Under the pieces are notes generated by a model. That model did not search any database, was not told where the DNA came from, and saw nothing but the letters and a program-made list of their open reading frames with translations. A stretch of DNA of 64,000 nucleotides, taken from positions 20,587 through 84,586 of the forward strand of contig JAHDQN010000040.1 in assembly GCA_018433775.1 (NCBI GenBank), read 5' to 3'. Positions 1-64,000 of the stretch are shown here, in pieces; positions within the stretch are counted from its first letter, which is position 1; the number at the start of each line of letters is the position of its first letter. The stretch comes from Deltaproteobacteria bacterium (GTDB lineage: Bacteria > Desulfobacterota > Desulfomonilia > UBA1062). The position numbers and the translations under genes were made by a program.

Positions 1-440
1 GAAGTTGAATCCAAATGCTCATTGATGCAATCCCATGTAGATTGGCTAAATAAAGGATCTCTTTCAGTAAGGATCAAAAAACCTTGGCCATACTTAATAT
101 GCCATTCCTCATATGAAACCTTGGATATTTTTTTGTGTAGAGTGGTTATAAATGCAATAGCAGTTCTCTCATCTGGACTGAAAATTGGGTGTTCTTTTCT
201 TATATATGGCTTTTCGCCAGGAGTGACAAAGGACCGCTCTTCCTGGGCTTCTTCATAACTTCTATAAATGTCAGCATGTTCAATCCAAATAAGTTTATCA
301 CCATCTTTTGCTATTGCATCAGGGGGATCAGGTTTTTCGATGACAATAAAATTAGTTGTATTCTTTGAATTATACCAGGCAAGGAAGCTATTAATAACCG
401 CATCCTCGTGAGCTCGCTGTATTTGTTCTCTTGGCTTCAT
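1..440 (-). CDS. Hypothetical cassette protein, truncated by the window edge (N-terminal 146 aa visible, starting MKPREQIQRAHEDAV)
   Basis: An ATG at 440-438 opens a frame that runs off position 1. The start lies 8 bp from attC1. No motif was recognised. Confidence 0.45.
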   Translation of the reverse strand, partial: MKPREQIQRAHEDAVINSFLAWYNSKNTTNFIVIEKPDPPDAIAKDGDKLIWIEHADIYRSYEEAQEERSFVTPGEKPYIRKEHPIFSPDERTAIAFITTLHKKISKVSYEEWHIKYGQGFLILTERDPLFSQSTWDCINEHLDST

Positions 441-447
441 CTTTTAT

Positions 448-507
448 TCCCAACGTGGGCATCAGCGGCGCGGCTCCGCCGCGTCCGCCTGGATGCCTTG
501 GTTGGAT
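448..507. repeat. attC site 1 (59-base element)
   Basis: The element reads TCCCAAC...cagcggcgcggctccgccgcgtccgcctg...GTTGGAT, with an internal imperfect hairpin. Confidence 0.6.
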
Positions 508-1208
508 GATCTCTTGCATGTTTGAGGGACAGGCAGAATAAATCCTAATAATGAACTCATAATCAAAACTGCTATCCAAAAGTATATTGACAGGTAGAAA
601 GACCTCATCCCCCATTTGCTTAACTCTCTAGATTTCAATAGAGCTTCTCTTTGTTCTAGTTCTTTGTTTGTGGGTATGTATAATTCAATATTACCACTCT
701 CTGTAATGTAATTTGATTGAACACCATCTTCATAGAACAAAATTCCCGCATAAAATTTGCTTATTTTTGATTTTGTATTAATTGAGTCATTTGTAGAATT
801 AATGCGTGATACGATGATATCACGAATTGTATCTGGAGTCCTGTGAGGCGCTATTTTTTTGAATGTTTGGTATCCAACGACACTCATAAATAAACAAGAT
901 ACGATTATAAAAACACCTACAGCTGAATATATAAGTCCCTTTAAGGTGTAGCCGCTCTTTCGAATATCTCGGATACCAACAATAATCATTGTTGCTACCG
1001 CTGTTGTTAGTGCAACATCGCGAAATACGCGGATAAGCCATTCAATGAGTGCAACTTCGTGCGAAGCACTAAAAGGATCAAAATCAATAAAAATTAGGTA
1101 GAAAAGGTCAACAAAAATATAAAATGCAAAACCTAAAGGGATGATCCATTCACTGATACTTGATGGCCATCGAAATATTTTACTTATTATTGACATACCT
1201 ATTTTCAT
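462..1208 (-). CDS. Cassette-encoded polytopic membrane protein of unknown function
   Basis: The 248-aa product has several hydrophobic helices. Its stop codon lies inside attC1. Its ATG overlaps the inverse core site of attC2. Confidence 0.55.
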   Translation of the reverse strand: MKIGMSIISKIFRWPSSISEWIIPLGFAFYIFVDLFYLIFIDFDPFSASHEVALIEWLIRVFRDVALTTAVATMIIVGIRDIRKSGYTLKGLIYSAVGVFIIVSCLFMSVVGYQTFKKIAPHRTPDTIRDIIVSRINSTNDSINTKSKISKFYAGILFYEDGVQSNYITESGNIELYIPTNKELEQREALLKSRELSKWGMRSFYLSIYFWIAVLIMSSLLGFILPVPQTCKRSSNQGIQADAAEPRR

Positions 1209-1263
1209 CCAACGTACCGATCACCGGCGGCTAAAAGCCGTCCGGTGCATTGGCTGGTTGGGC
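1207..1263. repeat. attC site 2
   Basis: The element reads ATCCAAC gtacc gatcaccggcggctaaaagccgtccggtgcatt ggct GGTTGGGC. It is nearly identical to attC4 in the central stem. Confidence 0.65.
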
Positions 1264-1326
1264 CTTTCGTGCATATATGCAAGGTAATTAATTATAACAT
1301 GCGGGGTTTTATTGCTGTATATAGCT

Positions 1327-2028
1327 TCATTCCTTTTGACTTCTTCTGCTATCTCTTCTGGCTTTTGCAAGTTTAAGCCTTGCTGGCTCGGTATATATTC
1401 TTTCTAGTAGCATAATAGTGAAATCAAGTAAGTCTTCAGCGTCCTCTCGTTTCAGTGTCCCTGCATGTGCACCATCGTTACCATCTTCACGCACACAAGC
1501 AGATAAATCACGTAAGCTCTCTGGAAGTATGCATTGATCAAACATCCATGGTAATCGCAATCCTAAATCACGACGAATACGTTTATTTAAGCCATTTGCA
1601 TCTTCTTCGGGAAGCATTCCCCTTGTAACAATGTCAATACACAAACGAAACATTGTACCAGCAGCATTATTACATCCAACAGCTAGACATGTTGCACCTT
1701 CACGAAAGACCTTTTCCACATCATCTGGTATGTGTTCCGGAGGCTCTGTTGTGGCAGTATCTTTTAAGCTTATGAATCCCTCAATATCAACATAAGTGTT
1801 CACTGCGCCTTTGAAACTTAATAAACCTTTTTCATGTACAAGCTTATAATTACCGTGAACATTTTCTGACAGAACAAATATTGTTGCCCGATGACAATGG
1901 CGACATTTACAGAAGGATTCATACCATTGCTGCCAGTCATATTTTACATACGTAACATGGGCTGCAATAATGTCGAAGGTAATCTTTTGTGCATGACATC
2001 GTGGACAATTTGCTACTAACTCAGCCAT
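1327..2028 (-). CDS. Cassette protein with an N-terminal CxxC...CxxC zinc-ribbon and a C-terminal helical domain resembling DUF4145 (R..GN..AH motif)
   Basis: The motifs are CPRCH...CKCRHCH at the N-terminus and ACVREDGNDGAHAG at the C-terminus. This is a domain guess from memory, not a search result. Confidence 0.5.
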   Translation of the reverse strand: MAELVANCPRCHAQKITFDIIAAHVTYVKYDWQQWYESFCKCRHCHRATIFVLSENVHGNYKLVHEKGLLSFKGAVNTYVDIEGFISLKDTATTEPPEHIPDDVEKVFREGATCLAVGCNNAAGTMFRLCIDIVTRGMLPEEDANGLNKRIRRDLGLRLPWMFDQCILPESLRDLSACVREDGNDGAHAGTLKREDAEDLLDFTIMLLERIYTEPARLKLAKARRDSRRSQKE

Positions 2029-2070
2029 AAAATATTATTCCTTTCACATAAAAAACATTTGTGACTTGAT

Positions 2071-2127
2071 GCCCAACGTAAGGGTCAGCCGCGCGCGTAG
2101 CGCGTCGGCTGCAACCTATGGTTAGGC
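2071..2127. repeat. attC site 3
   Basis: The element reads GCCCAAC gtaag ggtcagccgcgcgcgtagcgcgtcggctgcaacc tatg GTTAGGC. Confidence 0.65.
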
Positions 2128-2130
2128 GAT

Positions 2131-2985
2131 TTAACTAATTGTTAAATTTACTAATTCCTTAAAATCGCTTTCTCTTATTATGCGAAGATACTGCCCCTTT
2201 TTAATCAGCGATTCTGCTTTTCTGTGTTTGGAGCTTTTGTCATGGCCTGCAAGTTTTTTTACATCTTGATCCCCAACTACCAAAATAGTTGTATCCTTCC
2301 TAACCCCGTTAGCTACTGTGCAACCTATTTTTGAAGCCATATCAGCTGCTTCTCGCCGTGGAATATCAAGAGCACCGGTGAAAACTAAGACCTCACCAAA
2401 GAGATATCCCTCTGGATTACCTTCTCTTGAAATGCTGCTTGAAGGATCGATTGGTTGTTCGACACGTCTTAGCCAACCTTGTAAATCGATGCCCGTCTTA
2501 GCAATTGCAGCTAAAAGAATATGTGCAGCAGCTTTTGCATCTTCAAGGGCGTCATGATGCGCAAATTGGTATCCTAAGTTATTGCATACATTTGCAAGGC
2601 CGTACCCACTCCATGCAAATTGTTCCCATGTCCTGCGTGTTACGCGAGCAGAATCTAGCCAAGTACATGAAGGATTGCGAAGGTCATATTTTAAGCAAGC
2701 TTGTTGAATAGCCACTCGATCGAAATGGGTATGACAAACAACAATTCTACCATCTAAGTAATTGTATAAACGACTTGCAGCATCTGGCAGAGTGGGAGAG
2801 CCTTCTACTGTGGATTCATCGATTCCATGTATAGAAATGTTCATCCAATCGAAAAAATCCTCTGGATCGATATATGTCTTCCACTCTTCTTGCAACAATC
2901 CATTTTTGAAGACTGCAAGTCCTATTTGGCAGATTGAAGACATATCAGCATTAGCAGTTTCAAAGTCCAATGCTATAAAGTCCAT
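2131..2985 (-). CDS. DnaQ-like (DEDDh) 3'-5' exonuclease fused to a C-terminal BRCT domain
   Basis: Exonuclease I-III motifs are present: LDFETA, HGI and HHDALEDA. The C-terminal VFTGALD...ILVVGD region looks like BRCT. A GGAGG ribosome-binding site precedes the ATG. Confidence 0.7.
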   Translation of the reverse strand: MDFIALDFETANADMSSICQIGLAVFKNGLLQEEWKTYIDPEDFFDWMNISIHGIDESTVEGSPTLPDAASRLYNYLDGRIVVCHTHFDRVAIQQACLKYDLRNPSCTWLDSARVTRRTWEQFAWSGYGLANVCNNLGYQFAHHDALEDAKAAAHILLAAIAKTGIDLQGWLRRVEQPIDPSSSISREGNPEGYLFGEVLVFTGALDIPRREAADMASKIGCTVANGVRKDTTILVVGDQDVKKLAGHDKSSKHRKAESLIKKGQYLRIIRESDFKELVNLTIS

Positions 2986-2995
2986 AATGCCTCCT

Positions 2996-3052
2996 GCCTA
3001 ACGTGCAGATCACCGGCGGCTGAAAGCCGTCCGGTGCATTTGCGGGTTAGCC
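2996..3052. repeat. attC site 4
   Basis: The element reads GCCTAAC gtgca gatcaccggcggctgaaagccgtccggtgcatt tgcgg GTTAGCC. Confidence 0.65.
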
Positions 3053-3079
3053 AGCCTACCCATATAATTTTATCTGGCA

Positions 3080-3880
3080 TTACAGCGGAAGACAATAAAT
3101 TAGATCTGTATAGCATTTTTCAACCACATTTTTTGGAAAAGGTAAATGTTCGTAATCACTTCCAATTATCCCTTTATTCAAATTCATTTGGTTGTCACAA
3201 AGGATAATTATGTATTTACCAAGGGCTTTAGCATACGATGTCTCACTAAGAATCCACGAGGTGTCTCCGGGTGTAAAGATACAGATAAAAATATCTTGTG
3301 AATGTATTTTTTGGGCCACTTTATCTGGTATATTCTTTGTTTCATAACCACTTCCTTCTTTAACGTCGAATCCGAGACGTCTGAGAAAGGTGTTGAGTTT
3401 GCCTGAAACATCATTTCCGTATTCATCAAACCTATGTGCTAAAAAAATAGACTTCTTTAACCCATACTTTGATACTTTGGCTGAAACATCTTCGCCGGGA
3501 TTACTGGCTTGGAAAAATGATTTTACATGATCATGTATTGAGCTAATAATATCTAGATCATCTGATCTTACACATACTTCAAGACCTGACTTGCGAATAT
3601 TAATTATAGTTGAAAACCCAAGAGATGCATTTTTGCCCCAATAGTAATGTACATATATTGGCAAAGCATTGGGATAAGTTTCAAGCAAACGCATGAACTC
3701 CTGAAAATTTTCAGCGTGAAGTCTTCTGAATTCACCAATATGCAGACTTAAAGAATGTGAGTCTGATTTTGGTTCTTGTGGTTTATATTTATTGATCTTC
3801 AAGTATTCATCAAATTGCCTAAAGGATGATAGTATATCTAAATTACTTGGGTATACAGAATACTCTCTATCTTCTTGCAT
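3080..3880 (-). CDS. Cassette protein with a C-terminal TIR-like domain and an N-terminal domain of unknown function
   Basis: The C-terminal roughly 130 aa show the TIR pattern: IFLAHRFDE...FLRRLGFDV...IFICIFTPG..SWILSETSYAKALGK. Confidence 0.55.
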   Translation of the reverse strand: MQEDREYSVYPSNLDILSSFRQFDEYLKINKYKPQEPKSDSHSLSLHIGEFRRLHAENFQEFMRLLETYPNALPIYVHYYWGKNASLGFSTIINIRKSGLEVCVRSDDLDIISSIHDHVKSFFQASNPGEDVSAKVSKYGLKKSIFLAHRFDEYGNDVSGKLNTFLRRLGFDVKEGSGYETKNIPDKVAQKIHSQDIFICIFTPGDTSWILSETSYAKALGKYIIILCDNQMNLNKGIIGSDYEHLPFPKNVVEKCYTDLIYCLPL

Positions 3881-3922
3881 AAATACTGCCCCCTATGGCT
3901 AACAACTTCCTCTACTGCATAA

Positions 3923-3960
3923 TTGCAGCAAAAGTTGCTATATAGCAACTTTTGCTGCAA
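3923..3960. repeat. 38-bp perfect palindrome at the junction of the cassette array and the chromosome
   Basis: The sequence ttgcagcaaaagttgcta|tagcaacttttgctgcaa has 18-nt arms. It follows an imperfect inverse-core-like GGCTAAC at about 3897-3903. Confidence 0.6.
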
Positions 3961-4311
3961 CATTATGAATTACGAATATACCATGCTCCTCTTTTCGGAA
4001 GACCTTTCTCCTGGGGGGAGAGCTCGTGAGGGCCGTGCAGGAATCAGGGCAGACTCCGTCAGTAGAAGGTGAACGTGAAGATAGAAAATGGTCTCCTCTC
4101 ATTCATTTCATGCATCGACAAGGTCCGGCCGCCATTCCTGGCGTCCGGGCAATAACCTGTGAATACGATATCATTTTTTCCGCGACAAATCCAGATGAAA
4201 GTGAAAATGCTCAAGCCGCACGGGACTGCACCGTTCATGGCCCTGCCGCTCTGTACGGGCGGTCGAGCGGGCTGAACAGACCCCGCCGGGGTTTCCGGAG
4301 GCGTTACAGCC

Positions 4312-5946
<1,635 letters not shown>

Positions 5947-6089
5947 CTACCGTAGAGATCTGTGGGCCGTCAAGCCACGGACGCCCCGGGTTAACGCTCC
6001 AAGCCTGCACATAAATTCCATAACGACTCTCCCCAAAACTTCGTGCCCGTAATCGCAATCATGCAGTCAAAAAAAACTCTTGAAAACTG

Positions 6090-6122
6090 CTTGATATTTC
6101 GCATGCGCACTTACGGCAACAG
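6090..6122 (-). promoter_or_regulatory. Conserved promoter-like motif upstream of pyrG (copy 1 of 2). On the minus strand it reads TTGCCG-N17-TATCAA with a GTGCGCATGCGAAA spacer.
   Basis: Over about 35 bp it is nearly identical to 25588-25625. Confidence 0.4.
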
Positions 6123-6271
6123 ATACTGAGAAATCATCGCCTGTACCACACCGCGCGACACCTCCCGGAGGGGGAAAAATCCCTGGCAACAGCCCCCGCG
6201 CACCGACCTCCGGCATAAACCCAGAAAAAACATTCCCGGGCGGCGGCAGGCTGCATCCACGGGCCACGGTC

Positions 6272-9200
6272 TTATTGCCGTGCATACAGGTCCTGCAGCG
6301 ACGACACGCCGAAGCCGCCCGCCTGCAGGGACCTGACGGCCTCGAGGCTCGCCCGCGAGGCCGCGACGGTCGTGGCGTAGGGGACGCTGTAGCGGATGGC
6401 GCTGCGGCGAATGTGGTGCGCGTCCTGCGAGGGTTTTCTGCCGATGCTCGTGTTGATGATCAACTGGATCTCGCGGTTCTTGATGTGGTCGACCACGTTG
6501 GGCCGGCCCTCGCTCACCTTGAGCACCACCTCGGCGTCAACGCCGCTCGCCTGCAGGTGCCGCGCGGTGCCCCGGGTGGCGACGATGCGGAAGCCGAGCC
6601 CGGCAAAGCCCTTTGCCACTTCCGTGATCCGGGCCTTGTGCATGTCGTGGACGCTGACGAACACGGTCCCGGAGTCCGGAAGGCCCGAGCCGGCCGCGAT
6701 CTGCGACTTGGCGAAGGCGGCCCCGAACGAGAAGTCCACCCCCATAACCTCGCCCGTCGACTTCATCTCCGGGCCAAGCCCCACGTCCGCGTCGGGAAAG
6801 CGCTGGAACGGAAACACGGCCTCTTTCACCGAGACGTGGGCAGGCACGACCTGCTCGGTGAAACCGAGCTCTTCAAGCGTCCGGCCCAGCATGACCTTGG
6901 TGGCGATCCGGGCCAGGGGCCTGCCGATTGCCTTGCTCACGAAGGGCACGGTCCTCGACGCCCGGGGGTTCACCTCCAGCACGTACACCTCGCCGTCCTT
7001 GACGGCGTACTGGATGTTCATGAGCCCGACCACCCCGATCTCTTTGGCGATCAGCCGGGTCTGCTCCCTGATCGTCTCCCGTATCTTCTCCGGCAGGGTC
7101 GCGGGCGGCAGCACGCACGCGCTGTCTCCGGAGTGGATGCCCGCCTCCTCGATGTGCTCCATGATCCCGCCGATCACCGTGGTTTGGCCGTCGCAGACCG
7201 CGTCCACGTCGACCTCGACCGCGTCCTCCAGAAAGCGGTCGATGAGCACGGCGTTGCCCGGAAAGAGCTTGAACACGCCGGTGATGAAGGTCTTCAGGGC
7301 TTGAGCGTCGTAGATGATCTCCATGGAGCGGCCGCCCAGCACATACGAAGGCCTGACCAGCACCGGGAAGCCGATCCCATCGGCCGCGGCGAGGGCCTCG
7401 TCAACGGTGAAGGCGATGTCGCTCTGCGGCTGCCTGAGATCGAGCTTCTTCACGATCTCGTTGAACCGCTCCCGGTCCTCGGCCCGGTCGATGGCGTCGG
7501 GCTGGGTGCCCAGGATGGTCACGCCCTCGTTCCACAGGTCCCGGGCGAGGTTGAGCGGGGTCTGGCCCCCGAACTGCACGATCACGCCCTCCGGGCTCTC
7601 GGCCCTGATCACGTGCAGCACGTCCTCCAGGGTGAGCGGCTCGAAGTAGAGCTTGTCCGAGATGTCGTAGTCCGTGCTCACGGTCTCGGGGTTGGAGTTG
7701 ATCATGATGCTCTCATAGCCCATCTCGCGCAGCGCGAACGAGGCGTGCACGCAGCAGTAGTCGAATTCGATCCCCTGGCCGATCCGGTTGGGCCCGCCGC
7801 CGATGATCACCACCTTGGGCCGCCCGGACGGCCTTGTCTCGGTCTCGGTCTCGTAGGTGGAGTAGTAGTAGGGCGTATAGGCCTCGAATTCGGCGGCGCA
7901 GGTGTCCACGAGCTTGTACACCGGCACGATTCCCTCGCGGAAACGCAGCCCCCGCACCCCGTCTTCGCCCATGCCCCAGGCCTCGGCCAGGAAGCGGTCG
8001 GAAAAGCCCATCCGCTTGGCCTCTTCCAGCAGCTCTTTTGAGGGCTTGCTGTTTTTGAGCGTGCCCTCGAACTCCACCAGCTCGCCTATGTGATAAAGAA
8101 ACCAGGGGTCGATCCCGGTCATGGCGTGTATCTCGTCCATGCCCATCCCGCTCCTGAGCGCCTCTGCCAGCCAGAACAGCCGGGCCGAGTTGGGATAGGT
8201 GAGCCGCGAGACGATCTCCTTGCGGTCTGCGGCGGCGCCTGCCTCGACCGGGCTGTTCAGGCCGTACCTGCCGGTCTCGAGCGAGCGGAGTGCCTTGCCG
8301 AGCGCCTCCTTGAAGGTGCGGCCGATGGCCATGGTCTCGCCCACGGACTTCATCGAGGTGGTGAGCAGGTCAGGGGTCTCCGGAAACTTCTCGAAGGTCC
8401 AGCGGGGGATCTTGACCACGCAGTAGTCGATGGCCGGCTCGAACGAGGCACAGGTCTCGCGGGTGATGTCGTTGGGGATCTCGTCCAGGGTGTAGCCCAC
8501 GGCCAGCTTGGCAGCGATCTTGGCGATGGGGAAGCCCGTTGCCTTTGACGCCAGGGCCGACGAGCGCGACACCCGGGGGTTCATCTCGATCACCACGATG
8601 TCCCCGTTCTTCGGGTTGACCGCGAACTGGACGTTGGAGCCGCCCGTCTCAACGCCGATCTCGCGCATGACCGCGACCGCGGCGTTGCGCAGATCCTGGT
8701 ACTCCACGTCGGTCAGGGTCTGGGCCGGGGCCACGGTGATGGAGTCGCCCGTGTGCACGCCCATGGGGTCGAGGTTTTCGATGGAGCAGATGATCACCAC
8801 GTTGTCCGCCCGGTCGCGCATGACCTCGAGCTCGTACTCCTTCCATCCGATCACCGACTCCTCGAGCATGATCTCGGTGATCATGCTCGCGTCGAGCCCG
8901 GCCTTTGCCATGACCTCGAGTTCTTCGGGGTTGTAGGCGATCCCGCCGCCGATCCCGCCCAGGGTGAACGAGGGCCGGACGATGACGGGGAAGCCGATCC
9001 GGCGGGCGATGGCAAACACCTCGTCCATGTTCCGGGCAAACCCGCTCTCCGGGACGCGCAGGCCGATGTTTTCCATGGCATGCCTGAACTTCTCGCGGTC
9101 CTCGGCCTTGTGTATGACCTCGGGTGTGGCACCGATCATCTCTACGCCGTACCTGTCGAGCACCCCCATCTCGTGGACCTTTACCGACACGTTCAGGCCG

Positions 9201-9481
9201 GTCTGGCCGCCCAGGGTCGGGAGTATGGCGTCGGGACGCTCCAGCTCGATTATCCTGGCCACCACCTCGGGCGTTATGGGCTCGATGTAGGTCCTGTCAG
9301 CGAGCTCCGGATCGGTCATGATGGTGGCCGGGTTCGAGTTGATGAGCACGACCCGGCAGCCCTCTTCCTTCAGGGCCTTGCAGGCCTGGACGCCCGAGTA
9401 GTCGAACTCGCACGCCTGGGAGATGACAATGGGTCCTGACCCGATGATGAGTATATTCTTCAGATCATTTCGTCGCGGCAT
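6272..9481 (-). CDS. carB: Carbamoyl-phosphate synthase large subunit
   Basis: The 1069-aa product has duplicated ATP-grasp halves and an MGS-like C-terminus. Confidence 0.95.
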
Positions 9482-9758
9482 GGTTTCCTTTTTTCTTGTG
9501 CGGTGAATTATCGCAAGTCGCAGATCAATGTCTCGTGCGGCATATCACGGCTGCACGTCCACTGTCTTCTCCTTTGTGGCGGCGATCGTCGTGCACCGGA
9601 CTCGAGTATCCTCTCTTGACGCAAGGCCTTAAACCGGCGTGCGCGATCTTCTTCAGGCAGGCAATGCCGTGAACAGACTCAGCGCCCGGACCGGGTGCTT
9701 GAGGAGACCGGCCGGGCAGCAGCCGCCCGAACAGGCATGCCTGCAGAATCGGGCCCTG

Positions 9759-10751
9759 TTATGCGCTCAGCTTCGACCCCGCGGGTGCCGGCACGTCGAC
9801 TTCCCTGATCCTGATGCCTCTGGCTTTGAGGGCCTGCCGGCCGGCCAGCAGGTCCCTGCCGGCGATCTTGTCGAGCACATAGATCAGGTTGCCGCCGCGC
9901 TCGGCGTATATCTGCCCGTACGAGATCGGGATCTCAGGGGAGGGGTCGTCGAGAATCGAGCGGGTGATCGGTTCGAGCTTGCGCTCGCCGTTGGCAAGGA
10001 GCATGACGGTCTTTGCCTTGTACACGAGCTCGGCCCCCATCGAGACGGCATACCGGGGAGAGTCTTTCTCGGTGGCGAAATGGCCGTCGGCCACCGCGTT
10101 GGCGACCGTGTTGCCGTCGAGCTTCACGAGCAGGACATTGCTTCCCTTAAAGGGGATGCCCGACTCATGGAAGGCCACGTGGCCCCTGCCGCCCACGCCG
10201 ATGACCTGCAGGTCGATGCCTCCGGCCTTGCGGATCTTGCGGGCATAGCCGTCCAGGATCTCTTTCCTGATCCACCCCAAATATGCGGAGTCCGGGTTGC
10301 TCCGGATGGCAACCGACTTCCCCTTGTCGGTCCCCCTCTCCTCCCAGTCCTGCGGGTTTGCCTTGAGCTCGGCCACGAGCTTTTTCTGCTCGATCAGCGC
10401 GCCGTAGGGCACGTTGGTCTCGATGAACTTGCCCTTGAGAAGGCTGAAGAACTCCTGAATCATAAAAAATGCATAGCTCTCGGGGTGCATGACGCGGAGC
10501 TGGGCGTTCTCGCCCGGCAGGCCCACGTACTCGTCCAGGTTGAAGCTCCGGCAGCGTTTCGAGTCGAACTCGCCCTGGTTCGCCGCCTGTGCGAGATGCT
10601 TGTAGAGCCCTGTGGGCGAGTTGCCCGTCGCAAGCCCCAGCACGGCCTCCTGCTTCTGTTTCAGCACCTGCTGGATTTTATCCTTGGCAATGTCCGCGGC
10701 AACCTCGCTCATCGAGGCAAAATCATCAGTTACGAAAATCTCGATTCCCAT
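9759..10751 (-). CDS. Glucosamine-6-phosphate deaminase / 6-phosphogluconolactonase family protein (NagB-like)
   Basis: The GLATGNSP motif and a Rossmann-like sugar-phosphate isomerase fold are present. The product is longer than a canonical NagB. Confidence 0.55.
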   Translation of the reverse strand: MGIEIFVTDDFASMSEVAADIAKDKIQQVLKQKQEAVLGLATGNSPTGLYKHLAQAANQGEFDSKRCRSFNLDEYVGLPGENAQLRVMHPESYAFFMIQEFFSLLKGKFIETNVPYGALIEQKKLVAELKANPQDWEERGTDKGKSVAIRSNPDSAYLGWIRKEILDGYARKIRKAGGIDLQVIGVGGRGHVAFHESGIPFKGSNVLLVKLDGNTVANAVADGHFATEKDSPRYAVSMGAELVYKAKTVMLLANGERKLEPITRSILDDPSPEIPISYGQIYAERGGNLIYVLDKIAGRDLLAGRQALKARGIRIREVDVPAPAGSKLSA

Positions 10752-10794
10752 GGATCTCTCTCTCCTCTCTCGATCTTTCCTGATGTTCCGCGGA

Positions 10795-12165
10795 TTATGA
10801 GGCTGCGGCCTCGCTCATGCCGAGCACCTTTTCCACGAGTTCCGCCAACTGGGTGCAGTATTTCTCCGTGACGTCCACCGACGGGCCTTCTACCATGACC
10901 CGGCACATGTTCTGGGTCCCGGAGTAGCGGACCAGGACGCGCCCCTGGTCGCCGAGCTCGCTCTCGACCTGGCTGATCGCGTCTCTGAGCTCGGGCACTG
11001 TGGAGATGTCCGGCTTGGTCTTCACGTTGACATTGATGAGCTTCTGCGGGTAGATGTCCATGAGCTTCGCCAGCTCCGAGAGCGGCTTGCCGGTCCTGAC
11101 CATGGCGGCTACGAGCTGCATGGCCGTGAGAATGCCGTCGCCCGTGGTGTGGTGGTCGAGGAAGATGAGGTGCCCCGAGTCCTCGCCGCCGATGACCCCG
11201 CCCATTTTGAGCATGTCCTCGAGCACGTAGCGGTCGCCCACCTTTGCGGCGTGATGGCTGAAACCGTACTTTTTGCAGGCCACCCTCAGCCCCAGGTTGC
11301 TCATGACCGTGCTCACCAGGAGATCGTTCTTGAGCCTGCCCTCTTCCTTGAGTATCCGGGCGCAGATGAGCAGGATCTGGTCCCCGCTGATCTCCTGCCC
11401 CTTCTCGTCGACCGCGATGAGCCGGTCCCCGTCTCCGTCGAACGCCAGGCCCACCGCCGCGCCGGTTTCCAGGACCCGCTTCTTCAGGTCAGCGGTATGC
11501 TGCGAGCCGCACGCGTCGTTGATGTTCAGCCCGTTCGGCGAGTTGTGCAGCACCTCGACATCGGCGCCCAGCTCGGTGAAGGCATCGGGCGCGACCCGGT
11601 ACGTGGCGCCGTTGGCGGTGTCCATGACGATCTTCATCTCCTCCATGGAGAGGTCCCGCGGAAAGGTGTTTTTCAGGAACACCACATACCGGCCGTTCAC
11701 GTCTTCCATCCGCAACGCCCGGCCCATGTCCTTGGAAGGGGGCAGGTGCTTTGCCAGTTTGCTGTTCAGGATGAGGTCCTCGATGGTGTCTTCCTGCTCG
11801 TCCGAGAGCTTGAACCCGTTGCCGCCGAAGATTTTGATCCCGTTGTCCTCGTAGGGGTTGTGCGAGGCCGAGATCACGATGCCCGCGTCGGCCCGCATGC
11901 TGTTGGCGATAAAGGCGATCCCCGGCGTGGGAAGCACGCCGACCAGATAAGGGTTGCCGCCCATGGAGGTGATGCCGGCTTCCAGCGAGCTCTCGAGCAT
12001 ATAGCCCGAGATGCGGGTGTCCTTGCCGATGATGATCCGTGTGCGGTGATGCTCCTTCCTGAGGAGATACGTCACCGCCTGGCCCACCAGGAAGGCGATC
12101 TGCGCGTTCATGGGGTATTTGTTCGCCTCCCCGCGTATTCCGTCCGTACCGAATAGCTTGCCCAT
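10795..12165 (-). CDS. glmM: Phosphoglucosamine mutase
   Basis: GTDGIRG and the active-site SASHNP motif are present. I trimmed the start to the internal ATG, which has an AGGAGG ribosome-binding site. Confidence 0.85.
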   Translation of the reverse strand: MGKLFGTDGIRGEANKYPMNAQIAFLVGQAVTYLLRKEHHRTRIIIGKDTRISGYMLESSLEAGITSMGGNPYLVGVLPTPGIAFIANSMRADAGIVISASHNPYEDNGIKIFGGNGFKLSDEQEDTIEDLILNSKLAKHLPPSKDMGRALRMEDVNGRYVVFLKNTFPRDLSMEEMKIVMDTANGATYRVAPDAFTELGADVEVLHNSPNGLNINDACGSQHTADLKKRVLETGAAVGLAFDGDGDRLIAVDEKGQEISGDQILLICARILKEEGRLKNDLLVSTVMSNLGLRVACKKYGFSHHAAKVGDRYVLEDMLKMGGVIGGEDSGHLIFLDHHTTGDGILTAMQLVAAMVRTGKPLSELAKLMDIYPQKLINVNVKTKPDISTVPELRDAISQVESELGDQGRVLVRYSGTQNMCRVMVEGPSVDVTEKYCTQLAELVEKVLGMSEAAAS

Positions 12166-12212
12166 GTAAAATCCTCCTTTGATCGTGTGTTCAGCTGGAA
12201 ATAATTCTGCCC

Positions 12213-13436
12213 TTAAAACAACTGCAGGCCGGGCATGGCCTGGGAAACCGCCTTGGCGTGTGATGTAACGACGCTTTCCAGCCATGCCGTCCCTTGATCG
12301 GAAACATCCGCGGGCAGACCCTGGATGGTTTCGATGTAACCGTCCCGTCCTGCCTGCATCGCCCTGTTCAGCCCGCCCAGGAACTCATCTTTCAGCGTTT
12401 CCGCGTCTGAACCAGGGATTGTATCCATCTCAAACATCTCTTTGATTTTATCGCTATTTTTTGTGAACCCGTCCCCGAATTGGGGGGCGCGCTTGGCCAT
12501 TGCCTCGAGCCGCTTCAGGCGTTCCTTGCGGGCGAGCGAGAGCTTGTCGAGGAGGCCTGCGTGGATGAGGGGGCCGAACTCGACCGCGTCCAGGAAGGGC
12601 TTGCGCACGTGGACATACCACTCGCGCAGGGCCGCGAGGTTCGCCAGATAGAGGATGTTGTTCTCCACCACGCGCTTGAGGTTCGGGTACAGGGCCGGCT
12701 GATACTCCCTTACTCCGCCCGGGTGCGGCTCGACCGTGATCAGACAGTTGTCGTCCGGGCAGTCCTGCCTGAGCACCGAGCCCGCGGCCACGACGTTGCC
12801 GAACCCCATGCGGACCGGCCCAACGATCCCCCCCTGGCCTCCGAGGAAGATGGGCGGCCGGTTCAGCATCACGCCCCTGGGCACGTCGCCGAGCAGCGAG
12901 GGGGTCGTCTTGTCGCCGTCCGGGGTGAAGTTGAAGTGGATGTACGAGCTCCCCACCTCGCTGTGGTCCTTGCGGCTGGTTCCCCCGGCCATGAGGCAGT
13001 CGCAGAAGTTGATCAGGCTGCCCAGGGTCACGAAGGGGAAGAGTATGGTCTGCTTGAGCCCCACGCAGTGGGCACCGCCCGCCTCCTCCTCCAGGATCGA
13101 ACCCTCGCGGACATGGGCGCCCAGGCCCATGTTGGATCTGTCGAGGAACACCGACTTGCTGAAATAGCCGCCCTTGAGCTCCACGTCGCGGCCGATCTGG
13201 CAGTCCTCGATCGTGACCGGGCCTTCGCGGCCGATCTGCGCGCCCGATGAGATGACGGTCTTCTCGCCGTAGATCCTGCACCCGGGATAGATCCTGACGC
13301 CCTGCGCGGATATCCGCCCGATGTCGACCTCTTCCCCGATATCGAGGGTCAGGGGGTTGGGGAGATCGATCCCCTTCTCGAGCAACTGCACGATCTTCTC
13401 ATGGCATCGCGGCGTTATGTCCATCGGCACCTCCAT
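12213..13436 (-). CDS. Left-handed beta-helix (hexapeptide-repeat) acetyltransferase. It resembles the GlmU C-terminal domain but has no nucleotidyltransferase domain and carries a helical C-terminal extension.
   Basis: Hexapeptide repeats run through the N-terminal roughly 280 aa. The start was trimmed to an internal ATG, either 13436 or 13424, with a GGAGG site. Confidence 0.55.
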   Translation of the reverse strand: MEVPMDITPRCHEKIVQLLEKGIDLPNPLTLDIGEEVDIGRISAQGVRIYPGCRIYGEKTVISSGAQIGREGPVTIEDCQIGRDVELKGGYFSKSVFLDRSNMGLGAHVREGSILEEEAGGAHCVGLKQTILFPFVTLGSLINFCDCLMAGGTSRKDHSEVGSSYIHFNFTPDGDKTTPSLLGDVPRGVMLNRPPIFLGGQGGIVGPVRMGFGNVVAAGSVLRQDCPDDNCLITVEPHPGGVREYQPALYPNLKRVVENNILYLANLAALREWYVHVRKPFLDAVEFGPLIHAGLLDKLSLARKERLKRLEAMAKRAPQFGDGFTKNSDKIKEMFEMDTIPGSDAETLKDEFLGGLNRAMQAGRDGYIETIQGLPADVSDQGTAWLESVVTSHAKAVSQAMPGLQLF

Positions 13437-13498
13437 ATACAGGCCAAATGAACGCCCTTTGTCAAAGAAAAAAATCGGTTCATCGTAATCTCCTTTAC

Positions 13499-16400
13499 TC
13501 AGATTCTTGAAGGCCGGGATTCCCCGATCCGTTCGAATATCAAGCTCGTGATCGTCTCCACGTCCTCCCCGAGCAGCAGCCTCAGGGGCAGACGCTCGAG
13601 ATACGCGTCGTCCCAGGCGACATTGTATTCGTCGACAAGGTTCCTGAGGTCGTTGTACTTCTCGGCCAGGATCTCCTTCTTGCGTTCGACGTCCAGGTCC
13701 TCGCAATAGTCGACGTGGAGCAGGAGCAGGTGCTCCACGGCCCGCAGGGAGTTCAGGAGCGGGACGATCACGATGGAGGCGTGGTCAGATTTGCCCTCGC
13801 CGGCATAGACGTTGCCGGTGCGGACAATGGTCTTTTTGGTGCCCATGAGTGTCCCGGTCTCGTCGAACCGCGAGCGCATGCCCGCGGCGACACCATGTTT
13901 CCCGATTGTCCGGATGGTCGAGCCCTCGGTGGGCCTCCCCTCATCGTCGAGGTTGCCCACGGCATAGAGGGTGTAGCCGTTGATGCGGCTTATCGCATCC
14001 TGCAGGCGCTTGAGCACGATGCCGCCCCTTGCGGGGATGTTCTCGACCGTGAACGACAGGTCTTCGAGCGCATCGAAGATAACGCCCCGTGGGGCCTCCA
14101 CCCGCCTGCTCGTGCCCACGGTAACGGTCTTGGCCTGGTGCCGGATGGCGTCAACGGGCCGCGAGAGCTCGTCGATCGCCCTGCCCAGGGCGGAATCCAG
14201 CTCGTCCAGGGGCGAGGCGGTCACCCGGTGGGCGCCGAACTCGCTCCAGAAATCCTCGATGGGCAGCTTGCCCACCGCGTACTTCAGAAGCAGGGTGATG
14301 TCGGAAGCGGTTTCCACGTTCATTGACGTGAGCATGCCCGATCTCCTCCAGGAGTTGAACATCGCGGAAAAGTCGTCCACGCAACGGTGCAGGTCGCGGT
14401 CTTCGATGCTCTCGTAGATGGAAAGACCTTTCTTCTCCTGGCAGCGCATGATCTCGGACAGGCTCGACCTGAACGGTTTGAAGGCCCCCGCCTGCGCGTC
14501 GAGACTGCACGCGGCATAGTATCCCCAGATGTGCCCTGCCAGGGTGTTGAGGATCACCGAGAGCGGAAAGCCCGAGCGGGGCACGTGGATCACCGAGTCC
14601 GCTATCGCGTCGAAGCGCTTCTCGCCCTGGTCCGCGATGACCACCACGCTCGATGCATGGGCGTGGAAGATGGCCACGTCCTTGACCACGTCTTCGAGCA
14701 CGATGTCCGGGCTCCCGGCCGCGCACACCAGGATCAGGGGCTCGGACGAGAGATCGATGTGCTTCTTGTCCTCGATCACGTCCGAGGAGATGGTCTTGTA
14801 GCACAGCTCGCTGAGCTTGATCCGGATCTCGTCGGACGCGGTCTTGTTTGCGCCGCTTCCCACCACTGCCCAGTATTTCTTTTTTCTCACCAGGTCCCAT
14901 GCCGAGCTCCTGATCGCCTCGCGCGAGGCGATGACCTCCTGCATGAGCTTAGGCGACTGCTCGATCCGGGAAATCTCCCGGACGATCCTTTCGCGGGAGA
15001 GCGCGCCCATAAGCTGCGCCATGAACAGGGCGAGAATATAGCCCGCGGTGATCTGCGAGTAGAACGCCTTGGTCGATGCCACGGACATCTCGATGTCGCG
15101 GCCGTCGCTCGTGTAGAATACCCCGTCCACCTTTGTGGTGATGTCCGACTGCCTCCGGTTCACGATGGCGATCAGGTGCGCGCCCCGCTCCCTGGCCATG
15201 GTCACGGCCCGGTTGGTGTCCGTGGTGGTGCCCGACTGGGTGATGGCGATCACCAGGCAGTCCGTCATGTCTTCGTCGAGGCAGAACCCGCTCAGATCGG
15301 TGGCCTTACGCGCCAGGACCGAGATAGGCGTGCCCTTCAGGTAGATCGCGAGCGCCTCGGCCACGGCAGCGCCCGCAATGGCCGCAGTGCCCTGACCCAC
15401 CACGTAGATCCGTCTGATCACGCCCGAGACGAGCGCATCGCGCACCGCGGCAGGAACCACGGCCTCGTCCAGGTTGAAGGCCACCCTCCGGCCGCCTTCC
15501 ACCCGGTACTTTCCCCGGATGGTCTTCCGGATCGACTCCGGCGCGTCCAGGATCTCCTTAAGGAGAAAATGGGGGAAGGTCCCGCGGTCGATATCCCGGG
15601 TGGTGATCTCGGCGCGCCGGATATCGCCCTGCCCGAGCTCCAGGGGCCGGCCGTCGTAGTACATGGCCTCGATCCCTCCGAGCCCGCCCCCGCCGGCATT
15701 ATCCAGGATGAAGATCTGGCCCCGGGTGCACTCATCGCCCGGGACGCGCTCCCGCTCGCCGTCCATTTTGATGAATAACGGGGTCTCCTCCACCAGGCCG
15801 TAGACCTCGGAGGAGAAGACATACTGGTTCTCGCAGATGCCCACATAGATGGTCTGTCCGCTTCCCTTTACACCAAGAAATACCCTGCCTGGCTCCAGGT
15901 TGCTCTCCATGGCGATGGCGTGCGAGCCCTCGAAGTCGTTCACGGCCCTCCTGAATGCCTCCTTGAGGTCGTGGCCCTGGCAGAGGTACCGCTCGATCAC
16001 GAGCGGGATGATCTTGGTATCGGTGGTCACGCGCGGGTCGATCCGGCACCCTATAGCCTGCAGGCCTTCCTTGAGCGGGAGATGGTTGTCGATGTCGCCG
16101 TTGAGCACGACATTGATGGCCCAGGTGCCGCTCCCGTAGAAGGGATAATGTTTCCTCGCCGTCTGGAAGTCCCACTGCTCGTTCGATTCCCCGTCCATGG
16201 CGAAGTTGTTGACCGGATGGCAGTTCGTCTCGTTGATGGCGCCCACCGAGGCCCAGCGCGTATGCGCCAGGTACATCTGCGAGTTTGGTGCATGATCCAT
16301 CACCAGACGAAGGATGGGGTCTGCGCTTATGGACGCTCTGAGCGATCTCGTGTTGTCTCCCAGGTCTCCGGTGACGAGCGCGGTCTTGTAGGTGAAAATC

Positions 16401-17230
16401 AGGGCTCCGGGCGAGACGTGGATGGATCCGTCCATCAGGTCTCCGGGAGGGCAGCGCCTCATGAAGAGATCGTAAAGACCTGCAGCCTTAATCCTTTCCA
16501 TCACGTCCTTCATCTCCCGCGGGCCGGGAAAGCAGAACGCGGCCTGCACCCCGCAGGAGTCTCTGCCCCGCACCTCGAGCCGGTCGAGGGCATTGAGGGC
16601 GAAGTTGAGCCGCTGGTACTTCTCGAATGCCGTAAGCGCCAGCTGGCGGGAGTCTGCGCAGAGCGACGCGATCTTTTTCTGGTTCCCGAGCACGTCCTCA
16701 TGAAGCGCCCATGAGATGTCCTTGAGAAGGATCAGGGACCTCATGAGGTTCTCCATGTCGAGGGTGGAGAGCGAGGCCGCCTCCTTTTCCAGGATACGCT
16801 CCTCCTGGTCCACGAATGCGTCCATGTCCGCGCACAGGTTCTCGAGGCGGTCGAAAAGCTCCTTGCGAGCGAGCGTCCACTGGTTCCCGGAACTCTGCTT
16901 CAGACGGTACACGTCCTGTTCGAAAACCCGGAGCTCTTTGGGGTCGAGGTACTCATCCGGCGCGATCTCCCTGCCGAGCACCCTGTTCAGTGCACATGCC
17001 CGCACCTGGTCGAAGTGCAGACCGAGTATACGAAGGATGTCGTCACGTGGTGCATCCTCCCCGCCCCTGACGACCAGGATACCGGCCAGGCCGCACAGGA
17101 GCGTGCAGGGCTGGACAGGGAAAAGTACCACGGACCGGGCCGGGAGGTTCTTCGGCTCGCGTCCGATGTACAACCTCCACTGGGCTGTTTTCTTCATCAT
17201 TGCCCGCACTATCGCCTTCATAGCATCCAT
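13499..17230 (-). CDS. Atypical 1243-aa glutamine--fructose-6-phosphate aminotransferase (GlmS)-like protein
   Basis: Class-II amidotransferase motifs (LCGLAGILVV, RGRDSCG, HTRWAS.G...N.HP) are followed by two SIS domains (TQSGTTTDT). The protein also has a 43-aa N-terminal leader, a roughly 160-aa insertion and a roughly 340-aa C-terminal extension. Confidence 0.65.
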   Translation of the reverse strand: MDAMKAIVRAMMKKTAQWRLYIGREPKNLPARSVVLFPVQPCTLLCGLAGILVVRGGEDAPRDDILRILGLHFDQVRACALNRVLGREIAPDEYLDPKELRVFEQDVYRLKQSSGNQWTLARKELFDRLENLCADMDAFVDQEERILEKEAASLSTLDMENLMRSLILLKDISWALHEDVLGNQKKIASLCADSRQLALTAFEKYQRLNFALNALDRLEVRGRDSCGVQAAFCFPGPREMKDVMERIKAAGLYDLFMRRCPPGDLMDGSIHVSPGALIFTYKTALVTGDLGDNTRSLRASISADPILRLVMDHAPNSQMYLAHTRWASVGAINETNCHPVNNFAMDGESNEQWDFQTARKHYPFYGSGTWAINVVLNGDIDNHLPLKEGLQAIGCRIDPRVTTDTKIIPLVIERYLCQGHDLKEAFRRAVNDFEGSHAIAMESNLEPGRVFLGVKGSGQTIYVGICENQYVFSSEVYGLVEETPLFIKMDGERERVPGDECTRGQIFILDNAGGGGLGGIEAMYYDGRPLELGQGDIRRAEITTRDIDRGTFPHFLLKEILDAPESIRKTIRGKYRVEGGRRVAFNLDEAVVPAAVRDALVSGVIRRIYVVGQGTAAIAGAAVAEALAIYLKGTPISVLARKATDLSGFCLDEDMTDCLVIAITQSGTTTDTNRAVTMARERGAHLIAIVNRRQSDITTKVDGVFYTSDGRDIEMSVASTKAFYSQITAGYILALFMAQLMGALSRERIVREISRIEQSPKLMQEVIASREAIRSSAWDLVRKKKYWAVVGSGANKTASDEIRIKLSELCYKTISSDVIEDKKHIDLSSEPLILVCAAGSPDIVLEDVVKDVAIFHAHASSVVVIADQGEKRFDAIADSVIHVPRSGFPLSVILNTLAGHIWGYYAACSLDAQAGAFKPFRSSLSEIMRCQEKKGLSIYESIEDRDLHRCVDDFSAMFNSWRRSGMLTSMNVETASDITLLLKYAVGKLPIEDFWSEFGAHRVTASPLDELDSALGRAIDELSRPVDAIRHQAKTVTVGTSRRVEAPRGVIFDALEDLSFTVENIPARGGIVLKRLQDAISRINGYTLYAVGNLDDEGRPTEGSTIRTIGKHGVAAGMRSRFDETGTLMGTKKTIVRTGNVYAGEGKSDHASIVIVPLLNSLRAVEHLLLLHVDYCEDLDVERKKEILAEKYNDLRNLVDEYNVAWDDAYLERLPLRLLLGEDVETITSLIFERIGESRPSRI

Positions 17231-17332
17231 TTCCCCCGCGCCGTCGAGTCCTTCCGTCCCGTTTGCACGCAGTACTGCTCGCCCTTCTTAAGTTAGTATG
17301 TATTTTGCAGACAGCAAAAAAACAACTTCTCC

Positions 17333-18493
17333 CTACGAGATGTGCCGCATTCCGGCGGTCAAGCCTGCAGGCGAGCCCATCATTCCAAGAAATTCCCTGA
17401 AGAGATAGCCGGCGTCGTGAGGCCCGGGAGACGCCTCGGGATGATACTGAACGCTGAACGCCCGGTAGGCTGGATACCTGACGCCCTCCAGGGTCTGGTC
17501 GTTGAGATTGACGTGAGTGACCTCGGCATCTTTGGGCAGCGTTTCCGTGACCACGGAAAACCCGTGATTCTGCGAGGTGATCTCCACGCGGCCGGTCAGC
17601 AGGTTCCTCACCGGCTGGTTCACGCCGTGGTGGCCGAACTTGAGCTTCTCGGTCCTGGCGCCGAAGGCCTGGGAGAGTATCTGGTGCCCCAGGCAGATCC
17701 CGAAAATGGGCACCCTGCCCAGCAGGCGCCGGACGGTTTCGATCTCGCAGGCGAGCGGGGCCGGATCGCCCGGACCGTTGGACAGCATGATCCCGTCGGG
17801 CTCAAGCGCCAGGATATCCTCGGCCCGGGTGCGCGAGGGCATCAGAACGACCTGGCACCCCAGGCGCTCCAGGCTTCTGAGGATGTTGTGTTTTGCGCCG
17901 CAGTCGAGCACGACCACACGATGCCCGCTGCCTTTCTGCAGGGGTCCTTCAAGGGGCGCCGCTTTCCCGGACTTCCAGAGATGCGGCCGGGAGCAGGTCA
18001 CCGACGACACGATATCCCTTCCGGTCAGCCCGGGATAGGCGCGCACCTGCTCCAGAAGCTCCGGCACCTTGTCATACCGCGTGGACACGATCCCCCGCAT
18101 GGCGCCCGCGGTCCTGATCCTGCGGGTCAGCGCCCGGGTGTCCACCCCTTCGACCCCGATCCGGCCGAACTCCTCCAGGTAGCTCTGAAGCGTCCCGGTC
18201 GATCTCCAGTTGCTCGGATGGTGCTGATATTCCCTGACCACGAACCCCTTAAGGTGAATGGCGGGGGATTCCCGGTCCTGGTCGTTGATGCCGTAGCTTC
18301 CCATGAGGGGATAGGTCATAACGAGTATCTGCTCGCAATACGACGGATCGGTGAGCGCCTCCTGGTAGCCGGTCATGGCGGTGTTGAACACCACCTCGCC
18401 GCAGGCGTCACCGCCTCCGGCAAAGGCGCGGCCGCGGAAGACCGAACCGTCTTCCAAAACCACGACCGCCGGGCGCTTGTCTCGTGCTGACAT
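17333..18493 (-). CDS. carA: Carbamoyl-phosphate synthase small subunit
   Basis: The CPSase small-subunit N-domain and a class-I amidotransferase domain (GICLGHQ) are present. The start was trimmed to MSARDK, which has a GGAGGAGG site. Confidence 0.9.
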   Translation of the reverse strand: MSARDKRPAVVVLEDGSVFRGRAFAGGGDACGEVVFNTAMTGYQEALTDPSYCEQILVMTYPLMGSYGINDQDRESPAIHLKGFVVREYQHHPSNWRSTGTLQSYLEEFGRIGVEGVDTRALTRRIRTAGAMRGIVSTRYDKVPELLEQVRAYPGLTGRDIVSSVTCSRPHLWKSGKAAPLEGPLQKGSGHRVVVLDCGAKHNILRSLERLGCQVVLMPSRTRAEDILALEPDGIMLSNGPGDPAPLACEIETVRRLLGRVPIFGICLGHQILSQAFGARTEKLKFGHHGVNQPVRNLLTGRVEITSQNHGFSVVTETLPKDAEVTHVNLNDQTLEGVRYPAYRAFSVQYHPEASPGPHDAGYLFREFLGMMGSPAGLTAGMRHIS

Positions 18494-18580
18494 AGAATAC
18501 TCCCCTCCTCCTTCTCCCTTTGCTTCCTTATGCTGTCTGCCTTCTTCGCCTTCCCTGACACTGCAGTGGTAACCAGTCAT

Positions 18581-18717
18581 AGGGTCAGTCACATCATGGG
18601 GTCATCATGGGGTCAGGTCTCAACATATGACACCGGGAGTGTCATATGTTGAGACCTGACCCCGATCATGACCGGGAGTGTCATATGTTGAGACCTGACC
18701 CCGATCATGACCCTGAT
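18581..18717. repeat. Complex repeat: a 13-nt tandem (catcatggggtca x2), a perfect palindrome with 23-bp arms and a cggga loop (18611-18661), and two tandem 39-bp units (gggagtgtcatatgttgagacctgaccccgatcatgacc)
   Basis: Read directly from the sequence between the glnA stop and the carA start. Confidence 0.75.
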
Positions 18718-18807
18718 CTCTAAGCTCCGCCACTGTAGTACTAAGTATCTGCGTGCAGAAACCCGGCCCGGTGTATACATCAACCGGGCCGGTCCGTCCA
18801 TCATTCT

Positions 18808-20139
18808 TTAGAGCAGCGGCAGATAGGTGTCGATCTCGTACTTGCTGACATGGGTCCTGAAGGCGTCCCACTCCTTCTTCTTGTTTTCTACGAACTTCTC
18901 GAAGATGTGGTCACCCAGGGCCTCCCTCACCAGCGTGCTCCCGGACACCTCCTGGATCGCCTCGAAGAGGTTGCCAGGCAGCGAGGTGATCCCGGCCTCC
19001 TCCCGCGCCTTCTCGTCCATCTCGAAGATATCCTTCTCGATGGGCTCGGGCAGGGTATACCCTTTTTCAATGCCCTCCAGCCCGGCCGCTATCTGCACCG
19101 CAAAGGCCAGGTAGGGGTTGCAGGCCGGGTCAGGCGCCCTGAACTCGATCCGGGTGGCCTTGGCCTTGCCCGGCTTGTACATGGGGACCCTGAGCATTGC
19201 CGAGCGGTTTCTCCTGGCCCAGGACACGTAGACCGGGGCCTCGTAGCCGGGAACGAGCCTCTTGTAGGAGTTCACCCACTGGTTGGTGACCGCGCAGATC
19301 TCCCGGGCGTGGTTGAGAATACCCGCGATGTAGTGCTTGCCCACCTTCGAGAGATGGTACTTGTCGCCCGCGTCGAAAAAGGCGTTGTCGTCGCCCGTGA
19401 ACAGCGACTGGTGGACGTGCATGCCGCTGCCGTTCTCGCAGGCGAGCGGCTTGGGCATGAAGGTGGCGTACACCCCGTGCTGGCGGGCGATCTCCTTGAC
19501 CGTGGTCCGGTAGGTCATGACGATGTCGGCCATGGTGAGCGCCTCTTTGTACCGCAGGTCGATCTCGTGCTGCGACGGGGCGACCTCGTGGTGGCTGTAC
19601 TCCACCTGGATGCCCATCTTCTGCAGGCTGAATATGGTGTCGCGCCGGATGTCGGGGCCCCGGTCGATGGGCAGGCCGTCGAAGTACCCTCCCCTGTCCA
19701 GGATGGTGGTGCACTTGTCGTCTGCGAAGTAGAAGTATTCCAGCTCCGGCCCGAGAAACACGTTGTACCCTTTCTCAGCCGCCCTGGCCAGCACGCGCTT
19801 GAGCGCGTATCGCGGGTCGCCTTCGTAGGGGGTGCCCTCCGGGGTCAGGATGTCGCACACCATGCGGGCCACGGGATAATCCGACGGTCTCCAGGGCAGG
19901 AGCTGGAAGGTGGCGGGGTCCGGCTTGGCGATCATGTCGCTCTCGTGGACCCGGGCAAAGCCCTCGATGGAGGACCCGTCGAAACCCATGCCCTCCTCGA
20001 TGCCTTCTTCAAGTTCCGAGGGCGTCAGATTGAAGCTCTTGAGCCTGCCCAGAACATCGGTGAACCAGAACTGTATGAAGCTGACCTTGTGTTCCTTTAC
20101 AGCCTTCATAACATCTTGCTTTGTCTTGCATTGTAACAT
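18808..20139 (-). CDS. glnA: Glutamine synthetase type I
   Basis: The GS beta-grasp and catalytic domains are present. The start was trimmed to MLQCK, which has a GGAGGA site. Confidence 0.9.
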   Translation of the reverse strand: MLQCKTKQDVMKAVKEHKVSFIQFWFTDVLGRLKSFNLTPSELEEGIEEGMGFDGSSIEGFARVHESDMIAKPDPATFQLLPWRPSDYPVARMVCDILTPEGTPYEGDPRYALKRVLARAAEKGYNVFLGPELEYFYFADDKCTTILDRGGYFDGLPIDRGPDIRRDTIFSLQKMGIQVEYSHHEVAPSQHEIDLRYKEALTMADIVMTYRTTVKEIARQHGVYATFMPKPLACENGSGMHVHQSLFTGDDNAFFDAGDKYHLSKVGKHYIAGILNHAREICAVTNQWVNSYKRLVPGYEAPVYVSWARRNRSAMLRVPMYKPGKAKATRIEFRAPDPACNPYLAFAVQIAAGLEGIEKGYTLPEPIEKDIFEMDEKAREEAGITSLPGNLFEAIQEVSGSTLVREALGDHIFEKFVENKKKEWDAFRTHVSKYEIDTYLPLL

Positions 20140-20187
20140 GGCTCGTCCTCCATTTTCGTCTTCTTGCATTATCAAGCGTTTCTTTGT

Positions 20188-22521
20188 CTATTCCAGGGGT
20201 TCGTTTTCCCTGAGCTCCCATATCCCGCACGGGCAGGCCCCTGCACAGAACCCGCACCCGATGCAGCGGTCGTCTTCGAGGCAGTACTCAAAGCCGCCTT
20301 CCGGGATGTCCTTCCGGAAGATTGCCTGACGGGGGCAAATCGCCTCGCATACCCCGCAGTCCCTGCATCCGCCGCAGGAGGCGCACATCTCCGAGCACTG
20401 TCCGATGTCCTCCGCAGCCCGGCGCCCCGGGTCGTAGTACTCGAGCCTCACCCGGCCGGCATCCATGGGTGACGGCGCTTCCGGCGGCCCGTGTACGCCT
20501 TTGATCAGCGCATCGATCGACTGCGACACCCTTCTGCCCGCACCGATGGCGTCGGTGATAAGCCCGGGCTTTACGCTGTCTCCGACGGCGTACACCTTTG
20601 GATCGGACGTGCGGCAACCATCGTCCGCCACGATGAAACCGTGACGGCTGTCTATGTCTTCGGGGAGGAATGATATGTCAGGCCGGTCGCCGATTGCAAC
20701 AACTACTGTATCACCCGGGAGAATTTTGCCGTCCGCAAGCTCGACGCCCGTGGCGTTTATCGCCCGTGCCGACACCGGCCAGAGAAACCGGGCACCCGCC
20801 CTTTCCGCAGCCGCGCGCTCGCGGCCGAAGGACGCGGGCTCCCGGACGTCGATCAGGGTGATTTCCTCAGCTCCCAGGCGGCTCGCCTCGGTGGCCGCAT
20901 CGCAGCCCACGTTGCCCGCGCCGATGATCACGACCCTGCCTCCAACCGTGATGTCGCCGCGCTTCGATCTTCGGAGAAAATCCAGTGCAGGCACCGCCAT
21001 CTCGCCACCCGGTATCCCGAGGGTGCAGGGAATCCCGGCACCCACGGCGATGACCGTGAAATCGTGACCTTCTTTCAGAGCCAGGAACTCCTTCTGACCG
21101 AACTCTCCCATTAGCCGTCTGAAAGAAATCTTTTCGAGAACCCGGCCGAGCTCCCTGCGGAACACCTCATCGGGAAAGCGGGTGCCCGGTATGGCCTCCG
21201 CGATCTTCCCGCCCGGCTCGGGCGACCGGTCGTACACCACGGGCTCGTGTCCCTTCATCCAGAGCTGCCAGGCAACGGACAACCCGGCCGGACCGGCCCC
21301 GAGGACCGCGACCTTCGCGCCCGTGGACGCACAAGGCCGGGGCTCGCGGGCATCCAGGCTCGCCCTGCCGAGCACGGTCACATCCACTGGGGTCATATGG
21401 TCCAGATTTCTGGTGCAGCTCTGCATGCACAGGTTCGGGCAGAGGTAACCGCACACCGTGGCCGGAAAAGGTGTGTACTGGAGCGCCAGGTCCACGGCCT
21501 CCTGCACCAGGCCCCTGCGGATGAGCTCCCAGCGCCTCTGCACCGGAATGCCGGCCGGGCAGGCCGCCTGGCAGGGCGGTACATGCTTGTGGTTTTCCCA
21601 TATGGGCGCGAACCTGCGCATCGGGCCGGTCGCGATCACCGGGACCTGGCCGCGGTCCATATCGGTGAGGTCCCCGATCAAGCCTCCCGTTCCCAGCTCC
21701 CGCTCCCATACCCGTGAACGGAACCGTGAAATGGATATCCGTTTCCCGCAGTCCTTCTCATGGGGCTCAAGCGCAGCGAGAAGCCGCCAGGCGGACCGGT
21801 CGCCGCTCAGCACATCGAGAAGATCCTCACGGCCGATGGCCCTCAAGAAATCCTTCATGCCGCTCTGAAGCCATTGCCAGTCCTCGTCGCCGATGCGGGT
21901 CATCCTGACGTCGGCCTCGCTGTAGCTCTTCTGGGTGCCGCGGAAGAAAATCCTGCCGCCCACCATGCCCACGCAGGGATTGTGCCCCAGGATATTGCCC
22001 CGATAATGCGAGCCCAGGCCGCATACCACGGCCACGCCACCGGCCATGAACTCGGCGAACGAATCGCCCACCCCTCCCAGGACCCAGAGCTCGGGCGGTG
22101 AGAACCGGGGGTTGCTCTTGGTCATGGTCATGCCCCTGGCGCCGATGTCGCCGGCAATATAGATCCTGCCCTGGGCCATGGCATTGGCGATGCCGTTGGT
22201 TGCATCGCCGTGCACCACGATGGTAGCACCTGCGTTGAGCCACCCCACATCATCGGATGCATGACCGTGAACCTCGATGAATGTGTGCGGTGATCCCATG
22301 GAGCCGATCCGCTGACCCGGGTGCCCATGGATGTCGATGAGCACCGGCTCCGGGCCGGTATTCCAGAGCCTGCCGCCGATCCCGTGCTGGCCGTAGGCCT
22401 GCACCTCGACCCTGGGGTATCCGCCTGCAACCGCCTTCTGGATGCGCTCTTCCAGAACCCGGGATTCCACCCGGCTCCCCTCTTCCATGCCCTGGATCAC
22501 GACCTTCTCGTGCCGGTTCAT
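20188..22521 (-). CDS. Glutamate synthase subunit: a GXGXG (GltB C-terminal) domain fused to a GltD-like NAD(P)H oxidoreductase and 4Fe-4S ferredoxin domains
   Basis: The N-terminal GXGXG-domain repeats are followed by a GAGPAG dinucleotide-binding site and C-terminal CxxCxxCxxxCP clusters. The start was trimmed to MNRHEK. Confidence 0.75.
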   Translation of the reverse strand: MNRHEKVVIQGMEEGSRVESRVLEERIQKAVAGGYPRVEVQAYGQHGIGGRLWNTGPEPVLIDIHGHPGQRIGSMGSPHTFIEVHGHASDDVGWLNAGATIVVHGDATNGIANAMAQGRIYIAGDIGARGMTMTKSNPRFSPPELWVLGGVGDSFAEFMAGGVAVVCGLGSHYRGNILGHNPCVGMVGGRIFFRGTQKSYSEADVRMTRIGDEDWQWLQSGMKDFLRAIGREDLLDVLSGDRSAWRLLAALEPHEKDCGKRISISRFRSRVWERELGTGGLIGDLTDMDRGQVPVIATGPMRRFAPIWENHKHVPPCQAACPAGIPVQRRWELIRRGLVQEAVDLALQYTPFPATVCGYLCPNLCMQSCTRNLDHMTPVDVTVLGRASLDAREPRPCASTGAKVAVLGAGPAGLSVAWQLWMKGHEPVVYDRSPEPGGKIAEAIPGTRFPDEVFRRELGRVLEKISFRRLMGEFGQKEFLALKEGHDFTVIAVGAGIPCTLGIPGGEMAVPALDFLRRSKRGDITVGGRVVIIGAGNVGCDAATEASRLGAEEITLIDVREPASFGRERAAAERAGARFLWPVSARAINATGVELADGKILPGDTVVVAIGDRPDISFLPEDIDSRHGFIVADDGCRTSDPKVYAVGDSVKPGLITDAIGAGRRVSQSIDALIKGVHGPPEAPSPMDAGRVRLEYYDPGRRAAEDIGQCSEMCASCGGCRDCGVCEAICPRQAIFRKDIPEGGFEYCLEDDRCIGCGFCAGACPCGIWELRENEPLE

Positions 22522-22570
22522 GCGTCCGCCCCCCGATGTCCGGGTGTTTTTTCTGTCATGGCCGGGCACC

Positions 22571-24205
22571 TCACACCACATACCTGATCTGAAGACGCTC
22601 GGCCGCATGAAAGTCGTCGATGCCGAGCGCGTCGGACATGCCGATGGGAAGAGAGGTGGACCTTCCCATGGGCGCGAGGATCTTCTTGAGTTCGGCGTCA
22701 AAGCTCAAAAACACGTCGACCAGCCGCCCGGCCACGTCTTCGGGGTCGAGCCTGCGGTAGAGTCTGGGGTCCTGCGAGGTGATCCCCTTGGGGCATCGGC
22801 CGAGGTTGCAGATGTTGCACCGGTCCCCCTCCGAACCGACGCACCCGGCCGCCGCCTGCATGAGATATTTGCCCACCTGAACCCCGCTTGCACCGAGCAT
22901 GATGAGCGCAGCGGCATTTGCCGCCAGGTTGCCGTTCTTTCCCGCGCCTCCTCCGGCGAAGAGAGGGATCTCGTTCTGCTTGCCGATCTTCACCAGGTTC
23001 AGGTATGCGTCTCGCACATTGGCGGCGATGGGATGGCCCATGTGGTTCATGGACACGTTGTATGCCGCTCCGGTTCCCCCGTCCTCGCCGTCGATGGCCA
23101 AGGCCGCCGCGTACCGGTTGCGCGCGATGTTGTTGAGCACGGCGGTCGTGGTGCTGGTAGCCGATATCTTCGGGTACACCGGCACCCTGAAGCCCCATGC
23201 CATTGAGAGCGACTGGATCATCTTGGCCACGGACTCCTCTATGGAGTATTTGGTCTGGTGCGTGGGCGGCGAGGGCAGGCTCACCCCGGGCGGCACCCCC
23301 CTGATGGCGGCGATGAGCCCGTTCACCTTATGCCACATGAGCAGCCCGCCGTCTCCGGGCTTGGCGCCCTGGCCGTACTTGATCTCGATGGCGCAGGGGT
23401 CTTCCTTCATCTCTGGCAGGGCGTGGATGATCTCGTCCCAGCCGAAATACCCGCTCGCGATCTGGAGGATCACATACTTGAGAAACCGCGACCTGAGCAG
23501 CCGCGGCGGGCACCCGCCCTCGCCCGTGGATATCCTCACGGGCATGCCAAGCTCCTCGTTCAGATAGGCCACGCCCATCTGGAGCCCCTCCCACATGTTC
23601 GGGGAGAGTGCCCCGAACGACATGCCGCCCACGATCAGGGGATAGATCTCCCGCACCGGTGGCGCCCATCCGTCCTCTTTTGCCGAGTTGAGGATCTCCT
23701 CGGGAGGCAGGATGCGCCCCAGGAGGGTCCTGAGCTCGAACTCGTGCCTGCCGGCGTCCAGGGCCGGGTCGGTGAGCATGGAGATGCGGACGAACTTGAT
23801 GCGGTCGAGCACGCTTGCCGTGTCGTTCCGCCTGCCTCCCCGCCGCCTCGGCTCTCCGCCCTGGTTGGCATGAAACTTCAGCTTGTCGGTCTCCTCGCTC
23901 CTTACGGGGAATATGGCGGAGTTGGGGCAGACGAACGAGCACATGCCGCACCCCACGCAGGCATGTGCCGGGTCGGTTTTCTGGTCGATCCCGTAATAAA
24001 CGCGGTAGACGTTTCCCGGCCTCTCGCCCAGGCCCATGAGAACCGGCACCTCCCGCCTGCGGTGCACGCCGAGCTCGATTGCCCTCACCGGGCACACCGC
24101 AGTGCACTGTCCGCACAGGGTGCACCGGTCCCTGTCCCAGCAGACGCGCCAGGGCAGGTCCCTGGGGCTCAGTGCAGATGGGTGCAGGGTTCCCATTGGC
24201 TCCAT
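22571..24205 (-). CDS. Glutamate synthase FMN-binding (central) domain subunit with N-terminal 2x[4Fe-4S] ferredoxin
   Basis: Two CxxCxxCxxxCP motifs precede the GltB FMN-domain motifs (GEGG, KYGQGAKPG.GG). The start was trimmed to MEPMG, which has a GGAGG site. Confidence 0.8.
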   Translation of the reverse strand: MEPMGTLHPSALSPRDLPWRVCWDRDRCTLCGQCTAVCPVRAIELGVHRRREVPVLMGLGERPGNVYRVYYGIDQKTDPAHACVGCGMCSFVCPNSAIFPVRSEETDKLKFHANQGGEPRRRGGRRNDTASVLDRIKFVRISMLTDPALDAGRHEFELRTLLGRILPPEEILNSAKEDGWAPPVREIYPLIVGGMSFGALSPNMWEGLQMGVAYLNEELGMPVRISTGEGGCPPRLLRSRFLKYVILQIASGYFGWDEIIHALPEMKEDPCAIEIKYGQGAKPGDGGLLMWHKVNGLIAAIRGVPPGVSLPSPPTHQTKYSIEESVAKMIQSLSMAWGFRVPVYPKISATSTTTAVLNNIARNRYAAALAIDGEDGGTGAAYNVSMNHMGHPIAANVRDAYLNLVKIGKQNEIPLFAGGGAGKNGNLAANAAALIMLGASGVQVGKYLMQAAAGCVGSEGDRCNICNLGRCPKGITSQDPRLYRRLDPEDVAGRLVDVFLSFDAELKKILAPMGRSTSLPIGMSDALGIDDFHAAERLQIRYVV

Positions 24206-25299
24206 CTCCTGACCTCCATCCGCGAGGCATCCACACAGGCGAGGTCGTATTTCATGGGCTGGAATTCGCAGTTTCCTTCCCGGACGGGAATGGCCCCGTC
24301 GAGCCCGCACATCTCGGAAGAGAAGGCGAACATCCCGGGCCTGCCTCCCACAACGCCCGGCCTGAGTTTCTTGCTGTCGTGGACCATGAAGAGTGTCTTG
24401 TCGGGCAGACACCCGATCACACAGTTGGGCCCGTCGATGGTGAGAAAACGGCAGCCGTGCTTGAGCCTTCTCAGAAACGCACTGTCCGGGTGCCTGGTCA
24501 GCTCCTCGTCCTTGAGCGGGGTGATGATGTGTTTGTAGGCATCGATCCCGAGCCCAAGCCGGTTTGCGGTGTAGTGCAGGATATGGGTGAACACCTCGGA
24601 GTCAGACTGATAGCCCGCATATCCGGGAAAACCCCGCGACATCAGATAATCCCGTATAGGCCCGAACGCGGTGTTCTCGCCGTTGGTCATGGTGGCGAAG
24701 CCCTGGAGAAAGAAGGGGTGGCAGGCATAGAGGGTAACGGCATAGTTGGTGTTCTGCCTGCCCTGGGCCATGATCACCCGCGCCTTCAGACTCTTCCGGT
24801 CGAGCCCGAGATATTCGGCTATGGCCAGGGGATCGCCTACTTCCTTGATCATGATCGTGTCCGGCCAGAAGGAAAAGACCATCATGGACCCGTCCTGCTC
24901 GCCCAGCCTCCTCAGGTCGATCCGGATCCTCATGAGCCGCGCCGCGATCTCGGCCTCGCTCAGGCCCTCCCACTCGAAAGGATACTCATACACCCGGATG
25001 AGGTACACGTCGCGTTTCGGGGTGCCCTCGGGCGGCTCCTTGGCGGGCCTGATGGAAAGCTTGAACTTGGTGAGCAGGCCCAGCTCCATCATGTAGCGAT
25101 CGAGCCTCTTGATCCCTTCCTGGGAGAAAACGCCCGAAAGGATGGGAGAACCCCTGAACTGTTCCAGGTCCCCGCCGAGGTCGGTCATGAACAGGCCGAC
25201 CCCGGAACCGTCGTGGCCTTCTTTCATGACGTCCAGGGCACGCAGGGCGACCATGGGCGAGAGCGGCTCGTTACTCGTTATGGCGAACAGACGGCACAC
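24169..25299 (-). CDS. Glutamate synthase class-II glutamine amidotransferase domain subunit
   Basis: It has an Ntn-type amidotransferase fold. The likely start is GTG, directly followed by Cys (M-CRLFAITS). A strong AAGGAGG site sits 11 nt upstream. The ORF track extends it to 25392. Confidence 0.65.
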   Translation of the reverse strand: MCRLFAITSNEPLSPMVALRALDVMKEGHDGSGVGLFMTDLGGDLEQFRGSPILSGVFSQEGIKRLDRYMMELGLLTKFKLSIRPAKEPPEGTPKRDVYLIRVYEYPFEWEGLSEAEIAARLMRIRIDLRRLGEQDGSMMVFSFWPDTIMIKEVGDPLAIAEYLGLDRKSLKARVIMAQGRQNTNYAVTLYACHPFFLQGFATMTNGENTAFGPIRDYLMSRGFPGYAGYQSDSEVFTHILHYTANRLGLGIDAYKHIITPLKDEELTRHPDSAFLRRLKHGCRFLTIDGPNCVIGCLPDKTLFMVHDSKKLRPGVVGGRPGMFAFSSEMCGLDGAIPVREGNCEFQPMKYDLACVDASRMEVRRWSQWEPCTHLH

Positions 25300-25587
25300 C
25301 TTGTTTTCGTCCTCCTTGTCGTGCTTGGACAGGAAAGAGCGAAATCCGTGCCATGGGTGCGGGTCCTGTTCCTTTCCGGAGCATCGGATCAATTTTATTC
25401 CATCGATTCCAGGTATTACAAAATAACATTACCCGGCCGGCACCATGTCTGCATCCGGAATTTCCCGGCGGAGCCGGTTTCCAGTATTTTCCAATAATGT
25501 TCGATCAGATATGCTTTGCACAATTTTGTTCCATCCTCCTCTTTCGTCCGCATGATCGTAATCCTTCGGTCAAGACCGCTCCATGAC

Positions 25588-25625
25588 TGCTTAACATATT
25601 TCGCATGCGCACGTACGACAACGTG
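25588..25625 (-). promoter_or_regulatory. Conserved promoter-like motif upstream of the gltB operon (copy 2 of 2). On the minus strand it reads TTGTCG-N17-TATGTT with the same GTGCGCATGCGAAA spacer.
   Basis: It is nearly identical to 6090-6122. Confidence 0.4.
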
Positions 25626-25784
25626 TACAAAGAAGGGGAATCCAATGGCATGGACCCCGGGGCTTGCCCTTGAGGTTCATGCCATTGATAAAAAGCTGCC
25701 CGGACAAAGGCTTGCCGGAACCGGTGCGATTTTTTCCGTGCCGATCCGCGGGGCGCGCTCCGCCGGGACTGAACGGGGTTTCGC

Positions 25785-27041
25785 TCAGAACTCGGTGAGC
25801 TCCGGGCCTTTCACCCCGTTGAGGAATTCCTGCACGATCCCGACCCCCCGTTTGAAGTCCGGAAGCGTGGGGGTCAGGACCGAGAGCCGGATGTAATGCG
25901 ACCAGCGGGCACCGTAGATGTCTCCGGGCGTGATTCGGATACCCTGCTCCAGCAGCCTGTCCCGGCAGATCCGGCTGGGTATGGGCGTCCTGATCCACAC
26001 GCAGGCCCCCCCCGGCTCCCACGGCGTGTTCTGTTCGAGATAGGCGCTCCGCTGGGCGAGCTCGTGCCGCAGCCGTTCGATATGCCCGGTCAGCCTCGAC
26101 GAGGTGAACACCGTGAGCAGAGAGCGCTGCAGGATTCCCGAAAGCGAGAGGTCGTTGATCTCCTTGAGATCGAGAATGCTTCTCTGCATGGATTCCGGAA
26201 AGACCGCGAACCCCATGCGCAGACCCGGGCCCAGGACGTTGGAGAGGCTCTTGATGTAGATGACCCGCCCGCGGGTATCCCTGGCCTTTAAGGGGGTGAT
26301 TCCGACAACATCGGAAAGGGGATCGTCCTCGACGATGAAGAAGTTCTTGTCGGAAGCCATGGAGACGAGATCGTCCCGCAAATCTTCCGGCATGGATCTT
26401 CCGGTGGGGATGTGGCCCTGCGGCATGGTGTAGAGCAGGCGGATATCCATGCCTTTGATCCGATCGAGATCGTCTCGGCTCGCGATGCGGGGGACGAAAA
26501 CAACCTCGGCCCCGAGTGACTCGAAGATCCGTACGGCCCCCATGTATCCGGGATCCTCAACGGCCACGGCATCGCCCTTGCTCAGCAGGGAAAGGCCAAG
26601 CAGAAAGAGGGCCTGCTGGGAGCCCGAGGTGACGATCGGGGCGGCGTCGATCCCGGAAGACCTGAGCCATTTCCCGGCCTGCTCGCGCAGGGGCTCGTAC
26701 CCCTGGGGAGGGTCGTACGCGTTGAGCCCTTCGATGGTGAGCCTGAGATGCTGGCTCACCCAGAGCATCAGCTCCTCGGGCGGGCGGATCGCCGCCATGT
26801 CGATATCGCCCCCGGTCAGACTGTGCGCCACAAAGGTGCCCGCGCCCTGCCGGCTCACGACCAGGCCCTGTTCGAAAAGATACCGGTACACGTTTTTCGC
26901 CGTCACCATGCTGATGTTTTCGCTCCTGGCCAGCTCCCTTACGCCGGGCAGCCGCTCTCCCGGCGTCCTGTCCCTGAGGATGCCGTCTGCGAGCCTCCGG
27001 GCGATCTGTTTGTACCGCATGAGATTCTCCTTTTCCATCAT
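25785..27041 (-). CDS. pdxR: MocR-family (GntR HTH plus aminotransferase-like domain) transcriptional regulator, probably PdxR
   Basis: The product has an N-terminal GntR winged helix and a C-terminal PLP-dependent fold-type-I domain. It is divergent from pdxST across 65 bp. Confidence 0.7.
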   Translation of the reverse strand: MMEKENLMRYKQIARRLADGILRDRTPGERLPGVRELARSENISMVTAKNVYRYLFEQGLVVSRQGAGTFVAHSLTGGDIDMAAIRPPEELMLWVSQHLRLTIEGLNAYDPPQGYEPLREQAGKWLRSSGIDAAPIVTSGSQQALFLLGLSLLSKGDAVAVEDPGYMGAVRIFESLGAEVVFVPRIASRDDLDRIKGMDIRLLYTMPQGHIPTGRSMPEDLRDDLVSMASDKNFFIVEDDPLSDVVGITPLKARDTRGRVIYIKSLSNVLGPGLRMGFAVFPESMQRSILDLKEINDLSLSGILQRSLLTVFTSSRLTGHIERLRHELAQRSAYLEQNTPWEPGGACVWIRTPIPSRICRDRLLEQGIRITPGDIYGARWSHYIRLSVLTPTLPDFKRGVGIVQEFLNGVKGPELTEF

Positions 27042-27106
27042 GACAAATAGTGATACAGTTCTCTATTATCACAATTAATGTTATATAACAATAGGAGTTG
27101 ACCAAT
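27042..27106. promoter_or_regulatory. Divergent pdxR/pdxS control region, AT-rich, with the inverted repeat GTGATA-N11-TATCAC
   Basis: Read directly from the sequence. Confidence 0.35.
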
Positions 27107-27994
27107 ATGAGTGATATCAGTGAAAGAATCATCGTCAACCGTGGGCTGGCACAGATGCTCAAAGGCGGGGTGATCATGGACGTGACCACGGCGGATCAGG
27201 CCCGTATCGCCGAGGATTCCGGGGCCGTGGCGGTTATGGCCCTGGAGCGTGTCCCCGCGGATATCCGCGCCCAGGGCGGTGTCGCCCGGATGAGCGACCC
27301 TGCCGTTATCCGTGCCATCCAGGAGGCAGTGACCATCCCGGTCATGGCCAAGGTGAGGATCGGCCACCTGGTCGAGGCCCAGGTGCTCCAGGCGCTGAAG
27401 ATCGACTATATCGACGAGAGCGAGGTCCTGACGCCCGCGGACGAGAGCAACCACATCGACAAGCACGCCTTCGAGGTGCCGTTCGTGTGCGGCTGCCGCG
27501 ACCTGGGAGAGGCGGCGCGCCGGATCGGCGAGGGCGCGAGCATGATCCGGACCAAGGGAGAGGCAGGCACGGGAAACGTGGTGGAGGCCGTCAGGCACAT
27601 GCGCACCCTCATGGGACAGATCCGTATGCTGCTCTCGATGCGTGAAGACGAGGTCCCGGGATTTGCCAGGGAGATCGCGGCGCCCTTCGAGGTCCTTGCC
27701 GATATCAGGAAATCAGGGGCTCTTCCCGTGGTGAACTTTGCCGCGGGCGGCGTGGCCACCCCGGCGGATGCCGCTCTCATGATGCAGCTCGGGGCTGACG
27801 GCGTGTTCGTCGGGTCGGGCATCTTCAAGTCGGGCGACCCTGCCCGGCGTGCAAAGGCCATCGTGGAGGCCGTGGCCCACTGCGACGACCCCGCCTGGAT
27901 CGCACGGGTTTCCGAAGGCCTGGGCGAGGCCATGTCCGGCCTCGACGTGCGGACCATGCCCGAGGGCGAGCGGCTTGCCGGGCGGGGGCGGTGA
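27107..27994 (+). CDS. pdxS: Pyridoxal 5'-phosphate synthase lyase subunit
   Basis: The match is full-length ([10 protein letters not shown]...). I prefer the ATG with an AGGAG site over the TTG in the ORF track. Confidence 0.95.
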
Positions 27995-28602
27995 TGGTGA
28001 TCGGGATACTCGCACTCCAGGGAAACGTGCGCGAGCATATGACGAACCTGAACAGACACGACGTGCAGGGACGCCCCGTTCGCCTGCCCGCCGATCTCGC
28101 CGGGATCGAGGGCCTCATCCTTCCGGGTGGTGAGAGCACCGCCATGAGGAATCTCGTCTCGTCCTCCGGGCTCGAAAAACCCGTGGGCGATCTCATCCGA
28201 CAGGGTCTGCCCGTATGGGGAACCTGCGCCGGGGTCGTACTGCTGGCCCGGGGAGGGATCTGGTCCAGCGTCGATATCACGGTGGAGCGCAATGCCTACG
28301 GCTCCCAGGTCTTCAGCCGCCTGGTGCATGGAAGCTCGGCCCTCTCGGAAACGCCGACCCCCATGGTCTTCATCCGCTCGCCCCGGATCACCTCTGCGGG
28401 GCGTGAAGTCGAAGTCCTCGCCGAGGTCGGGGGGGATGTCGTGGCTGTACGGCAGGGCAATATCCTGCTCACGACCTTTCATCCCGAGCTGGTCGACCAC
28501 AGCCCCTTCACTGCCTGTTTCATCGAAATGGTGAGCTCGGCCCGCTCGGATGAAACACCGGTCCCAGGGCACTGCCCGAAAGAGACCGGCCGGGCAGTCT
28601 GA
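27991..28602 (+). CDS. pdxT: Pyridoxal 5'-phosphate synthase glutaminase subunit
   Basis: It is a class-I amidotransferase (CAG) whose start overlaps the pdxS stop. Confidence 0.9.
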
Positions 28603-28707
28603 TCACGGTTTCGATCAATGGTATGAACCTTGAGGACAAGGCTGAGGCCCTGTTGAAGCCCGCAAACGGTGGGGAATGTGACCCTTCCGTTTCGTCCACA
28701 GGGTCTC

Positions 28708-30228
28708 TCAGCTCTTTTTCGCCTTGAACCTGTCGACGTCGATCCCGTATTTCTCCACCTTGTACTGGATGATGCGCTTGGTGGTGCCCAGGACCCGCGC
28801 GGCCTTGCTCTGGTTTCCCTTTGCATCCTTGAGGGCATCGACGATAAGGGAGCGCTCGTAGGCGCCGATGAGGCTGGAGAGCTGGCCCTGCTTCTTCTTC
28901 GCCGGAGCCACCACCTTCATCTGCAGCGAGGGCGGCAGGTGCGTGCTGTCGATGGTGTCGCCGCCCGCGAGCAGCACGGCCCGCTCGATGCAGTTTTCCA
29001 GCTCCCGGACGTTCCCGGGCCAGTGATAGGCGAGGAGCGAGTCGATGGCAGGGGTCGAGATCCGCTTGATGTGTTTGCCGAACTCGTGAGCGTATTTCTC
29101 CACGAAGTAGTCGGCCAGGAGCAGGATATCGCCTCCCCGCTCCTTGAGGGCCGGCATGTAGACCGGAAACACGTTGAGACGGTAGTAGAGGTCGGAGCGG
29201 AAACGCCCCGAGGCCGCGTCCTGCTCCAGGTCGCGGTTCGTGGCGGCGATGATGCGCACGTTGACCTTGACCGTCCGGGTGGTGCCCAGGGGTTGGAACT
29301 GCCGCTCCTGGATCACGCGCAGCAGCTTGGCCTGCGCCAGGGGCGAGAGCTCGCCCACCTCGTCAAGGAAGATGGTGCCCCCGTGTGCCTCCTCGAAACG
29401 GCCCCTCCGGCGCTGGCTCGCACCGGTGAACGCGCCTTTCTCGTGCCCGAAAAGCTCGCTCTCGATCAGGGTGTCGGGCATGGCGGCGCAGTTCACCTCG
29501 ATGAAGGGTCCCGCGGCGCGGGGTGAGTTACGGTGAATGGCCCTGGCCACCAGCTCCTTTCCGGTGCCGGTCTCGCCGTGGATGAGAACCGTGGTGTTGG
29601 AATCCGCGACCTGGGAGATCAGCCCGAAGATCTCCTTCATGCCTTTCGAGTTGCCTACGATCTCGGAGGCCGGCCTCTGGGTCCTGCCCAGGATGTTTTT
29701 CAGCCGCCGGTTCTCTTCTTCGATTGCGCGCGTGTGCACCGCCTTGGCGATCAGGCCCGCCACCTCGGAGAGGTATCGGATCTCGTAGTCCTGGCTGTCG
29801 ACCTGCCGGGCCACCTTGTCGGCGGAGAGCACGCCCACGACCTTGCCGTCGTAGATGATGGGCACGCAGAGGAACGAGAGCTCGGAGCGGTCCAGGAACT
29901 TTCTGGCCCCGGTGCGGTCGAGAAAATGCTCCTCCTTGCCCAGGTTCGCGATCACCATGGGCTTGCCGGTCTGGGCCACCTGGCCCGTAATCCCCTCGCC
30001 CGGTTTGTAGGTGATGTCGAGGCCCTCGATGTCCACACCGTGGGCCAGATCCAGGATCGCCTCCCCCGTGTCCCGGTCGAGGATGGAGATCATGCCGCGG
30101 TCCATCCCGGTCTTCTCGCTCAGAGTCTCGAGCACCTGTTCGAGCTGTTCCCGCAAGTCAAGGGGGGTAGCGAGAATCCGGGCCAGATCGTGGAGAACAT
30201 CCAGGTCTTCGTACTCAAAAAGTGTCAT
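28708..30228 (-). CDS. Sigma-54-dependent transcriptional activator with an N-terminal GAF domain (NifA/Fis family)
   Basis: The AAA+ sigma-54 interaction domain (GETGTGKE, GAFTGA) and a C-terminal Fis-type HTH are present. Confidence 0.85.
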   Translation of the reverse strand: MTLFEYEDLDVLHDLARILATPLDLREQLEQVLETLSEKTGMDRGMISILDRDTGEAILDLAHGVDIEGLDITYKPGEGITGQVAQTGKPMVIANLGKEEHFLDRTGARKFLDRSELSFLCVPIIYDGKVVGVLSADKVARQVDSQDYEIRYLSEVAGLIAKAVHTRAIEEENRRLKNILGRTQRPASEIVGNSKGMKEIFGLISQVADSNTTVLIHGETGTGKELVARAIHRNSPRAAGPFIEVNCAAMPDTLIESELFGHEKGAFTGASQRRRGRFEEAHGGTIFLDEVGELSPLAQAKLLRVIQERQFQPLGTTRTVKVNVRIIAATNRDLEQDAASGRFRSDLYYRLNVFPVYMPALKERGGDILLLADYFVEKYAHEFGKHIKRISTPAIDSLLAYHWPGNVRELENCIERAVLLAGGDTIDSTHLPPSLQMKVVAPAKKKQGQLSSLIGAYERSLIVDALKDAKGNQSKAARVLGTTKRIIQYKVEKYGIDVDRFKAKKS

Positions 30229-30334
30229 ACGGCTTTTCCTTTATCGCTTTCGCGTCGTGTCTTCGCATCGCTCATACGGTTTTCTCCCGCGGAATCCCTT
30301 TCCCTCGTTGAAGGATCCGGAACCCGCCTCTTCC

Positions 30335-32983
30335 CTATCCTTCAAAAAAGCACACCACCTTCTGCTGCACCACATTCGAGACGATTCGCACCTTTTTGTC
30401 GCGTACATCGAAGACCCGGACCACGTCCCGGTATCTTCTCTCCTCGGGCAGAACCTTTTCCAGGATATCGGTAAGACCGTCCTGCCACGATGAGTTGTAG
30501 TACACATCCTCTTTCCAGGGGAAAATGGCCACGAAGAAGATCCGGTTCTCCACGAGGTCCTGGAAAAAGTGCGTGCCGTAGGAGAGCTCGGGCATGAGGT
30601 TGCCCTCGATGGATGCGATCTCTCCCAGGACCGTCATATTGCAGATCTCGGAGAAGTGTACCGGCACACCCAGGGAGGGCGTGGTGGTCCCCCACCTGCC
30701 GGGCCCCAGGAGCATGGTGGACAGGTCGGTGCGTACGGGAGCCTGCCGGTTCAGGATTCCCACCACCCGGCCGATGTCGTACTTCCGCTGCAGCGGGAGA
30801 TCCATATAGGCACGGGGCTCCACAGAGATGATGCGGTCGATGGACTGCGAGATGCTGCCTCCCATGAAGTTGCCGTTCATGCGGAACAGGACGTTCCTGT
30901 CGTCCACCTGCCCGGGAAACTCCACGGGCCTCTCCTCGCCGATGGTCTGCAGCGGCCGGCACTGGACCAGATTTATCCGGAATTCGTCCGGGCCCGTGAA
31001 ATTGATCGTGAACTCGATGTCGACGGGATAATCGTAGCCTTTCTCCAAAACCTTCATCATGGATTGCATCAGGGAGGGGAAATCGGAGCTGGAGAGGAAG
31101 TCGTCAAAGGTGATGATCCATGCATCGTGATCCTCCCTGCCGTACTCCCTGAGCCTTTGGCTCGCCTCGTCGTCGAACACAGCGATGCTCTGGAGGGGCA
31201 TGTCGATGCGCTCGCGGGCGAGACCTGCAAACGCACGGGTCTGGAGCTCGTTGTCGTGGATGTTGATCACGTCCACGCTGTGCTGGGAGAAGGCGCGCAG
31301 TTCGTCCATTCCGGCAAAGGGCCGTTTCAGGGGGTCGTCCAGGGCCACCAGCCGGGGATAGTCCCCTTCCACCCGGTCCACGGCCCGAGTTCCCAGACCG
31401 AGCACCATCCTGAGCATGCCTGCCTTCGGGTCCATGCCCTCCTTCCAGACAAAGGTGTTGTAGGACACCCCCACCCCGCCGATATCCGGGAAGAAATACG
31501 GCCCGCGGTAGGAGCCGGACACCCGCTGGACCAGCAGGGCCATCTGCTCGTCCTGGGATTCCAGCCCCCGCTGCCTGCGGTAGATAAGGGCGCTCTCGTC
31601 CATGGTGCTGGCGAAAATCCGCTTCACCGCAGCTTCGAACCCGGCATAGCGCTCCTCGGGCGAGCCCTGGTTCGCGCAGAAGACGCTCTCATACTTGCCG
31701 GCAAAGGCGTTGCCGAAGGAGTCTTCCAGCAGCGAGCTGGAGCGCACGATGATGGGCGACTGTCCGAAGTACTCGATAATCTGGTAGAAGTGCTCCTTGA
31801 TGTCGTCCGGGAACACCCCCTCGCGCATCCTCTCTGCGAGCACCGGCGCCATGCTGAAAAACCCCTCGGGCGTCTTCTGCTCCATGCGCAGCTTCCAGCA
31901 GCCGTTGTTGACGAGATAGGAATAAAAGACGTCGGAGCCGATGTAGAACGAGTCGTGAGGCTCCAGACGGTTGTCCCAGTCCCTGCCCGTGTCCTCGGCC
32001 AGGAGCTTCCGGGAGAGCAGGAGCCCCACGGTCTTGCCGCCGATGAAGCCCGATCCGATGAGGCGCGCCTTGATGTCCAGAAGATCCTCCAGACTCAGGT
32101 GCTCCTTGACCAGGGCGGACATCCGCGGATCGCGGGTGATCATGAGGTCGCAGAGCAGAGAGACCATCCGCCGCCGCTCCTGCTCCCCGGCATTGGACGG
32201 GGTCAGGCCCTCGGCCTCCATGAAGAGCCTGTCCCAGTAATCCAGGTTCCTCCTCGAGCTCTCCGTGAACCGCGACATGTGCGTGAAGAGCTTCGAGGCG
32301 TCAACGCTGCTGGTCACGGGCATGAACCTGTCCCCCTTTTCCAGGTGGGGCAGGAACATGGTGGGAGAATAGCGTTTCCAGACCTTCAGCGGCTGGACAT
32401 AGAAATCGCTGTCACAGTTGTAGGCATCCAGCAGAACCTGGGTGGTCTCCCTGATCCGCGCCACGGTTGCATAGGAATGACGGTTTCTCACCAGGGCGAA
32501 GTAGGCGACGGTCTTGAGCTCGAAGAGGTAGGGACAGGTGATGAGAAAGAAGTTTCCGATCATCAGGTCCGTGGCCCATGCCGAGAGCAGATCGGAAAGG
32601 CTGTCGAACACATAGTACGTCCCTTCCCCCTCGCCGGTGATGATCGTGTGCACCTGGGTGGAGAACGTCTCGAACCCCTGGTTCGAATCCAGGCGATGGA
32701 TGGTGAGACCTTCCCGGGGCCGCACCAGGGGCTCGTGCCGGGCGAAACGCATGTAGACGACCCGGTTGCGGTCATCGAGCGCCCTGGCCACGAACCGCTC
32801 CGCGATGCCCTGATAATCGCGGATGTCGTCAACCTGCCAGACCACGTTGTCGCCCGGCCGCAGCCAGTCGATGACGGGATCGAGGCCTTCGAGACCTGTA
32901 CTGACGTGATCGATCGCCTTCATGGAATTATCCCGTAGCACATTTCGATTCACTATTGAAGCCTGTTCATAGTTTTTCAACAA
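30335..32983 (-). CDS. 882-aa protein with a central PPDK_N / PEP-synthase-like ATP-grasp nucleotide-binding domain, flanked by N- and C-terminal domains of unknown function
   Basis: The central domain shows GFIGGKTVGL and VRSSSLLEDSFGNAFAGKYES. The C-terminus has GPGRWGT. No confident function can be assigned. Confidence 0.5.
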   Translation of the reverse strand: MLKNYEQASIVNRNVLRDNSMKAIDHVSTGLEGLDPVIDWLRPGDNVVWQVDDIRDYQGIAERFVARALDDRNRVVYMRFARHEPLVRPREGLTIHRLDSNQGFETFSTQVHTIITGEGEGTYYVFDSLSDLLSAWATDLMIGNFFLITCPYLFELKTVAYFALVRNRHSYATVARIRETTQVLLDAYNCDSDFYVQPLKVWKRYSPTMFLPHLEKGDRFMPVTSSVDASKLFTHMSRFTESSRRNLDYWDRLFMEAEGLTPSNAGEQERRRMVSLLCDLMITRDPRMSALVKEHLSLEDLLDIKARLIGSGFIGGKTVGLLLSRKLLAEDTGRDWDNRLEPHDSFYIGSDVFYSYLVNNGCWKLRMEQKTPEGFFSMAPVLAERMREGVFPDDIKEHFYQIIEYFGQSPIIVRSSSLLEDSFGNAFAGKYESVFCANQGSPEERYAGFEAAVKRIFASTMDESALIYRRQRGLESQDEQMALLVQRVSGSYRGPYFFPDIGGVGVSYNTFVWKEGMDPKAGMLRMVLGLGTRAVDRVEGDYPRLVALDDPLKRPFAGMDELRAFSQHSVDVINIHDNELQTRAFAGLARERIDMPLQSIAVFDDEASQRLREYGREDHDAWIITFDDFLSSSDFPSLMQSMMKVLEKGYDYPVDIEFTINFTGPDEFRINLVQCRPLQTIGEERPVEFPGQVDDRNVLFRMNGNFMGGSISQSIDRIISVEPRAYMDLPLQRKYDIGRVVGILNRQAPVRTDLSTMLLGPGRWGTTTPSLGVPVHFSEICNMTVLGEIASIEGNLMPELSYGTHFFQDLVENRIFFVAIFPWKEDVYYNSSWQDGLTDILEKVLPEERRYRDVVRVFDVRDKKVRIVSNVVQQKVVCFFEG

Positions 32984-33085
32984 TATTTAGCCCATTTATA
33001 TTCTTTGAACAATATTGTACCATATACTTTTTGCCATTTGCAGAATTATACCTTATTTATCATAAAGTTATACCTTCCTGGGCAG

Positions 33086-33101
33086 CTGGCACCCCCCTTG
33101 C
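33086..33101 (+). promoter_or_regulatory. Sigma-54 (-24/-12) promoter upstream of amtB
   Basis: The sequence is TGGCAC-ccccc-TTGCT, about 48 nt upstream of the amtB ATG. Confidence 0.6.
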
Positions 33102-33148
33102 TCACCCTGAACAAGCATAAGCCTTGTGATGAAAGGAGACCCATTTTT

Positions 33149-34354
33149 ATGATTTCTTCAGGTGATACCGCTTGGATGCTTGTCGCAACCGCACTGGTCA
33201 TGCTCATGACGCCGGGGCTCTCCCTGTTCTACGGAGGCCTCGTGCGCTCGAAGAACGTTCTGGGCACCATGATGCAGAGCTTCATCTGCCTGGGGCTGGT
33301 TTCCGTCCTCTGGATAGCTTATGGTTACAGCCTGGCCTTCTGCGGCGATGCGGGTGGAGTCATCGGCACCTTCCGGTGGGTCGGCCTTAAGGGGGTGGGG
33401 ATCGATGCCGGGCCTTATTCCGACACCATACCCCATCTGCTCTTCGCGGCCTTCCAGCTCATGTTCGCCATCATCACCCCGGCTCTGATCACCGGCGCGT
33501 TTGCCGAACGAATGAAATTCTCCGTGTTTCTCCTCTTTGTCATCCTCTGGAGCACGTTCGTGTATCTTCCGGTGTGCCACTGGGTCTGGGGCGGAGGCTG
33601 GCTGGGCAGGCTGGGAGCGCTCGACTTTGCCGGCGGCACGGTCATCCACGTCAACTCCGGCACGGCCGCACTGATGGCGGTCCTCGTCATCGGGAGGCGC
33701 AAAGGCTACAAAACCCAGCCCATCTATCCCCACAACCTTCCGCTCACCGTGCTCGGCGCATCGCTTCTGTGGTTCGGATGGTTCGGGTTCAATGCGGGCA
33801 GCGCCCTGGCAGCAAACGGAACCGCCACCCTGGCGTTCTTTACCACACAGGTCGCCACTGGCACCGCGGCGCTCTCGTGGATCCTGGCCGAAAAGATCAT
33901 CCGGGGAAAACCCACCACCTTGGGAGCGGTGTCCGGGGCGGTTGCCGGCCTGGTAGCCATCACCCCGGCGGCAGGGTTCGTGGGACCTGTCTCGGCGATC
34001 ATCATCGGCTTCGTGGCGGGAATCCTCTGCTATCTGGCGGTACTGCTCAAGGAGCGGATCGGGTACGACGACTCTCTCGACGTGGTGGCTGTCCACGGCA
34101 TCGGAGGTCTCTGGGGGGCGCTCGCCACCGGTCTGTTCGCTTCGGTGGGGGCCAGCGGCCTGTTCTTTGGGAATGCCCATCAGTTCTTCGTCCAGATAAT
34201 CGGTGCAGGCAGCGCGATCATCTACTCGGGCATTGTCACCACGATCATCCTCCTGGTGCTGAAATACACCGTGGGCCTGCGGGTGAGCGAGGAAGAGGAG
34301 ATCCAGGGCCTGGATGTGAGCCAGCACAACGAATCCGGATACGCTATCCGCTGA
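33149..34354 (+). CDS. amtB: Ammonium transporter
   Basis: It is an Amt/MEP family protein with 11-12 transmembrane helices. The start was trimmed to MISSGDTAW, which has a GGAG site. Confidence 0.9.
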   Translation: MISSGDTAWMLVATALVMLMTPGLSLFYGGLVRSKNVLGTMMQSFICLGLVSVLWIAYGYSLAFCGDAGGVIGTFRWVGLKGVGIDAGPYSDTIPHLLFAAFQLMFAIITPALITGAFAERMKFSVFLLFVILWSTFVYLPVCHWVWGGGWLGRLGALDFAGGTVIHVNSGTAALMAVLVIGRRKGYKTQPIYPHNLPLTVLGASLLWFGWFGFNAGSALAANGTATLAFFTTQVATGTAALSWILAEKIIRGKPTTLGAVSGAVAGLVAITPAAGFVGPVSAIIIGFVAGILCYLAVLLKERIGYDDSLDVVAVHGIGGLWGALATGLFASVGASGLFFGNAHQFFVQIIGAGSAIIYSGIVTTIILLVLKYTVGLRVSEEEEIQGLDVSQHNESGYAIR

Positions 34355-34432
34355 TGTGTCCGGACAGTGATGATATCCGGGTCGTACCGGCAGGGGCAAC
34401 GGGATCACGAGCGATGCAACCAGACAGAATAG

Positions 34433-34789
<357 letters not shown>

Positions 34790-34816
34790 GGCCTCGCCGG
34801 CACAGATCGGAGAAAT

Positions 34817-37300
34817 ATGGACGAACCGATGGACAGCGCTGTGAGCGGCCCTGGTCTCGCCCGGGAACTCTCCTCCCGGGCGGACCGGCATATCCGCACC
34901 CTCTTTGACTCGTGCCGACCCCAGGCAATGAGCAGATGGAGCATCGTCGCACTGGGAGGATACGGGAGGCAGGAGATCTGTCCGTTTTCCGATCTCGACA
35001 TCCTCTTTCTCCTGGAGAAAAAGCCTGCGGCACAGGAGATCGAGAACACCCTGAAGGAAACGCTCTACCCCCTGTGGGATGCCGGATTCAACGCCAGCTA
35101 CAGCGTCAGGACCATACACGAGGTTCTCCTTGACGCCCGGTCGGATTTTTTCTTCCATACCTCGCTTCTCGACGCGCGCCACATCTGCGGCTCGGAGACG
35201 GCATACCGGAAGTGCATGCGTGTCCTCGCCTCAGACCGGTCTCTCAACGACGGCAGACAGTTCATCTCCCGGCTGTCGTTCCATACCCGGAAAAGACACG
35301 AGAAGTTCGGTGACGCCTCCTATTTCCTCGAGCCGCACATCAAAGACGGCAGGGGAGGATTGAGAGATCACCAGAGTATCGTCTGGATAGAAAAGGTCCT
35401 GAAGAACGGCCGCAGCGGATTCGCCCCGCTCATCATTCCCGCCGACCGCAGGGAGCTCGACGCCGCAGCGGAATTCATGCTGAAATCCCGGTTCATGCTC
35501 CACAGGCTCGCCGAGGGAAAAACAGACCGGCTGCACCTGGAATACCAGGAGGACCTCGCCGGGATATTGGGATATGGCCCGCGTTCGGGGGAGAGCCCGG
35601 TGGAGGTTTTCCTGCGGGAGTTTCACCTCAGGGCCGTAACCGTACGCACCGTGCTCGACACCATGCTGCGTTTTCTGGACCGGCCCCGGGGCATCCGGTC
35701 TTTCCTGAACAGGAAGAAATGCGATGGACGGTTCATCCTGTTCTCCGGCCTGTTGTCGTTTTTCCGCCCCGAGGAATTGAAAGACGACCCGCTCATCGTC
35801 ATGTCCGCCTTTGTGAAAATGGCGCGCGAGGGCCTTTCCCTGACGCCGGAGGCACGATCGCAGATTAAGAGCCTGAGCGAATACGACACCCCTCTGAAGG
35901 AGAGCGTCGAGGGGTGTTCGGACCTGCTGCACATCCTCCGGAGCCCGGGTGCGGAAAACACCCTGACCTCGATGCTCGAAACCGGTGTTCTGGAGCAGCT
36001 CGTCCCGGAATTCAGCGCAATACGCGGCAGGACCATCTTCGACGTTTACCATACCCATACCGTGGACCTGCACAGCATCCGCACCGTATGCGAGCTGAAC
36101 GGGCTGAAGGACGATGAACAGGGTGTCCTTGCGCGTGTCACCGATCTCGAGGTCCTGTACTTCAGCGCCTTTTTCCACGACATTGGCAAGGGTTATTCCA
36201 AGCCCCATACCGACTCCGGCGCGGAAATCGTCCGCGCCGTGGCCCCGCGGTTCGGGTTCGATCATGACCGGACCGAGCTTGCAGCCTTTCTCGTGAAAAA
36301 CCACCTGATCATGCCGGAGCTCGCTTACGGGCGCGATCTTTCCGAGGAAAAGGTGGTCAGCTCTCTTGCCCGGCTGGTCGCGACCCCCCGGAGGCTCTCC
36401 ATGCTGTACCTCCTGAGCGTGGCGGACTCGCGTGCAACCGGGCCCGAAGCCTGGAACGAATGGAAAGCCGCACTCCTCCGCGAGCTCTATACCCGGACGA
36501 TCAACATCCTTGAGAAAGGGCTGTTCAAAGATCCCGAAAACGCCATGCGCCTGGAGGAGAAATGGCATCGGCTCATCCGGGAGGCAGAGGGTAACGAAAA
36601 CATGTCGGGCCGGCTCTGGGCATTACCCCAGGCGTACATCCTGGCCGGGAATCTGAAAGACATCAAGCGTCACCTGGCCGTAAGCTCAACTCTCTCCGGA
36701 AGGGACGACCTGATCGTGGAGACAGACCGCCGCGCGGGCCATGTTCTCGTCACCTTCATCACCCGCGATCGTCCCGGTCTGTTCTCGCTGCTCGCAGGCC
36801 TTCTCGCCATCAACCGCCTCGAGATCATCTCCGCAAAGATATTTACCTGGTACGACGGTACCGTGATAGACACATTCATGGTAATCACGCCATGGCCCGA
36901 CTACCGGGGATTCAACTCCATGCACCATCAGTTCAGGGACGTTCTCTCCGGGAAGATCAGGCTGGAAGACCGGATCATGCGGATCAAGCCTCTGCGCACC
37001 ACCGGTGACCCCGGAACGGTTCCCTCCGAAGATGCCGCATCCGTTGCTATCGACAACGACACCTCCGACTTCTTCACCATCATCCATGTGCAGGCATGCC
37101 GCAGGGCCGGGCTCATTCACGATCTTTCCCGCGCCCTCAGCTCTCTCGATCTAGACATTCACCGGGCTTTCCTCACGCGCACGTCCGATCTCGTGACCGG
37201 TGTTTTCTACGTGGTGGACAAGGATGGGGAAAAACTATGGGGGGAAAAGGAACAAAACGAGGTTCTCCGGGCTATTCGCGAGGTGATCGGTACCGGTTGA
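34817..37300 (+). CDS. glnD: Bifunctional [protein-PII] uridylyltransferase/uridylyl-removing enzyme
   Basis: It has a nucleotidyltransferase domain (GGYGR.E..P.SDLD), an HD domain and two ACT domains. Confidence 0.9.
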   Translation: MDEPMDSAVSGPGLARELSSRADRHIRTLFDSCRPQAMSRWSIVALGGYGRQEICPFSDLDILFLLEKKPAAQEIENTLKETLYPLWDAGFNASYSVRTIHEVLLDARSDFFFHTSLLDARHICGSETAYRKCMRVLASDRSLNDGRQFISRLSFHTRKRHEKFGDASYFLEPHIKDGRGGLRDHQSIVWIEKVLKNGRSGFAPLIIPADRRELDAAAEFMLKSRFMLHRLAEGKTDRLHLEYQEDLAGILGYGPRSGESPVEVFLREFHLRAVTVRTVLDTMLRFLDRPRGIRSFLNRKKCDGRFILFSGLLSFFRPEELKDDPLIVMSAFVKMAREGLSLTPEARSQIKSLSEYDTPLKESVEGCSDLLHILRSPGAENTLTSMLETGVLEQLVPEFSAIRGRTIFDVYHTHTVDLHSIRTVCELNGLKDDEQGVLARVTDLEVLYFSAFFHDIGKGYSKPHTDSGAEIVRAVAPRFGFDHDRTELAAFLVKNHLIMPELAYGRDLSEEKVVSSLARLVATPRRLSMLYLLSVADSRATGPEAWNEWKAALLRELYTRTINILEKGLFKDPENAMRLEEKWHRLIREAEGNENMSGRLWALPQAYILAGNLKDIKRHLAVSSTLSGRDDLIVETDRRAGHVLVTFITRDRPGLFSLLAGLLAINRLEIISAKIFTWYDGTVIDTFMVITPWPDYRGFNSMHHQFRDVLSGKIRLEDRIMRIKPLRTTGDPGTVPSEDAASVAIDNDTSDFFTIIHVQACRRAGLIHDLSRALSSLDLDIHRAFLTRTSDLVTGVFYVVDKDGEKLWGEKEQNEVLRAIREVIGTG

Positions 37301-37394
37301 GTAATCGGAAGAGGATTCATCCCTTCACAGGGGAGGTAAAAACAGGGTATAGAGTGCGGGCGGTTTCTGCCGCCATACCAGGGGAGAAGGTGAC

Positions 37395-38174
37395 ATGCTG
37401 AGCAAGAGGATCATCGTATGCCTCGATGTGAGGGACGGGAAGACCACCAAGGGGGTCAGGTTCGAGGGCAACGTGGATATCGGCGACCCGGTGACCATGG
37501 CCAGGGAATACTACGAGCAGGGCGTGGACGAGCTCGTCTTCTACGACATCACGGCGTCGCACGAGAGGCGGGACATCATGATCGACGTGGTCGATCGCGT
37601 GGCCCGCGAGATCTTCATCCCCTTCTCCGTGGGCGGCGGCATCAGGAGCGTCGACGATATGTATCGGGCCCTTGACGCTGGGGCCGAGAAGATCAGCGTG
37701 AACTCGGCCGCGGTGCGCAGCCCGGACATCATCTCCCAGGGTGCCTGCCACTTCGGAAGCCAGTGCATCGTGCTCGGGATGGACGCCAGAAAGGTGCCGG
37801 CCTCACCCGCCATACCCTCGGGCTATGAGGTGGCGATCAACGGCGGCAGGACCTTCACGGGCATGGACGCCCTGCAGTGGGCCAGGAAGGCCCAGGACCT
37901 GGGTGCCGGAGAGATCTGCCTGAACTCCATCGACGCCGACGGCACCAACGACGGCTACGAGCTCGACCTCACCGGCATGATCTCGCGCAGCGTGGGCATT
38001 CCGGTCATCGCCTCGGGCGGGGCAGGCAGGCCGGAACATCTGCGCGACGTCTTCCTCCAGGCCGATGCCGATGCCGCGCTCATCGCCTCCATGGTCCACT
38101 TCGGCCGCTACACCATCCCGGGTATCAAGGCCTTTCTTAAAAACGCCCACATTCCGGTGCGCGACGTGGTCTGA
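37395..38174 (+). CDS. hisF: Imidazole glycerol phosphate synthase cyclase subunit HisF-like protein, with no other his genes adjacent
   Basis: The match is full-length to the HisF (beta/alpha)8 barrel. Confidence 0.8.
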
Positions 38175-38429
38175 GCCCGGCTCTTCCACCCAGGAGGCTC
38201 TATCCCGATCTCTCTGCCGGCTTATCGGCCCCGAGAGGTTTCATGACATGAACAGAGACCGGGGCTTCTCTTGCGGGATTTTCCCGGAATCCAGCCGCTG
38301 TCTGCTCTTCGGAACCGGCAACCGCCCCGGGCCGCGAAATGCTCCTCGAGCCGCTCAAACCGGGGCCCCGGGTGATGAAACAGCTCAGGTGATCGCATGC
38401 TCGGCGACTTCTGATGCACGAGCGCGAAA

Positions 38430-40079
38430 TCACTCGCCCGTTGTCCTGAACTTCTTCACGTCGCTTGAGAGTACCGAGGCATCCGCCCTGAGACTGTCAA
38501 GGGTGCAGGCAAGCTCTTCAACGGTGGTGGCGTTGTTCTGTGTGAATGAGTCTATCTGGCTGACGGCTATGGAGAGCTCCTTCATGTTCTGGCTCTGCTC
38601 CATGCTTGCCGTGGTAATCTCTTCCATCATCTTGAAAAAGAAATCGAAGCGCGACATGAGCTCTTCGAGGGACTCGGCCGTCTTTTTCATGAATTCGTCA
38701 CCGGTCTTGATACGGCCCACGGTTCCGTCGATGAGATTCCGGATCTCCCTGGCCGCATCGCCCGAGCGCTGGGCAAGGGCACGGACCTCACCTGCCACCA
38801 CCGCGAATCCTTTCCCGTGCTCGCCTGCCCGGGCGGCCTCCACCGATGCATTGAGGGCCAGGAGGTTTGTCTGGAAGGCCACTTCGTTGACCGTCACCAC
38901 GATATCCCCGATCTTCCGGGAATCCTGGGAAATTTCCCGGGTGGCATCCATCAGCCGGGAGAAGACCTCCCTGTTCTTGTCGATGAGCCCGGTGATGATC
39001 TGGGAGGTTTCCCTCCCCCCCTTCACCACCTGGGTGTTGTGCTGAATCGATCCGTTCATTTCTTCTATCGATGCGGATATCTCCTCAATGGACGCCGACT
39101 GTTCCTGAGTCGCCTGTGACAGGCCCTGTGAGCCCGAGCTCACCTGCTCGATGGAGCCATGGAGTTGTAAAGAGATGTGCCTCACATGCCGTATGATCTC
39201 TTCCAGGTCGTTCATGAACTCGTTGAACCAGTGGGCAAGCTGGCCCACCTCATCGATGCCCCTCACCTCCAGCCGTCTTGTGAGATCGCCCTTGCCTCCC
39301 GCCATGTCCTTGAGCATGCGGGACATGCCGCCAACGGAGGCGGTGATCCCCTTCATGAGAAGATATCCGTTGAGGAAGGTCATGATGACGGTCTGGAGGA
39401 CTATGAGAGGAAAGCTCATCTGGATAGTGGAAAGCGGCATGCCGGCGAATATGGAGAGATAGATGGTGCCGATCAGATCGCCGATTGGAGGGATTGCGAT
39501 GAGAAGAATGATGGCGAAGAGCTTCTGGTTGAGGCTGATTCTCAGATAACCCGTGCCATCTGCGAGGATTCCCTTCCTGCTGCACTCCCGGTAAAAGGGG
39601 GCGAGGCTGTTCTCGGCCACCAGGTAATAGAGCGCCATTCCTGACAATCCGGTCATACCCAGGATATTGCCCCCGAATATGAGCAAATCGAACGGCAGGT
39701 AATCTTTCATGTAAAGGGGCATCACCACGGACAGCCATGCAATCCCGGCCCACCTGATGAATATCAGGACAGCCTCTGCAAAGGGGAGGATCGAAGCACA
39801 GCGCAGGGCATACCTCGCCTCCCGCTCGTCAAGTCCTCCGTCCTCCATCACCCTGACGGCAGGACTCACCAGATGATATTTGACCGCCGCTCCGATAGCC
39901 ACCGAGATCACGGTCTGCAGGAATACCAGGGTGATGCCTTCGAGAAAATGTTCCCTGAACCCTTGAGATATGGGAAGAAAAAACATGATGACCGTCGGCA
40001 CCAGCACGAGATACGTGATTCCCTCCTGGAGCAGGAACGGGCGCAGGGAAAAGACCTTTGTGTACTCCTTCATGAGCAA
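38430..40079 (-). CDS. Methyl-accepting chemotaxis protein with a polytopic membrane-embedded N-terminal region
   Basis: HAMP and MCP signalling domains are present. The N-terminus has at least six hydrophobic helices. Confidence 0.8.
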   Translation of the reverse strand: MLMKEYTKVFSLRPFLLQEGITYLVLVPTVIMFFLPISQGFREHFLEGITLVFLQTVISVAIGAAVKYHLVSPAVRVMEDGGLDEREARYALRCASILPFAEAVLIFIRWAGIAWLSVVMPLYMKDYLPFDLLIFGGNILGMTGLSGMALYYLVAENSLAPFYRECSRKGILADGTGYLRISLNQKLFAIILLIAIPPIGDLIGTIYLSIFAGMPLSTIQMSFPLIVLQTVIMTFLNGYLLMKGITASVGGMSRMLKDMAGGKGDLTRRLEVRGIDEVGQLAHWFNEFMNDLEEIIRHVRHISLQLHGSIEQVSSGSQGLSQATQEQSASIEEISASIEEMNGSIQHNTQVVKGGRETSQIITGLIDKNREVFSRLMDATREISQDSRKIGDIVVTVNEVAFQTNLLALNASVEAARAGEHGKGFAVVAGEVRALAQRSGDAAREIRNLIDGTVGRIKTGDEFMKKTAESLEELMSRFDFFFKMMEEITTASMEQSQNMKELSIAVSQIDSFTQNNATTVEELACTLDSLRADASVLSSDVKKFRTTGE

Positions 40080-40766
40080 CCTTCCTTTCCCGATAAAAGG
40101 CTTTTATGTCATATTGTATGTTTATATTATTCATTCATTCTTCCTGGGTATATCGGCGACACAGTGCTGTAAATTTAATCGCATACCTGCCGGCATTGCA
40201 AAGGTTTACGACCGGTAACTTTTAGGGAGTAAGAAAAGAAGGAACCCTGCCCTGGAAGACAGGAAAAGAAACCGGATGTTCGGAAAAGCCGACTCCTTAA
40301 AAACCACCAAACCGAAAGATTCACAAGAATGAACACCATCCGCCCTCAACGGGAAATCAGTGCACGGGGAGGTTCGTGTATGTATGATTTCTTATAGAGA
40401 TATGAATTCTGTATCTCGCGATCTCAGGTTGAGATAGCCAGTTGATATATGCAATGTAGGCTAAGCCTTGTTATCCTCACACGATATATGAACTCTTCAA
40501 AAGACCTGTTTAATGGGAAAGGCTCTCTGCGGTGCCAGGAGAAATGATTGGGACTAATAGTGTAGTTGTAAAATCACCGACGATCCAAGTTTACCTATCC
40601 TCTGTTCGAGCTATACTGATCATTCACTTTTTTTAGGCAAGGGGCGTAATAATTATATTGATGATGGCTACCGATACTATCGGCAGATGACGCTTCGGCG
40701 TGTCACGATTCATTCCAGGCGTTAATTGCCTGGGTAAAGGCAACGTCCAGAGGAGGAGTAGCGATC

Positions 40767-42077
40767 ATGAGGCACCTTCGTATATCCATCATGGGTCTTG
40801 CAGTGTGCGTAGCGGTCATGTTCACGTGCGGATGCAGCGCGGTGCGGTATACCACCACCATGAAGCCTTCCTGCGACAAGGACCTGCAGTACGGCCCGGT
40901 CCGCCTCAACGTGTCGAGCTTCACCTACGAGATGCCTGGTGTTCAGCCCCAGCCGCCGGACATCGACCGGAAGGCGAAAGAGCTCTTCCCGAGCGTGTTC
41001 ACGGACGACCTCGCAGGACTGCCTGTCCACATCGACATCAAGAAAACGTACGACGACACGTCCATGGGCGTCACGAGGCTCCTCTCGCTTACCTTCACGC
41101 TTGGGGTGATCCTGATACCGGGCACCCAGGAGTACGGGTTCATTGTCCGTACGAGCGTGCTGGACTCCCTGGGCGAGCCCCTGGTCGAGAAAGAGGGGAA
41201 GTTCGGAATCGACACGGTGTCATGGGGCAGCTACTGGCCCTGGGGCCTCCTGCCGGTGATCGGGCCCTCCGACCTTCCGAGGGCATCCCTTTTCAGCGGG
41301 AGCAACTTCGCGTCCGGCACGATAGAGTCTCAGACCAAGATCAACGACCACGCCGCCGCGTGCATCGCCGAGATCGCGGCCCGGTCGCTCCAGTCGGCAG
41401 ATCAGGCCAGGCTCGAAGCAGCCTACCGTGAACGGCAGTCCCGCGTGCAGGAGGTCACCATCGACGGCCGGAAGTGCACAAGTTTCCTCACCATGAACCC
41501 GGTGTCCAGGCCGAAGGTTGGCAGCGTCTTCAAGGCGCTCGTGTACGATGGCGAACCGAAGCAGTGGACAAAACCGCTGCATACCGCGGTCGTGGCCCGA
41601 TACGACGAGTCCGGCCGCTGGCGGCCCGTGAAAACCTACCTGCGCCATGCCCGCACGCTCACCTCGGTGAGCGCCCTGATCGAGAACAATATCCCGGTCA
41701 AAGTGGCGGTGCGCACGCCCGAAGCGCCTCCCCTGGAGGACTTCATCGACACCCCGGACCTCTCGGGTGCCGACCGTGCCGAGGTCTTGCGCTGGAGCAA
41801 CTCCATGCTGCTCGATGCCAAGAACCGGTCCCTGGAGAGGCTGCTGCAAGAGGAGAGCAGGGAAACGCTGCTCGCGCTCGCGACCCGTATCGAGCGCTCC
41901 ATCCTGGACCTGAACGAGCAGGCGGAGCGAGCCAAGGACAAGGCCCAGGCCATGGTGGAAAAGGGAGAGGGCGACCCTGCCCCCGAGAGAGAGCTGTCGG
42001 TCCTGTGCCGCCAGCGCATCGAGGTGCTCAAGCCCGTGCTCGCAGCCGTCAAGGTTGCTGCAGCGGGAAAGCAGTAA
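40767..42077 (+). CDS. Lipoprotein of unknown function, paralog A of a tandem pair
   Basis: It has a signal peptide and lipobox (FTCGCS). The C-terminus is conserved with the next gene (PPLEDFID.PDLSG.DRA..LRWSN). Confidence 0.6.
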   Translation: MRHLRISIMGLAVCVAVMFTCGCSAVRYTTTMKPSCDKDLQYGPVRLNVSSFTYEMPGVQPQPPDIDRKAKELFPSVFTDDLAGLPVHIDIKKTYDDTSMGVTRLLSLTFTLGVILIPGTQEYGFIVRTSVLDSLGEPLVEKEGKFGIDTVSWGSYWPWGLLPVIGPSDLPRASLFSGSNFASGTIESQTKINDHAAACIAEIAARSLQSADQARLEAAYRERQSRVQEVTIDGRKCTSFLTMNPVSRPKVGSVFKALVYDGEPKQWTKPLHTAVVARYDESGRWRPVKTYLRHARTLTSVSALIENNIPVKVAVRTPEAPPLEDFIDTPDLSGADRAEVLRWSNSMLLDAKNRSLERLLQEESRETLLALATRIERSILDLNEQAERAKDKAQAMVEKGEGDPAPERELSVLCRQRIEVLKPVLAAVKVAAAGKQ

Positions 42078-42176
42078 CAGAGGATCAGGGGGAGCCGGCG
42101 CTTGGGCGCACCAGGCTCAGGTATCAAAAAAGGGATGCCGACATGAACAGTATTCAATGAACAGGGAGGAGCGGCA

Positions 42177-43511
42177 ATGAGAGCATACCGGGCGATGTTG
42201 ATATCGGGCACGATGATCCTGCTGGCCATGCTTCTGACCGGCTGCGCATCGATGCGCATAGCGAGCGCCCTGAAACCCTCGGGCGAAACGGGCCTCGCCC
42301 TCGGCAAGGCGCGCTTCAGCCTCATCGATTACACCGGCACGTACGACAAGGACAATCCGGCCGCGAAGTCCTGGATGGACACGATCACCCGCGATTTCCT
42401 GGCACAGCGGGCCAAAGCCCTTTATCCGGAGATCTTTACGGACGAATGGACGGCGTTGCCGGTCATGGTCAAGGCCGAAAGCACGCTCCACCACAACACA
42501 ATGATACCCGCATTCCTGACAATCCTGACCGCAGGTGTAGTCCCCGTTCCCCAGAAGGCGTCCTTGAACCTGACCGTGTCCTCGGATGCGCGGGACGCGC
42601 TGGGCGAAAGCCTGATCGCCAGGGACAGGAAATTCGAGGTCGAGCAGGTCGCGTGGGTGAGCCTCGTCGGTCCGCTGGGCTGCTTCCCGGTCCCAGGACA
42701 GGCCGACCTGGAGCGGGACAGCGTCTTTCTCTTCATCCCGCTGAGCAAGGATGCCTATTCCAGGACCAAGCTCCCGACGTATGTCGCGGACTGCATCGTC
42801 GAATCCGTGGTCAGGGACCTCCGCGAGGCGGACCCCGGCCTCGTCGACTCCGCCTACAAGGCCCGCGCATCGCGCCTCCAGGAGGTCGCCGTCGACGGCC
42901 GCGCCTTCTGGGTCTTCCTCGCGCCGTCGCTCTCGCAGGAAACCGGGAAACCGGTCGCCTTCACGGCCTTGTTCTACGGTGAGCAGCCGAGGCGCGGGAT
43001 GGTGCCCTATGAACAGGTTGTCGTGGCACGCCGCGACGGCAGCGGCACCTGGGTCCCGGAGACCGGATACCTGCGCCGGGCGAAGAGCCTGACCGCCGTC
43101 GGCGTCCTCATGGACAAGGGCATCCCGGCGAAGGTTGCGGTGCGGGTTGTTAACGAGCCTCCCCTGGAGGACTTCATCGATCTCCCTGACCTCTCCGGCC
43201 CGGATCGAGCCGACAGATTGCGCTGGAGCAACGGCGTTCTGCTCGAAGCCAAGAACAGGTCGCTCACGAAGACGCTGAAGGAAAAAACCGGCGACGAGCT
43301 GCTGACCCTGGTGACCCGCATCGAGAAGGCAATCCTCGATCTGAGCGGTCTGGCCGAACGCGCCAAGGACAACGCCCAGTCGATCGTGGAAAAGGGCCAG
43401 GGCGACCCGGGACCGGACCGTGAGCTCTCCGTCCTGTGCCGCCAGCGGATCGAGATCTTCAAGCCCATCCTGGCCGCAGCCAAGCAGGAAGCGGTGCTTA
43501 CAAGACCATAG
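42177..43511 (+). CDS. Lipoprotein of unknown function, paralog B
   Basis: The lipobox is LLTGCAS. It shares about 40-50% identity with the upstream paralog along its whole length. Confidence 0.6.
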   Translation: MRAYRAMLISGTMILLAMLLTGCASMRIASALKPSGETGLALGKARFSLIDYTGTYDKDNPAAKSWMDTITRDFLAQRAKALYPEIFTDEWTALPVMVKAESTLHHNTMIPAFLTILTAGVVPVPQKASLNLTVSSDARDALGESLIARDRKFEVEQVAWVSLVGPLGCFPVPGQADLERDSVFLFIPLSKDAYSRTKLPTYVADCIVESVVRDLREADPGLVDSAYKARASRLQEVAVDGRAFWVFLAPSLSQETGKPVAFTALFYGEQPRRGMVPYEQVVVARRDGSGTWVPETGYLRRAKSLTAVGVLMDKGIPAKVAVRVVNEPPLEDFIDLPDLSGPDRADRLRWSNGVLLEAKNRSLTKTLKEKTGDELLTLVTRIEKAILDLSGLAERAKDNAQSIVEKGQGDPGPDRELSVLCRQRIEIFKPILAAAKQEAVLTRP

Positions 43512-43632
43512 GAGGATACCGGGAGAGACTGCACGCCAACCCTCTCCGGGCGGGGCGCGTGATCCGGAATCCGCTTCCCGGTCCTCGAGAGGCCTTATCC
43601 GAACCGCCGCACCGCCGTTTCCTGGATAGGCC

Positions 43633-46422
43633 TCACAGCGCCCCGGCAATGCGCTTAAGGGCCGCCGGGACATCCTCGTCCAGGATGTGGAGGCGCAGCA
43701 CCCTCCTTCCCTTTTCCTTCAGCGCGTTCCAGTCGCCCAGGGCCTGGGCGCTCTCCAATGTTCCGAACGAGATGGACGATTGCCATGACCCGGGCTCGTC
43801 AGGAATCGCGAGATCATCCGAAACCTGCCGGGTGATCTGGACGAAGAGCCCCCTGCCCTCGTCGCCCTTGTGGAGCTGGCCCGTGGAGTGGAGGTAACGG
43901 GGCCCGTACCCGCTCATGACCGCGATCCTGCGGGTGTCCCTGATCTTCGTGCGGAACCCGTCGAGGGCTTCGCCGATCTCATCCGTTGGCGGCAGATACG
44001 CCTGTATCGCTACGTATGAGGCATCGCCAGCATCTTTCAGAAATGATGCCAGGGCATCGGGCAGGGTTCCTGCCCGCACGTCGCCGTACACGCTGATGTG
44101 CTGGTCCTTCAGCGCCGGGGCGTGCCCGGGGAGCGAACCGGTCTTCCGGAACAGCTCCACCGCCTCTGTCGCTCGTTTCTTCGCGGCCTCCACGTCGGGC
44201 TGATCAAAGGGGTTGACGCCGAGAATGTGCCCTGCCACGGCAGTGGCTGTCTCCCAGAGGTAGAACTGCCCGCCGATATCGCACAGATCGTGGAGCCCGA
44301 TGCGCACCACGGGGTGCCCGGCCTTTTCGAGCCCGTCCAGGATCTTGTCGTGGGTGTGATCGCCTTCAAGCCGCAGGCTCACGAAGAGCCGGTCGTCCCG
44401 GTACTGCCCGGGCGATCCCGGGCGTTCGCGCACGATGGGGACGATGCCCTTGCCCTGCTTGCCCGTGCTCTCGGCAATGAGCTGCTCCACCCAGTCTCCG
44501 AACGAGGCGATCCCGGGCGACAGGAAAAAGGTCGCCTTGTTCCTGCCCGCCAGGGCCGCCTCACCGAGGATCGCGCCGAGGACGCCCCCGGAGTTTGCGC
44601 CCTTCGGGGTGCAGGTTCCGGCCTGGCAGTTCTCGGTCATGACCAGGGCCCTGTCCAGGAGCGACTTGACGTCCACTCCCATGAGCGCCGCAGGCACGAG
44701 CCCGAAATGGGAGAGGGCCGAGTATCTGCCGCCCAGATCGGGTTCGTTGAGGAAGATGTTCCTGAAATTGTACTTCCGGGCCGTTTCCATCAGGGGGGAG
44801 CCCGGATCCGTGATCGCGACGAAGTGCTCCCCGGCATTGTCCGCGCCCAGGGCGTCGGCGGTCACGGTGAAGAAGTATCTGAACAGCGAGAGCGTCTCCA
44901 CCGTGGTGCCCGATTTGGTCGATACGATGAACAGGGTCGTGGCCGGGTCGACCTTCTGGAATTCGGCGGCAAGAAAGTCGGGGTCGGTGCTGTCGATGAC
45001 GTTAAGGTCGAGATATCCCTCGCGCACGCCGAAGATCGACCGCATCACGTCGGGGGCCAGCGATGACCCGCCCATGCCCAGAAGGATCGCGCGGGTGTAT
45101 CCCTTCGATGCCATGTCCCGCGCGAACTGCTCCATCCCGTCCGCGTGATCGAGAATGTCTGCTGGCAGGGAGAGCCAGGCCAGCCGGTTGGTGATTTCCC
45201 CGGGGCTCTCGCTCCACACCGTGTGGTCGTGCGCGTAGATCCGGGACATGACCCCGGCCTTGTCCATCTCCTGAAGGCGGGTATCCACCCTGGCCTGAAG
45301 GTCTCCCAGGGCGGCTGTCATCTGATGCCACCCGGAGATGATGGCCCGCCTCTTGGCCGCGATGCTGTCCATGAGCGAACGGAACGACCCCGCGAACAGA
45401 TCAACGCCGTCTTTCTGCAGCTTGGAGGTCACGGCTTCGAGGTCGATGCCCGCCTGTGCGAGCCGCTCGATCTGCGCGAGGGCCTCCTCAATTCCCGTGC
45501 CCAGCGTGCTCTCCGTCTTTCCGTGGTCGAGAAAGGCCTGGAGCGTGGCTGGTGGAAGGGTGTTGACCGTGTGGGGGCCGATGAGCTCGTCCACGTAGAG
45601 CGTGTCCGGATATTTCGGGTTCTTGGTCCCGGTGCTCGCCCACAGCAGCCTCTGGGGACGCGCTCCCTGCTGCTCGAGCGCCTGCCACCGATCACCGGAG
45701 AAGATCCCGCCGAAAAGCCCGTAGGCAACCTTGGCGTTGGCCACCGCGATCTTCCCCGTGAGGTCGCTCAGGGAATGTCTTTCGAGCTCGGGATCGAGCG
45801 AGGTGTCAACCCTGCTCACGAAAAACGAGGCCACCGAGGCCACGCGGGCGAGGTCACCGCCCGAGGCAAGATATTTTTCCAGGCCGCGCAGGTAGGCGTG
45901 AGCCACCTCCTCGTAGCGCCCCACGGAAAAGAGCAGGGTCACGTTGACGTTGATGCCTTCGGCGATCAGGGTTTCGATCGCAGGCACCCCTTCTGCGGTG
46001 GCAGGGACCTTGATCATGATATTCGGACGCCCCAGGGCCGCAAAGAGCCGCCTGGCTTCGTGGACGGTCTGTTCGGTGTCGTAGGCCAGCACCGGGCTCA
46101 CCTCGATGCTCACATACCCGTCCAGACCCTTTGTGTCGTCATAGACCTTCCGGAACAGGTCCGCTGTCCGGGCGATGTCGTCGAGCGCGAGGTGCTCGTA
46201 GATCTCCTCGATCGACAGGCCGTCCCGCACCAGGGCCGTGAGATAGTCATCGTAATCCGAGCTGCCCGCTATGGCCTTTTCGAAGATCGTGGGGTTTGAC
46301 GTGACTCCGCGGATGCCCTGATCGATGAGTGACTGAAGCTCGCCCGAGGTGATCAGCGACCTGCGGATGTAGTCGAACCATATCGCCTGCCCTATGTGGG
46401 CCAATGTATGGAGTTTCGCCAT
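43633..46422 (-). CDS. Bifunctional transaldolase / glucose-6-phosphate isomerase
   Basis: The transaldolase N-domain is fused to a PGI SIS-type C-domain. Confidence 0.85.
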   Translation of the reverse strand: MAKLHTLAHIGQAIWFDYIRRSLITSGELQSLIDQGIRGVTSNPTIFEKAIAGSSDYDDYLTALVRDGLSIEEIYEHLALDDIARTADLFRKVYDDTKGLDGYVSIEVSPVLAYDTEQTVHEARRLFAALGRPNIMIKVPATAEGVPAIETLIAEGINVNVTLLFSVGRYEEVAHAYLRGLEKYLASGGDLARVASVASFFVSRVDTSLDPELERHSLSDLTGKIAVANAKVAYGLFGGIFSGDRWQALEQQGARPQRLLWASTGTKNPKYPDTLYVDELIGPHTVNTLPPATLQAFLDHGKTESTLGTGIEEALAQIERLAQAGIDLEAVTSKLQKDGVDLFAGSFRSLMDSIAAKRRAIISGWHQMTAALGDLQARVDTRLQEMDKAGVMSRIYAHDHTVWSESPGEITNRLAWLSLPADILDHADGMEQFARDMASKGYTRAILLGMGGSSLAPDVMRSIFGVREGYLDLNVIDSTDPDFLAAEFQKVDPATTLFIVSTKSGTTVETLSLFRYFFTVTADALGADNAGEHFVAITDPGSPLMETARKYNFRNIFLNEPDLGGRYSALSHFGLVPAALMGVDVKSLLDRALVMTENCQAGTCTPKGANSGGVLGAILGEAALAGRNKATFFLSPGIASFGDWVEQLIAESTGKQGKGIVPIVRERPGSPGQYRDDRLFVSLRLEGDHTHDKILDGLEKAGHPVVRIGLHDLCDIGGQFYLWETATAVAGHILGVNPFDQPDVEAAKKRATEAVELFRKTGSLPGHAPALKDQHISVYGDVRAGTLPDALASFLKDAGDASYVAIQAYLPPTDEIGEALDGFRTKIRDTRRIAVMSGYGPRYLHSTGQLHKGDEGRGLFVQITRQVSDDLAIPDEPGSWQSSISFGTLESAQALGDWNALKEKGRRVLRLHILDEDVPAALKRIAGAL

Positions 46423-46571
46423 GTCTTGCGCTCCTTCACAGGTATTGGAAAGTTACTGACCGGTCACCTACCATACAGGAATCAGGGATGAAATCTCAAG
46501 CACCTTTCTCCGCTCAGGAAAATTCTCCGGCGTTTCGCTTTCCGGGCCGTTCTCCCGGGGCTCTCGCTGAC

Positions 46572-47576
46572 TCAAGGCAGGGTGTCCATGATATCCAGCC
46601 CGAAATGGGCTGCCCCTATGAGACCGGCCTTGGGATTGAGAATGACATGGACCGGAAAGGCGGAGATGACTCCCGCGAGCCTGCCCTTGCGGCGATATGC
46701 CTCCATGAACGGGCTCTGCCCGATGATGGACACGAGTCTGGGAGGTATGCCTCCCCCCACGTACACCCCACCGGAGGCGAGGATCTTGAGCGCCAGGTTG
46801 CCGGTCTCCGCCCCGAGAATGGAGAGGAAGACGCGCACCGTCTCCTGACAGATTTCGCAGGTCGTATCCCGATCCAGGGCTGCGTTCACGATGACGGCGG
46901 TGGCATCGGGCTCCCGGACCAGGCTTTCCGCGAGCCAGGCAGGCTCTTCATGCCTGCCCTGGTCCTTCAGGAACGAGTAGATGTTGGGAATGCCGCTGCC
47001 CGAGCATATCCGCTCGTAGCTGACATGCTCGAAGCGGTCCATGAGGTATTTCAGCAGCTCGAGCTCGATGGCGTCCGCGGGGCCGAACTCGGTGTGCCCG
47101 CCCTCGGATGCGTGGGCGAGATAGCGGTCGCCGTCCCAGGTGAGGTATGCCTCGCCCAGGCCGGTCCCGGCCGCGATGACCGCGCGCGGACCCGTGGGGA
47201 TCGGCCTGCCCGCGTTCAGGGTGAGCAGGTCCTCGCCCCTGAGCAGGGGAATGCTGTAGGCAACAGCCTGGAGATCGTTGATCAGGCGCACCCTGTCTAT
47301 ATTCAGCTCGGTCTGGAGATACCCGGCATCGATCTCCCACGGCAGGTTCGTGATCTGAGCGCGTTTTCCCACCACGGGGCCCGCCACGCCGAAGACCGCG
47401 TGATCGACCCCCGTGATATGATGCCGGGTCGAGAACTCCTTGATTATGGCCCTCAGCGAGCTATAAGACCCGCTGGGATAAATGCCCTCGTACAGGGGCC
47501 TTTCGGGACCGCTCTGCGGGGTGTACAGAGCGAGTATGGTCTTGGTCCCTCCGATATCACCTGCAATCAATTTCAT
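46572..47576 (-). CDS. glk: Glucokinase
   Basis: It belongs to the Glk family (MKLIAGDIGGTKT). Confidence 0.8.
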   Translation of the reverse strand: MKLIAGDIGGTKTILALYTPQSGPERPLYEGIYPSGSYSSLRAIIKEFSTRHHITGVDHAVFGVAGPVVGKRAQITNLPWEIDAGYLQTELNIDRVRLINDLQAVAYSIPLLRGEDLLTLNAGRPIPTGPRAVIAAGTGLGEAYLTWDGDRYLAHASEGGHTEFGPADAIELELLKYLMDRFEHVSYERICSGSGIPNIYSFLKDQGRHEEPAWLAESLVREPDATAVIVNAALDRDTTCEICQETVRVFLSILGAETGNLALKILASGGVYVGGGIPPRLVSIIGQSPFMEAYRRKGRLAGVISAFPVHVILNPKAGLIGAAHFGLDIMDTLP

Positions 47577-47796
47577 GGCGTGCTCCGTTTCCTTGGTTTA
47601 TTATATATTATCCGTCATGGCGCTCTCGATGGCAACATGATGAATGGGGTGCTCATACCCTGTTCACCCGTTTCCTTCGAGAAGGGTGCCGAGTTCCCCG
47701 TTTTTCAGACGCCGCCCTTTTTGCAGCACCCGGGAAAGGGCGGGGAATGCCCTCCCCTGCCATCGGCCATTTTCCATCTCGAAGCTGCCTGGGGGA

Positions 47797-48222
47797 TCAC
47801 CCCGGAAAACTCAGCCTGACAAGCTTCTGCGTCTCGAAAATATTTTTCACCTTGTTGACGTAATCTCTTTCCCTGATGGGCTTGCGGATGTATGCGTCCG
47901 CGAGCCTCCCCTCGAAGAGTTCCTCGATGTCTCTGATTTTTGCGCTTCCCGAGCAGATGAGCACCTTGATGTGAGGATATTTGAATTTGACATAGTGGAT
48001 GAACACGATTCCGTCCATGCCGGGGCGGCTGATGTTGGTGGAGATGATATCGATGTCGCCGTGCCTCTCTTCGATCAACTGCAGGGCCGTGTCACTGGAG
48101 GGGGCGGTGAGGATGTCCAGATCATACTCCTCGAAGTTGTTTTCGATGACCGCCCTGATGAATGACCTGACCACCCGTTTGTCATCCACGACCAGGACGA
48201 TCTTTTTTCTCTTCACGCTCAT
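47797..48222 (-). CDS. Single-domain response regulator (CheY-like receiver)
   Basis: It has a REC domain with the acidic pocket and a conserved Lys. Confidence 0.75.
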   Translation of the reverse strand: MSVKRKKIVLVVDDKRVVRSFIRAVIENNFEEYDLDILTAPSSDTALQLIEERHGDIDIISTNISRPGMDGIVFIHYVKFKYPHIKVLICSGSAKIRDIEELFEGRLADAYIRKPIRERDYVNKVKNIFETQKLVRLSFPG

Positions 48223-48334
48223 GTGGTGGTGTCCCTTACGAAACTCAGTATACGTGTCTCAGGACAATTTACAAAGAATGCTTCACTCCGGGACGGTATT
48301 GTCCTATACATGAGTGAAGAGGAAATGAAGAATC

Positions 48335-48865
48335 ATGGCGCCTGAAAAAGGGAGAATCCTTCTCCATACCTGCTGCGGACCGTGCGCCACCACCTGCGTG
48401 GAGCGCCTCGTTCCGGATTACGAGGTCATCCTGTTCTTCAGCAACTCGAACATCGCGCCCGAGGCCGAGTATCTCAAGCGCCTGGAGCACGCCGGAAGGC
48501 TCGCGCAGATCCTGGGCATCGCTATCAGGGAGGACGTTTACGATCACCGGGCATGGCTCGAGCACATCAGGGGGCTCGAAGACGAGCCCGAGAGAGGAAA
48601 GAGGTGCGAGAAATGCTTCGCGTTCAGCCTGGCGAGGACCGCGGCCATGGCCGGTGATCTCCGGATTCCGGCCTTCACCACGAGCCTGAGCGTGAGCCGC
48701 TACAAATCCTCGCCCACCATCTTCTCCCTGGGCAGGGCGTATCAGGCGTTCGAGGCGATAGACTTCAAGAAGAGAAACGGCTATGCCCGGAGCATCGAGC
48801 TGAGCCGGCAGTACGGCCTCTACCGGCAGACCTACTGCGGATGCGAATTCAGCATGAGGCCCTGA
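48335..48865 (+). CDS. queH: Epoxyqueuosine reductase QueH (DUF208)
   Basis: The LLHTCCGPC and YCGCEFS motifs are present. Confidence 0.8.
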   Translation: MAPEKGRILLHTCCGPCATTCVERLVPDYEVILFFSNSNIAPEAEYLKRLEHAGRLAQILGIAIREDVYDHRAWLEHIRGLEDEPERGKRCEKCFAFSLARTAAMAGDLRIPAFTTSLSVSRYKSSPTIFSLGRAYQAFEAIDFKKRNGYARSIELSRQYGLYRQTYCGCEFSMRP

Positions 48866-48979
48866 TCCAGCGCACCCCTTACGGGTGCGGGGGTCCTTGA
48901 AGCATGCGCATCCCTCCGCAGCTTCGGAAAGGAGCCGTCTTATCATCAATAGCCAAGAAGGGAGATTCAAGTCTCCGGG

Positions 48980-49351
48980 CTATTCCGCTTCCGCCTTTTT
49001 CTTTGCCTCTTTCTTCACCGGCTGCTCCCCGCCCTCTTCCTTCTTCTTTTTCTTCTTGGGCTTGGCCTCCACTACGGGCGCGGCCTCTTTCTTGCCCTTT
49101 TCCTTCTGAGGCGCGGCCTTTTTCTCTTCCCTGAGTCTGGCCATGTCGAGGAGCTTCTTCTCGTTCGCATCGATCGCGGCGAGCCTGATGTTGGTATCGT
49201 TGATCTTCGCCTTGAGCTTCTTTACCACCGAATCCTTTTCGATCAGCTTCCCGTCGATCCCCATCTCGGCCAGCACGGCCTTGCGCCGGCCCAGTTTCTC
49301 AATCCAGTACGCCTTCTGCGACTCACGTACGCTCCGAAGCTTTGAAGCCAT
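48980..49351 (-). CDS. Small basic protein with a Lys/Ala/Glu-rich C-terminal tail (KKKKKKEE...), possibly nucleic-acid-binding or histone-H1-like
   Basis: The call rests on composition only. Confidence 0.4.
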   Translation of the reverse strand: MASKLRSVRESQKAYWIEKLGRRKAVLAEMGIDGKLIEKDSVVKKLKAKINDTNIRLAAIDANEKKLLDMARLREEKKAAPQKEKGKKEAAPVVEAKPKKKKKKEEGGEQPVKKEAKKKAEAE

Positions 49352-49523
49352 ATGTTCTCCTTTCGCTCTGGATACTCTCGATCATGAAATCGCCCTGCCG
49401 GACTTATGGTCCATAAGCTGCTCCGACAAGGGTGTTTTCCTCTAGCACAGTTTTTTTCGGATTTCCAGCCCGTAAGATCTCGGAAAAGATGGTACGCTTC
49501 GCCTGATATATCAAAAGCTTCTC

Positions 49524-50414
49524 TTACCGGTGTACATCAGGCCCGTTTGAGAGCGAGCCGAACCGGATGGAGACCGCGGCCTCATGGTCGAAGGGCGGGG
49601 CCAGGAGCGACAGCGCCTGTTGCCGGCTGTCGCAGGACTCCACGATGCCGAGCGAGAGCACGAAACCCTCCCGGTCGCACGCCGCTGCGAGCAGGCCCTC
49701 ATGCACGCCGTGACCGCCGTGGGCCGGGACAGCCCCATGCATCCCTCTGCCCTCCATGCTCACCTTCTGGAGACGAGCCCCTTTGAAGTAGGCTCCGAAC
49801 ATCCGGTGCCGGTATTCCCTCCGCTGGATCATGCCGCGGGACCTGACCTCGGGAGAGACAGGCATGCGCAGGATCGAGATCCCGGGATGCCCGGAAAATC
49901 CGGCGAGCAGGCCCTCAAGCTCGTATTCACGCTGGAAGGCGACCAGGAAACCAGGCTGCAGCAGGTCGATGACGTGAAACTGGAATTCCCGGGCGGCATC
50001 CGGAAGCACGAATCCCGAGGAGTCGAGCACCAGGACCTCGAATCCGAGCTTGCGCGCCTTTTCCACGAGTTTTTTAGTCCCGCTCAGACAGGGCAGCAGA
50101 TGCCCCCGGGGAGAGGTCGACCCGATGAAGTACCGGGTAGGCGCGCCATCAGGCTCTCCGGGTCCGCTCGTCTCCTGCATTCCAATGGTGGTGGGCGGGC
50201 CGATGGACGATTGTCCGGGATCACAGTCGATATACGCAACCCTCGTCCGGCTGCTCAGACGCAGGGCCAGGGAGCGGCAGAAGGTGGTCTTGCCCCGGTT
50301 GCCGGCCCCGACGACATACACCATCCGCTCGCCGCGCGCATCGCGTACCACGGAGGCGAGCTCTTCCCACGGCCCCTCCATGCCGGGCAAAAGCGGTTCG
50401 TTCATAAGGTACAT
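49524..50414 (-). CDS. Clp1/Grc3-like P-loop polynucleotide kinase family protein
   Basis: The Walker A motif VVGAGNRGKTT is followed by IDCDPGQSSIGPP, which resembles the Clp1 signature. Confidence 0.5.
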   Translation of the reverse strand: MYLMNEPLLPGMEGPWEELASVVRDARGERMVYVVGAGNRGKTTFCRSLALRLSSRTRVAYIDCDPGQSSIGPPTTIGMQETSGPGEPDGAPTRYFIGSTSPRGHLLPCLSGTKKLVEKARKLGFEVLVLDSSGFVLPDAAREFQFHVIDLLQPGFLVAFQREYELEGLLAGFSGHPGISILRMPVSPEVRSRGMIQRREYRHRMFGAYFKGARLQKVSMEGRGMHGAVPAHGGHGVHEGLLAAACDREGFVLSLGIVESCDSRQQALSLLAPPFDHEAAVSIRFGSLSNGPDVHR

Positions 50415-50794
50415 GATCTTTCTTCCGGACGCTCATCTCAAACAGCCCGCTGTATACTTCCCTCATTTCAAGCGCCGGCCCGGCTTTTAGTGACCCGGCT
50501 CTCCCTGCAGCCCGCGGTTCGTTCGTCCGATGTGCGGCCGCCACGGTCTTATTCCATCATGAGCTTCATGTCTCGCCCGCTCCCCGTATCAGGGGGGCAC
50601 CCTGGGTCCGGGTTTCGGATCAGCACTCAGGAGAACCGCCGGAGAGGTGCGCGCACTTCCGTGTTCCGCTCCTTGAATCCGGCCCTGCGGGCCGTACTAT
50701 GTCATTGAGAAACGATCGCTTTGCTCCGGGGATCGGCCCCCTCTGATTTTCAGGGGCTCGGCCCCGGTGGAACCTAAGGAAAGGAGGTGTCTGC

Positions 50795-51406
50795 ATGAGG
50801 GTGCTGGTATTGTTTTATTCATCCTACGGTCATATCTACCGAATGGCAGAGGCCGAGGCCGAAGGCGCGCGACAGGTGAGCGGGGCCGAGGTGGATATCA
50901 GGCGCGTTCCCGAGACGCTCTCGGACGAGATCCTGGCCAAGATGGGGGCCGCGGAGGCCCAGAAGAAGTTCGCCCACATTCCCGTGGCACACGTGAGCGA
51001 TCTGGCCGAGTACGAGGCCATCATATTCGGCACCCCAACCAGGTATGGAAACATGGTCGGCCAGATGCGCCAGTTTCTCGATGCCGCAGGGTCGCTGTGG
51101 GCCGGGGACAAACTGGTGGGAAAAGTGGGGAGCGTGTTCACGAGCAGCGGAACGCAGCACGGCGGCCAGGAGTCGACCATTCTCACCTTTCACGTCAACC
51201 TCCTCCACTTCGGCATGATCCTGGTGGGGCTTCCTTACAGCTTCAAGGGGCAGACGACCCTCGACGGGATCACAGGCTGTTCTCCCTACGGGGCATCGAC
51301 CATTGCCGGCTCCAGCGGCGAGCGGTGGCCGAGCGAGACAGAGCTCGAGGGTGCGCGCTTCCAGGGAAGGATGGTGGCCGAGACCGCGAAGAAGCTCTTT
51401 GCCTGA
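50795..51406 (+). CDS. wrbA: NAD(P)H:quinone oxidoreductase, flavodoxin-like (WrbA)
   Basis: WrbA family motifs are present. Confidence 0.85.
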
Positions 51407-51446
51407 CCTCTCTCCCGGCTGGAGGAACTTCGTATCGAGCGGGCGA

Positions 51447-52448
51447 TCAGGTGCGGATGCGCTTTTTGAGCTCTCTGATCAGGGTGGTGCAGACCTGGCC
51501 CGCGTCGGCTACGATGGCCACGTCGGCCATCTTCATCATGGCGGCGTTGGGGTTCTTGTTGACCGCGATGATGAACCCGGCGTTCTTGATCCCCGCCGTG
51601 TGCTGGATGGCGCCCGAGACGCCGAACGAGAAGAGCACCTTGGGGCTGATATGCCTGTCCGCCTGGCCAACCAGGGCGTCCTCGTCCGCCCATTTGGCAT
51701 AGACGACGGGCCTCGTGGCGCCCACCTCGCCGCCCAGCACCCGGGCCAGCTCAAAGAGGTTTTTGAACCTGGTCTTGCTGCCCATGCCCCGTCCCCCGCA
51801 CACCACCACCGGTGCCTCGCCGAGCTTCTGCTCCCGGGAGACCTGCCGCTCGGAGCTGATGAGCCTGATCCTGTCCCTGGGGAGGTCTCCGGGCAGGGGC
51901 ACGTTCACGATTTCTCCGGTTGCCTGGTAGTTATGGGGTATCTCCTGGAACACGCCCGGCCGCACGGTCGCCATCTGTGGCCGTTTCTCCGGGGTGACGA
52001 TCCTGGTGAGGAGGTTCCCGCCGAAGGCGGGAGCGGTCTGCACCAGCAGGCCCGCATCGTCGACGTCCAGACCCACGCAGTCGGCGGTGAGCCCGGTCTT
52101 GAGGCGCTTCGCCAGGCGGGGGGTGAATTCCCTGCCGAACGAGGTGGCGCCCACCAGGATGATCTCCGGGCCATACTGCCGCACGATCCGCTCCATCAGC
52201 GCCACGTAGATATCCGTGCTGTAAAACTTCAGCCCGGGGTTGTCGCAGACATAGACCCTCGCGGCCCCGTGCGCGATGTACTCGCCGACCCACTCGTCCA
52301 CCTCGTGGCCGAACACAGTGGCGCACACCTCGGCGCCGATCTTCTTCGCCAGGTCGGTTGCCCGCGAGAGAAGCTGCAGGGTCACCCGGTTCTGGAAATA
52401 GTTGCGGTAGTCGCCGAACACCCAGATGCTGCGTTTTCTCTGAGCCAT
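51447..52448 (-). CDS. etfA: Electron transfer flavoprotein alpha subunit
   Basis: The FAD-binding EtfA C-domain is present. Confidence 0.85.
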   Translation of the reverse strand: MAQRKRSIWVFGDYRNYFQNRVTLQLLSRATDLAKKIGAEVCATVFGHEVDEWVGEYIAHGAARVYVCDNPGLKFYSTDIYVALMERIVRQYGPEIILVGATSFGREFTPRLAKRLKTGLTADCVGLDVDDAGLLVQTAPAFGGNLLTRIVTPEKRPQMATVRPGVFQEIPHNYQATGEIVNVPLPGDLPRDRIRLISSERQVSREQKLGEAPVVVCGGRGMGSKTRFKNLFELARVLGGEVGATRPVVYAKWADEDALVGQADRHISPKVLFSFGVSGAIQHTAGIKNAGFIIAVNKNPNAAMMKMADVAIVADAGQVCTTLIRELKKRIRT

Positions 52449-52451
52449 GGG

Positions 52452-53279
52452 TTATTTCACCGCCTTGAGGTCTTTGCGGATCAGGCTCCCGATCGTGTCG
52501 TCGAACCGGTCGAGAAGCTCTTCCACAATCTTCTTGGGCGCCCCTTTGAGCACGATGTTTTCCTTTTTCGCAACGGGCGAGAAGATGTCCATGATCCGCG
52601 TGGCCGATCCCTGCAGGCCTACGGCATCTTCACCCAGGCCCAGATCTCGGGCCCCCACGGTCAGGATGCCGGGCTCCCTGAACGCATCGTGCAGGCCGGC
52701 CATCGAGGCATAGCGCGGCGTGAAGAAGCCGGTGGCCACGGTGACGAGCCCGGGCAGATCCATCTCCAGGGTCTCGAGAAAGTTGTCCGACACCCGTTTG
52801 ATCCGCAGGGCGTTCCCGCGGAGGTCGAGGTCTTCGACCGCGGCGATCGACGGGATGTCCAGCTCCTCGGCAAGCTGGGGCCCCACCTGGGCGGTCTCGC
52901 TGTCGGATGTGTGGCACCCGCAGAGGATCAGGTCGAAGTCGGGGCAGAAGATCTCGATTGCCCGAGCAAGGGTGAACGAGGTGGCCAGGGTGTCCGCGCC
53001 CGCCATCTTCGGGTCAGAGACCATGAGGCAGCGGTCCGCGCCCAGGGCGATGGCCTCCCTGAGGATCTCCTCCGCCATGGGCGGCCCCATGGTCATGGCC
53101 GTGATCTGCCCGCCGCAAAGCTCCTTGAGCATCAGCGCCGCTTCCAGCGCATGCTTGCAGGCGGGGTTCATCATGCCCTCGGCCGCGTCCCTGGTGAGGG
53201 TGCCGGTCACCGGGTCCCACGGAAGGTCGCTCACCATGGGCACCTGCTTCATGCATACGATCATCTTGAGCATCGTCAT
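52452..53279 (-). CDS. etfB: Electron transfer flavoprotein beta subunit
   Basis: The EtfB fold starts MTMLKMIVCMKQVP, with an AAGAGGG site upstream. The ORF track merges it with a spurious upstream extension. Confidence 0.8.
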   Translation of the reverse strand: MTMLKMIVCMKQVPMVSDLPWDPVTGTLTRDAAEGMMNPACKHALEAALMLKELCGGQITAMTMGPPMAEEILREAIALGADRCLMVSDPKMAGADTLATSFTLARAIEIFCPDFDLILCGCHTSDSETAQVGPQLAEELDIPSIAAVEDLDLRGNALRIKRVSDNFLETLEMDLPGLVTVATGFFTPRYASMAGLHDAFREPGILTVGARDLGLGEDAVGLQGSATRIMDIFSPVAKKENIVLKGAPKKIVEELLDRFDDTIGSLIRKDLKAVK

Positions 53280-53287
53280 CACCCTCT

Positions 53288-54421
53288 TTACACCGGCTCG
53301 GCCAGGATGGCCCGGGATATCACCATGCGCTGGATCTCGCTCGTTCCCTCGTAGATCTCGGTCACCTTGGCGTCGCGGAAGTAGCGCTCCACGTCGTATT
53401 CCTTGCTGTATCCGTAACCGCCGTGGATCTGTACGGCCTTTCCGGTGACCCTCGATGCAGTGGCGCTGGCATAGAGCTTGGCCATGGAGGCCTCCTTGCC
53501 GAAGGGCCTGCCGCTGTCCTTGCATGCGCTGGCACGATATACCAGCAGGCGGGCCGCATCGATCTCGGTGGCCATGTCCGCGAGCATGTTCTGGATGGAC
53601 TGGAACGACGATATGGGCTTCTTGAACTGCTGCCGCTCCCGGGAGTACTTGACCGAGGCTTCGTAGGCCGCCTGGGCGATCCCCACGGCCTGGGCCCCGA
53701 TCCCGATCCTGCCGGTGTCGAGCGCGTCGAGCCCGATCTTCAGGCCGTCGCCTTCGCGGCCGAGCAGGTTCTCCCTTCCGGCCCGGCAGTCCTCGAAGAA
53801 CAGCGATGACACGGGGTTCGCCCGCATGCCGCACAGGTCTTCGATCTCGCCGACGGAGAATCCGGGCATCCCCTTCTCCATGATGAATACGCTCGCGTTC
53901 CGGCCCGGTTTGGCCTGCGGGTCGGTGATGGCGAAGATGAGCGGCAGGCTGCACACCCCGCCGTTGGTCACGAAGATCTTGGTGCCGTTGATCACGTAGT
54001 GCCCGTTGTCAAAGACCGCGTGGGTCTCAACGCCGCCCGCGTCGGAGCCCGCATTGGCCTCGGTGAGGCAGAACGCGCCGATGCACTCCCCGCCCGCGAG
54101 CCTGGGCACGAAGCGCTCCTTCTGCTCTGGTGTGCCGTACTTGAGGATCGGCGATATCCCCACACTGTTGTGGACCGTGAGGCACAGCCCCAATGAGCCG
54201 CTCACCCGGGAGATCTCCTCGATGGCGATCGCATAGCTGATGCTGTCGATCCCGGCACCGCCGTACTCTTTCGGCACCTGGAGCCCGAAAAAGTTCAGGG
54301 GGCGCATCTTCTCGACGACCTCCAGGGGGAACCGGGCCTCCTGGTCGATCTCGTGGGCGATGGGCCCGAGCTCGGCCTCCGCGAACTCCCGCACGCTCTT
54401 GCGGACGAGCTTATGCTTCAT
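53288..54421 (-). CDS. Acyl-CoA dehydrogenase (short/medium-chain, Bcd-like)
   Basis: The ACAD N, middle and C domains are present. The start was trimmed to MKHKLV. Confidence 0.8.
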   Translation of the reverse strand: MKHKLVRKSVREFAEAELGPIAHEIDQEARFPLEVVEKMRPLNFFGLQVPKEYGGAGIDSISYAIAIEEISRVSGSLGLCLTVHNSVGISPILKYGTPEQKERFVPRLAGGECIGAFCLTEANAGSDAGGVETHAVFDNGHYVINGTKIFVTNGGVCSLPLIFAITDPQAKPGRNASVFIMEKGMPGFSVGEIEDLCGMRANPVSSLFFEDCRAGRENLLGREGDGLKIGLDALDTGRIGIGAQAVGIAQAAYEASVKYSRERQQFKKPISSFQSIQNMLADMATEIDAARLLVYRASACKDSGRPFGKEASMAKLYASATASRVTGKAVQIHGGYGYSKEYDVERYFRDAKVTEIYEGTSEIQRMVISRAILAEPV

Positions 54422-54647
54422 GCATGCATCGAATTCCACAGCAGTTGCCGCTCCTTTGTCATGAACCGTTTCTCGTGTGGTCCGGAGCAGCACCATAACC
54501 CAATTCACCGGAAAGATCAATGGCATGCAATACCCGGTCCGGGCTTAAAAAATGTGTGCGCAGGGCCTTGAATATTCCTGCTTGAGATCCTAGGTAAACG
54601 AATGATATCCATACATATTCAAAACCGACACTCAAGATGGAGGAACC

Positions 54648-56612
54648 ATGGAGCACAAGAAGGAAACCCGCCAGTTCAAGACCGAGGTGCAGCAGCTGAT
54701 GAAGCTCATCATCAACTCGCTCTATTCGCATCCCGAAATCTTTCTGCGGGAGCTGATATCCAACGCCTCGGACGCCATTGACAAGGTCAGGTTCAAGGCC
54801 CAGACCGACCCGGACATCCTCGGGCAGGACGCCGAGCTCAGGATCAGGATCATACCGGGCAAGGAGAACCGCACCATCACCGTGGAGGACAACGGCATCG
54901 GCATGACCTATGACGAGGTGGTGGAGAACATCGGGACCATCGCGCAGAGCGGCACAAAGGCCTTTCTCGACGCCATGGAAAAGGCGAAGAACAAAGAAAG
55001 CCTTCTGCCCGAGCTCATCGGCCAGTTCGGGGTCGGATTCTACAGCGCCTTTATCGTGGCCGAGAAGGTCACGCTCATCACCCGGGCCGCGGGACAGGAC
55101 AAGGCGGTCAGGTGGGAATCTTCGGGAGACGGTTCCTACACCATCGAGGAGACGGACAGGGGGCCGCGCGGCACCAGCGTGATCCTCACGCTCAAACCCC
55201 GCGGCGACGACGAGCCCGACTACACAGACGAGTGGACCATCAGGGGCATCGTGAAGCGCCACTCCGACTTCGTGAGCTATCCCATCGTCATGGACGTCGA
55301 GCGCCGGGAGCCGATCCCGGAGGGCGAGCTCATCAGGGACAAGGAAGGGAATCCCGTGGGCTCCACCACCCGCACCGTGGCGAAGGAAGAGACGCTCAAC
55401 TCCATGAAGGCCATCTGGACCAGGAACAAGTCAGAGGTCGCCGAGGAGGAATACACCGAGTTCTACAAGCACATCAGCCACGACTGGGAGCCCCCCCTTG
55501 CGCATCTCCACATCCGGTTCGAAGGCACCACCGAGTACCAGGCCCTGCTGTACATCCCCTCCCATCTGCCCTTGGACTTCACCCTGAGGGAGCGCAGGCA
55601 CGGCATCCACCTCTACAGCAAGCGGGTCTTCATCATGGACGACTGCCGCGAACTCATGCCCGAATATCTCGGGTTTGTCCACGGCGTGGTGGACGCCCCG
55701 GACCTGAACCTCAACATCAGCCGCGAGATCCTGCAGCAGGATTCTCTGGTGAGGAACATCCGCAAAAACCTTCTCAAGCGAATCTTCGACCTGCTCGAAA
55801 ACATGGAGCCCGAAAAGTACGAACAGTTCTTCTCCGAGTTCGGCGCCATCCTGAAGATCGGCGTCCCCACGGACCACGAAAACCGGGAGCGGATCGCGAA
55901 GCTGCTCAGGTACCGCACCACCAGATCCGAGGGAAAGTTCGTGTCGCTCAAAGACTACGTGGAGCGGATGCAGCCGGACCAGGACGAGATCTACTACATC
56001 ACGGGCGACAACTTCGCCGCCCTTGCCAACAGCCCTCACCTGGAGCGTCTCAAGGAAAAGGATCTGGAGGTGGTGCTCATGACCGACCCCATCGACGAGT
56101 GGGTGGTCCAGCACCTGGGGCAGTTCGATGACAAGAAGTTTACCAGCGCGGAAAAGGGCGATCTGGGCCTGGACAAGCCGGACGACAAAAAAACAGGCGA
56201 GTTCGGCGATTTCTTCGCCTTTCTCAAGGACGAGCTCATGGACCTGGTCAAGGAGGTCAAGCCCTCGACCCACCTGAAGGACTCGCTCTCGTGCCTTTCC
56301 GGCGAGGCGTACGACATGAGCGCCTACATGGAGAAGATCCTTAAGGCCTCGGGCCAGAAGACCGAGCCCGTGAAACGGGTGCTCGAGCTCAACATCGACC
56401 ATCCGGCCATCGCGAACGTCAAGTACGTGTTCGAGAAGGACCGGACCGACCCGGCTCTCAAGGATTATGCCCGGCTCCTCTATGACCTGGCCGTGGTCGC
56501 CGAGGGGGGCAAGGTGGAGGACCCCTCGCGCTTTTCCCGGACCGTGGGCCTGCTCATGGCAGAGGCCATCACCGCGGAAGAGCTCATGGCAGGGGACGCG
56601 ATCGAGGTGTGA
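54648..56612 (+). CDS. htpG: Chaperone Hsp90
   Basis: The match is full-length, with the GHKL ATPase N-domain. Confidence 0.95.
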
Positions 56613-56629
56613 GAAGGAAATAAAAAACA

Positions 56630-56663
56630 GGGGACCCTGCTCAGAGCAGGGTCCCCCTTTTCC
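56630..56663. terminator. Intrinsic terminator, bidirectional
   Basis: The hairpin GGGGACCCTGC-tcaga-GCAGGGTCCCC is followed by CTTTTCC. Confidence 0.6.
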
Positions 56664-56689
56664 ATTTCAGATGAAACTGTCTTTTTACC

Positions 56690-57706
56690 CTATTCCACCC
56701 AGTCGACATCGGACAGCTGGGTAGGATAACTGTTCAAGAAGCCAAGGCAGAGATCGTTTGTTTCGTCAATGAACGCCAATGCCCCCTCTTCGTAATCCGG
56801 CATATCCGCGGAAAGGATCGGCACTACCTCTTCAGGGGTAGCACTCTCGATGTTGTCCAGGGTGGTGACAATATAATAATCTTGCGGGACACCTCCATCT
56901 GCAATAATAGCCCTGAATGCCATATCGCTGTCCACTTCGCCTCCTGCCAGAATTTCCCACTGGGCATCCACGTTCATCCCGGCATCTGTAGACTGGGTGA
57001 TGGAGAACCATCCCTCATCCGGACTCCCCCTCCACTTGAATGCGCAGTGAAAATCATCCTCGCCTTCCGGCTCCGAGACTCCGGCGAACCACAAGTCCAT
57101 GATGCCGGTGCCGATGTCCTTGCATCCGTAAAAGATTCCCGCTTCCCCGCCGTCCAGCAGCACGTCCCGGACAACCACGACCTCTTTGCTGGAATTTGTC
57201 ACAAAAGCCATTTCCGTGATGTACGTTTCACCCTCCACCTCGATTTCTATGGTGACCATCCGATCCACGGAGACTTCATTTTCGAAGAAAGGCACTGTCA
57301 CCGTCCGTGCGGTTGAATCAACGGTCACGTTTAACGTGTATTCGCCGTAAGCCCTCTCATGCTCCCCATCGGAATTCCACAGATCCGACACCTCGTTGAT
57401 CATCTCGATGTATTCATCGATCTTTTCCACGGCGTAGAAAATTCCTTCCCATCCGCTGATGTCGGGGTCGTCGAACAGCTTTTGAAGGACCGTATACTGC
57501 ACAGTCGGGTTCCAGCCTCCCCATGTTGAGAGCGGTTCGGCGGCGCTCTCACCCAGAAACGGCGTGCACGCCATCACGTCCTCTCCGTAAGTGGAAAGCT
57601 GGGATACAACCGGATCATCGTCACTGCTGCTGTTGCAGCCCGAGACTGCCACTATGCCCGCAAAAAGGCAGAGCGCACAAACGCCCAATAGCTTCCTCGT
57701 GATCAT
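56690..57706 (-). CDS. Acidic lipoprotein of unknown function
   Basis: It has a signal peptide and lipobox (VSGCNS). Confidence 0.5.
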   Translation of the reverse strand: MITRKLLGVCALCLFAGIVAVSGCNSSSDDDPVVSQLSTYGEDVMACTPFLGESAAEPLSTWGGWNPTVQYTVLQKLFDDPDISGWEGIFYAVEKIDEYIEMINEVSDLWNSDGEHERAYGEYTLNVTVDSTARTVTVPFFENEVSVDRMVTIEIEVEGETYITEMAFVTNSSKEVVVVRDVLLDGGEAGIFYGCKDIGTGIMDLWFAGVSEPEGEDDFHCAFKWRGSPDEGWFSITQSTDAGMNVDAQWEILAGGEVDSDMAFRAIIADGGVPQDYYIVTTLDNIESATPEEVVPILSADMPDYEEGALAFIDETNDLCLGFLNSYPTQLSDVDWVE

Positions 57707-57978
57707 TGTTTACCTCCTGTTGTTGGATTGTATCTTTCCTTCTTCGGCAATTGGGTTGAGAAACTTTCGTTATTTTACGCAATGAAATATTAATTTTAGA
57801 TTTTGTATTATTCCGGGCCTGAGGTTCACCGGCTGATGCGGGCGCTATGCCCGGCACGACAGTATGTCCGGTATGACGAAAAGGAACGAATGAGCGCATG
57901 ACAGTGGATACGAAATCATGCTTGTGATACAAGACAACCGGATTTATCAACTGACAGACAGGGGTTCTTGAGGAAGGT

Positions 57979-58416
57979 ATGAAGAAACTCATCCTGATCC
58001 TGCTCGCCGCAGCCTATGCCGCGAGCCCCTATGACCTGCTGCCGGATTTTCTCATCGGCTGGGGCTGGCTCGACGACCTGTTCGTCGGATATCTCCTGTA
58101 CCGGTATGTGCTCTTCCCGGTCGCGGGCCGATTCGCCAGGACAGAGAGCTCCGGCGGCCGGAGGCGGGAATATGCGGGCCGGGATTCAGCTGCGGGCGGT
58201 CGGCACGATTCCGGAAGCGCGCCCGGCCCCAAAGACCCCTACTCCGTGCTCGGCCTGGACCGTGGGGCGTCAAGGGACGAGATTCAGAAGGCCTACCGGG
58301 AGCTGGCGAACAAGTATCACCCGGACAAGGTCCAGCACCTGGGCGAGGAGTTCAGGATGCTGGCCGAAGAGCGTTTCAAGGAAATCCGCCAGGCATACGT
58401 CTCGCTGACGGAATGA
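57979..58416 (+). CDS. Membrane-associated DUF1232 (YkvA-like) domain fused to a C-terminal DnaJ J-domain
   Basis: The N-terminus has [15 protein letters not shown]. The J-domain shows DPYSVLG...[14 protein letters not shown]. Confidence 0.7.
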
Positions 58417-58720
58417 GCGCGGCACGCGTTCCCATCCGCATCATTCAGGGTCGAGAAGCCCCTCGGGGCGTCGCAAGGACATCGCCCTGACGGATTCTCC
58501 GGCACACTTTCCTTAGCTGTATGAAAACAAACCCTTGCAGATATCTTTCACGGATACTATAGTGCCTGGCCATGAGCAGCCCGTGTGTCCACAGATAACT
58601 CATAATGATACGCGGTCTGCGGGATATTCATTCTCAAGTATTGAATGGCACGGGACGATAGGGACCTTCAGAAAGCAATACCGATTACCCTCAGGCGAGG
58701 AGAAAGGACGTCGAAGCGCC

Positions 58721-59125
58721 ATGGGAATTTTCCGGAGGAGTGAGATGGGGATAAAGAACGGATCGAACATGGATAATATCGTGGGCCTGCTCGGCAAGGG
58801 CACCGAGTTCGAAGGCAAGCTGATTTTCGAAGGAACCTTACGGATCGACGGCAAATTCAAGGGAGAGGTGATCACCAGCGGGATCCTCGCCGTCGGCGAC
58901 GGCGCCCTGGTCCATGCCGAGATCCAGGCCGATACGATCATCGTGCGCGGAGAGGTTCACGGGAATCTCAAGGCCGCCAAACAGGTGGAGATCAAAGGCA
59001 ACGGCAGGCTTTACGGCAACATCAGCACGCCTTCCCTCATCGTGGACGAAGGGGTGGTTTTCGAGGGGAGCTGTCAGATGACCAACGCCGAGAAGACCGT
59101 CATCCCTCTGGATGTGAAGAAGTAG
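58721..59125 (+). CDS. Bactofilin
   Basis: The DUF583 beta-helical repeats are present. The start was trimmed to MGIFRR. The ORF track begins at 58535. Confidence 0.7.
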   Translation: MGIFRRSEMGIKNGSNMDNIVGLLGKGTEFEGKLIFEGTLRIDGKFKGEVITSGILAVGDGALVHAEIQADTIIVRGEVHGNLKAAKQVEIKGNGRLYGNISTPSLIVDEGVVFEGSCQMTNAEKTVIPLDVKK

Positions 59126-59232
59126 CTGCCGGTTTTCCCGCGTCTTTTCTCCATTGCCCCGCCGCATTCCTTTTCACGGGAATACCTGAAATGGACTCCA
59201 GTTACGACAGTACCGGACCCTGCCTGAAAAGA

Positions 59233-60621
59233 CTATGACCGCGTCGAGACCTTGCAGGAGCGGGCGCGCGCATTCCCGGCTCCGACAAGAGGAGCAGGCT
59301 TTCTGTCCGTGCTGCAGCGAACGAAGCAGCTCTTGCGTTCCTTTGCCTGATACATGGCCTCGTCCGCGCGTTTCAGAAGCACCTCGGCGTCATGGCCGTC
59401 TTCGGGAAAGACACTGATCCCGATACTGGTTGAGATGAAATCGATAGTGATGCCCATGATGTGATACGGCATGCACAGCACCTCGACGATCCTCCCCGCC
59501 ACCCGCTCGGCATTGAGGTTTCGCGAATTGGTGAGGATGACCGAAAACTCGTCGCCGCCGAGCCTGCTCACGTAATCGCTTTCGCGCACGGTCCTCCGGA
59601 GTCTGGCCGCCACCTCGGTGAGAAGCCGGTCGCCGGTCTCGTGACCATGAATGTCATTAACCTTCTTGAATGAATCCAGGTCCAGAAAAAGCACCGCTCT
59701 CCTGCCTTCGTAGCGTCTTGCCTCTTTGATGGTTTCGGTGAGCTTTTCCACGAAGGCCTTCCGGTTGAACAGCCCGGTAAGGGGATCGTGATACGCCATA
59801 TAGGTAAGCTCCTGCTCGAACCTCTTGCGTTCGGTGACATCGCGGATGATCCCCTGGAATCCGACCGGATCGCCCTTGCGGTCTTTTTTCAGGGAAACCG
59901 AGGTATCGGCGACGAAACGGGACCCGTCCTTCTTCATGAGCTCCCACTCGATCGACTTGACGGATTCGCCTGTGGTGAAGATCTTGTGGAACGCGCTGAA
60001 GACGTACGCGGCGTTGGTCTCGTCCATCAGCATCCGGTAGTTCATTCCCACCATCTCTTCCTCGGTGTAACCCATGTGTGCGGGAACCCGGTTGTTGAAA
60101 AAGGTGAAGTTGCCCGCCAGGTCAACCTCAAAGTATCCGTCTTCTATGGAGTCGAGAATGATCCGGAAGCGGGTGTCGCTCTCGATGAGGGCATGTTCCG
60201 TCTCCAGGCGTTCGGTGACGTCTCGGGCCACGCCCTGCACCATCTTCTTCCCCTCTTTGTCCGTGACCAGAATATTCTTGTACTCAATGACGTGGGATCG
60301 GCCGTCCCTGGATACCACCTGCATGAGCCCCTCGTCCTTTCCGTTTGAGGTGACCCGCTGGAGATAGTCGTCGAACTGTTTGCGGAAATGCTTCGGCATC
60401 ATGCTGCGGGCGTTTCTGCCCACCACGTCCTCGCGGTACAGCCCGAGCCTCCCGGTATAGTGGGGATTGAGCTCGGTGAAATTGCCTTCCAGATCGTGCT
60501 CGAACACGAACTCGGTGATGTCCTTGGAAATCTCCGCAAAACGCTCGCAGTAGTCTCCCAGCCTCATGTTGAGCTCGGATATCTTCCGCTCCAGATCCCG
60601 GTATGTCGGTTTTCCGGACAT
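59233..60621 (-). CDS. Diguanylate cyclase with two PAS domains (PAS-PAS-GGDEF)
   Basis: The RLGGDEF active-site motif is present. Confidence 0.85.
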   Translation of the reverse strand: MSGKPTYRDLERKISELNMRLGDYCERFAEISKDITEFVFEHDLEGNFTELNPHYTGRLGLYREDVVGRNARSMMPKHFRKQFDDYLQRVTSNGKDEGLMQVVSRDGRSHVIEYKNILVTDKEGKKMVQGVARDVTERLETEHALIESDTRFRIILDSIEDGYFEVDLAGNFTFFNNRVPAHMGYTEEEMVGMNYRMLMDETNAAYVFSAFHKIFTTGESVKSIEWELMKKDGSRFVADTSVSLKKDRKGDPVGFQGIIRDVTERKRFEQELTYMAYHDPLTGLFNRKAFVEKLTETIKEARRYEGRRAVLFLDLDSFKKVNDIHGHETGDRLLTEVAARLRRTVRESDYVSRLGGDEFSVILTNSRNLNAERVAGRIVEVLCMPYHIMGITIDFISTSIGISVFPEDGHDAEVLLKRADEAMYQAKERKSCFVRCSTDRKPAPLVGAGNARARSCKVSTRS

Positions 60622-61026
60622 GGAGGCCTTCCTCAGGCAGGACCGGCGGCATGAACGAGGAAATACCGCGTTTCATCCGCTGCTTGCTGCGCGTTCCGGA
60701 GCTTCAAGTATAGACCCCCCCATCAAGTACTTATTAGCATTCAGCACCTATCGGAAAATCTTCAGGAAAAAATTACCTTGATTTCAGGCCCCATGCTGCG
60801 GGCGGTTCGCGATCCGCTTCTACCTTTCACATTTTGCGCAGGCATCTTGACTTCATCCCGCACACCATTATCATTAACCCTACGCCTTGGGTTCACCTTC
60901 AAAAAAGTGAGTATCTCCCCATAGACCCTCACTCGGATTGGACCCAAGGCCTCCCTCTCGACCAGCGGATCCGGACCGGCACGCACATCCTTCACCGCCG
61001 GGGCCGCGCATGCGTACCGTGCACAT

Positions 61027-61764
61027 CTATACGCACATCCCTGTATGGCCCACCGCGCTCAGGTACAGCACGCTCTCCCGGATGCCGTCCACGCCGAGGA
61101 TCTCGTTGACCTCATTGTCGAACAGGGCCCCTGCGTGGCAGCACCCGAGCCCCATGCTGATGCTGGCCAGCGACAGGTTCTGGGCCATGTGCCCCGCCTC
61201 GATATACACGTACCGGTATCCCCGCTGCCGGTATCTCCACACCGTCCTCTGGAACACGGCGGTAAAGACGATGACCGCAGCGGCATGTGCGCACATGGCC
61301 TGGCCCAGTGCGGCCCGGGCCATAGCCTCGCTGAAGTCGCCCAGCTTCAGCTCTTCGAGCTGGTGCGTCTTCACCTGGTAGTGGTATACCCCCTGCTCCA
61401 GCCCTGCGGTCCTGGCGGCGATCACATAGGACTCCACCGGGTAGAGCGCCCCGGCCGAAGGGACCGTGCGGAAGGCAAAGCCCATCTCTTTTCTCTGGAT
61501 GCCGCTCGAGGTCCACAGAAGCGAGGAAAGGTTTTCCAGTGAAATCGGGGTGTCGAGAAAACGCCGGAGGCTCTTTCTCCTCAGCAGGGCTTCGTACAGG
61601 CTCAGGTCGCCGCACCGGTCGATGGCCGGCAGCGCTATCTTGCGCGCATGAGGATAATCCTTGTAGGTGGGCGGCTTCCCGTCCAGATCCAGGGATCCCC
61701 TGGGCATCCGCATCCTGTTGTACTTCGTCTCTCTTTGAAACCTCTCCCCGATTCCATCTTTCAT
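61027..61764 (-). CDS. SagB-type dehydrogenase / nitroreductase-family protein
   Basis: It has the nitroreductase fold. The start was trimmed to MKDGIG, which has a GGGGGAGGGG site. Confidence 0.6.
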   Translation of the reverse strand: MKDGIGERFQRETKYNRMRMPRGSLDLDGKPPTYKDYPHARKIALPAIDRCGDLSLYEALLRRKSLRRFLDTPISLENLSSLLWTSSGIQRKEMGFAFRTVPSAGALYPVESYVIAARTAGLEQGVYHYQVKTHQLEELKLGDFSEAMARAALGQAMCAHAAAVIVFTAVFQRTVWRYRQRGYRYVYIEAGHMAQNLSLASISMGLGCCHAGALFDNEVNEILGVDGIRESVLYLSAVGHTGMCV

Positions 61765-61891
61765 GGCACCCCTCCCCCGATTCATCACTGGTGCGAAAAG
61801 GAAAACGTATGTATATCGCACACCCTTAAGCAGCAGGGAAAAGAATCACGCCTTTTGAAAGCGGCGCCCCCCTTCCAGGAGAAGGCGCCCT

Positions 61892-62173
61892 TCAATCCTT
61901 GCGGGATCCGTAGTGCTCATCGAGCAGCTTCCTGGTCACCGACCCCGGCTTCTTCAGAATCTTCGAGCCCCGGGTTATTTTACAGAGGCTGATCTGATGG
62001 CGCGCAGCGATAGTTCTCTGGGCATGTCCGGCATGCAGCTCCTTGAGCAGCTCCCACCTGAGCTCCAGGTCCTTGATCTCCTTGGGGGTGAATATTTCCT
62101 GAAAAAACGAGGCCATCTCCTGATGGTCGTGGATGTCGGCGAATATCTTTTCCAGCTCGTGACGGGCAGTCAT
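61892..62173 (-). CDS. TrpR/YerC-YecD-like small DNA-binding protein
   Basis: The conserved core is LRWELLKELHAG...ITRGS. The start was trimmed to MTARHE. Confidence 0.5.
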   Translation of the reverse strand: MTARHELEKIFADIHDHQEMASFFQEIFTPKEIKDLELRWELLKELHAGHAQRTIAARHQISLCKITRGSKILKKPGSVTRKLLDEHYGSRKD

Positions 62174-62314
62174 GGCAGCCTCCTGCAAGGGAATTATGGA
62201 TATAATTACAACACAACGATTCCTTTTTCCAGCGGTTCCTTGCTCATCCCGGATGGCGCCCATCCCCGCCGCTCCGCAGGGACAGCCGGCCTCGCGGGGC
62301 TCGTCGTGCCGGGC

Positions 62315-63469
62315 TCAGCGCATTATCCACTGGAGACGGCCCTTCTTCAGGGATATCGCCGCCTTCGGGCACACCTCGAGACAGCAGAGACACCGGATGC
62401 ACGCGCCGTAGTCGAACCGGGGTATCTCTTCTCCCTCTTCCGCCCTGCCGATCGCCTGGGCAGGGCAGATCTCCCTGCACTGATAGCAGAGCGTGCACCG
62501 TCCGGCCACCGGCACCGGGCGGTCGGTGAACAGATCCTTCATGATCCTGCGGAGAAGGGGAACCTGCAGAAGCCGGGTCGCCCCGGCCTTTTGCGGCGCC
62601 TGGAAACCGCGTAGGCGCATTTCGGCGATCCGCTCGCCTACGACCTCGACCTCTTCTCCCGACGAGATCCCGAACCCCCGCTGAAAACCCTCGGTCAGGG
62701 TGGCGCACCGGCTGATATCGAGGCCGCTCACCTGCACACCCACCCAGTCAACAGCCAGGGCATCGAGGCCTGCGACAATCGCATTCATGGGCCTGGGCCT
62801 GCCTGCAGACCCCGGGCCGTCGCCCTCCATGGCGACAATGGCATCCATGAGATGAACCATGGTCATGGGAGGATCGAACCCGTTGAGGAAGGCGCCGTAC
62901 AGGTCCAGAAGAAAGCCGGAAAAATCGTCCTTTTCCGGAAACTTGAGGTGCATCTGAGACTTCCGCAACCCTGGCACGGCCCCGAAAAGATTCTTCACCG
63001 CGGCGGTGATATAGGTGAGCCCGTGGGTCTTGAACTTGGGCAGGTTGACGATCAGGTCCGCATCGAAGAAGGCACGGGCGATCTCGAAGGTCTTCACCCT
63101 CCTGCCCCCGGGGTAGGAGAGCTTTTCGGTTTCGGACAGATCCGCCACCGGGATTCCGAGATCCTTGAGCACCGGCGCGTAACCGGCAGCCTTCAGGGCG
63201 TTGCCGAGGGATGCCACGGCGGGTGACTCAGCCAGGACCGGCCTACCCCCATGTTCTATGACGATCTCGGCGGCCGCGCGGAAAAAATGCGGATGGGTGA
63301 CCACCGCGCTCTGGGGCCGGGCCGCGGAGAGGAGATTCGGCTTCAGGACGACACGTGCCCCGCGAAACGACGAGACTGAGAAGCCGATGTCATTGAGGCC
63401 GCGGAGCATAGTTTCTTTGAGTGCCGGCAGTTCGTAGCCCCTGCATCGCAGAAGCGCAACACTGGTCAT
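62315..63469 (-). CDS. DUF362 domain protein with C-terminal 2x[4Fe-4S] ferredoxin
   Basis: The C-terminal CxxCxxCxxxCP and CIRCLCCLEVCP motifs are present. The start was trimmed to MTSVALL. Confidence 0.6.
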   Translation of the reverse strand: MTSVALLRCRGYELPALKETMLRGLNDIGFSVSSFRGARVVLKPNLLSAARPQSAVVTHPHFFRAAAEIVIEHGGRPVLAESPAVASLGNALKAAGYAPVLKDLGIPVADLSETEKLSYPGGRRVKTFEIARAFFDADLIVNLPKFKTHGLTYITAAVKNLFGAVPGLRKSQMHLKFPEKDDFSGFLLDLYGAFLNGFDPPMTMVHLMDAIVAMEGDGPGSAGRPRPMNAIVAGLDALAVDWVGVQVSGLDISRCATLTEGFQRGFGISSGEEVEVVGERIAEMRLRGFQAPQKAGATRLLQVPLLRRIMKDLFTDRPVPVAGRCTLCYQCREICPAQAIGRAEEGEEIPRFDYGACIRCLCCLEVCPKAAISLKKGRLQWIMR

Positions 63470-63728
63470 GACTGAGGACCTCTCTTTCATCAATGGGTAT
63501 GAACCTTCAACGGCAAGCCTTGTACCCTTTCTAAGCAGCAAGCTTGAACGGGAGTCAGACCCGCCCTTGCGTCCTCCGTAGCGAATGCGAAGGAGGATTG
63601 AGAATGAATGATATTCTTCATAATACCGGATGTATTTTCCCGGTCAATCCGAAGATGATTTGACGCATGAAATCCCCAAGGGTTATAGAAAACGGGAGAA
63701 TCATGCAAGGAGGAGGTGACCGGGAAGG

Positions 63729-64000
63729 ATGAAGCTGATCTCATGGAACGTCAACGGGCTCAGGGCCGCAGTGAAAAGCGGGTTTCAGGAAAAGGTGCAA
63801 ACGCTCGACGCCGATGTCGTATGCATTCAGGAGACAAGAACGGGTAACGGTGAAATCGCTGTCGATCTTCCCGGCTACCTGCAGTACTGGAACAACGCCG
63901 AGAAAAAAGGATATTCGGGAACGGCCGTGTTCTCCCGGAAGGAGCCGCTGTCCGTCTCGTACGGCATGGGCATGCCCGAGCACGACCGGGAGGGGAGGAT
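63729..64000 (+). CDS. xth: Exodeoxyribonuclease III (AP endonuclease), truncated by the window edge (N-terminal fragment)
   Basis: The sequence reads MKLISWNVNGLRA...CIQETR, with an AGGAGG site. Confidence 0.75.
   Translation, partial: MKLISWNVNGLRAAVKSGFQEKVQTLDADVVCIQETRTGNGEIAVDLPGYLQYWNNAEKKGYSGTAVFSRKEPLSVSYGMGMPEHDREGR

Follow-up and report, generated by a model that had tools for sequence, protein, structure and literature searches.

ORF A (40767-42077, plus strand; 436 aa) and ORF B (42177-43511, plus strand; 444 aa), two neighbouring genes of the 64-kb window (the whole stretch of 64,000 nucleotides of DNA analysed here), are ancient paralogs within a family of secreted, lipid-anchored envelope proteins that has not been characterised so far, and the conserved element in the long intergenic region preceding them is, as judged from its sequence, a sigma-28 (FliA)-type promoter. 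On these grounds we propose, with evenly balanced confidence, that both products are envelope lipoproteins that would be anchored in the outer membrane, act as a hetero-oligomer and belong to the late flagellar/chemotaxis regulon.

Paired lipoproteins of a family absent from annotation

The products of ORF A (paralog clade A) and ORF B (paralog clade B) align over 439 columns with 42% identity (BLASTP, E 2e-113). The first-pass annotation had described them as tandem paralogous lipoproteins sharing a conserved C-terminal half, and the gene coordinates, the paralogy and the presence of a lipobox in each all hold; the C-terminal domain is indeed the best conserved (65% identity), but homology nevertheless spans the full length of the proteins, at 30% in the N domain and 43% in the middle domain. 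Both carry a signal peptide with a lipobox cysteine (42177-42245, plus strand, in ORF B), the lipobox of ORF B, LLTGC, being canonical and that of ORF A, FTCGC, atypical. Among 57 family members, at least 90% have a cysteine at the position aligned with Cys23 of either protein (codon 40833-40835 in ORF A).

That no characterised family could be recognised, as the first reading had it, was borne out by all searches: Pfam returned only sub-threshold noise and NCBIfam nothing for the two proteins, PDB sequence searches with a single sequence and with the family profile gave no match, and neither did PADLOC. A role in anti-phage defence was dropped on this empty PADLOC result. Having no entry in Pfam or NCBIfam, the family is invisible in the annotation of syntrophic, sulfate- or metal-reducing Deltaproteobacteria. 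Full-length relatives nonetheless make up 76 protein clusters, carried almost only by MAGs of Syntrophaceae, Desulfomonilia or Desulfuromonadales type, i.e. anaerobic Deltaproteobacteria, and their genes nearly always occur as two to four tandem paralogs. Family loci often adjoin genes for a secreted TPR protein, whose NCBIfam TPR matches all fall below cut-off, and for a secreted 380-aa protein; tblastn found neither partner gene in the 64-kb window. Desulfuromonas sp. AOP6, by comparison, encodes two paralogs and both partners, and family members also occur in a methanogenic toluene-degrading culture (contig TOLCLC_10002106). The coiled-coil protein encoded upstream in a divergent subgroup (F5) is not homologous to the 380-aa partner (F2; E 0.07).

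Confident AlphaFold models (pLDDT 88-91) resolve three domains, which in ORF B correspond to an N domain of LptE-like fold (42243-42872), a middle beta domain (42873-43166) and a highly conserved C-terminal three-helix bundle (43167-43508), all on the plus strand. In the models the domain that follows the lipid anchor adopts an LptE/TraT/CsgG/HpaA/FlgT-like fold, with a core of two helices set against an antiparallel beta sheet, as in LptE-like-fold lipoproteins. Membership of a known family such as a periplasmic binding domain, which the first-pass annotation had named as the outcome that would speak against novelty, found no backing, since the models lack the two-lobed alpha/beta periplasmic-binding-protein fold and neither an SBP family nor any other Pfam or NCBIfam family was assigned. 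The fold is shared with LptE, TraT, CsgG, PelC, PqiC/DUF330 and HpaA at identities of only 5-14%, and profiles of LptE, CsgG, HpaA and DUF330/PqiC (PF04390, PF03783, PF05211 and PF03886, respectively) gave nothing relevant in Pfam/NCBIfam scans even at E <= 1. Unlike these LptE-like-fold lipoproteins, the ORF A/B family has an extra beta domain and the conserved three-helix bundle, is encoded by tandem paralogs with a TPR partner and a sigma-28-type promoter, and stands outside any LptD, curli, Pel, MCE or conjugation gene context.

Predicted divergent promoters upstream of the lipoprotein genes

The region preceding ORF A had been singled out as an unusually long, AT-richer gap, and so it is: within the 64-kb window it is one of the three or four largest distances between confidently called genes, with a GC content of 0.42-0.45 against about 0.60-0.65 in its flanks. 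The gene on its far side, however, encodes a methyl-accepting chemotaxis protein (MCP; 38430-40073, minus strand) with HAMP and MCPsignal domains, a multi-TM N-terminus and no recognisable periplasmic sensor domain. It lies on the strand opposite to ORF A-B, an orientation overlooked in the first-pass annotation, so that the supposed leader is a divergent intergenic or promoter region. The listed MCP ORF begins at a TTG at 40079, but the ATG at 40073, equipped with an AGGAAGG Shine-Dalgarno sequence, is the likelier start, which sets the true length of the gap at about 693 nt.

Two sigma-28 (FliA)-type promoters were predicted within it. One faces the MCP gene (40150-40177, minus strand; TAAA-TTTACAGCACTGTGTC-GCCGATAT, N16 spacer) about 70 nt before its start codon, and the other faces ORF A-B (40650-40677, plus strand; TAAT-TATATTGATGATGGCT-ACCGATAC, N16 spacer). 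The pattern scan yielded only these two matches in 64 kb, against 0.36 expected. With a leave-window-out PWM, built solely from other loci, the A-B site is the best match of the window (20.6 bits) and the MCP site the second-best (18.8 bits). The A-B site has counterparts at the equivalent position of at least 12 related loci, which belong to four or more lineages; its CCGATA core lies 96 nt before the ATG here and 96-106 nt before it in orthologous loci, and 11 related loci contain an exact GCCGAT[AG]. In 10 loci the motif is the highest-ranking match ahead of the first family gene, and further metagenome loci have it as well; most lineages contributed by the metagenome scan were redundant.

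The sigma-28 -10 consensus is GCCGATAA (PMC12784957), with which the MCP box GCCGATAT agrees at 7 of 8 positions and the A-B box ACCGATAC at 6 of 8. In these -10 boxes and in having a chemoreceptor gene among their targets, the sites resemble class III, i.e. sigma-28/FliA-dependent, promoters. At the -35 position, where the consensus is TAAA placed 15 nt from the -10, the picture is mixed: the box reads TAAA for MCP and TAAT for A-B, it is AT-rich but variable, as in the L008/L015 group, and the spacer is 16 nt in all sites of the window's lineage. Chemoreceptor genes are a classical sigma-28 target class. We take the conserved element of the region to be a sigma-28-type promoter, which would presumably depend on sigma-28 in vivo.

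No sigma-54 promoter (TGGCAC-N5-TTGCW) occurs in the leader within 2 mismatches, nor was one seen by eye in Desulfuromonas AOP6, and a generic sigma-70 scan of the leader was uninformative (2 weak sites against 1.1 expected). It could still be argued that the conserved AT-rich box is an ordinary sigma-70 -10 element and GCCGATA an operator or early-transcript element, since the box reads TATAAT in locus L001, CATAAT in L014/L022 and TAATAAT in the window, and agrees with TATAAT at 4-6 of 6 positions in most loci. We regard this as improbable: inspection revealed no TTGACA-like -35 element conserved at a distance of 17 nt upstream, information content peaks in GCCGATA instead of the AT box, the MCP gene is preceded by the identical two-box layout and spacing with TTAAAT as its upstream box, and the exact match to the sigma-28 -10 would be left unexplained.

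The suggestion that the leader encodes a riboswitch or small RNA controlling the lipoprotein genes was largely refuted, and we now grant it hardly any probability. Besides the length and AT-richness of the gap, what speaks for such an element is a proximal UTR of similar length (~90 nt) in three lineages and a GGA/GGG-rich stretch that most loci, but not the window, have some 55 nt ahead of the Shine-Dalgarno sequence. Yet the only Rfam 15 match in E-value mode across 39900-40950 was spurious, a mammalian lncRNA model (E 0.17; 24 bits, where the gathering score is 60), fold z-scores computed in sliding windows along either strand of the leader ranged from -2.4 to +2.5, none of them significant, and RNAalifold on the ~90-nt proximal UTR of 10 loci gave a consensus of only -5.5 kcal/mol with an unfavourable covariation term (+0.33). 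The AT-rich spacer between the two divergent promoters (40178-40649) holds no ORF of more than 54 aa, no RNA family and no conservation; small ORFs in the leader, all of 54 aa or less, are unsupported, and its repeats are just short two-copy matches. The closest relative is 85% identical at the nucleotide level in the genes, but upstream homology begins only about 21 nt before the ATG, and the distal ~600 nt of the leader have no counterpart even there; several relatives have just ~200 nt of AT-rich DNA upstream of the family genes. Within the predicted 5' UTR of the A-B transcript (40685-40766, plus strand, from the predicted transcription start), which also includes the Shine-Dalgarno sequence of ORF A (GAGGAGGAG, 40751-40759, plus strand), the palindrome reported in the first pass does exist (CCAGGC-GTTAATT-GCCTGG, 40715-40733), but by our estimate a 6-bp stem is roughly at chance level in 690 nt (~1 expected), and it is not retained in orthologous 5' UTRs. 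The case is a reminder that what looks like a long, AT-rich leader may turn out to be a promoter region shared by divergent genes instead of an RNA element.

Possible roles in the envelope of motile cells

The LptE/TraT/CsgG fold class and the sigma-28-type regulon provide a concrete, testable handle on function. According to our proposal, the LptE/TraT/CsgG-type domain following the acylated cysteine would lie on the inner face of the outer membrane, followed by the small beta domain and then by the three-helix bundle, whose most likely task is to dock a conserved partner. Nearly every genome keeps paralogs of different types as neighbours, an arrangement suggestive of a hetero-oligomer, and in many genomes the lipoproteins probably act with the neighbouring secreted TPR and 380-aa proteins. 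In the genome of the window and its closer relatives the family genes would be transcribed from the sigma-28-type promoter, placed in the window back-to-back with the second one predicted for the chemoreceptor gene, so that the lipoproteins would be co-produced with late flagellar and chemotaxis proteins. They probably serve the motility apparatus or the envelope of the motile state, e.g. as an outer-membrane-associated ring or scaffold.

A flagellum-independent envelope complex is a serious, though somewhat less probable, explanation; it could handle or export polysaccharide, LPS or lipid (cf. LptE, PelC, PqiC, CsgG) or lend the outer membrane stability, and in one clade the sigma-28-type promoter would only couple its expression to planktonic or motile life. 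Among the fold neighbours, most are outer-membrane lipoproteins associated with transport or assembly, exopolysaccharide and pilus machineries of the outer membrane commonly include TPR partners (with the caveat of the sub-cut-off TPR matches here), and the N domain is fused to caspase domains in distant relatives. Such a role would also fit the lack of the promoter motif in Desulfuromonadales and other family members and the gene neighbourhoods, as no flagellar genes lie nearby within the 64 kb of the window and flanks of at most 20 kb, the flanking genes of related loci being all metabolic. Nevertheless, the family has no conserved neighbour that is a transporter, glycosyltransferase, beta-barrel or MCE gene, and this reading would still have to account for a conserved promoter of sigma-28 type that is paired with the MCP promoter. 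That same divergent pairing and common promoter type, next to an MCP without a recognisable sensor domain, might suggest instead that the lipoproteins are periplasmic ligand-binding partners presenting a signal to the adjacent chemoreceptor. We consider this very improbable, given that the MCP gene is adjacent in the window only and in none of the related loci, and that the lipoproteins lack a periplasmic-binding-protein fold.

Flagellar motors gain lineage-specific periplasmic and outer-membrane rings, of which, to our knowledge, almost nothing is known in syntrophic anaerobes. It is tempting to speculate, although we think it rather unlikely, that the paralogs and the co-encoded TPR and 380-aa proteins together form a hitherto unseen part of the flagellar motor, a ring or scaffold associated with the outer membrane (or else a sheath or anchor structure), specific to Deltaproteobacteria of the Syntrophia/Desulfomonilia type. 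Such an accessory would be analogous to the H and T rings of Vibrio and the disk and cage of Campylobacter, yet unrelated in sequence. For a ring addition, a conserved cassette that combines ring-prone lipoproteins with a TPR protein and is preceded by a late-flagellar promoter makes a reasonable candidate. PflA and PflB of Campylobacter and Helicobacter are TPR scaffolds. The family has, however, no sequence homology with these two proteins, with the FlgP disk of the same genera or with FlgT, FlgP and FlgO of the Vibrio H ring; unlike flagellar outer-ring proteins of polar motors, it is unlinked to flagellar genes in any locus examined, and its fold similarity to them is no better than to non-flagellar lipoproteins. 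HpaA of Helicobacter pylori, a lipoprotein described as an adhesin and reported to occur on the outer membrane and the sheath of the flagellum, is single-domain and Helicobacter-confined, has no sequence similarity to ORF A/B and lacks the beta and helical domains. Should the flagellar link prove wrong, the family would still represent a new, modular lipoprotein architecture, whose N, middle and C modules also exist singly or in fusions with caspase, DUF2846 and TPR domains.

A modular family of lipoproteins

The tandem genes ORF A (40767-42077, + strand, 436 aa) and ORF B (42177-43511, + strand, 444 aa), whose limits the first-pass annotation had placed exactly, encode paralogs that align over their full length (42% identity, E 2e-113). 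The C-terminal half singled out in that annotation does contain the most conserved domain, but the homology extends well beyond it, with identities of 30%, 43% and 65% in the N-terminal, middle and C-terminal domains, respectively. The proposed lipobox was also borne out: the hydrophobic signal sequence of both proteins ends in Cys23, within a canonical LLTGC in B and an atypical FTCGC in A, and this residue is conserved in at least 90% of 57 family members. Both genes are native to the genome as judged by their GC3 of 0.84.

Searches with A, B and a 57-sequence profile found no match in NCBIfam, PADLOC or PDB sequences and only sub-threshold noise in Pfam, in keeping with the initial impression that no characterised family was recognisable. 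The 76 relatives retrieved from 5.8 billion protein clusters are all unnamed or 'hypothetical' and come from Deltaproteobacteria MAGs (Syntrophaceae, Desulfobacteraceae, Desulfuromonadales, Desulfomonilia) and one isolate, Desulfuromonas sp. AOP6, the only two taxonomic outliers being a Lentisphaerota-labelled bin and a distant Thermodesulfovibrionales match (29% identity). When 1.84 billion representatives were searched exhaustively with the profile, 450 proteins reached E <= 1e-3 but no more than 58 reached E <= 1e-30, and the protein proved to be modular, with domain HMMs distinguishing N-terminal (N), middle beta (M) and C-terminal three-helix-bundle (C) domains; among 223 retrieved proteins the arrangements were N-M-C (100), N alone (46), C alone (38) and M-C (27). 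Most of them are lipoproteins whose N domain begins at the Cys with the motif C-x-S-x-R-[YF]-x-[ST]-T-L-K. A and B are conserved paralogs within a real, small and unannotated family of lipoproteins with three modules. Distant relatives carry the N domain in fusion with a caspase (Peptidase_C14), and the C domain, a helical bundle, in fusion with DUF2846 or TPR repeats (P0146, P0162, P0163, P0131 and P0194 exemplify such fusions among the representatives), the C-domain-TPR fusion echoing the TPR gene that adjoins family genes.

In AlphaFold models the N module has the LptE/TraT/CsgG fold, whose core in TraT, two helices on a five-stranded sheet, has been termed the LptE fold (PMC12658005). Its structural neighbours were CsgG (score 8.0), the DUF330 protein XCC0632 (7.7), a 352-residue chain of the Vibrio LPHT ring, probably FlgT (7.6), Cj1090c and several LptE (7.6-6.0), CT253 (7.2), HpaA/HP0492 (7.2-6.6), PqiC (6.8), PelC (5.9), and the TolB N-terminal domain and LpoB (5.6); Foldseek was concordant, with HpaA (probability 0.98) followed by TraT, CsgG and LptE. 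Sequence identity to these neighbours is 5-14%, so the assignment is one of fold class, not of family membership; the lipoproteins are a three-domain variant, new within a known structural class. The Cys is followed by G, A, S or T but in no case by Asp, which, by the E. coli sorting rule, suggests outer-membrane targeting. One may further speculate that two Pro/Gly-rich loops, hydrophobic and conserved (consensus AxLTGFTLGxIPFPG and PLGxLPVPG), contact the membrane as do the membrane-inserting segments of TraT and CsgG; the loops are the parts of the N domain modelled with least confidence.

Gene organisation

Family genes occur in tandem arrays of two to four at almost every locus. A rough NJ tree resolved four old clades, A-D, combined as A+B in the window, A+B+C+D in L001 and A+D in L011 and L014, and no locus carried two genes of one clade, a pattern expected of hetero-oligomer subunits or sub-functionalised partners. 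At least nine loci encode, immediately downstream, a TPR protein (~525 aa), whose matches to named families were all far under cut-off, and a Pfam-less protein of ~380 aa, both opening with signal-peptide-like sequences; in L001 the last lipoprotein gene and the TPR gene share 4 nt, and in Desulfuromonadales and one other locus both partner genes lie on the opposite strand. Neither is present in the window, and they may be located elsewhere in this genome. A divergent subgroup (L012:8504-15153, L019, L020, L023) has a low-complexity coiled-coil protein upstream, with no detectable relation to the 380-aa partner, and a FecR-domain protein downstream; AAA-ATPase-like genes lie close by in L012 and L020. 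Beyond the cassette there is no synteny, the neighbours being unrelated metabolic genes that differ between genomes.

Predicted divergent promoters upstream of the lipoprotein genes

The region upstream of ORF A is indeed long and AT-richer than its surroundings (GC 0.42-0.45 versus 0.60-0.65), and few stretches of the window without genes are longer. Its description as a leader, however, overlooked a gene for a methyl-accepting chemotaxis protein (MCP) with HAMP and MCPsignal domains on the minus strand (38430-40079/40073), which makes it a divergent intergenic region. The N-terminal ~230 aa of this MCP (38430-40073, -) consist of multiple hydrophobic segments, among which no periplasmic sensor domain can be recognised; the receptor may be embedded in the membrane or sense cytoplasmic signals.

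The suggestion that this region encodes a riboswitch or small RNA was discarded, because Rfam, fold z-scores and conservation all speak against it, and replaced by one of divergent sigma-28-type promoters. Scanned permissively against Rfam, 39900-40950 produced no acceptable RNA family, the sole match being a mammalian lncRNA model (E 0.17, far under its threshold), and sliding 120-nt folds on both strands had z-scores from -2.4 to +2.5. The alignment to the closest relative, L004 (85% nucleotide identity over both genes), begins ~21 nt ahead of the A start codon and ends at the B stop codon, with different flanking genes, and the distal leader recurs only in one further contig, which is 100% identical and presumably derives from the same strain. 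Long AT-rich upstream DNA is present in some relatives and absent in others. The ~90-nt 5' UTR is moderately conserved in sequence, chiefly around the Shine-Dalgarno sequence, and yielded no supported structure (RNAalifold -5.5 kcal/mol, covariation term +0.33). The reported palindrome is present (40715-40733), but its 6-bp stem is about what chance would produce in ~690 nt and is absent from orthologous loci. The leader contains no ORF longer than 54 aa and no convincing repeat; a 14-nt direct repeat between the promoters (GAGATATGAATTCT at 40397, GATATATGAACTCT at 40483) is probably due to chance, and the ~470 nt of AT-rich DNA separating them (40178-40649) bear no assignable feature. At most loci, the window not among them, a GGA/GGG-containing stretch (AAAGGATT-like; columns 42-50 of the 5' UTR alignment A3 of L001, L004, L005, L022, L011, L014 and L018) lies ~55 nt upstream of a GGAGG Shine-Dalgarno sequence, a layout that we take to resemble two-site CsrA-bound flagellin leaders.

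A and B carry a conserved sigma-28-type promoter, which in the window is paired with a second one for the chemoreceptor. When the 220-270 nt directly preceding the first family gene were aligned across related loci, a shared motif emerged that consists of an AT-rich box (TAATAAT / TAATAAA / CATAAT), 16 nt and GCCGAT[AG], the CCGATA core lying 96-106 nt ahead of the ATG in the window, L001, L004, L005, L011, L014, L018 and L022 and, by inspection, in L007 and L010, and 34-38 nt before it in L008 and L015. The 5' UTRs of these groups align weakly, so the loci represent at least four lineages. The motif is of the flagellar sigma-28/FliA promoter type (consensus -10 GCCGATAA, -35 TCTAAAG; PMC12784957), and FliA is required for flagellation in Desulfovibrio vulgaris (PMC3944678). 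On both strands of the 64 kb, TAA[AT]-N15-17-[GA]CCGAT[AG] has two matches (shuffle mean 0.36), both within the leader: a predicted promoter facing A-B (40650-40676, +; TAAT-N16-ACCGATA) and a near-perfect one, also predicted, ~70 nt before the chemoreceptor gene (40177-40151, -; TAAA-N16-GCCGATA(T)). Chemoreceptor genes are classical sigma-28 targets, and the MCP site thus serves as an internal control that the organism uses the motif. A weight matrix built from the 11 other loci only, with the window left out, ranked the A-B site first (20.6 bits) and the MCP site second (18.8 bits) among all window positions, the third match (13.5 bits) being the antisense of the A-B site. In leave-one-out scans of 10 loci the top match (20-38 bits, runner-up <=12.5) fell just upstream of the first family gene, as it did in further metagenome loci, including two additional members of the L008/L015 type, wherever the upstream region was included.

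The AT-rich box could instead be a sigma-70 -10 element, but no conserved -35 is seen upstream of it and GCCGATA would be left without explanation. The sigma-28-type assignment in turn has to accommodate a spacer of 16 nt at all sites of the window's lineage, versus the textbook 15, and mismatches at 1/4 and 2/8 positions of the -35 and -10 boxes of the A-B site. If these promoters are read correctly, A-B would be expressed together with late flagellar and chemotaxis genes.

Possible roles

The most likely role of the family would be that of an outer-membrane-associated envelope scaffold produced in motile cells, in which the paralogs would hetero-oligomerise, be anchored in the outer membrane and cooperate with the TPR and 380-aa proteins. 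A structural role in the flagellum itself (an outer ring, disk or anchor, for instance) has its appeal: ring formation is common among proteins of the LptE/TraT/CsgG-type fold, lipoproteins and TPR proteins are recruited by polar motors, and the fold neighbours include what is probably a FlgT chain. Nonetheless, we consider it unlikely, as family genes are not linked to flagellar genes at any locus and some family clades lack the promoter motif. An envelope function independent of the flagellum is a somewhat stronger contender, though still less probable than the scaffold of motile cells. For the poorly studied syntrophic Deltaproteobacteria, the family is a candidate, open to testing, for a motility or envelope component specific to the lineage.

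Other features of the window

By inspection the window is a housekeeping region (pyrG, carB, glnA, gltB, pdxST, amtB-glnB-glnD, hisF, tal-pgi, glk, htpG) with no flagellar gene. Two stretches of more than 1 kb each (~12286-13498 and ~22702-24168) are devoid of confident genes, their long ORFs having atypical codon-position GC. An exact sigma-54 promoter consensus, TGGCACCCCCCTTGCT (33087-33102, +), lies ~48 nt before the ammonium-transporter start (ATG 33150; the listed amtB start at 33005 is over-extended); with the PII (34451-34789) and GlnD (34817-37300) genes that follow, this has the appearance of a classic nitrogen operon under NtrC/sigma-54 control. Convergent with ORF B, a single 929-aa ORF (43633-46422, -) fuses a transaldolase (residues 14-354) to a phosphoglucose isomerase (438-656) and is followed by a glucokinase-like gene at 46572-47576.
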